From Tubulanus polymorphus (taxonomy: Eukaryota > Animalia > Nemertea): 64,000 bases of DNA. The DNA lies in contig NC_134027.1 in the NCBI RefSeq assembly GCF_964204645.1, positions 5,116,485-5,180,484 on the forward strand. Reading direction: 5' to 3'. Positions 1 to 64,000 of the stretch are shown here, piece by piece (position 1 is the first letter of the stretch; every line of letters begins with the position of its first letter). The position numbers were made by a program, and so were the translations under genes. The notes under the pieces are model-generated. The model made no database searches and was not told where the DNA came from. It saw nothing but the letters and a program-made list of their open reading frames with translations.

Positions 1-209
1 CAATTATTCTTGCTATTTCCTGATATTAACTCTCAAATACCATGACTTCCCACAATTCTAAGGAATTCTAGACAATTCGAACTCTTCATTGACTTGAGCA
101 CTCAAAGGCTGAAATTCCCTGACCTTCTAACACCTCAGAAAACGCTTTTTAAATTACGTGGCTTCCCGGGTTTTCACTGATTGCAGGAACCACGTTATAG
201 GAAATTTAC

Positions 210-3200
210 CGTAAAACTGCTACTTCATTCTTAAACGCCTGCATCTGCGCTTCAGTCGGTTCAACTACATTCAATCGTTTCACAGCAACTTGACCATGCC
301 AGTGACCTCTGTATACAGTTCCAAACGATCCTGATCCTATTCGGTGGCCGATCTGGATTTCAGTTGTCGGTATTTCCCAATCTTCATTCGAATCTCGACG
401 TGGAAGCTGTGGAAAACAAATCGAAGAAATTGCATCCGAAGTTATCCAGTCCAATATCTCCGTAAATTCAGAATAATCATCGAATCGTACCTTTTTCCTG
501 TGTTCGGATTCTGCAGATCTAGACCTAGTCCGTATTGTAGGCTGAGCTAACTTTGTAGGACTAGCACCACTTCCTGTGATTAATGACGTCGCTATATTTT
601 GACCTGGAAAACAGAAAAGATATGTTAGCTCATTGTTAAAATCTTAAGAGAATTTACTACCGCAATGAACACGTAAAGATTTGAAAAATCAAAACCACAG
701 GACCCAGTTCCACAACTGCAGTCAATGTTGAATGCAATGTCATTGAAAATAGAGTTAAGATGACACACAATATAGGAACCGAATCCTGAATTTCAATGGA
801 CTATGGAATATAATAAGTCAGGCTATAAACACTTTAAAAGAGTGGATATTTTCACGCATTGCCATCAATTTACTGTTATTTCATGCTGAAACTAACGGAG
901 ATAAAGCGTTTAGTGGAATTTGAATATCAAACAGATGGAAATCATACATCATTACAAATAACCATGTACAAGTAGTAAGAAGACATGCTGTTGTGTGCCT
1001 GTGCATATTAGATTTGTCGAGGGGTATTAGCAGAAAGCATCATAAATAAAACAGTGGTACCATAGCCCTTCTTCAGGGATATATTTCTTCTTTCATTTGA
1101 GTACACTACAGTATTCATTCGACTTTAATGTTTATGAGATTATTACATTTTTTCGCTGTGCGACAAGTTGACGGATCCAGTGAAATATAACCACAGATTG
1201 ATCATCATATACTAAAGCCCATTCTATATAGCGGTAGATAGCGGCCGAGGGTTTGTTTGAAAGCATTAAAAATCATGGTCTACATTTACTAGCAGGGGAA
1301 GAGTGTAAGATAGAGAAAGACACAAAGGTATAATAGCTGTTAATCAAATTGTTAGCTGCAGAAATACTAATAATAATCATACAAATAATATCTAAATAAT
1401 GATAACAGTCAGAATAATAATGATAGATTTAGTAATTGATACTAGTAATAGTAGTAATAGTAGTAGTAAGTAGTAGTAGTAGTAGTAGTTGTAGTAGTAG
1501 TAGTAGTAGTTAGCGATTCGCTCATTGAAGCTACCTTTATGAATAGTGGCATAATAGTGTTTTTGAGTCAGTTTAGGGCTTTCACAGCGCTTTATATCGG
1601 CTGTAGTCCGGTGGTTGAACATCAGGTCTGTAATTCAATAACAAACAACAACGACAGTCAGACAGAGATGAAAGTGCGATCACAAATAAATGCACACCAG
1701 TTAACAGCAGTAGGGAAACATCCGGATACAACGACCATAACTTACTAAGTACTAAGGATGGGAGCAAACATTTAAAATGTTAATCCCGATAGTGATGACC
1801 AAGGGTAAAACCAAAAATTTTACTCATAATATCATTACATGTAATGACACACAAACTAAGTCCTTGGTCAGCGTTTTGAATTATAACTACAATTTTCAGA
1901 AGCCAGGAGCCAGTAATGAATAAACATTGTTCAGTAAAATGGAGCAAAGTATCTTGTGAGCTCCTTCGTCAGATGAATCTTATACATACACGCATGTGCA
2001 TATATGCATTTATGTACAATATGAAATCAAAAGATTCTGACCTTCGGAGAAGAACGCCAATGTGGTAAACCGTAAATAACAAACACCACTTTTACCGATG
2101 CCATATAGGAGAAAACTAGTAGACATAATACACATAGAACTCACCTGCACTACTGGCACTGGTCGACGGGAACTTCCGTGTGACTTCCTGTAAAATAAAA
2201 TTTCACAAGGGTAGCTGGCATTTATAGTCTAACTGTATGAAAACATCTAATATAAATTTCAAATTATGATTATGTTAATGTTATCGAAACTCATGCACAT
2301 AACTGATTGAGATCAGGTAAATATATTCAAAATATATATAAGTATTGATAATACAAGTAAAATATATACGTATAAAAAGTACTGATGATGATTGGTAAAA
2401 TTAGGTACTTACCCAGGGAAAGAGAGAAAATTATAGCAAAACCTTAAGATAAGACGTGCTAAGAATAAAATGTGTCAAGAATAAAATGAGAAAGTACCCG
2501 TGAAAAAGCTGAATAAGGAATGTAGTAATGAAGATGACAATGAAAGAATACGGTCATTCAAAACCGAAGACAATTCCATTGTGAATTGAGTAGAGGATCA
2601 CGTCCATCAGGAAGGCAGAGTGCTACCATCACATTCTGAACTAGCGGAGACAGGTGATCGGTTAACGTGTTTTGAGGAATGATGTTGAACGAAATGCAGG
2701 GAATAGATAGAAACCAGCAGAAGTAAACTGCGGATACATGTAAGAGAACCGTACATGTAACGAAACACTCAGCCAGGTACTGTACATGTACATCACACAA
2801 ACTTCACTACTATAATTCACACAGTCACAGCGAATCTGAACTTACAAAATATGATAAGTCGCAATCATTATCACAAACGTAACAATACCTAACCATTGCG
2901 TATGTACCTGTATGGCGAGTCTTTTTCTGATTTCCTTAAGGTTATAAATGGATAAATGGCATCGAGAAAATATGATGAAAATCCATCACCTCGTTCTATA
3001 TGTTGAAATGAATGATGTGATAAACACCGAAACCGGGGCCTTGACCTTCAAGATATGCAACCGAAATACTGAATACCAGTAATTGATAACAAGTCATGAT
3101 TGAAGCTATTGTCTAACCTTGCCCTGGTCAAGGTAGATCGTCAAACCGGGAGCCTGCGGAAGAGACACAGGCGGTGTCACTGGTGCCACAAAGGGATGAT

Positions 3201-6200
3201 GACGATCCTGAAATGATGTCTCGTAAAAATAACTTTGAAAAGGGGGAAAATCCTGTCAAACTGTCAATAGCAGATACAACAAATCAGTTAATTCCGTAGA
3301 CATGTTGAATGTTGAAAATCCGTAATGTCCATTCACTTAGAAACATATGAACAACATTTAAGTTCACTTGGTGAAAATCAAACATGTTTTCTATATCAAT
3401 TGATTACATAAATAGAAAAAAATATATGCTGAACCCATTCCCAATAAGCAAAACAGACAACGATCAAGGCGGGTACTGGAATATAAGAATATCAATGAGA
3501 AAAATACTTCCCAAAATAGCGACTACCGTATTTATACTGAAATTCCTTATCAAATATCCAGAGAGGGTAAAATCAATAGCATAAAAGAAATTGTTCTTCC
3601 AGAGTTGGTTACACGTTTAGGATGAAGAAATAATCAAGAGGCGACAGCACAGTAACAACTAGGTCACCACATGTTCTAGAATTAGACATGAGAATTTTCG
3701 AAAACAGACTTCGACGTGACCAAAAGCAGGTAAAGTATACCTAATCCTGTTTCCGATTTAAGAAAAAAATTCCCCACGAACCAAAGGAAACTCAAAAATA
3801 ACGCTATAATCTATGATGGAAAGAAAACCACAGGAGCCTCTATCCCTGACATAAACACTGGCGTAGAAAATGGCAACTACCGGAATGTAGTATTTAAAAG
3901 TAGCCGGCGAATATGTGAGGGATACACCGTGACAAGGATATACACAAGACCGGCCCTACATTACCTCCTGTTGTTCATAGGACTCGGTGAATGATGAAGA
4001 GTCATGGTTAGGAAGCAAATTTCGCACATTGGGTGCAGAGGTCGATCGCTCGGGTTTGCGCCCGGCATCGGGATCGAGACTACTGTAAAATAACACATAC
4101 GTAAAAAAACTACCATTCAAAGCGCAGTTACACACACGAAGGTGGCGGCGCATTTCTCCACTCAGATATAGATAATAGAGATAATGACACGTGCTGCAAT
4201 AGGAAAACATATAAATAATAATGATAAATATAAAACAACGTAACATAGTTGTCGCCCTTGCTTTGACGCAGATGATTAGCACATGAGAAAGGCAACTTGC
4301 GGTGTGAGTTGGTTTTGTACGCTTCTTATCTATGATTTAGAAAATTCAAAACATTCTCTCAGTAAATGATGCGCATTATTATCATTAGATTTAATTGATT
4401 TGAATACGAAATGAAGGGCTACTCAAAATGCAGGCTGCTTTTTTACATGTGACAGACGTATGCGCGCGTGCAGGGCGAACAGTATATAATGACATACCTC
4501 CACCATACTACCATCGCCTGCATTGACTAGATTCAGGCAAACATTAGGAGCTGAAGTGGATCGCTCTCTATGGGCAAGAGGAGGCGCACGTGATCGTGAA
4601 ACCGTTTGAGGCCTATTGTAGAACATCGATAGGGTATTAGGATGACCACTGCCCGCTGCTAACCAGCTATATTAAAGTAAAAGAAACGATAGAAGAAAAA
4701 TGAAAAACAAGTAAAAACATACACCACCGACACGGGTCGTAATTCGAACAAAAAAGTTTTGAGCGGAGACGGTAAAATGTAATCATAAAATCAACTGTTC
4801 AGCCACCTTGGATTACTGTGCGTATCGGAAATGCCGACTTATTTCTCGCAATTTCTAGCAGAGAAGAAAAACAAACGACTACACAATTCAACTGCAATGA
4901 AAACATTATTATATTCAGCATAAACTATCATAGATGTCCGTCGCGTGAATGAAGCAATCTTCGAATAATTATTGAATCGAAAGATATTGACATTTCAGTC
5001 CCAAATATTTCTAAAACTTTCAAAAATCTTCACTCTAAAGCAGAAAATCATCGATGATAGTGTAAATAAAGATTACAAAGCAGTCGTCATCGTGATTTAT
5101 ACCAAAAAACCTCTAAAATCGAAATATGTCTTTGCCAATTTCAGAAAATGTCCTCCAAAAAACATCATAATAATGACTACGGCAAGATTCATAACCATAT
5201 TCACAATCAATATAACAACTGCTCTGTTTCAGTGGAAATTAGTCAGCATTACCAAACACACACGTAATTCATATAAAATACAACCTAAAAATAATCCTAT
5301 ATATAAATATATATATATATACATATATAAATTACATATATACATATATATATATATATATATAAATATAAATAATACAAGAGCGTTTGACGAATACACA
5401 AGGTTTGGACAGATTTCGGGGGGATAACTTTGAATGTTAAAACGCATAACATTACCAGGTGTTGACACATATTTCATCCTCTCTGCTACTTATAGTGCTA
5501 TCGCTTTCTCTGGAGATTTTGAAGTAAAAGTCACCTCTGTTTGATATAGAGAAAAAAGAAAGGCAGCGTGAAGATGTTTTATCACAGAAAGTTTAAGACG
5601 GGAAGATGAAGGATTGAAATGAGATTTTTAATGATGTACCGGTATCCAATATGTATCTTGCACATTTTCTAAGTATGTTATTAGCCTCTCTAAATAGTCT
5701 TTCAAGGTGCTATTTAGCTTTTTAGAAATGTTGGAAAAAGGTCTTAAGTTAGGAGAAGCAAATATTGTGTAGTTTCCCCCAAAGATTTACAGTGAAATTT
5801 TTTCCAGTACTTGTGGCAAGAATAGTTTGAAATGATATCAAAAAGCATTCTGAAATTCAGGAGATGACAAGTTGTACAATTTCTATGTGGTTTTTCATAT
5901 TCCTTTTACTGTTTGATTAAAATTTTGAATGTAATTGCAGTGAAAATTTATTGGTTTTATTAGGTTTTTGTTCTAAATCAAGGATGAAGAAATAAAACAT
6001 TATACAATCAGGTCAAAACATACTTTGCGCACAGTTAGCATATTATATTCACAAGTTTTTACGATTGCCTTCCATCATGTCACGAAGATCAACATCGTGA
6101 CCTTTCACTTTCCTTGATTACTAACAGATTCTATTCGTACAACATGTTACATGTTACGAGACTAGGGTCAAATTGCATTTGATAAAATAAAGGTGACTGA

Positions 6201-9200
6201 AACCATTTATGTAAATATACATGTAGTATGTATCCAGACATGCTTCAAATTGACATGGATGGACATATTGATGATACAACTTATACAAATGATCAGGCCA
6301 GCACCAATCACAGGGTACCATTGATCAAACATATGCACAGGGACGGATATAGGGCCTGATTCAAGAAGGGGTGCACCCCAAAATAGGGCATAAAAACCCA
6401 TTGGAAAACATTATCTGGATCCACCCCTATTGCAGGCAGCCTAATAGGTGCATATCAGATTGGTACTGGCCTGAGTATGAAAACAGGGTGTTACACAACA
6501 GCTGAGTTCATCAGGTTTGGATTCTGATGGCAAAAATAAGAGATTATCTATAAAAGGAATAGAACATTGCGCATTATTTCAAGAGCTGAAAATAATTTCA
6601 AAGGTTAAAAGCATATATATCCTTAGGAATAACTTCAAACAATTTTCATGGAGCAAATTCGAAACTATTGTCACTTCATAGTGGTTTTTGGATGTTCAAC
6701 ATTTTCAAAGTTATTTCCAAGGATGACATTTTGTACTAAATAAGAAATGAAGAGGACAGATTTTGTCTACCTAGGGCTAACAGCAGTAACCACAGATTTG
6801 GTTCGCTAGCTACAGAATTTCCACATACACAGCCCAAAAGGAAATCAATCCAATTTCTACAAGGACTGAATGAAATCAACTTGAACAAATGGTATCGAAA
6901 ACTATCTTTGCATTGAATTATACATGAAATGTACTGTGTGTATGGTTTTTGTCGAAACAAAAGAAAAATTATATAAATGATAATAAAAACAATCATGGAT
7001 TGATGTCTGGAATAGAAATGGACGTAATCAGGCTGAAACAGAAAAGATATTCCACATCATGCTGGATATCCAACAAAAAACTGAGATCAAACTAAAAATA
7101 TTTTCATCGCAATCTTCTTTCGATAAAAAGAAATATATATTACCCTGAAAAAGATATAACAGCAGTATATCGAACTTTCGAATCAGATGGAATATTTTTT
7201 GATTAAATGAACTTAGCTAAGACGTTAAATATACCTCTTAGTCTTAAGAATAAGATTTTAAGCTGCATCTGGCACGAGATCTTTTTCTTTAAAAGGAAAC
7301 TTAATACAATTAATGCACATATTATGGTCCTAACGAGGAACATTTGAATGCAAATTGCAGCATAACCACGCACACACACACACGCACACACATAGTAAAG
7401 GATCAGGATGGCCCTTTTGAAACTAGAATGTAGCAATAACATGTAGACTTATTTTCTAAATATCAGTTGTAAGTTTGGGGATCAAACTTCAATCATGGAG
7501 GTTAAAACTAGTCGCGTATATCCAAATCTGAGTAAAAATAAGTTGAACATGAGCTGTTAATATTCAGCGGCTATACACTCTAGTTTCTAAAATGATAAAT
7601 CATCACATCACTCACATTTGCCATTTTGAGCTGTGTGAAAATTAGAAAACAAATACTGAGAATTCAAATTGCGCATCGAACAAATGCGTAAAACCCTCAA
7701 AAACTCTAACTAGCCACTTATAATAAAAATAGAATCTTTTTGGAAACCAAAATATGCTGCATTAAGATCGGGCCTCGTGTTTTATTGCTACCAATTTCTA
7801 AGAATACTCATACAAAGAGAAAAACTTTGAATCAATTCAGGTATTTCGATGTAAATGAATACCCGCAATCATTGACATTAATCAAATAGACATGCAATAT
7901 ATGAGACAAAAAGATGATAGAAATCAAAGCGAAAATTTAAGAAAGCATCGACCATCACTGAAACCACAGCAGTCTAAACAAGTATATCATTCTTCCCCTC
8001 AGTTCATTTCAAAATTTTGTCTTAAGTTGAGGAAACGCCATTGATTAAAACATGCTCATTGCTTGATTCTGAGTTATAGATACAAGCGGAAAAGAAAGTA
8101 TAAGAGAGGTGAATAGAATACGTACTGTTTAGCCGTTTCCCGAACATCGTGGTCGTAATACAACATGTCATCATCTTCTGCGGATTGCTGACACAATGTT
8201 GGCACGTCATCGGTACAACGTTGATGAAATCGGTAGCCACAAGTCTGACACCGAAATCCTTGGAACAATAGTTTCCTACAACTGTCACAGAATGCAAGAG
8301 TAAAGAATGTCTTCCGCACCTGAAATCGAAAGTAGAAAATAAGAAATAAACAAGCTACGCCTAATCAACGGTTAGACTGTCAAACCTCAAAATCAATGTC
8401 TTGCTGCCTGAATAGTTTCAATACAACATTTACCTATCGAGCATAACTTACAAAATTATGAGATATACTCGTAGGGGGTGGTAGGTTGCCCTTTAATTCC
8501 ACCATCAATTCTTCACCGGCAAGCGCAGACGTGTCAATGTCCCAAGGTATAATTGTTCTACAATGAAATATATACAGACATGAACGGAAATGATTTCCCT
8601 TATTCCGTATTTCATTTCGTTGAGCGTACCTCGTAGAACTGCGGATCACGATACACATTTCAATCGATAACTCTCGAATTCTCAAAGGTTTTTGTAACGC
8701 ATCGGCTAAAGTAGTGCCAGGCTTCACAGGTACCTGCATTTTAAAAGATGACAACGTTTCAAAAGCAATCGCAGATAAAAACCGTACAAGTTGAATACGC
8801 TATTTTGCGTCAACACATATAGGCCTACCGTTGTTTTCTGTTGATTTGGTAGGAATGCTTTTATAGTAGCTTTCATCGGCGAGCGGTGCTGCATTTGAGG
8901 ACTGTTCATTACGTTATCTCTCATAACCATATTTGTCAGATTACTTGAACTGTTATTCTCAGTTAACACACCACCACCTGTATCGGGATTGTCTTTTCCG
9001 TACACGGCTTCAGAATTACGTAGATCTATATGTCCAGTTGCTCTGTAATTGTCCTCACTGTAATCGTAGTCATCCGAGTCAGAACTCATAGAATCAACAT
9101 TGATTAGATCTAAAAGTTTTTGTTCTTTCTCTTGTAACTCGTGAATTTTGTTTGTAAGTCCTTCATATTCCTGGAATACAGAAATAGATTTCGATGAATT

Positions 9201-10345
9201 ATGAAATGTCGCGTTGTCAGAGCTATCACAAGGTATAAAGAAACGACACCCTTATTAAGATAATATTTCAAGATGTAGTGAAGGCTCCCAAAAAACATGA
9301 AACAAAGCAAAATGATGATATACACGTAAGTATAAATCATTCAGTCAAATTAAGGATCATTCACCCATAATCTCACAAGCCTTCTTGCCCTTAAGGTGAA
9401 TGTGGAAGAATACACTTACAAGCGTAAGAAAGTTGTATAAAATTTACAAAATTACCTATAACCAAAATTGAACGAGCCTCATCCCCTTAGAACTACACGT
9501 AGGCTAGGTGAATAGTCTGATTCAGACAGGTATTAAGTAATCATTTATACTTACTGAACAGAAACAAACACAATTTTACTGTCGTGTTATTACTAACAAC
9601 ACAAAAAAGATTTTTAACAGTAAAAAATCGAAAATCCTAGCATCAAATTGAATCACAAAAGCCCATTTCAACGTATTCTATCAAGCGTCGTAAAGAAGAT
9701 GATTCTATCAAAAAACATAAATCTTTGTAACTGTTCGATGTATTGAGGATTCTAAATGAATTCAAATCAATACAAACCTGTATGTACATAGACGGAGGAT
9801 GCTGATGGTTGCCAAATCTAGCGATGAGTGCTTCAAGATTTTCTTTCGTCAATTTGATTACATTTCGTAAATTTTTCAACTGAAAATAAGAAATTTTATT
9901 TAGATTAGATTATGAAATTGTTATATTGACAGTTTGAGAAAATTGAGTTTTACATCAAATTCAAAACGCATAGGCCCTAGGTCTTAAAATTTTAACTTTT
10001 AAGGCTTCCTTTTGAGACGGACTATCACCCTGAATTAGAAATCTTCATTCTTTTTACGATGTATATCTAAACATAATACGATGGAAAGTAGCAAATGTCA
10101 GATGGCAATGTCAAACTGTCTGTCAACTCAGTGGATTGCTCCCAAAAAAGAGGATTCTTGCAAAATGAGCTGCAGTTAATTACAAAATGCACTATCTTGT
10201 CACTATCAATGAGCCTGCAAATGAATTCGAGTAGTTGCTCTAATACCTCGTCTTCGATTGCACCGTTGTCACACGTATCTGGGCCGTTTTCCTGAGCACC
10301 TATAGTGAATTTTGGAATACCGTTCATCGTCACTTGAGCCGCCAT
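210..10345 (-). CDS. BRAF: B-Raf serine/threonine kinase (multi-exon; kinase domain continues beyond position 1)
   Basis: Phase-consistent GT-AG exons: 10247-10345 (ATG), 9778-9879 and 8829-9170 (BRS-like [37 protein letters not shown]), 8630-8733 and 8452-8557 (RBD, begins in previous exon: [16 protein letters not shown]), 8126-8319 (C1/[38 protein letters not shown]), 4498-4666 or 3965-4082 (CR2 RSTSAPNV), 3118-3207, 2145-2187, 491-603, 210-406 (N-region [33 protein letters not shown]). Confidence 0.96.
1443..1510. repeat. (TAG/TAA)n microsatellite in B-Raf intron
   Basis: Run of tagtagtag... seen directly. Confidence 0.9.
3965..4082 (-). CDS. BRAF: B-Raf CR2 exon B (118 nt, phase 2 to 0): [39 protein letters not shown]
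   Basis: Acceptor gttattttacag|, donor GAG|gtaatg; second copy of RSTSAPNV; same entry and exit phases as exon A. Confidence 0.75.
4498..4666 (-). CDS. BRAF: B-Raf CR2 exon A (169 nt, phase 2 to 0): [56 protein letters not shown]
   Basis: Acceptor ttaatatag|, donor GAG|gtatgt; [10 protein letters not shown] matches Raf CR2 (human BRAF RDRSSSAPNV, CRAF RQRSTSTPNV). Confidence 0.88.
5299..5370. repeat. Imperfect (TA)n microsatellite
   Basis: atatatat runs interrupted by c/aa. Confidence 0.85.
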
Positions 10346-11103
10346 ATTCAGTTCCTATGTAATACAGTTCAATGGTTTATTCTAGATAAAAGTGGGATCT
10401 AGGACTCGGACAATACGCGCACTGAATGGGAACCGGACCATCGCTGTGCAGCGGCACCGCCGTCGAAGATTTGTACTACGGCATTGGTCAGTCAAAGCAT
10501 ACAGGCTACAGAGCATATTTTGATTTCCACCTGCAAGGGTGACTGTCTTTATGGAAAATAAAACCTGTTTGTCATCCATGCTGCCGGCAGTCTAATCGAG
10601 GTTCGAGGAACAAGCCCGAAGCGGACAAGATAGTCCGAGTCGCGCCCGGCGTATCATTAAAGAACATTCGTCATCCCTATAGCGTAGGGATGACGAGAAT
10701 TTTCTTTAATCATTCAACCTGTTTCCTTAGCCGGACTAATGTTTGGATGGCGTGGAGTGATTGTTACCGTTGTGTCGTCTTAGCACAATGCATTATAGTC
10801 TTCTGGCCTAATGAAATATTCATCACTCATGTAAAAGTCTTCCTACTTTGTTGATCTAATAAACACGATACCTCACAATATGCGGAATTTACACCTGAAG
10901 TAACGATGCCATTTGTATACTGGGACCCGACACAGATGCGAGTCATTGATTGTGGTTCCGATTTCTGTAGGGTCAGTGGAACACCAAGCTTATTTAATAA
11001 GTGAACCAAAGTGTACCAAAGGAAATCACATGGAACTCAAAATTAATCAAATCCTTTTTTGGAATGTAAGCGAAAATCCTGCGGTTTAAAGTGAAAGCGT
11101 GCG

Positions 11104-11900
11104 ATGTTAAGCGTGATTATATTAACTGTTATTGGGGTATATGTCCCTCTAATTGAATCATTGGATGGTGAGTATACACCAGCGACTGAGATTATTTGTA
11201 GCTTTCATTAAAATCTTCCTATTCCAATAAAATTTCCTATTCTATTAGTTCCAAAATATCTGGTATATCTATTTAGCGCGTCATTGTTCGGGTACGATGG
11301 TGTGGTCGATAATCCCTGCCCGAGGTCTTGACGACAACAACGATCGAGTAAAATGGTTTGCTTCCTTCGACGATTGCAAAAGGTTTTGCGAACATGAAAC
11401 TGATTTCACGTGTAGATCTTTTGAATACGAGGTTAAAAAGGTGAAAAGATGTCTCCTGAGCCGACATAGTCGCTGGACCAAACCTGAACAATATACTTTA
11501 GAAGAAGCGTCTTGGGTTTACGCTGATTGGCAATGCTCCGAAGGTAACATCATACCAATTTTATCCACCTGTCCGAATCTACTGATATGCAATGTTTCGT
11601 AATTTTCTTTTTGTAGATAAACGTTCCATTGGTCGGAAATACAAGAAATTCAAACACGCATCCACACCGTCAAATGAGAAAGCGTACATCTCGACGAAAA
11701 TGGTTGTGTCAGGGAAAGGATGCGCTTTTATCTGCGCACAGACTGCCGACTGTTTACTCTTCGCTATCGAATCATTTGCCGGAATCCACCAGTATCGGTG
11801 CACTACATTTAACTCCCACACCCTCTGTAAAAACTGCGGACAACCACGAATACGCGCGAATACAGATGTCTACATCGTCAACCAAACGCCTTCTGCGTAA
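11104..11900 (+). CDS. Secreted protein with two PAN/Apple-like domains (~204 aa)
   Basis: Exons 11104-11167 (signal peptide MLSVIILTVIGVYVPLIESLD), 11277-11543 (DDCKRFCEHETDFTCRSFEY...RCLLS, PAN Cys pattern), 11617-11900 (GCAFICAQTADCLLFAIE...RC); phase-1 junctions, total 615 nt in frame. Confidence 0.8.
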
Positions 11901-12155
11901 ACGAAATTTCTTAATCTTGCAAATAATTCAAGAGGCGTTATTAATAAGTACAGCGTCTCCTGTACGTGTGGGTAATTCAACAATTCAATGATACTTGAAA
12001 ATTAACTTGGGTCTGGGTAAACGGCTCTTTTTGATTAGATATTTAGTACCAGTAGGTTTAAAACATTGTTATCAATCATATCAGGTCGTCGATATTTTTA
12101 GATTTAGTTTATATCAAGGTAGTAGATTTATATACAATATCGGTAGAAAGACTGG

Positions 12156-12683
12156 ATGAACATCAGTATGGAAAGGCGACTTGTTGACGAAGGACAATGC
12201 ACACCAGACCAGGTTAACGGGGGAGAGGGTAAATATTCAACTCAGTGTCCACGGCGCTATAAAGCCGATTAGTTAAATCTTTGCTTGGTCCTTATCTGTT
12301 AATTTGGCTGCTTTCTTTCACTAAAATCTACAGAACAACAACCGGCAACAGCGTTCCAAAATCATGCGTACTACGAGCAAACCAGTGATCAAGCCATCGT
12401 TTTTACAATTTCAACTAGTGGACAGCACCCGGCGACAAAGTTTTCCGATCCGACTATCGAACCACACGTTGATATGGCCGTTTTAGCTTGTCTGTGTTGC
12501 TGTTTCCCTGGAATCATTGCGTTGATATGTGCTATACTCACAAAATCTGCAATTCGAAATAGTGATGTCAATGCAGCATCTTTGTCAAAAGCAGTTCTCA
12601 TGCTTAGCAGGTTCTGTATAATAACGGGGTTCGTTCTTAACATTACTTGGATCGGATACATGATATACAAATACACTACCTAA
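12156..12683 (+). CDS. CD225/dispanin family (IFITM/PRRT/SYNDIG-like) membrane protein (~140 aa)
   Basis: Exons 12156-12228 and 12334-12683 in frame (423 nt); CD225 signature AVLACLCCCFPGIIALICA...A...S followed by a C-terminal TM helix; AATAAA ~12804. Confidence 0.8.
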
Positions 12684-13092
12684 TATGGTGTTCGTAATGA
12701 CAAAATGATTACTTGGAATTTGCCATCAGAACTAAAAACAATTTTAAAGGTTTTGTTGATTGTTACACTATACGTGTGTTGGAGTTTCCATTTCTGTTAC
12801 TCGAATAAATGATCATAAAATCAATCTCTGTCTGCATTAGATTATTTTTTATACAAACGGTAGGCCCCTAATTGACTGATATGAACCCAGAATATCTAGC
12901 ACCAGATATAAAAAGCATGATCTTTGTATATAGTCTATCTATATAGTACACGTAGATGGTTTGTAACTCCCCGTCGTAAGTCGCCAAACTCTCGACCGCG
13001 CAATACGAGCAAATGACCGGGCCTTAGTCCGGTCCGTTGCACTGATTTTGGGACTCGAACTCAACCAATCGGCCTCGTACAAAAAATTGCAA

Positions 13093-19689
<6,597 letters not shown>

Positions 19690-22600
19690 TAAACTTGTTT
19701 ATTGTATGTAGTAAGATATAACAGGACTTTGATTGAATATTAATCAAAACACATTCATGCACGGGGCATTTTATGATACGGTGTATTCATAATTTGGGTA
19801 GTTTTCTCCTAGATAGTGATCCTGTGGGAAATAAGTAAGGCAGCATTTTTCAAAATCCTTGTTCACTTATTTTATTTTGAGGACTGACTGGCCTGTTGGG
19901 ATTGTAGAAATGCAATTATGTGTGAATAAATTATATATAGATATAGACAATAATTGTGCTTACGAAATGTTAAAACAATAGTCATACTCGACTGTTCTGA
20001 AGAACATTCCAGACTTTCACAATTGACTAGAAGAGCTTCTTAAACTCCAAGGGGTGATTGAGTATGGTTTTGTTTGTACATATACATTTATGAATTCATT
20101 TGTATTTTAAATAACATTGTATCTTTTTAAGTAGCTGAAAACATGTATTTGACTATTAATGGCTAATGCGTAGATATAGGTCTTAAAGGGTAGTCATTAG
20201 TTCAATTAATGTACCGGTACCGTACCGGTAATTTCTTTTTTTCCGAATTTCGATACATTTTCGTTTCTGTGTTTGTAAAATACCAGTGTAATACCAGTAT
20301 AATCAGGGAATAAAATCCATTGTAAAATTTAATGATTGTGTGTGTGTGCGTGTAATGTACATTGAAGAAATGTGATTTATGTTTTGTTTTGGTTTCTTTT
20401 TGCACAGGTTGCAGACCTGGTCATCTATCTACCAGTCGCTGTGTGCGTTGCTCGTTTCATTCATGGCTGAACATTTGGTAATACTCTAGAGAAGGTTTTA
20501 TCATTACAAAATCGATGATAAATTGTTATTGCAGGATGTTGTCCAATCCCTCTGGACACAATGCATTCAGGTACTTGCATTTGAAATGTGGAGCTGCATC
20601 TAAATACTATTTTAATCCATTTTATTTTTTACCTTGTGATTTCTGCTCGTATGCTGGTCCAGTTGGGTTGGTACAACTTACTTCGAGGTTCTATTTAATA
20701 TGTGTGACATTAACAGTAGTACATTGTACTCTTTGACCGAAATCTTGAATTTGACTCTGAGAATTTAAACGCTAGGATAACCTAACACAGTCACAGTGTT
20801 ATGCTGTTTTAGGAGCTGATAAAGGTTTGTAAGGATGGAAGAACTACATTAAAAACAGAAAACCAGCAACGCACCTCAGATCTCTCCAATTTCCTTTGCA
20901 ACATTACTTGCTGAATTCATTGTACTATGTAATCTTTCATTTTTCTTTTTTCCATGTTTACCAAAAATCTCAGAACTTGGGAGCCTACTTTCTAGCAGCG
21001 CAGTTATGCATATGCATAGAATCGAGTTGATCTGAATAACAGCGAGACAACTAAGGGTATAATATAATAGTTCAGACATTTGACATATAATTGTTCAAAT
21101 GTTTTCTTGATAATTTTAGAAAAGATACAGACTTAACATATCCATCTTATTTTACATTCTTAATTTTGGTTATGAGTGAAATTGTGCATTTCAATATCTA
21201 GGAAATATCACTCATTTTTGCAGGGTTCTTGGCTCTCATATGCAGAGGAATTACTGTCGTTTAAAATGGACAACTGATATTCAAGCTGATCAGAAGGTAT
21301 CCCGAACATCTGATGTACAGATTTAAACCGTATATTTTATTCATATTACAGAGTCCCAGAAAATTTATATCCACGTTATGTTATAACACACTACATCCAT
21401 TGTAGTTTCAGAATAAAGAAGAAATTACAGTGTACATGTATTTTATTTCGTCTAGTTTATTTGCGCTTGGTTTGGGGAATTTTAAGGATGGTCAATCAAC
21501 ATACATCCACACTATGATGCTGTAGGGACTCCATTTTTTCTATTGCGTATCTTTGTGCTTACTTTTCACATTTTGTCCTGAAGTGCTAATATTTGACTGA
21601 AAAGCTGTTAGTGAGATGTTTTGTCACAGCTCGTTCTTGTGATACTGTTTGGTCAGTGCATTAACATTGGCAATCAACATGTCCTAGCACACGAATGACT
21701 AGTTAGATTTATTGGTGTCTTAATATCCAAACCGGGCAAGTGCAAACTTCTCTAGCATGTCTAGAAGAATTGGCACATTAATTACGTTATTCGCAGAGAC
21801 GAGATGGCTTAAGATCTATTTTCCCTTAAATAAAGTCTTTACGTTGATAGAATTATTTATTTAAAACGATTAAGTGTTGAATGACGATTAAAACGTGGCT
21901 AAGAAAAATATCTGCATTCCTCGCATGCCACAAGTAAGATCACCGTTCAGTGCTGCCTCTATGACTAACGATAGCGGAATTTCTGTGAACTAATATATAT
22001 TGCGGCGCTAATTGAATTATAATACTACGAATCTGTCCTTAATTTCAAATGATACATCCATATTTTTTAGACAATAACAACCTATTTTTTTTTAATCAAA
22101 ACTCTCTTACTCGATTATCATCAATTTATAAGGATTTTATATTATTTCAGAAATAAACTATTCATAGTAGTATCGGTAAACGAGTATCATATTAGTTAAC
22201 GTTTTCACCGCTATAGTAATATATAGGGGCAGCACTAGACAGTCGAGATCTGACTTCGCTATTTTACTGCGGCGGGCCGAAATTCATCATCAGACGCTTA
22301 TGCTTTATTTGATGAAATGATTCTCTTAGTTAATCAAAACTTTGAAGGGCCAAGTGGCCACACAGATTAAGTGTACGGGTCTTAGGGTCCGTGGTTTGTT
22401 ATGATTTGAAATAATTCAATTTCATTTAGTTACTGCGGGTGGTATTCACTATAAGGCTGAAAAATTGCCACTTTTTCCGCACCAAAAGTGCATAATTCCT
22501 GATGCATTTTTTAGCCTTGAATTAAACAACGGCAGCAGCAGCATTTGCCTTAAAAACCTTAAGAATCTACAAAATTAACGGGCAATGAATCGAAAAAATT

Positions 22601-22893
22601 TAACGGATTTAAAACCAATTTGGTTTCCACGGGCAGTGACGTATCGGTGCTTCAAGCATTAACAACAACAACAAAATTGACAAACTCTCTTTTTTGACAA
22701 AAGAAAACTGAGTACATATAATAAATACATCATGAAGCTTACGTGAACATGCAAATTCATATTTGAGAAGTTAAACGCATTTAACGAACAGAAAACTACC
22801 GGTATCTTTATATAAAAGAAAAGTATATTTAAAGCTTTTGAGAAGTGACTCATTTACAAGAATCAAACGATACTAGTACATGTATAATACACA

Positions 22894-23284
22894 GGGCTGT
22901 CCATAGAAGACCACACAAAAGTATGGAAAATCCGACCCCCGACCCCTATGTCCACATAAAATCCATATCAGCTTGACACCCCTCCCCCTTGTCCGACGGA
23001 CAGTGGACCTTAAGTTTCACACTCGATAAAGATTTGATGCAGCATGAAAAATCTTTACGTATTTACATTTATTCCCTTAACCTGGCATAAACTTATAAAG
23101 TTCTGGTAACTAGTCATAGGTGATTTATTTACTTTTATCCACAACAACTAGTGAACGATGTCCCTTTCAAGATGGACATCCATAAATGGACATCCATATC
23201 AGAGGACCCCCCTCCCTCCCCCTTGTCCACAAAAGTAAAAAATCTAACCCCCCCTACAGCGTGGATGTCTTTTAAGGACGGCCT
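22894..23284. mobile_element. Degenerate Harbinger/Tourist-like MITE just downstream of the TLR stop
   Basis: Imperfect inverted ends gggctgtccatagaagac.. / ..gtcttttaaggacggcct; internal C-rich accccctcccc motifs like the MITEs at 40927 and 59608. Confidence 0.55.
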
Positions 23285-23334
23285 CTAACAAAAGAGAATA
23301 TTACAGAATTCAGAAAATGCAAGGTTTATACGGT

Positions 23335-25908
23335 TTAGGTTATTTGGCTGTCCCGGAGAGGTACTCGACTACCTAACTTATTTTCCATTCTAGTTAGGAA
23401 GACCCCTTGTTGGTCTCGATCTTGATCATTCCACTCTAAATGATCACCCTTTTCGAAGGAGCGCTGCAGTGACTTAGGAATATCATTCGCTGTTAGTGGC
23501 TCCAATGTTACAATAACTATACTGAAATCGCGTTCAATCGATTCATCAACCAGGAAATATAACTCCATTTCACAGCGAGCACTCTTAAGATAGTCCTTGG
23601 TCAGAATAACAATACCCCTTGGACTACAATTAACATGGGTGGTAATACTTTTAGTAACGGGTCCCCCTTCTGTAAAATCTCGTTTGCCAAAACATAAATC
23701 ATATTTGCCGTTGTATGTTGTATCGCTATCACCACTTTCACGAATGCGTGGACCTTTGTCAAAGTGCGGTAGCAAAGTTTCCTCAATCCAAGTTGTGTCA
23801 CGTTCGGACTTATGACAATAAGAAATAAAAGCTGTCCAACATAAGTCTTGACCTATTATGGGTTCATATTCAGCTGAAACATGTAGTTTTCTTTTAATAC
23901 GATAAAATCGTAACTTGATAAACCACCTGTATCGATAGGAAGTGAACATAAGAATTACTATGATCAAGACCCCACCGGCTACTGAGCTCGTTACAATCTG
24001 TATCAGGTTACTTGAACAGTTGATTGAATTCGGGTCAAAATCCAGTAGTCTTTTGCCATTAAATTTCGGCGGAGATTTGCAAGTGTATTTCGGCAAATTG
24101 AGGAAATGGATTTTACTCGTGTTCAACCAATTCCTGAACCAAACCAGGTCACAAGTACAAGCAAAAGGATTGTTTGTTAGGTCCAACGTGTCCAGAGTGT
24201 TGTTTAAATCATGCATGGATGACCCATTGAATATAGATATCGAATTGTGTGATAAATCTAGGGTTTGAAGTTGCGCGTTCTTGTGAAATGCAGCATCTCC
24301 CCAATGTGTTATATAATTTAACTGGAGTTGAATTTCTGTAATATTTGGCATACCAGAAAACAAATTGTTATTTATAACCACTATATTATTATCAGCTAGT
24401 TGCAATTTTTTTAATGAACGAAGACCGGTAAATATCCCACCACCAGTGTCCGATGACAATGACTCCCCTAAATCATTATGTTCAAGATTCAATGTTACAA
24501 GACGATTAAGATTACTAAAAGAGCCAGCTGGGATGTGTGGGCACTTATTTGATGAAAGGTCCAAGAATTCCAATGATTGAAGTTTTTCAAATAATTTATT
24601 AGTTGGAAATCTTAATGAGTTGTCTTTCAAAATCAATTTCTTCAATCTACGTAGTGGGCTGAATGTTAGAATAGCAGCTCCATCAATTTTATTGTCTGCT
24701 AAATCTAAAATTTCTAAGTGTTCTAATCCAGCAAATGCATTCTGGTATATTTTTAAGATGACATTTTTTTCTAAAAATAAATTTTTCAGTGATTTCAGTT
24801 GATCAAAAAGTTGGTTTTCAATCTTTGTTATTTGGTTTCCTGCCAAGGACAGCCAATTCAAAGTACTGGGTAGGTAGATGGGAATTGTTGTCAGTGAATT
24901 CCAGCCAAGACTTAAGGTGTGCAACTTTGATAATGGTTTGAATGTGTTTTGGGCAATATTGCGAATTTGACACTTAACTAACTGCAAAACCGTAAGCCGA
25001 GGAATTGGACGGAAAAATGATTCCGGCAGTGCAACCAGTGGAGTATGTGAAAAGATTAATGTTGTCAAAGGTGTCTCCTCAAATGACTGAAACAAATCAA
25101 AAGGAACTGTTGTAAACTTTCCAAGACTGAGCCCACCCAAATTTAATGATACCAATGGCAAATTGGCTATGTCTGATAATATTGTCTTTAAGACAGTTAC
25201 ATTAAACAAATTATAAGGCAATTTTAATGACTTTAGACTGCTGAGTTGGGAAAATGCCCCTTTCTCAACAGACTTAACCCTTGCACGAGATAAATCAAAT
25301 ACCCTGACTGTACCTAAGCCTTCTAAATCATTCCTATGCAAAACATCGATTTTATTATTACTTAACACAAGTGTTGACAGTTTCTTAAGTTGCTCGAACC
25401 CTTGAGGAAAATTTAACCGAGTAAGTCTGTTACCTTCCAAACCTAACTTCATCAAATTTTTACACTTCATTAAATTAGGGATTTCTGTCATTCGATTCTG
25501 TCCCATCAAAAGAGTTTTCAGCTGAGGAAGTTGGTCACAAATTATCGTATCATAATCAGTTGACTTCAACAGATTACCAGTCATTGAAAGCAACGAAAGA
25601 TTTTTCAGATCAGTAAAGGCAGCAGGATCTATACTATCGATGCTACATGATTTCATACTGAGCCTCTGCAAATTTGGAGCACTCACGAAAGCTTTTGCTG
25701 GTATCATGCCAAATGCATTTTTATCAAGCGTAATTTCTATGACATTGCTTGGAAATTGGCTCGGTATATTCACCAATCCTCTGTTTCGGCAGTCTACGAT
25801 AGTCAACGACTTCCTGCACTGACATTTCTGTGGACATGATTGTGCACCAGCGATCCATATTCCCACCAAAGTGATGAGGAGTAACCTCAGTAACAAAAAA
25901 GTCATCAT
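23335..25908 (-). CDS. Toll-like receptor, single-cysteine-cluster type, intronless CDS (857 aa)
   Basis: Signal peptide, LRRNT (CPQKCQC..VDCRNRGL), ~20 LRRs, LRRCT (NPFACTCDLVWF..YTCKSP), TM helix, TIR domain (AFISY, LC..RDF, S.RC.MEL, HLEW). Confidence 0.96.
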   Translation of the reverse strand: MMTFLLLRLLLITLVGIWIAGAQSCPQKCQCRKSLTIVDCRNRGLVNIPSQFPSNVIEITLDKNAFGMIPAKAFVSAPNLQRLSMKSCSIDSIDPAAFTDLKNLSLLSMTGNLLKSTDYDTIICDQLPQLKTLLMGQNRMTEIPNLMKCKNLMKLGLEGNRLTRLNFPQGFEQLKKLSTLVLSNNKIDVLHRNDLEGLGTVRVFDLSRARVKSVEKGAFSQLSSLKSLKLPYNLFNVTVLKTILSDIANLPLVSLNLGGLSLGKFTTVPFDLFQSFEETPLTTLIFSHTPLVALPESFFRPIPRLTVLQLVKCQIRNIAQNTFKPLSKLHTLSLGWNSLTTIPIYLPSTLNWLSLAGNQITKIENQLFDQLKSLKNLFLEKNVILKIYQNAFAGLEHLEILDLADNKIDGAAILTFSPLRRLKKLILKDNSLRFPTNKLFEKLQSLEFLDLSSNKCPHIPAGSFSNLNRLVTLNLEHNDLGESLSSDTGGGIFTGLRSLKKLQLADNNIVVINNNLFSGMPNITEIQLQLNYITHWGDAAFHKNAQLQTLDLSHNSISIFNGSSMHDLNNTLDTLDLTNNPFACTCDLVWFRNWLNTSKIHFLNLPKYTCKSPPKFNGKRLLDFDPNSINCSSNLIQIVTSSVAGGVLIIVILMFTSYRYRWFIKLRFYRIKRKLHVSAEYEPIIGQDLCWTAFISYCHKSERDTTWIEETLLPHFDKGPRIRESGDSDTTYNGKYDLCFGKRDFTEGGPVTKSITTHVNCSPRGIVILTKDYLKSARCEMELYFLVDESIERDFSIVIVTLEPLTANDIPKSLQRSFEKGDHLEWNDQDRDQQGVFLTRMENKLGSRVPLRDSQIT

Positions 25909-26050
25909 CTCCCTTTATTGCGAAGAGAAAACAAAAAAAAAACATTCCTTAAGATATTTCGATGTAGGAAATACAGCAGTGTACAGAGTCTAGCAGCATT
26001 GAACTACGTATATTGAGTTTATGGTAACTACAAGATATCGCCATCGTTAC

Positions 26051-26185
26051 CTTCTCATATGCCTGCAAGTCCCTAGTGCCAAAAAGGACTAGCCAGTAAG
26101 CTGTCTGTAGTTTCACGATCAGATATTTCCACCACAGCTTATATCATCTCGCTATTCCGGCGGATACTTGGTAATGGGGATTCCC
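26051..26185 (-). promoter_or_regulatory. Putative TLR core promoter: NF-kB site, TATA-like box and 5'UTR exon
   Basis: GGGGATTCCC (26176-26185) fits GGGRNWYYCC; TATAAG on minus strand 26143-26138; donor AAG|gtaacg at 26051/26050; polypyrimidine acceptor ..caataaag| at 25913 four nt before the ATG. Confidence 0.55.
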
Positions 26186-26229
26186 ACGTTTGTAACGCAA
26201 TGGATAGTTATAGCACTTGCACCCGATAG

Positions 26230-28500
26230 ATGGCGAAACTGTCAGAAGAAACTGTCCAATTACAGAGGAAGAGATTCGACTAGCAATTAAGTCATTGAAG
26301 AATAACAAAGCCCCTGGCTTTGATGGTATTCTGAATGAACACATCAAAAACTCGAACGATGACATGATGAGGATATATGTAAGAATATTTAATATCATTC
26401 TAGATTCTGGAGTAGTTCCGTCAGCATGGGTTCAGGGTTATATCATTCCTTTGTATAAAGGCAAAGGCGACCAAGGTGACCCAAGTAATTACCGCGGCAT
26501 CACAATTTTATCATGTTTAGGCAAACTTTTTACACTAGTTCTGAATAATCGTCTGAACAGTTTTTCCGATGAACTTGATCTCCTAGGGGTAAACCAAGCG
26601 GCCTTCCGAAAGAAATTTTCAACCGTAGATCATCTATTTGCCCTCAGAAGCCTGATCGACATATATCTAAGCAAAGGGCAAAGTTTTTATGCGTGTTTTG
26701 TGGATTATTCTAAAGCATTCGACAATGTATGGCGAGCAGCCCTATGGCGTAAATTACTTAATAACGGGATAGATGGCAAAATTATTAGAATTATTAGGAA
26801 CATGTATTCTTTAGCCGAATCCTGTGTCAAAACAAAAAACGGGTTCTCGGCGAAATTCTCATGTGAATCAGGCGTTCGTCAAGGCGAGAACCTCTCCCCT
26901 TTCCTCTTTGCAATCTTCTTACAAGATCTTGAGAAATATTTGCAAGACCACGGTTTTCTAGGATTAGATAACTTACACTTACTATCTACCTCAGAGTTTG
27001 TGCGGGGGTTGGGTCAGAAAATCAAAATGTTTCTACTCCTGTATGCTGATGACACCATTATATTAGCGGATTCGAAAGAGCAACTACAATTAGGTCTCGA
27101 TGCCATGTCTCATATTGTATTGATTTTAAACTATCAATAAATGTCAAGAAATGCAACATTATGGTATTCAGTCGCGGAAGAAAGAGAAACCCAGAACCTT
27201 TATTTAAATTATGTAATCAGACAGTTGATACGTGCCCGAATATTGTTACTTGGGTGTACTTTTTTCTTCAAACGGTAGTTTCAAAGCCCATATTAAGTGG
27301 GCGGCAAACAAAGGAAGGAAAGCGATGTTTTCTTTGTTACGGCAAGGTAGAAAACTAAGTTTGTCTGTCCCAACACTTATACACTTATTCAATTGTTTGG
27401 TCGTGCCAGTTATGACGTACGGATGTGAAGTCTGGGGGTTTGAAGACTTAGATGAGATTGATGCAGTGCAAACCAAATTTTACAAATATCTATTAAAGAT
27501 GAAAAATTCTACTCCATCAGTTATGGTATTAGGTGAAGTCGGTGAGCTCCCGGTGTCAGTGTCTATCCACTGTCGTATGGTTTGTTATTGGGCTAAAATG
27601 AAAAACGAAATTACGAAGAACAAATGGAATGTTATTTTTTATATGATTTTAGCTGAACTTACTGAGAAAGGGTATTTACAATCACCGTGGTTTTTAAAAG
27701 TTAAAGGTATTATTTCCCAATGCAACCTCCTTCACGCGTTCAATCAACTAAATGTATCGGAAAGTTTTATTAAAAGAACTGTTCAAAGTGTCCTCAAAAC
27801 TGCGTACATTAATTACTTTTGGAACGAACTGCATCATGATAAAAGGTGTTGCTTTTATAAACTTGCCAAAAAAGAATTTTGTTTTGAAACGTATCTAAAC
27901 TTGCCAGCCGATTTAGCTCTTCCTATTTGTTTTTTCAGAACATCAAATCTCTGTATGGATTCAATTAACTGCAGACTTTTTGATTTACCCGATTGCCTTC
28001 GTTCTTGCTCTTTATGTCATAATATCACTATCTTCGACGAGTATCATATATTTGCAGAATGTTCAATTTTAGACGAGTATAGACAACTAGTTTGGAACGG
28101 CCCCATCTCTTTTAAACTTATCTAAATTTGGAACCCTATTAAGTAGGTGTAACAACAAATCTAGATTAGGAATTTTTTGTAAAACGATTGTGAAACTTAT
28201 CAACCCTCGTCGTCATTTAAGGATCTAGAAACCCACTTCTTTACCATTCAGCCTTCAGGTCCATTGTAAATATATAAGTAGCTGTACATAACAACTTCAT
28301 TTTTCTTTGTATAGTGTATATAACATGTATTCTGTGTACAGCTGTTGTGTTCCTTTTTTCTCTGTCAAATTTTATTGATTATTCTATATTTTACGTTATG
28401 TTATACAATTGTAAATACTTCTTGATGTCCCTCTGTATACCTCTCGTTGAGGTGATGAGTGTAAATAAATTTCATTTCATTTCAATTTCAATTTCATTTC
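26230..28500 (+). mobile_element. 5'-truncated non-LTR retrotransposon (LINE, RTE-X-like), frameshifted
   Basis: RT motifs KAPGFDG, NYRGITIL, FVDYSKAFD, GVRQGENLSPFLF, LLYADD; frameshifts near 27113 and 27232; C-terminal CSLC..DEYH..EC zinc knuckle; AATAAA 28464 then (TTTCA/TTCAA)n tail; no endonuclease. Clade assignment is inference. Confidence 0.9.
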
Positions 28501-31500
28501 GTCTCTCCAGTCGTTCCTGAAGTTCTACCTTATTCAGCTATTTGAATGAGAATTAAACCGAAGAAACTTAATAAATTTATTTCAGAATAATATATTTGAA
28601 TTTTCATACAGTGAGGTATGATTCACCGTAAACTTTACAATTACAACAAAGATTGTGAAAGTGTAAAAATGGTCACTTTATACAGGAAAAAACTGACGAA
28701 CATCACTACAGATTTATCTGAATGTTCAGTATATTTGATAATAATATCAGTACATGACATTATATAACAATATTAACTTAAGTGCATTTCTGTTTTAATT
28801 GTCCCCACTCCTATTGGAAATGTGCATAACACTGTTACATATATAGTACCGATAATAAGAGCATGATAAGAGATTTTAGAACCTGTATAATACTCGAAGC
28901 AAGTTACATATGTATACTGATGTGGCATAGGGATACACAAGCTATATAAATTGTTGTATAGAGATTTCTGGAAAAGCTGTACCGTATGTCAACCTTGGAG
29001 GAATTTCATTCTGTTAATTCATTCCTCCAACTGTAAACCAATGCTCAATATATAGATTCTTAATTAGTTATACATGTATAATGCATATGCCAACTGTATA
29101 TTCCACAGAAGAATTGAATGCTACTCAGTACCAGAAGGATAACAACGACAAGAAAAGTTACCAGATTTAGTCTTCAGACAACAGATATTACAAATCCATG
29201 CTTGCATTAGTTTAGGGTAGACACATAATATGTATAGGAATCGGATTACTAAAAACAATATTATCGATCTATGAGTCCAGAAAATGTGACTGATATTTTG
29301 ATATGTTATTGTTACCATTGACGGAATGTTCATTTAAATCACTTGAAATCTTGAAATTTTTTCAAATAAATCCTTTTTAGGTTGGCTACATGACATATAT
29401 GTTACTGCTTTTATCAACCTACAATCTACAACTTTGAAAGATTACAGGCAAACTTGTATGGCTTTTGTTTCTATTCAGGTGCAATAAAAATGAAGAAATT
29501 GTGTTGGTTAGATGGTGCACATGTTACGTAAACATACATACACATTGTATGTCTTCCATTTAACGGTAAACTTTTACTAATAGGATAACATACAAAAAGA
29601 GAAAAACTTCATAATTATAACAAGATCCATTTTGTAAAACATCACTTCACAGACAATCACGCCAACAATGGAGACAAAGTATTAGGAAATTGTTTACTTA
29701 GTGATATGTCAACAAATCAATAAAATGTTGATGATTTTATGATCAAAAAGATTTTCTTATGTATCTTGAGTATTATCAATATTTCTTGACATCTTGTGAG
29801 TAACAAGCCCTTAAAACATGGGTGTATAATATCTTAATACATACATACAATAAACTAAAATAGAAACACACTTCAATTACTTTTTTTTGATAAAACATAT
29901 TGATGCACACGTTCCAACCACAAATACAATCAATTTTGCATAAATCGCATAAATTTCTTGACTTTTGGGACATCTACAAATGTATTCTTTCCTTATGCAT
30001 TCAAGGAAAAAGACAATCAAAATATTCTTTAACAAAAGTGTTGCTTACACAAATACATAGAGTTTCAATACTTGGAAACTACATACCAAATAGTAAATTA
30101 TGAAATTAATGAGAAATGATTTTTTCACTTCGAATTTCAAAATATTCTAAGTGTTAAAAGTATGATCACAACATAACGGCTTATTATACATGAAATCTCT
30201 AGTTTCGATTCATATATACGCATGTCAAATTTGACACTTTTCAGTCATCAATAAATAGTGCGAATATATTACAGTAAGGTGCAAGAAAACACAACATAAT
30301 ATAACACGCTGCAAAAAACAATTCGCTTTTATCAATTAGAAAAACTCATTAAAATTATAAATTCCAATTCCTCACACATAATGGATATGAAAGTGTCGAT
30401 TAAATAATTCTTAAATTATCGTAGTATTGTCAATGGATTACTACTGTAGTATCTGCCAATTTTCGTTGCTTTCAGTCTAGAGAATGTATATATACATGTG
30501 TAACCCTAGTTTCTGAGATTAAGTTATTGATCAATCTACATAACATGATCATCTAGTAAAATTTGTTTAGTTTAATGATTGTCAAAATAAAAAATGTGAA
30601 CCTTCTGATGCGTAGATAACTTCTTAAAATAAACTATAAACATAAATTCAAATTATCATCATATATCATACAATTTTATGTGTATAATGAAATCTATTAA
30701 TCATGAAATGAACTAAGAAAAAGATTTGAAGTTTTGGTTATGTTGTATAAATATTTTCTTCTCTAAAATGAATTCTAAATACTAGGTAAATAAAATCAGA
30801 TCTGTTTTTAATAAAACTACCAATAAACTAATTTTGAAGATTGAATTGGACAGCATTTTCAATGACGCTACTATCCAATGAGCAAGCGATATTGAAATAA
30901 CAACTCTCATAATATGTATACACTTAAGTCCTTAAACTTCAAGAGCTTATCCCCTGTGTAGTCATTGGTGGCACTGGTACGTACCCCCTTTGAAAAAAAC
31001 AAATAATGAAGCCATCAAAGAATTGAGATTATGAAGCATATCTTGTTAAGCCAGGCAATAAACTGTAGACACATAGCTTCAGGGGTTTCCACTTCAACCC
31101 ATTTGCTTTGAAGAATATCCACTGCACATCATAAAAGTGCATGCATGTACATTCATTCTAGGACATATATCAGATGTTGTAACATGTCATATTCAATTCA
31201 ATTCAATATGTTAATGCCTTAAACATTATGACATGCAGCAGGGCATTCTTGATGTTTCCATTCTAAAACAAGTTGACAGCAAATATTCATGAGAAAAAGA
31301 CTAAAGGACATATCTAACAGATGCCGCAAACAGTTTCTCATGAAAAGTAATAGAATGAGTCTTTTGACAGTTTGGCAATGGGATTTGTGAGCAAAGAATA
31401 TTGTTATACCTAAAGCGCCAAATGAGCAAAATAACATATACCTTGTATTGAGTATTTGAGACAGTATTCAATGGTTAATCTCCAAGAATCAGACTAGATA

Positions 31501-32054
31501 TTGAATAATTTTTTACTCAAGATTATCATGCCTTTAGGAGTATAACACCAATTAAGGAAAAGCCCAAGCACTTCATAAATACATACCACGTAATGCCAAG
31601 ATGAAACAATACAAAAACCATGAATCAGATCCTTTTTCAATGGCTTATAATGATTTCCAGGGTGTCATGGAATGAACTGTGACACAGTTCTAGAGTATTC
31701 ATACTTCTGAGCAACAAATAAGCCGGATAAGTAAACACAAGATCAGTTTGATAAAAATAAGTCAAGATACCGAATGAATACCAAGGTAAAATATTGCTTA
31801 AAATCATGGAGCTCATATTTTCTTTAGAAGGAATGTAAATTTCGTACTTTTTTTCTGAAGAAACTACATTTTAGAATAACCAAAATCTAGTAATATCTGA
31901 ACTATATGGGTATGAAAATTCATACTTTCATATTATCTAAACTATGATTATGAATAGAGACCAAATTTCTAAGCGTGATTATGTGAACTGAAATTCTACT
32001 CATCACTTCAATGTATGCATATAAAATATATCCATATGTATTTATTTTTATGTG

Positions 32055-32187
<133 letters not shown>

Positions 32188-32396
32188 TCTGGATTCGGCT
32201 GCTTCAAACATGCCCTGCTTGTCTTTATAGTGAGGTATCATATTGAGGCTTGAATGCAGATTCCAGTTTTGGCATCTTGCGATGTTGAATGCGTAAATTA
32301 GGAGCCAAATTTCGACCGTGGGTTGTCAAATACGGTAAATTTGCAATACGAGACGAGTTTTAAAGAAGACGATCTTTCAGAGAAAATGACGATCAT

Positions 32397-47020
<14,624 letters not shown>

Positions 47021-48047
47021 CGTTAAAATATATGTATCTTATTCCGCTAGATTTGACAAATGTTTCATTATACTTGCCAGAGCTATCATCAATTCAATGT
47101 TTAATGCTTGGCTCTGACGTCAGGAAATGGTGGCTGATTAGCATACATTTCTGACGAAAGATAGCGCCACTCCTGGATGAGCGATCCATAAGCGGTTGGC
47201 TCCGATCCGACGGCGAACTGGAGAAATGGCGTTGGCGCTAGTTGACACTTCCGAGAGACCGTACCTAATTGTTGGTGCCGGTTTATAATCCGAAAGTGCT
47301 TATCAACAGGGATGCCAAGACAAGAGCCACTTAGTGTTGAAAAAATTAATGCTTCAAAAATTACTTTTTGCTGTTGACTTACCGCATCGATTTTTCTCGG
47401 TTTCTATGCTAATGCTATGATATGATAATTCAGGATGCGGGGCCCTAAAAAAGGTTCATACTACAATTTCGACCTGGGAGTGGAAACAGTTTGCCGGTGA
47501 TAGCCCGGTATAGTGCCGCCTTATCGTTGCCTCGTAGATCTAGCGATGAGTCCGAATCCGCGTTTTATATTTTTACCCTGACCTATCATTCATTTCCGGG
47601 TTATCATTGTTCGTAATCCGTAAAGTTCCAAATGGCATAAATGAGGTATCTATCCGTTACTTTTTGCATGCAAGCCCTGCAACGAATAGCCTGACTATAT
47701 GTTAAGGGATATTTCAACAGATCTACAAAGACTGGGAAAAATTTGGGTCGTTCTAAACGATGCCGAAAAACCAAAAACGGCTCGCATTCGCGCATACACA
47801 ATTGACTTCCGGGTTCCTAACTCTAACTGCTGAGGCTCTGATCCTTTTTCAGTCGGCAGAAAACGAATAAGCTGACAGACCATTCATTTCATTGATTTGA
47901 CACTAATTTATACCTAACCAAAAAACACTCATTTATTGCCAAGAGTAACCTCATTATTTTCGTTCAATTTATAGGGTTATTGATCCAAATCCAAGCTGAG
48001 AAGAATGAAGAATTGCTATTTCAGTGAGCTGAAGGAAAGATAATAAA
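47021..48047. promoter_or_regulatory. Divergent promoter/5'UTR region shared by CaMKI and the C2H2 gene
   Basis: ATGs ~1 kb apart head-to-head; locally CpG-richer; perfect CRE TGACGTCA 47115-47122; ETS-type ACTTCCGG 47805-47812; 5'UTR acceptor ttatag| ~47974. Confidence 0.55.
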
Positions 48048-49349
48048 ATGAATCATCAAATTCGTGAATTGACTGCTACTAACGATATGGATGTCGGTGT
48101 GGTTGGAGAAAGTGCTGAAAGGATGGCAGAAAACTGTAAATCAGGCATGCAATCTGTAGTTCATTCTAAACCTTCAATTGTGGCGGGGCAGATTTCAACA
48201 AATGGTATGCAGACTGCAGAAGGTTTTAGACTAAAAGAAGAAGTGAATTTGATTACGAACATCAATAGCGACGTTGAAATTAAACAAACACCATCATCTC
48301 TGTCCGCCGATAAAAAACCATCTACACAAATATTGAATCTATCACCACAGTTACCCGTGCAACATAGTGTACAACCAGTCATTCTGACACCTGCATTGCT
48401 TCAGCAGATACTAACTATGCATACTGGAATTGTAGCGAACCAGAATGTAATACAAATAACCGTTCCACAAGATGCTATACTGCAAAATTTACCACAACTA
48501 ACTGGTAACGTGACAGTTGAGCCGCAGTGCATATCCCTGAATGGTGCGTCCGTCCAACCTTCACAGATCGTCTTTGCCGAATTAGAAGCATTACAAACAG
48601 CTTTGAATAAAATGCAGAAGAGTCCTGATGATAAGATTTCAACAGAAAACATATCAAATGGCACAAAGTCGGTTGAAATTCTAACTACCACGGCATCTTA
48701 TGAAGTACCGTTAGCTGTCGACAGTATAAGTGCACCTGCTGGGAAAAATAATCAAAACATTATTGATGTATCCTCGTCCAGTATTGCCTGTAGTATAACT
48801 GAATCAAATAAAAGTGGACATAAAAACCAGTATATATCAACACTGCTGAAAACCGCTGACCAGACTGGAAATCTGACTGACATGAAAAAGGATAGCAATT
48901 GTGAAGCAATAGATGAGGTCGGGTCGATTAAAGAAGATCAAGTTCAGATTATTAATCTATCCGAATTTATGAACAATGTCAAACAATCTAATGAGTCAAA
49001 TAAGTGTGATGAGTGCAATAAGGTATTTACATCATCCTCTGCTTTAAAAGGACATAAAACATTGCACAATCGAAAGATTACCGAATGCCCAGTGTGTCAC
49101 AAATTATTTACGAGAAACTGGCTATTGCAAGGTCACCTTCGCATCCACACCGGCGAACGCCCTTTTCCGTGTACTTTCTCTGGATGTACGAAGGCTTTCG
49201 CTGACAAGTCAAACTTGCGTTCGCACATGTTAATTCATACGACTACGTACAAAGAATTTGTGTGCAATAAATGCAATAAAGCTTTCGCTCAGAAACGTTA
49301 TTTGCACAAACATCAGCTCGAAGTATGCAACAAAAAGAAATTAAGCTAG
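48048..49349 (+). CDS. Snail/Scratch-superfamily-like C2H2 zinc-finger protein (433 aa, 4 fingers, no SNAG)
   Basis: C-terminal fingers CPVCHKLFTRNWLLQGHLRIHTGERPF, KAFADKSNLRSH, AFAQKRYLHKH resemble Snail/Scratch SRPWLLQGH, ADRSNLRAH, ALKSYLNKH; long low-complexity N-terminus. Confidence 0.85.
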   Translation: MNHQIRELTATNDMDVGVVGESAERMAENCKSGMQSVVHSKPSIVAGQISTNGMQTAEGFRLKEEVNLITNINSDVEIKQTPSSLSADKKPSTQILNLSPQLPVQHSVQPVILTPALLQQILTMHTGIVANQNVIQITVPQDAILQNLPQLTGNVTVEPQCISLNGASVQPSQIVFAELEALQTALNKMQKSPDDKISTENISNGTKSVEILTTTASYEVPLAVDSISAPAGKNNQNIIDVSSSSIACSITESNKSGHKNQYISTLLKTADQTGNLTDMKKDSNCEAIDEVGSIKEDQVQIINLSEFMNNVKQSNESNKCDECNKVFTSSSALKGHKTLHNRKITECPVCHKLFTRNWLLQGHLRIHTGERPFPCTFSGCTKAFADKSNLRSHMLIHTTTYKEFVCNKCNKAFAQKRYLHKHQLEVCNKKKLS

Positions 49350-49938
49350 CAAATTGTCATCCAGCCTGACTCTAGAGACTGATTGAAATTCATGTACTTA
49401 GTACATGTACACTGTAAAATCTTGTACTATCTCAGAATTTTAAACCATTTTTCCTCTTCATTTAGAAGATTCTCTATCACTAACAATAGGTTTTTAGTAC
49501 TGATGTAACATGGTGTAAATATATGTAGATGTATGATAAATTAAAACATATTAGTTTATGCTTTATGGGTGTTTTTAAGCATGTTTACAGTTTCTATTAT
49601 AATAAAGATACATTGTTACTATTTAATTTGATGTTCAATTATGATATGATTCTTGGTTACTTTTGTAGTTTCTGCACTTTCCAGCAAGGGCTGATAGAAA
49701 ATTCCTTTTCGGTAACAATAGAAATCAAATCAAAGACCAATGTTATTCATTAGTGTTTATTGCATTTTGAAAAACTGGACCACATGACGTTAACAAGATT
49801 CACATAGCAGTTCACATAGTGTATAAAGGGATATTTCATTTGAAACAATAATAGTTGTAAAGTTTGGAATCTCTTGGGCAAAATATTTGGACGAAGACAT
49901 GCAAGACATAAAAGTTCAAACTTGGAAAGGATGAAATA

Positions 49939-50042
49939 GAGGTGTACAATAAATTCATATACAAGATATGCAGATTCCCTAAAAAATTGAGGTGTACAAT
50001 TGAATAAATTCATATACAAGATATGCAGATTCCCTAAAAAAT
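49939..50042. repeat. Two-copy ~50-bp direct tandem duplication
   Basis: gaggtgtacaat...aaattcatatacaagatatgcagattccctaaaaaat occurs twice. Confidence 0.85.
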
Positions 50043-50512
50043 CTAACTATGAACAATCTTTCAATTTGATCCTGTTTTTCAAACAATTCATCCATTCACT
50101 TATGTATAATTAATAATCATTTATGACTAGAAAAGATTATGGCAACCTTTTTAAGGCATAATTCATGTACATGTATAAATATATTCTAAAGAAATATTTG
50201 TTCGTGACAAACAAAACAACTCACTAGAGTATTATTAATGAATACATTATGAATACCTGGTAAAGATATGCGCATTTTGAATATAGAATGTGCAGCAGCA
50301 TATGCCCAGTACTAATAAAATCCTCACCCTATTGCTATAATTAATTTCTTAATTCTAATACAGAAATGTAAAGAATATATGGAGCTGAATTCCTGAGAAA
50401 TTGATAATGATGACGCTAAAAGTACCCAACCACAGTAGCAATATCCTCTTCACTTGTGAATTAATAAAAAACAAGTTTTAAACAGATGTTTCAATTGTAA
50501 ATAGGTCTGGTT

Positions 50513-52551
50513 TCACATAGCTGGTAAAGAGTGTTCTTCAGGTGATTCGGCAGTAGCATCAGTTGACCGAAGTCCTTCACTAGCCATCTGTTTACCAGCT
50601 AAATTCAGTAGTGCTTTGCCGCTTGGATCTTTGTCTAAGACGCTTGTTACCTTCTAAAATACCGAGAAAAGCCATTTGGCATTTATTTTTTACAAATTCA
50701 TTGAACGAGAAAGATCTATAACAATCTTACCTTAGATCGAGCTGGAGCCTCACCTACTCCCCACACCTCTAAAACTTCAATAGCAAAGTTTGGTTCTTTA
50801 GATAGTTGAGGGCTATTATAGGTTGTGCATTTTGGTAATGCTTTACTATTTCCAATCCCAAATTCACTGTCGATCCAAAGTCCGAAGTGGTCCAGTTGTC
50901 CTCCCATACCCTAAAATAAACCTTACCTAATTATTTGAATTGATAATTATTAATAGACTACTACCGTTCTTGGGAATTATGCTTACCAATCCATTAGGCA
51001 TAGTTTGTTGCCCTTGGTTCAGGTACTGATAATGATCGTTATACCCTGAAGGGAAGAAACGACCAATCTGTGGAAACAATGTAAACAAAAAGCACCGTGT
51101 TGTACCTGAAAAAAATTCAAAATCAGTTAAAAAATCATAAACTTGATGTGCAGATTTAACATTAGCAGGCATGTTGATACGTACCAACCCATTCTGGACT
51201 TATTTCCCAAGGTGTGGCAGCAAACCCTCCAAACAAATAACCATCTTTGTCCTTGATTATCAACATAGTAGGACCCTCGTTTGTGATATATTTCACCATT
51301 GTCGAAAAACTTTCACCATCTGTTGCTGTGCTGAAGAGCAATCTCCATTTAACACCGAGTTCTTTTGGTATACTGTGATTCAGACAGATTAGTGAAGTCA
51401 CATCAAGAAGAGACTTTGTTGAATTCCAATCGACATCAGAACAGAATGGAATTTTTGGAGTGTGGAATGCAACAGCAGTCATGTCTTCAACCTGCAATAT
51501 TCAAATTCATTTCTGAAATAATGCAAGGGAGCTCACACCCATGGATAGTAAGTCCTATACATCATCACGACTGATTACTTACATAGCTAACATTGAAACA
51601 TGTATAGAATATATAATCCATCAGATGAGAGATGAATGCTGATTTAGAGATCCAGTTTTCCAAATCCTCTAAAGTATACACATCTTCACTTTTCAATGGG
51701 CTGCCATCAGCTTATATATCATATAGAATAGTGACATAGTTGATTAGAAGGTTGCTTTACATCGTAGCATATAAACAAACCAGTGTAAGCTTATACATGA
51801 ATGAATCACCTACCATTAAATACAAGGGAATGCATTAGAAATTTAGCAAACAGTAAATTCTTTTCACTGTCATACGGAATCTTCCATGTTGCATACTGCG
51901 GTGTTTTCATCATCAGTTTCACATATGCATCTAACAACATCTGAACTGTCTGCAAAGTAAGAGGTAATCATATATCGCGAGTTTTCAATTAGATTATGCA
52001 ATTTAAGCGATTCAAAATATGTCTAACTAACCGACCTGTTCAAGTTGTTCCAGTGTTGCTGTTGTGTTCACAGTCGTTATACTCATAAACACTTCACTTC
52101 TCTGAGACAATGTTCCTTTGAGGAGATAAGTCAGTGAAACCACGAAACTCTTTTCATCGACGTGTGTATGGTGTGTACGGCTGCTCTTCGACACCAAAAT
52201 GTTGCACATTTCATTGTGAAGACAGGTTGAAATACTCGGTGGTAATACGTCTTTCAGATATCTCTGTTGTTAAAAAGGAATAGAATAATGAATAATTGAG
52301 TCATTGCAATTACCAGCAGGAGCAAACTGTCTATTAAGATGAATTTTTCCAGTGTTCAGAATGTCTTTACGTACTATCTTATCTAACAAAAAAGTCAAAT
52401 TTCAATTACTTACTTCCAAATCATCTCTACTAAACGATACACTATTTTCCCCAGCAATCTCTTTGAAAATCTTTCTTATTTGATCTTGTTCTTGTTTTGT
52501 AAACAATTCTAATGCCCTGTCAACTTCGGGGTAGCTCTGCATTAGTCCCAT
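50513..52551 (-). CDS. MEAK7: MTOR-associated protein MEAK7 / TLDc domain protein 1 (~458 aa)
   Basis: 8 exons: 52414-52551 (MGLMQS myristoylation-type start), 52036-52263, 51814-51949, 51583-51710, 51185-51491 (WRLLFST..DGESF..GPT..GYLFGGFA), 50987-51105 (YQYLNQGQQTMPNGL), 50731-50910 (GMGGQLDHFGLWID..CTTYNSPQLS..EVWGV), 50513-50653 (SVLDKDP..SEGLR); 1377 nt in frame. Confidence 0.93.
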
Positions 52552-52806
52552 TTTTCAAGTCATGTGAATTACGAATTTTAATTTCTCTAGCATTTCCGGG
52601 TTTTCCAGGAATTTCGTGGTTGGGTCGCGGGAATAGCCGGAAAATGGATTAACAGAACTTGAAGAACAGAACAACCCCTAGTCCGAAACCTGATTTTTTA
52701 CTCAACCTTCACGGCCTTTGAATTGCATTGAATTTCATTGAATAAAAACCCAGCCAAAACCATCGCTTTTGAATTGTATTTGCATATGGCCGAAAATGGC
52801 ATTTAG

Positions 52807-53692
52807 GTCTGTCTGCAGAGTTTCCAGAAACTGTCATGTCAGGGCCCAAGACCTGACATGACAGGTGGGACCTCAGGTGACAGGTCGATTTGCTAAAATG
52901 AAAATCGTAATGACTGAACCGATGATAGACGATTAGAAGATATGATAGGCACGGATTTAAAACAAATGATAGCCGATAAGAAACAAAAAGAACATATCTT
53001 AGTGCTTTCTGAATATATTATTCAAAAACAAAAAACAAACTATGGTGTGTTATGAATTCATTTAAGAATTTATGTTTGCCTTGTAAAGATGCAATGATTG
53101 TGAATTATTTGATTTCAATAATTTTGAAGCGAGACCTCACACGGCAGCTCGCGCCATTTTGCAGAGCTTCTCGGGACCTGTGGTGACAGGTCTGCACTAA
53201 AACTGATGAAATTGAAAAAACTTTACTTTTTATAACCTTTATATAGTAAAGAGTATAATATAAATTGCTAACCATGGATATAGTTAATCTTAAGTTACTA
53301 CAAAACAATAATTTTGAAGCGAGACCTCACACGGCAGCTCGCGCCATTTTGCAGAGCTTCTCGGGACCTGTGGTGACAGACAGGTCTGCATTAAAACTGA
53401 TGAAATGAAGGAAAACTTTACTTTTTATGGTATCTTTATAGTTATGAATATAATATAAATTGCTAACCATAGATAGAGTTAATCTTAAGTTACTATAAAA
53501 CAATAATTTTGAAGCGAGACCTCACACGGCAGCTCGCGCCATTTTGCAGAGCTTCTCGGGACCTGTGGTGACAGGTCTGCACTAAAACTGATGAAATTGA
53601 AAAAACTTTACTTTTTATAACCTTTATATAGTAAAGAGTATAATATAAATTGCTAACCATGGATATAGTTAATCTTAAGTTACTATACTAAG

Positions 53693-53728
<36 letters not shown>

Positions 53729-54630
53729 TTTGAAGCGAAGCGAGACCTCACACGGCAGCTCGCGCCATTTTGCAGAGCTTCTCGAGACCTGTGGTGACAG
53801 GTCTGCTTGAAAACTGATGAAATGGAAAAAAATTTACTTTTTATGGTATCTTTATAGTAATGAATATAATATAGATTGCTAACCATGGATATAGTTAATC
53901 TTAAGTTACTACAAAACAATAATTATGAAGCGAGACCTCACACGGCAGCTCGCGCCATTTTACAGAGCTTCTCGGGACCTGTGGTGACAGGTCTGCATTA
54001 AAACTGATATAAGAAAAAAACTTCATGCTTTAAATTGATGAGTTGATTTAAAATCAGTCTCAATAAAATCAGTCTCTATATTGCATTCGGCTCTTTTACA
54101 TGTACATCATAAAGACAATGAATATAAATAGTGAGACTTCAGGACTTCAGGACAGTGAGGAGTGTTGCCGAACTGTGATAGTGAGCAGATAATTTTCAGT
54201 GTCTTATTGCGGAAACGAAATATCAAGACCTCGATTCATCTAGCGAAAATATTCTCTTATAATGTGCTCTTATTTCTACATTAATTAATTCATCTTTGCC
54301 TGAAACTTATTTTTTACCTTTAATACAGAAATAAGTCATAGTTTACACATAAATATTTTCTTCTTATAAATCAACCTTTCAAATGAATTATTTGTCAGAA
54401 CATTTTCCTTATCGTTATTGTTGAATCATTTTCGATATTAACGACGGGTCAGAATATTCATTCTACTCAAAATGTTCTTCCATTCGTCTAACACGTGCCT
54501 AGATATTTCGCCGTTCCGTCAAATATTGTCATGAGTTTGGGTTTTTTTGGGACCTGACATGACAGGTCAGACCTGTCATGTCAGGTCTTAAGACCTGACA
54601 TGACAGGTTCTGGAAACTCTGCAGACAGAC
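52807..54630. mobile_element. Non-autonomous TIR (foldback/MITE-like) element containing a tandem array
   Basis: Perfect 23-bp inverted ends GTCTGTCTGCAGAGTTTCCAGAA / TTCTGGAAACTCTGCAGACAGAC, extending imperfectly with GACCTGACATGACAGGT subterminal motifs; no clear TSD. Confidence 0.8.
53117..54010. repeat. ~190-195-bp tandem repeat, ~4.5 copies
   Basis: Units start ~53117, 53307, 53502, ~53724 and 53918 with ttgaagcgagacctcacacggcagctcgcgccatttt; (TA)n inserted ~53698-53725. Confidence 0.95.
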
Positions 54631-55113
54631 ATCAATCGAAAATGGATACGTGAAAAAATGAGGTAAGTTTGTGATGTTTAAGGAGGTATTTTTGTTGGGG
54701 CTACAGTATATCAAATCTATTTAGATTTGGCTTGTAGAAAGAAATGGCGGAAGACGTCGTCGTTGACGTTGTGCGGTGCTGTGTTTCACTTTCTGTTTGT
54801 TGAATGTGTGTGGTGGGCCCTTTGCCTTTGGCCTTTGCCTTTTGGCTTTCTCAGTTTCAGTTTCAATCTCAGTCAATAAAAGTACTCAGTAGTACGTACC
54901 TGGTGTAATAGGTTTTAAATGGACTACTGTCTGTCACACATGAATTGCCAGAAAACTCAAAATTATTTTCTGTAGGCCCTATCGTACTGCTGGCCTGCAC
55001 AGATTAATTTCGCCTAATTGTTTTATCTTTTATACAGGCGTGCCAGTGATAGTTAATGTTTGTTCATTTTAATGTATTGTAACAGTGTCATACGAAGCAA
55101 CGAAAGATCTAAT

Positions 55114-58099
55114 ATGCAGACATTATTACTGATTTTTGTATTGCATGTGCTGCATACGGAAGGAAAAAGCATGAAATCCTGTAAGTACCGCTAACTCTTC
55201 CAGAATTTAGACGGTTTTAACAGCTTTTTTGACATCATGTGTATGCCGATAGAAAACTTATGTTTGAACAGTAAACTTTGTATTACAGTTAAAATGCCGG
55301 GTGGAAGCTACTGTTCGTGGACAGCTGGTTTTCAGGAGGTTGATGGTGGAATAGTCAGATCGGTCAGACCAGCTGCTAAAGATCTTCATAACGAGTGTAA
55401 ATTACAGCTCGTCGCTGATGATAAAATATTCACTACGAAAAAGATGATGGTCAAATTTCAATCGCTTAGAATTAACGACTGTAACACGAAACTTTCATTC
55501 TATGATAGCAGCCACAGTAGAAATGCTCCGATGGTGAGTTTCAGTTCATTTAATCAATAATGTACGCAATGATTATGTTCATTATTCAACTCATCGAAAA
55601 TTGATTTCAGAAAACCTTTACATGCGGAACTCCCATACCAAAGATTTTATATACGACGGGAAAATATCTTGTCATAACTTTCAATCCTGGCGGATCAGGG
55701 AATTATCTATTCGAATTTCTGGTCACTACATATAGCGGGAGTAAGTATGATAGGTCTTGATTATTTTTTTGTGCAGTTGGGTGCGGTCGGATCATGCGAT
55801 GCTTTAGTAAATAATCTACATCGATCTTGTCGATGTATTAATTGATTTATAACCAGTATATATGTTATTTTGGTTTGCAGGGGCCGGATTCTGTTCAGAG
55901 TTTCAATGTAAAAATCGTAAGTGTATTGAAAAGGATTTAGTTTGTGACGGTTATGATAGCTGTTTTGATGGTTCTGATGAATACTGTGGCTCAAGTAAGT
56001 TGGAACCTAGTAAGTGCTCTGCATCTTATTTTTCCTTGGTTATTTGCACTAAAATGCATCATGAGTATTTTAAAGAGAGTTTTATGCCAGAAATACTTTT
56101 CAGAGACATGTTCTCCTATATTATTCTAGCACCATAAAGAATTGTCAGATTTTACGTTAATTGAATAGACCCTCTTAATGAATGGTCATTGAGATATAGC
56201 TTTTGTTCATCTAGCATTGTCAGCCATTCTACAGCCTGCTTAATCTTACGTTTGCATACGGATCAGTTGAAGTTTTCGCTTATTTTGCTTTTATTTTTCT
56301 AGACTGTGATAAGAATAATGCAACTTGTTCTAATGGTAAATTTTCATGGTGTCTAATAAATGTTGACTAATGTTTTGCTTCACCCATAATATTGATTGAC
56401 ACACATCATTCATCCTTGGTTTATGGTGCATTCATTTGCTTCGACTTATTATTTTTGTCATGTCATCCACGCATGTTTCTTTGCTTGAAAACCTTTTCAA
56501 AAGGATCTCATGATGGTATTATTAAAAGAATATAGGCTACTAATGTATTTATACACCAATATACGTTATAATGAATCTAAGCCTTATAAACCGATAATAC
56601 CATAATGCTTTTAAGAAAATATGATTTAATGGTAAAACAATAGTACTTCACTTGAAGCTTCAGTATAAAAGCAGTTTTGTAGATAGCTTTAATGATTAAT
56701 GGAAATAATGTTTGGAACATACTCCCAATGTGTTTTAATGAAGATAATATGGGATAGATGGGGTATGGGTATATAGTTAACAGTATATATAGGACGCAGA
56801 ATACTTGACTCGGATCAACCATTGATCAGTCTACCAGGTGTATGCGTGTATCACTACAGTATAAAGTTGCTGTCTGAGAGAACAGTGTGCAGTCAATAAC
56901 TAATGGTTTTAGATCGGTAAATATTTTTTTAACCCTATATAGTTTGAAGTACCGAATATTCGGAAAATATATATTTTTGTTTACAGATAACCTACGTGGA
57001 TTAGGTTTCTCGATGAAGAAGTTTATAATAGGTATCCTCGTAGTCATTGGACTAGTGATTGTAGCTGTAATTGTGTGTATCGTGTGCTGTGTAAAGAAAG
57101 GATCGGGAGCATTTGGGAAAATGTTTAATCGCGGAGGACGCCATTCATCGTCTCCCCCTGTTGCGTACGAAGGTAAATCAGCTTCATGCCGATATTCACA
57201 TTTTCATTAAAATGTTAAATTCAATGGCGGCGATGGTATTCTGTATCTTTGCAGCTGCACCACTCCATGGTCAGTACAATGAGTGTGATTTAGTGTTTTT
57301 TACACGAATGCAAATTGTTGATTTGTTTTCATGCTTTTTCATGTAAAGGCCTTTAAGTATGATGAACGATTCCAGCTTACATCGCACGTGATATTATGTT
57401 TTAAGAATTTCTATACAAGCATGTTTGTTTCGTCGGATGTTCGCCATATATTGGATATTATTCATTATTGAATTTTTGTTTTAGTTTTTAAGCTACATTC
57501 ATGTACAATACATTTTGAATATAAGCTACACCGAATATGTGTTTTAAGTGAATCTCCAGTCATTGTGTCTTCAAGTACCATTGACTTTGTTAGAAATACT
57601 TAACTATGGTGACTATCCGGTATTTGCTAACTACTGTATTTCTATTCATTCTATTTAGTTGCTCCTACGAGTGCGCCGTCATACCCACCACAACAGGGAT
57701 ACCAGCCTCAACAGGGATACCCACCTCAACAGGGGTATCCACCACAACAGGGATATCCACCTCAACCAATGGCACCATATCCAGAACCACAAGCACCGTA
57801 CCCTCCAGTTGGTTTGTACCATTTGTCATAATGCCTTATGTCTATCAGTTATTTATGAATTTGAATCTTTTACGAACCAAAATAAATACATGCTTGCCAC
57901 ACTGTGCGCTTAAGTTGTAGGTGGCTACCCTCTCCAGCCAGGACCTCCTCCAGCATACGGATTGCATCCTCAGGGACCAGGTAAGGCTTTGCTTACTATA
58001 CCTTTTATCAGAATATGTTTAGGAATCATACTTTATATTAGTGTAAACGAATTTATACTGTATGTATGTTTTACTGTAGAAGACAAAGTGATGTTATAG
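55114..58099 (+). CDS. Single-pass membrane protein: signal peptide, CUB-like domain, LDLa repeat, TM, Pro/Gln/Tyr-rich tail (~340 aa; LDLRAD-like architecture)
   Basis: Exons 55114-55180, 55289-55533, 55611-55740, 55881-55994 (FCSEFQCKNRKCIEKDLVCDGYDSCFDGSDEYC), 56303-56335, 56987-57172 (TM), 57255-57269, 57659-57811 (YPPQQG repeats), 57921-57980 (PPPAY), 58080-58099 (EDKVML*); 1023 nt in frame. Confidence 0.85.
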
Positions 58100-59607
58100 G
58101 TAATATATAATTTATATCTCAGGTATTGGGAATCACATATACATGTATTACTTAGTTGCGCTTGCAAATAAATTGGTGTCTGGAATATTCATTTTGCTAT
58201 GTTGAAGGAACTGCAAATCTATTTCTATGGCGGTATGATTTATAGCATGTTGATGGGATTTTATCATTTCAGCATACTGAGAACAAACACAACAGTGGAA
58301 TATTGATACGTTAATAAAATATAGCTGCCCGAGATTGGAAGAAAGTGTAATACTATGCAATTTGGAATCGTTATGTACCGGTATACCGAAAAAGAAATGC
58401 TGCTATATGGACAACATTACACTGAATTATATAGAAATGCTCTGCATTATTGCATTTCTCAGGAATCTTAAGTTATTGACTGTGCAGCTAGCTGGCTACT
58501 ACGACTGCTTTGTGTGCAAAATGTGTTAATACCAAATGAAGTGCCCCCGCATGCGTCGGCTGTTCCTTCTAATGCAGGGACGTGATGAACAATATCTTGA
58601 GATGAATAACTCAAGTGAACAAAACAAACCGAGCCCTATTAATGGGTGTGCTTCTTCATCAATTAGGTTTATCTAAAATAAGATTTGTTATGGGTGTTCA
58701 CGTTGAAAACCTGGACCCAGATTAAGTTCACTTGAACAGTAACCAAACCATGACTATAACAGATTTTTATTTTGTTTTTTTTTCTTCCAAGTTTATTCTA
58801 CAAATTTGCTCTCAACGCTTTAACCTTTAAATGTGTCCCGTTTCTTTGGCATTTAGAACAATCCTTTCAATTTTTGCAACTCTCCATACCAGTAGAAGCG
58901 ATTCATTAGATGTATATACTTTAAACGCTGCTAAATCTTGAATCAGTGTTACTTTCAGAAAGCCAGTCTCATTCAAGATATATGCCGTTATTCATTGACT
59001 GGAGAGATTTTGAACTCTGAGGTTGTACATTATGCTAGTCTTCATTTATAGATGTGATAAATGTATGTTGTGTGTTGTATGTAGTGTTAGTGTAATTAGT
59101 ATAAATACGTTTTAAGTAAATCAGTCCTTCATAAATCATGTATTGAATTAAAAGCAAAATGCATGCAAGCACTGTCAAATTCTAGATAGTAGTATGCATC
59201 TAGATCAAGCTTTTTATTTATTGCTTCATGTTTTACAAATAGGATTCTTTTTATTTACATTTGTATTAATAACACTAAAGGAAATAGATTATAATTTTTT
59301 GATCATTAAAATTTGGAAAGTTACTGTGTAAATAGTTTAGTAACGGAATCTCCTGCGTGGACAGAATACTGTATAAATGTTCTATAATGAAATGGCATTA
59401 GACAGTTGATATTATTCCCTTGTGAACCAAATTCCCTGAAGATACTATGTTTCAATCTCTGTACCATTGGTCAGTGTTTTAATATACATAAACTGTAATT
59501 ATGAAAGTTACTCTATAAAATTAAAAGATTTGTCTTCTATGAATGAATGACTTCTTTCAATGTATTTCTGTGTTGGCTTCCATCCTCCGTCGAACTGGAC
59601 TTAATTA

Positions 59608-59765
59608 GGGATCATTCATTTATTACGTACGCATAAGATTTGAATTTTTCAACCCTCCTCTGTACGCAAAATCGGCCATTTTTTCATATATATTAAGCAT
59701 TACAGTACGCAATTGCACTGACCCCTCCCCCTCCCCTAATGCGTACGTAATAAATGAATGACCCC
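59608..59765. mobile_element. Short Harbinger/Tourist-type MITE (158 bp)
   Basis: TIR GGGATCATTCATTTATTACGTACGCA / TGCGTACGTAATAAATGAATGACCCC (1 mismatch); flanks TTA / TTG. Confidence 0.82.
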
Positions 59766-60290
59766 TTGTGGGAGTCTGTGCCTGTAAGTTATATATAAGT
59801 ATGGTTTGTAGCGAGTCTAGGAACACCCAAACGATGTGGGTTAGACAAGGCCATAGGTCAAATGTGAATGGAGATTCGGATATGAAAGTATCCTCAGTTT
59901 GCAGTACAAAACCTTGTATTCCTATTCATCAGATCTCTACAGAACTTAACAATTAGTGTATCAATACACAATATGCCCTCATTTATTAGCAAAAATTAGT
60001 ACATTTTAAGATATTAAACAAATACTTAGAAACTTAAAAACTAAACATCCGCTGTTTCATGTTATATGCAAAGAGTTAAAATACATAAACCATGATACAT
60101 GCACCAGTATCATAATACAAACATTCACCAAATAACCTAAGTGTTAATGTAAGGATAAGCAAAATTAAAATTGGTACATTGATACTAATAATATATGAAA
60201 TGATCTTATCATTATGCATAATCTGTTCAAGAAAGTACATGGATAAGATATTGCAAAAAAACACTATTAAAATATATTTCATATTCTTAT

Positions 60291-63200
60291 CTATTTTGAT
60301 TTCTCCTGTTTCTGCTTATGTTCTTTCCTATGTTTGGCTTGCCAGTCTTCAACTGAAATTAAGATATAGCCTTATTTACTCTTTAGAGGCATTTTATAGA
60401 TAGTGGCAACTTCATTTCCTGCATGTACCTTGACAGTTTCGACTGCAGTAAAACCGAGATTCATCCCAATTCTCTTCTTTACACCTGAAAGTAAACATTT
60501 TATGAATTTATAATCAGTTTTTGTCATCAACGACTTTGAACAACAAAGACTAACTTACTTTTGACATTTCTTGTAAACCCTAAGAGCAAGTTCTTCTTTA
60601 CCGCAATTCGCACATGTTTTCAATTTCCGCTTGCCATTTTCTTTATTGAGAACCCCAGCTTTTGGAGAATCCGTTGACAGTTTATCAATAGTTTCCGTCT
60701 TGCTCGATGCACCTTCTACAAATAGCCAACAACAAGTGATAGGAACATTGAAGCAGAATTTGTAACATTGAGATGAATCTAGAAGAATGCTCAACATACC
60801 AGCAGGACTAGATTCTTTAGTTTGTTGTTTCCTAAATTCCTTCTTCTTTTCATCTAATTTCTTACCCTCATCTGCAGACACACTTTTCAGATGATAGGCA
60901 GCGTCGAGGAAAAACTCAACAGAAGCCGATTTATTTCTATCCGTTTTTGGGATAAGTGCCTCAATTTCGGACACCATTATGACAATCCTTTTCTCAATTT
61001 TCGTCATCGAATCTCGACAGTGTTTTAAAATTCCACCACACTTAACTAGACCGTGAATATCATCAAAATAGAAGTTACCTGAATAAAAAGATATGAAAAG
61101 TTTTCTTAACATTATAGCTACATTTCTGATTGATCTGTCAATTATTCAATTTTGACAGCAGAAAATCCAATCACCTCCTTTTTGAAATGCTGGTTTTATA
61201 CGTTTTATAATCTTCTTACAACGAGGTAAATGTTTGATAACATCTTGGGCTGTCTCAATAATTTCATCCAAATCCAATCTTGATATCTACAATTCAAAGT
61301 AATGTCACATATCATTTTGTTCACATCAGTAATAACGAAATTGAAAAAGAAATATATAAATTTATTAAAATTCTTACCAATACCCCTTGAGGTACATCGT
61401 TATCCATTTCTAGTAGATCATGGATCGCAAAAATATGTCTAGCATTAGTACATTTCTGAAAAGAGCAGAAATTTCAGCATGAAAATATATGATTATTATA
61501 AGCCAGGATTAGATAAGCATCCATATATCTTTTTACCTCCTTAGCAAGACTTTTAAGAAATTCAATATCTAGTTCCCACTCCAATAAGATCAAACTCGGA
61601 GGAACCATACAGTCAGGCATCTCATCCACAGGAAAAGCCTGAAAAGACAATAGTTACCCATACACTAACCGAATTATTAATTGCCTGTTAAAATGCATAT
61701 CTATACCAGTTTGCCTTGACGGAATTCTTCAAGATGCTTTCTACATGCACAGTGGTGTTTACAACCATTCTAAAAGGATAAATATTCCACCATTTCAATC
61801 AAACACGTTACGTATAGGGACGCATGAACACCACACGTACCGGTATGTTTGTTCAATTCAGTTACCGGTACCTCAATCTCCCCTGAAAAATCTTGTTGTC
61901 CACTCTGATAATAGATCGATTTAGCCATTGTATCTAGAGTGGCCATGTGTACTTCATATTGCAAATGTAAAATCGTCCAACATCTTCTTCCATTCTACAA
62001 AATGCATTCAAATAAATAATCGATACTAATATTTTTCATCGTCAAAGCTCAATAATTACACTTCAGAGATATTCTCCCCTGAAACCGGTCTTAACTGGTT
62101 AGTGGTGAACAATTGCAATCATACTATTTCCTGATGTATGCGACTAACCTTATCTTTCACAATATTCCTCTTGAAAGTTTGATCTCTAACTTCCCTTTGC
62201 CACAACTTGGTCTTTGATTCAGTACTTCCACTGAGTTCTATCATTGAAGGACTTCGAAGAAATTTCATTAGCATAGTATCTTCCATACTATCATCAGTAA
62301 CTCCAGTAGCTTCCAGCTTCTTTGGTTCTTCAGTTTTCAATTCATTGAACCTTTTGATGATGTCCCTCATTGAAACATCTGGTAACTCAACTAAATTCCT
62401 TTTACTTTTCTTCGCTTTTTTTGACTGTGCTAAAGGCTCACTTTTAATGTCCTTTTCATTAGACACTTTAGAATTTCTAGGTGAAGCAGTGCTTTTCTCT
62501 TTACAATCAGCTGCACTGCATCCTTGAACTGTTGTTTTGTAATTCAAGTTTTTACTGGTAGCACCGCAAGTGTCTTTTCCCTGCTTCCGCATCAATGTAG
62601 AATTGTCCTTGTGGACAGTTACTTCAGCTGGAGGTATAGCATTTTCTGGATCACCAGGTTTAGGCCGAGGAAATCTTATTGAATACGTCAAATTCTCTTC
62701 ACCATTTTCCGCCACAAATGAAAGAATTCTATCTGATCCAGTTTCATCGATAGCAATATGGACTATCTTATAATCATCAGGCAGAATACCAGCAGGTAAG
62801 AATGACCTCACTGTAACTTCTAGGTCCTCTAAATCCTTTTTGTGTTTATTCTTCGAACCGCGTTTGTGTTTCTTCTGCGTGTATTGTTGTTGTCCATCTG
62901 GAACATGTGAGCACTTTGAATCGTCACAACATTCCGTGGTAATGAACTCAGAAAATTTGGAATTGTACGTTATTTCATCTAGCTGAGCCTGCAGATCTGG
63001 ATCATGATCAATAAGTACTTTAGCTTGTCCAGTTCTTGTTTTATCAACTGCTGATGATTTACCAGACGTGGTTTGCTGCTGTTTATGTGAAAGCCAGTAT
63101 GGCTCTACATATTTCGCTTCAGTCGTATTCGGATGTTCGATGTCATAATTATCTTTTGGATCGACATACTTTTTTGCAAAAATGATAAACTGCATATACT

Positions 63201-63995
63201 GATCTTTAGTAAGGCCATCACGCCAGTCCTTCTTCTTGTCCCAATTTTTAATAAACAAGGGATTTTTGCTGTCAAAAAACATTCGAGGATTCCCCTGACT
63301 CCAACCTTCAAGAAAACAAGGCCCACTTGGTGAACCATTACGCAACTCCTCTTTGTAACGAATTGCACCATCTTTGGCCAAGTCAAAATATCGGGAAAGA
63401 TACGATGTCCATTCAGGATGTAATGTTTTTGGTTCATTATTTAATCCACCACAAAAGCTGTCGTCATCACATTCTTCAGCATCAATCCATGTTCGAAGAC
63501 ATGCAATACTAGCTCCTCCAAACTTCAGGTATAGCGGTAGATATATATAGACCTGTATTAAAGGGGTAAATAGAATTTGAAATAAATCCAGTTCCCTACA
63601 AGATTTTACAATTTCGTCAAATTTCTTCCAGTCTCCAAGATTTCGTCATCTGACTTAAACTAGAACCTACTTTTACATAAGAAGACCTTTCAGTAGCTGG
63701 ACCAAATAAATTCCGGAATGTTTCCCTTTAAGAAATATAGAATATACTTGAGATTTGCGAATTGATTTTCTTTTTCACTTCATGAAGTCGCATTTCAAAA
63801 TGGAAATTATCAGTGTAACATAAAAGCAGCGACAATATAGGCATATCTCACCTTGTATCCTTGTAATAAAACGGATCCTTCGCTGCAATAAATAAACCTT
63901 ATGATAAAACAAATTGGACAGAATTTTACCTTTTCTTCAATATGTATAACTAAAACTCACCAAATGATTTTGATTCCAAATATTGAATCATATGT
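60291..63995 (-). CDS. Large uncharacterized protein with C-terminal MYND-type zinc finger (5' end outside window)
   Basis: Phase-consistent exons 63961-63995, 63852-63882, 63671-63725, 62149-63552, ~61870-61994, 61707-61769, 61537-61638, 61378-61455, 61175-61286, 60800-61078, 60559-60715, 60429-60484, 60291-60352; spliced end CANCGKEELALRVYKKCQKCKEENWDESRFYCSRNCQVEDWQAKHRKEH. Confidence 0.8.
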
Positions 63996-64000
63996 CTGTA

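What the first reader, a model, noticed from the sequence alone, without database searches (positions are those of the whole stretch)
3965..4666. B-Raf has duplicated, apparently mutually exclusive exons encoding the inhibitory CR2 14-3-3 site
Seen: two exon-like segments (4498-4666 and 3965-4082) each encode ERSTSAPNV but are otherwise divergent. Both have canonical splice sites, enter in phase 2 (matching the CRD exon) and exit in phase 0 (matching the next exon). Joining A to B gives GAG|TAG, an immediate stop, so co-inclusion is non-productive. Known: the CR2 phosphoserine (BRAF S365, CRAF S259) binds 14-3-3, keeps Raf autoinhibited and is removed by SHOC2-MRAS-PP1; Akt/SGK need RxRxxS. 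Exon A (R-E-R-S-T-S) has the -5 Arg; exon B (P-E-R-S-T-S) lacks it but keeps the 14-3-3 RSxSxP motif. Inference: a splicing switch could couple or uncouple the Raf gene from PI3K/Akt cross-talk and change linker length. I know of no described MXE pair at Raf CR2. An alternative reading is that B belongs to an internal-promoter isoform lacking RBD/CRD, since the frame is open upstream with an ATG (MRRHLRV).
Basis: partly seen in the sequence, partly recalled or inferred. Interest (0 to 1): 0.85.

Follow-up and report, generated by a model that had tools for sequence, protein, structure and literature searches.

The report
Swappable off-switch exons in worm Raf
The Raf kinase gene of a ribbon worm carries two copies of the exon for its main inhibitory phosphorylation site, likely spliced in one at a time; the same pair shows up in another ribbon worm, a brachiopod and annelid-like DNA, and the second copy has always lost part of a kinase-recognition motif, which would likely change how firmly Raf is held off.

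Summary
The gene is Raf of the nemertean Tubulanus polymorphus. Exons A (4666-4498) and B (4082-3965) both encode the CR2 core, enter in phase 2 and leave in phase 0; including both, or neither, breaks the frame. The copies differ at 6 of 9 third codon positions of the core and at 0 of 18 others, so B is old and constrained. Support for B comes from relatives: A-or-B RefSeq isoforms in Lineus (3 B, 2 A) and Lingula (2 and 2), and 5 of 13 metagenome loci with the same tandem pair (one groups with an annelid; B has dN/dS 0.08). All 8 paired A exons keep RxRxxS; 0 of 9 B-type exons do, and 4 lack the -3 Arg. Best reading: a conserved mutually exclusive pair that swaps Raf's 14-3-3 site. An Akt-specific switch is plausible but untested. 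Ten literature searches found no description; the nearest known case is vertebrate B-Raf exons 8b/9b.

The parts
4498..4666 (-). CR2 exon A, 169 nt, 56 codons; canonical type with RxRxxS; phospho-acceptor Ser codon at 4554-4552, aligned to BRAF S365
   Evidence: in the RefSeq model; spliced CRD→A→2187 in run X2
3965..4082 (-). CR2 exon B, 118 nt, 39 codons; duplicate of A with Pro at -5 and Arg at +5; Ser codon at 4039-4037; not annotated, splicing inferred
   Evidence: matches the Lineus B-type segment
4083..4497 (-). 415-nt intron between A and B; B's frame stays open to 4336, with ATGs at 4246, 4210 and 4153 and a same-phase AG at 4195-4194
8126..8319 (-). CRD (C1) exon, common upstream exon, exits in phase 2
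   Evidence: its 3' end is the loose end of the X2 contig at 4666
2145..2187 (-). common downstream exon, enters in phase 0; the exon actually joined to A
   Evidence: open frame and AG/GT; skipped in RefSeq and X2; no match in Lineus X1
7616..7630 (-). candidate 15-nt micro-exon; unsupported
   Evidence: strong-looking splice sites; absent from RefSeq and from the X2 contig
1535..1627 (-). hinge exon, included here; its counterpart is optional in Lineus, Lingula and mollusc isoforms
210..603 (-). exons 603-491 and 406-210: end of the hinge and start of the kinase domain
8452..10345 (-). upstream coding exons 10345-10247, 9879-9778, 9170-8829, 8733-8630, 8557-8452: N-terminal region and RBD

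Best explanation
This Raf gene holds a tandem duplicate of its CR2 exon, and the two copies are most likely spliced as a mutually exclusive pair, so that each kinase would carry either a canonical 14-3-3 site (A) or a variant site (B) predicted to be phosphorylated and released differently. Shown: the anatomy, the frame rule (exactly one copy keeps the frame), splicing of A, and constraint on B. Inferred from relatives: CRD→B→downstream splicing. Inferred from established knowledge: transcripts with both or neither copy are removed by nonsense-mediated decay. Function (about 0.45 given the pair is real): B keeps S-A-P-N-V, so the serine is probably still a 14-3-3 site, but it lacks the complete RxRxxS motif, so Akt/SGK-type kinases would phosphorylate it less well and the B kinase would be less firmly autoinhibited or answer to other inputs.
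For: Frame logic. A versus B core codons: 0 of 18 differences at positions 1-2, 6 of 9 at position 3, Fisher p 2.8e-4 (the core was chosen for amino-acid identity, so the p value is optimistic). Lineus RefSeq X1-X3 carry a B-type and X4-X5 an A-type segment between identical entry and exit points, 0 of 5 with both. Tubulanus B and Lineus B share 5 of 11 flank residues outside the core (permutation p about 0.001; score 22 against a best of 1 among the 237 other CR2 motifs). Lingula: 2 A-only, 2 B-only, 1 with both, of 5 records. Metagenome scan: 5 of 13 loci hold a second CR2 exon downstream of A, all 3n+1, phase 2 in and phase 0 out; L005 groups with the annelid Paralvinella at 100/97; L001 versus L012 B exon dN/dS 0.083, p 1e-14, with a nearly invariant A-B intron at dS 0.4-0.7. 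RxRxxS complete in 8 of 8 paired A and 0 of 9 B-type.
Against: No junction into or out of B in 4 runs of this species; in X2, the only run with spliced contigs, B lies in an unspliced 2095-nt contig. RefSeq has one model, without B. RNA support for the Lineus and Lingula isoforms was not inspected, and the metagenome exons are predicted from DNA only. One Lingula record (P0125) joins both copies in frame. B flanks are not detectably homologous between phyla. The -5 Arg is missing from 70 of 240 CR2 motifs, mostly insect single-copy ones, so its loss does not by itself mark a special function. The 9 B-type exons come from perhaps 4 independent lineages.
Confidence: 0.75

Rival explanations
1. 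The pair is real and exclusive, but what the swap changes is release by SHOC2-MRAS-PP1C or the CRD-to-serine geometry, not which kinase writes the mark.
For: Residues C-terminal to the serine, out to about +13, were modelled as the SHOC2-PP1C recognition element (PMC9452301, passages). +5 differs between A and B in 8 of 8 pairs. B shortens the CRD-to-serine distance by 23, 23 and 15 residues in Tubulanus, Lineus and Lingula.
Against: In 4 of 5 metagenome loci B lengthens that distance by 39-78 residues, so length is not the shared feature, whereas loss of RxRxxS is (9 of 9). Not exclusive with the best explanation.
Confidence: 0.3
2. In Tubulanus, B belongs to a transcript from an internal promoter that makes a Raf without RBD and CRD.
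For: B's frame is stop-free for 85 codons upstream, which 0.5% of same-length windows in the neighbouring introns are, with three ATGs.
Against: B has a normal acceptor in the phase of the CRD donor. All 5 B-only isoforms in Lineus and Lingula are joined to the CRD. The open stretch reads as T-rich intron-like sequence, and long 5' parts of B are internal coding sequence in 4 metagenome loci.
Confidence: 0.08
3. B is a leftover of an old duplication that Tubulanus no longer uses.
For: No junction seen; not annotated.
Against: Intact frame and both splice sites, only silent changes in the core, and B-specific flank residues shared with Lineus fit continuing selection; one RNA-like run is thin sampling for a tissue-restricted exon.
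Confidence: 0.08
4. A and B can be included together through another acceptor, giving a Raf with two CR2 sites.
For: Lingula record P0125 has both in tandem. Five AGs would give an open A+B frame in Tubulanus.
Against: The three that keep B's serine (4324, 4321, 4048) have pyrimidine fractions of 0.45-0.5; the gene's used acceptors gave 0.55-0.82 over a similar window. P0125 is held by MetaClust only, not by NCBI or UniRef. It is the only protein of 241 with two motifs.
Confidence: 0.05

Closest known systems
Vertebrate B-Raf cassette exons 8b and 9b (PMC3008692, PMC3189609; passages read)
   Same: Alternative splicing in the Raf hinge that tunes S365 phosphorylation and autoinhibition; 9b forms are less phosphorylated at S365 and resist PKA.
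   Different: 8b and 9b are optional inserts beside a constant S365 and are described as specific to vertebrate B-raf, absent from fly and nematode raf. Here the exon that carries the serine is itself duplicated and exchanged.
Mutually exclusive exons from tandem duplication, e.g. Fyn 7a/7b (table passage in PMC3189609), OGDH 4a/4b and ATE1 7a/7b (search listing only)
   Same: Adjacent homologous exons, same phases, one used at a time; Fyn 7a/7b also modulates kinase autoinhibition.
   Different: The duplicated unit is a disordered linker in which only a phospho-motif is conserved, the copies differ widely in length (B 39-205 aa), and exclusivity follows from the frame rather than from equal length.
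CR2 loss-of-inhibition variants of human RAF (S365 and P367 substitutions in BRAF, Noonan RAF1 variants around S259; PMC5042004, passage)
   Same: Changes in the RXXpSXP motif that raise signalling; 4 of 9 B-type exons lack the -3 Arg of that motif.
   Different: These are disease mutations; B is a natural, selected alternative exon that keeps the serine and the +2 Pro. The Tubulanus B keeps the -3 Arg.
Public gene models: Lineus longissimus XP_064631994/5/7/8/9 and Lingula anatina XP_013407069/70/71/73
   Same: They already contain the A-or-B isoforms.
   Different: Automated annotation without comment; the Tubulanus model lacks B.

Membership tests
Raf kinase | RBD, C1/CRD, CR2 serine motif and kinase domain in this order | tested here: met
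   Pfam RBD, C1_1 and kinase; CR2 aligns with BRAF 357-375
Tandem-duplicated mutually exclusive exons | Adjacent homologous exons on one strand | tested here: met
   Identical 9-residue core, 415 nt apart
Tandem-duplicated mutually exclusive exons | Same entry and exit phase; either alone gives an open frame | tested here: met
   the same geometry in 5 of 5 paired loci
Tandem-duplicated mutually exclusive exons | Both exons under purifying selection | tested here: met
   Silent-only core differences; dN/dS 0.046 for A and 0.083 for B in L001 versus L012; no congeneric DNA for Tubulanus itself
Tandem-duplicated mutually exclusive exons | Transcripts with each exon alone | tested here: inconclusive
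   A alone seen in X2; B not seen in this species; B alone only in Lineus and Lingula gene models
Tandem-duplicated mutually exclusive exons | No productive transcript with both | tested here: inconclusive
   Stop on the direct join; one Lingula record has both; no long reads
14-3-3 site RXXpSXP | Arg at -3 and Pro at +2 | tested here: met
   Both Tubulanus exons; motif as given in PMC5042004. Not met by B in L001, L007, L011, L012
14-3-3 site RXXpSXP | Phosphorylation and 14-3-3 binding | not testable with these tools
   needs biochemistry
Akt/SGK substrate motif RxRxxS (motif recalled, from no call) | Arg at -5 and -3, exon A | tested here: met
   8 of 8 paired A exons
Akt/SGK substrate motif RxRxxS (motif recalled, from no call) | Arg at -5 and -3, exon B | tested here: not met
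   0 of 9 B-type exons
Vertebrate B-Raf 8b/9b cassettes | Optional insert beside a constitutive S365 exon | tested here: not met
   B carries its own serine motif and cannot be added to A in frame

The most novel reading that the evidence does not exclude
One duplication of the CR2 exon in an early lophotrochozoan gave annelids, nemerteans and brachiopods a splicing switch between a canonical Raf and a Raf uncoupled from RxRxxS kinases, in some worms a naturally de-repressed form resembling human CR2 gain-of-function variants; its presence or absence would also be a rare genomic character for the unresolved relations among spiralian phyla.
Probability: 0.25. Interest if true: 0.85.

Novelty: new variant of a known kind. 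Interest (0 to 1): 0.64.

Why it matters
CR2 is the central brake of Raf, and which kinases set it is still attributed to several enzymes. A natural, selected pair of sites in one gene, one with and one without RxRxxS, is a ready-made comparison for what the flanks of the serine do for kinase choice, 14-3-3 binding and SHOC2-PP1C release. It would show that lophotrochozoans reached splice control of Raf autoinhibition by a different route from vertebrate exons 8b/9b. If the duplication arose once, it bears on spiralian phylogeny, where no interphylum branch among Annelida, Mollusca, Nemertea and Brachiozoa is well supported (PMC13271739, passage).

Tried and rejected
No whole genome is held. 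The run search listed no holder on record as RNA; X5 gave 0 laid contigs and X3/X4 gave no splice joints: no evidence either way. The unspliced X2 contig ends at 4254, close to the ATG at 4246, but contigs cannot show a start, so I did not use it. An X3 loose end falls at 3207 but matches neither A nor B nor any window sequence within 1 mismatch; the idea that X3/X4 loose ends are restriction-ligation junctions failed (1 of 7 at a site, background 13%). A profile of the two nemertean B segments against 1.84 billion representatives gave 1 hit, an unrelated repeat protein. PDB searches with A or B alone found no Raf. No docking-site RNA structure: inverted 12-mers 4 observed against a mean of 2.7 and a maximum of 8 in 30 shuffles; the one 27-nt inverted pair (3227-3253 with 6690-6716) cannot be judged without related genomes. 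Steric exclusion is unlikely in Tubulanus (415-nt intron, branch-like words 109 and 218 nt from A's donor). Earlier findings: none on this pair. The tree left L011 unplaced and dropped 4 of 30 reference rows (Lingula, Mactra, Patella, Asterias) that my pattern failed to cut; blastx ranks for L001, L007, L012, L013 were too weak to name a phylum.

Full report
Observation. On the minus strand the window holds the 5' two thirds of a Raf gene. Exon A (4666-4498, 169 nt) and segment B (4082-3965, 118 nt) both encode ERSTSAPNV, have AG and GT borders like the gene's other exons, enter in phase 2 and leave in phase 0. With the CRD exon (exit phase 2) and a phase-0 downstream exon, A alone or B alone gives an open frame; A plus B stops at B's first codon, and skipping both shifts the frame. 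Chance cannot explain the second motif (expectation about 1e-8).

Identity. Exon A matches XP_074644385.1 of Tubulanus polymorphus at 100%, a palaeonemertean. The model has RBD, C1 and kinase domains, and its CR2 serine aligns with human BRAF S365. It runs CRD→A→2187 and contains neither B, nor the 3207 exon, nor the 7630 micro-exon.

Reads. Four runs were laid on 1-5280 only, so junctions from the CRD appear as loose ends. X2 has spliced contigs: A→2187, 2145→1627, 1535→603, 491→406, and the loose end at 4666 is the end of the CRD exon. B and the 3207 exon lie in an unspliced 2095-nt contig. X3 and X4 showed no joints and X5 nothing. So A is confirmed as spliced and B is not observed, in a single informative sample that may not be independent of the RefSeq annotation.

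Is B alive? In the shared core the two copies differ at 6 of 9 third positions and at 0 of 18 first and second positions. A decayed copy old enough to differ at most silent sites would not keep the rest.

Relatives, proteins. Two searches listed the best 120 of 719 and the best 120 of 1859 hits, and 20 further clusters were opened (15 of 29 and 15 of 23 members listed for the two largest). Lineus longissimus (a heteronemertean; class recalled) has three isoforms with a second CR2 segment and two with the canonical one, between identical borders. Its second segment resembles Tubulanus B specifically: Arg -7, Pro -5, Arg +5, Leu +8 and Pro +9 are shared, so B predates the split of these nemerteans. 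The brachiopod Lingula anatina has two A-only and two B-only isoforms, and one MetaClust record with both, A first. That RefSeq alternative isoforms rest on RNA alignments is recalled, not checked. Owenia (4 of 4) and the mollusc, chelicerate, crustacean, echinoderm and cnidarian isoform sets showed one CR2 type each. That absence is weak, because divergent B forms fall into separate clusters, as in Lineus.

Relatives, DNA. A degenerate pattern for the canonical motif found 13 metagenome loci. Five (L001, L005, L007, L011, L012) have a second S-A-P-N-V exon 69-636 nt after A; in all five both exons are 3n+1 long, phase 2 in and phase 0 out. L005 also shows the CRD exon ending in phase 2 as in Tubulanus and groups with the annelid Paralvinella (100/97); the Paralvinella gene model carries a CR2 whose best match of 257 is L005 B (24 against 8 for the next), so it probably uses a B exon. 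The other four loci could not be placed. Between L001 and L012, dN/dS is 0.046 for A and 0.083 for B, and the short A-B intron and the 40 nt after B are almost unchanged although dS is 0.4-0.7, as expected of regulated exons. The other 8 loci have one motif; L002 and L008 (arthropod-like best hits) run on into the kinase exons, so there the second copy is absent.

What the swap changes. All 8 paired A exons have Arg at -5 and -3. None of 9 B-type exons has both: 8 lack -5, 4 lack -3. All 9 keep S-A-P-N-V. The scan pattern fixed -3 but not -5 for the five metagenome A exons. AKT, PKA and LATS1 are named as kinases for this site (PMC10948936), the 14-3-3 motif is RXXpSXP and its loss raises signalling (PMC5042004), and residues after the serine were modelled as the SHOC2-PP1C contact (PMC9452301). 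The Akt motif RxRxxS is recalled; one search found no paper with my terms. I therefore read B as a still-used but less readily phosphorylated site, giving a less firmly closed or differently wired Raf. Against over-reading: 70 of 240 motifs, mostly insect single-copy ones, lack the -5 Arg, and linker length moves in opposite directions in different lineages.

How exclusivity is kept. The frame rule holds in every case examined, so decay of the wrong products is the simplest common mechanism (inferred). No RNA structure or proximal branch point was found in Tubulanus.

One origin or several. Order (canonical first) and phases agree in Tubulanus, the Lingula double record and the five loci, but B flanks show no similarity across phyla. 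I cannot separate one old duplication from repeated ones.

Open oddities. B's frame is open 85 codons upstream, so a longer B or an internal start remains possible in Tubulanus.

Literature. Ten full-text searches showed no description of a duplicated or mutually exclusive CR2 exon in any Raf; I saw listings only for most hits, and the library lacks most subscription journals. Passages were read in PMC3008692, PMC3189609, PMC12903857, PMC9988006, PMC13271739, PMC9452301, PMC5042004 and PMC10948936; no supplements were opened, and genome-paper supplements could list these isoforms. The closest known system is vertebrate B-Raf 8b/9b, which tunes S365 from beside it. Verdict: a real, conserved and apparently undescribed variant of a familiar kind of splicing, with an untested but specific functional prediction.

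Noticed in passing
window 1627-1535 (minus): A second alternative event in the hinge: the counterpart of this exon is present or absent among Lineus, Lingula, Patella, Biomphalaria, Haliotis and Gigantopelta isoforms, often with a KRHxSDS motif that looks like another basophilic phosphosite.
   Followed up: partly
L001 1131-1063 (minus), L012 272-342, L007 1186-1342, L011 2491-2955: TGCATG (Rbfox element, recalled) lies in the A-B intron of 4 of 5 paired loci, 8-14 nt after A's donor in three; absent in L005 and Tubulanus. In L001/L012 a branch-like word sits about 40 nt from A's donor, so steric exclusion is possible there.
   Followed up: partly
L005 and L011: Two different Raf genes, both with the A+B pair, have contig names with the same prefix: paralogues or two animals.
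   Followed up: no
Lineus proteins P0004, P0122, P0123: The Lineus B segment runs to 205 residues through a repeat of Ser-Pro-Leu-Glu-Arg-Ser-Tyr-Glu type, rich in candidate proline-directed sites.
   Followed up: no
proteins P0044-P0064 and other Hymenoptera: Bees, wasps and ants have Gln or His at -5 in their only listed CR2.
   Followed up: no
window 7630-7616 and 3207-3118 (minus): Two frame-preserving candidate cassettes with plausible splice sites and no support so far.
   Followed up: partly
window about 13500-19000 (plus): A gene divergent from Raf with a Lys/His/Arg-rich start and a kinase-like [11 protein letters not shown] motif near 18815, PRP4-kinase-like by recall.
   Followed up: no
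window about 34150-39000 (minus): Kinase motifs of a CaMK-type gene (family by recall).
   Followed up: no
window 826: A 14-nt insertion allele in an intron, seen in contigs of X2, X3 and X4.
   Followed up: no
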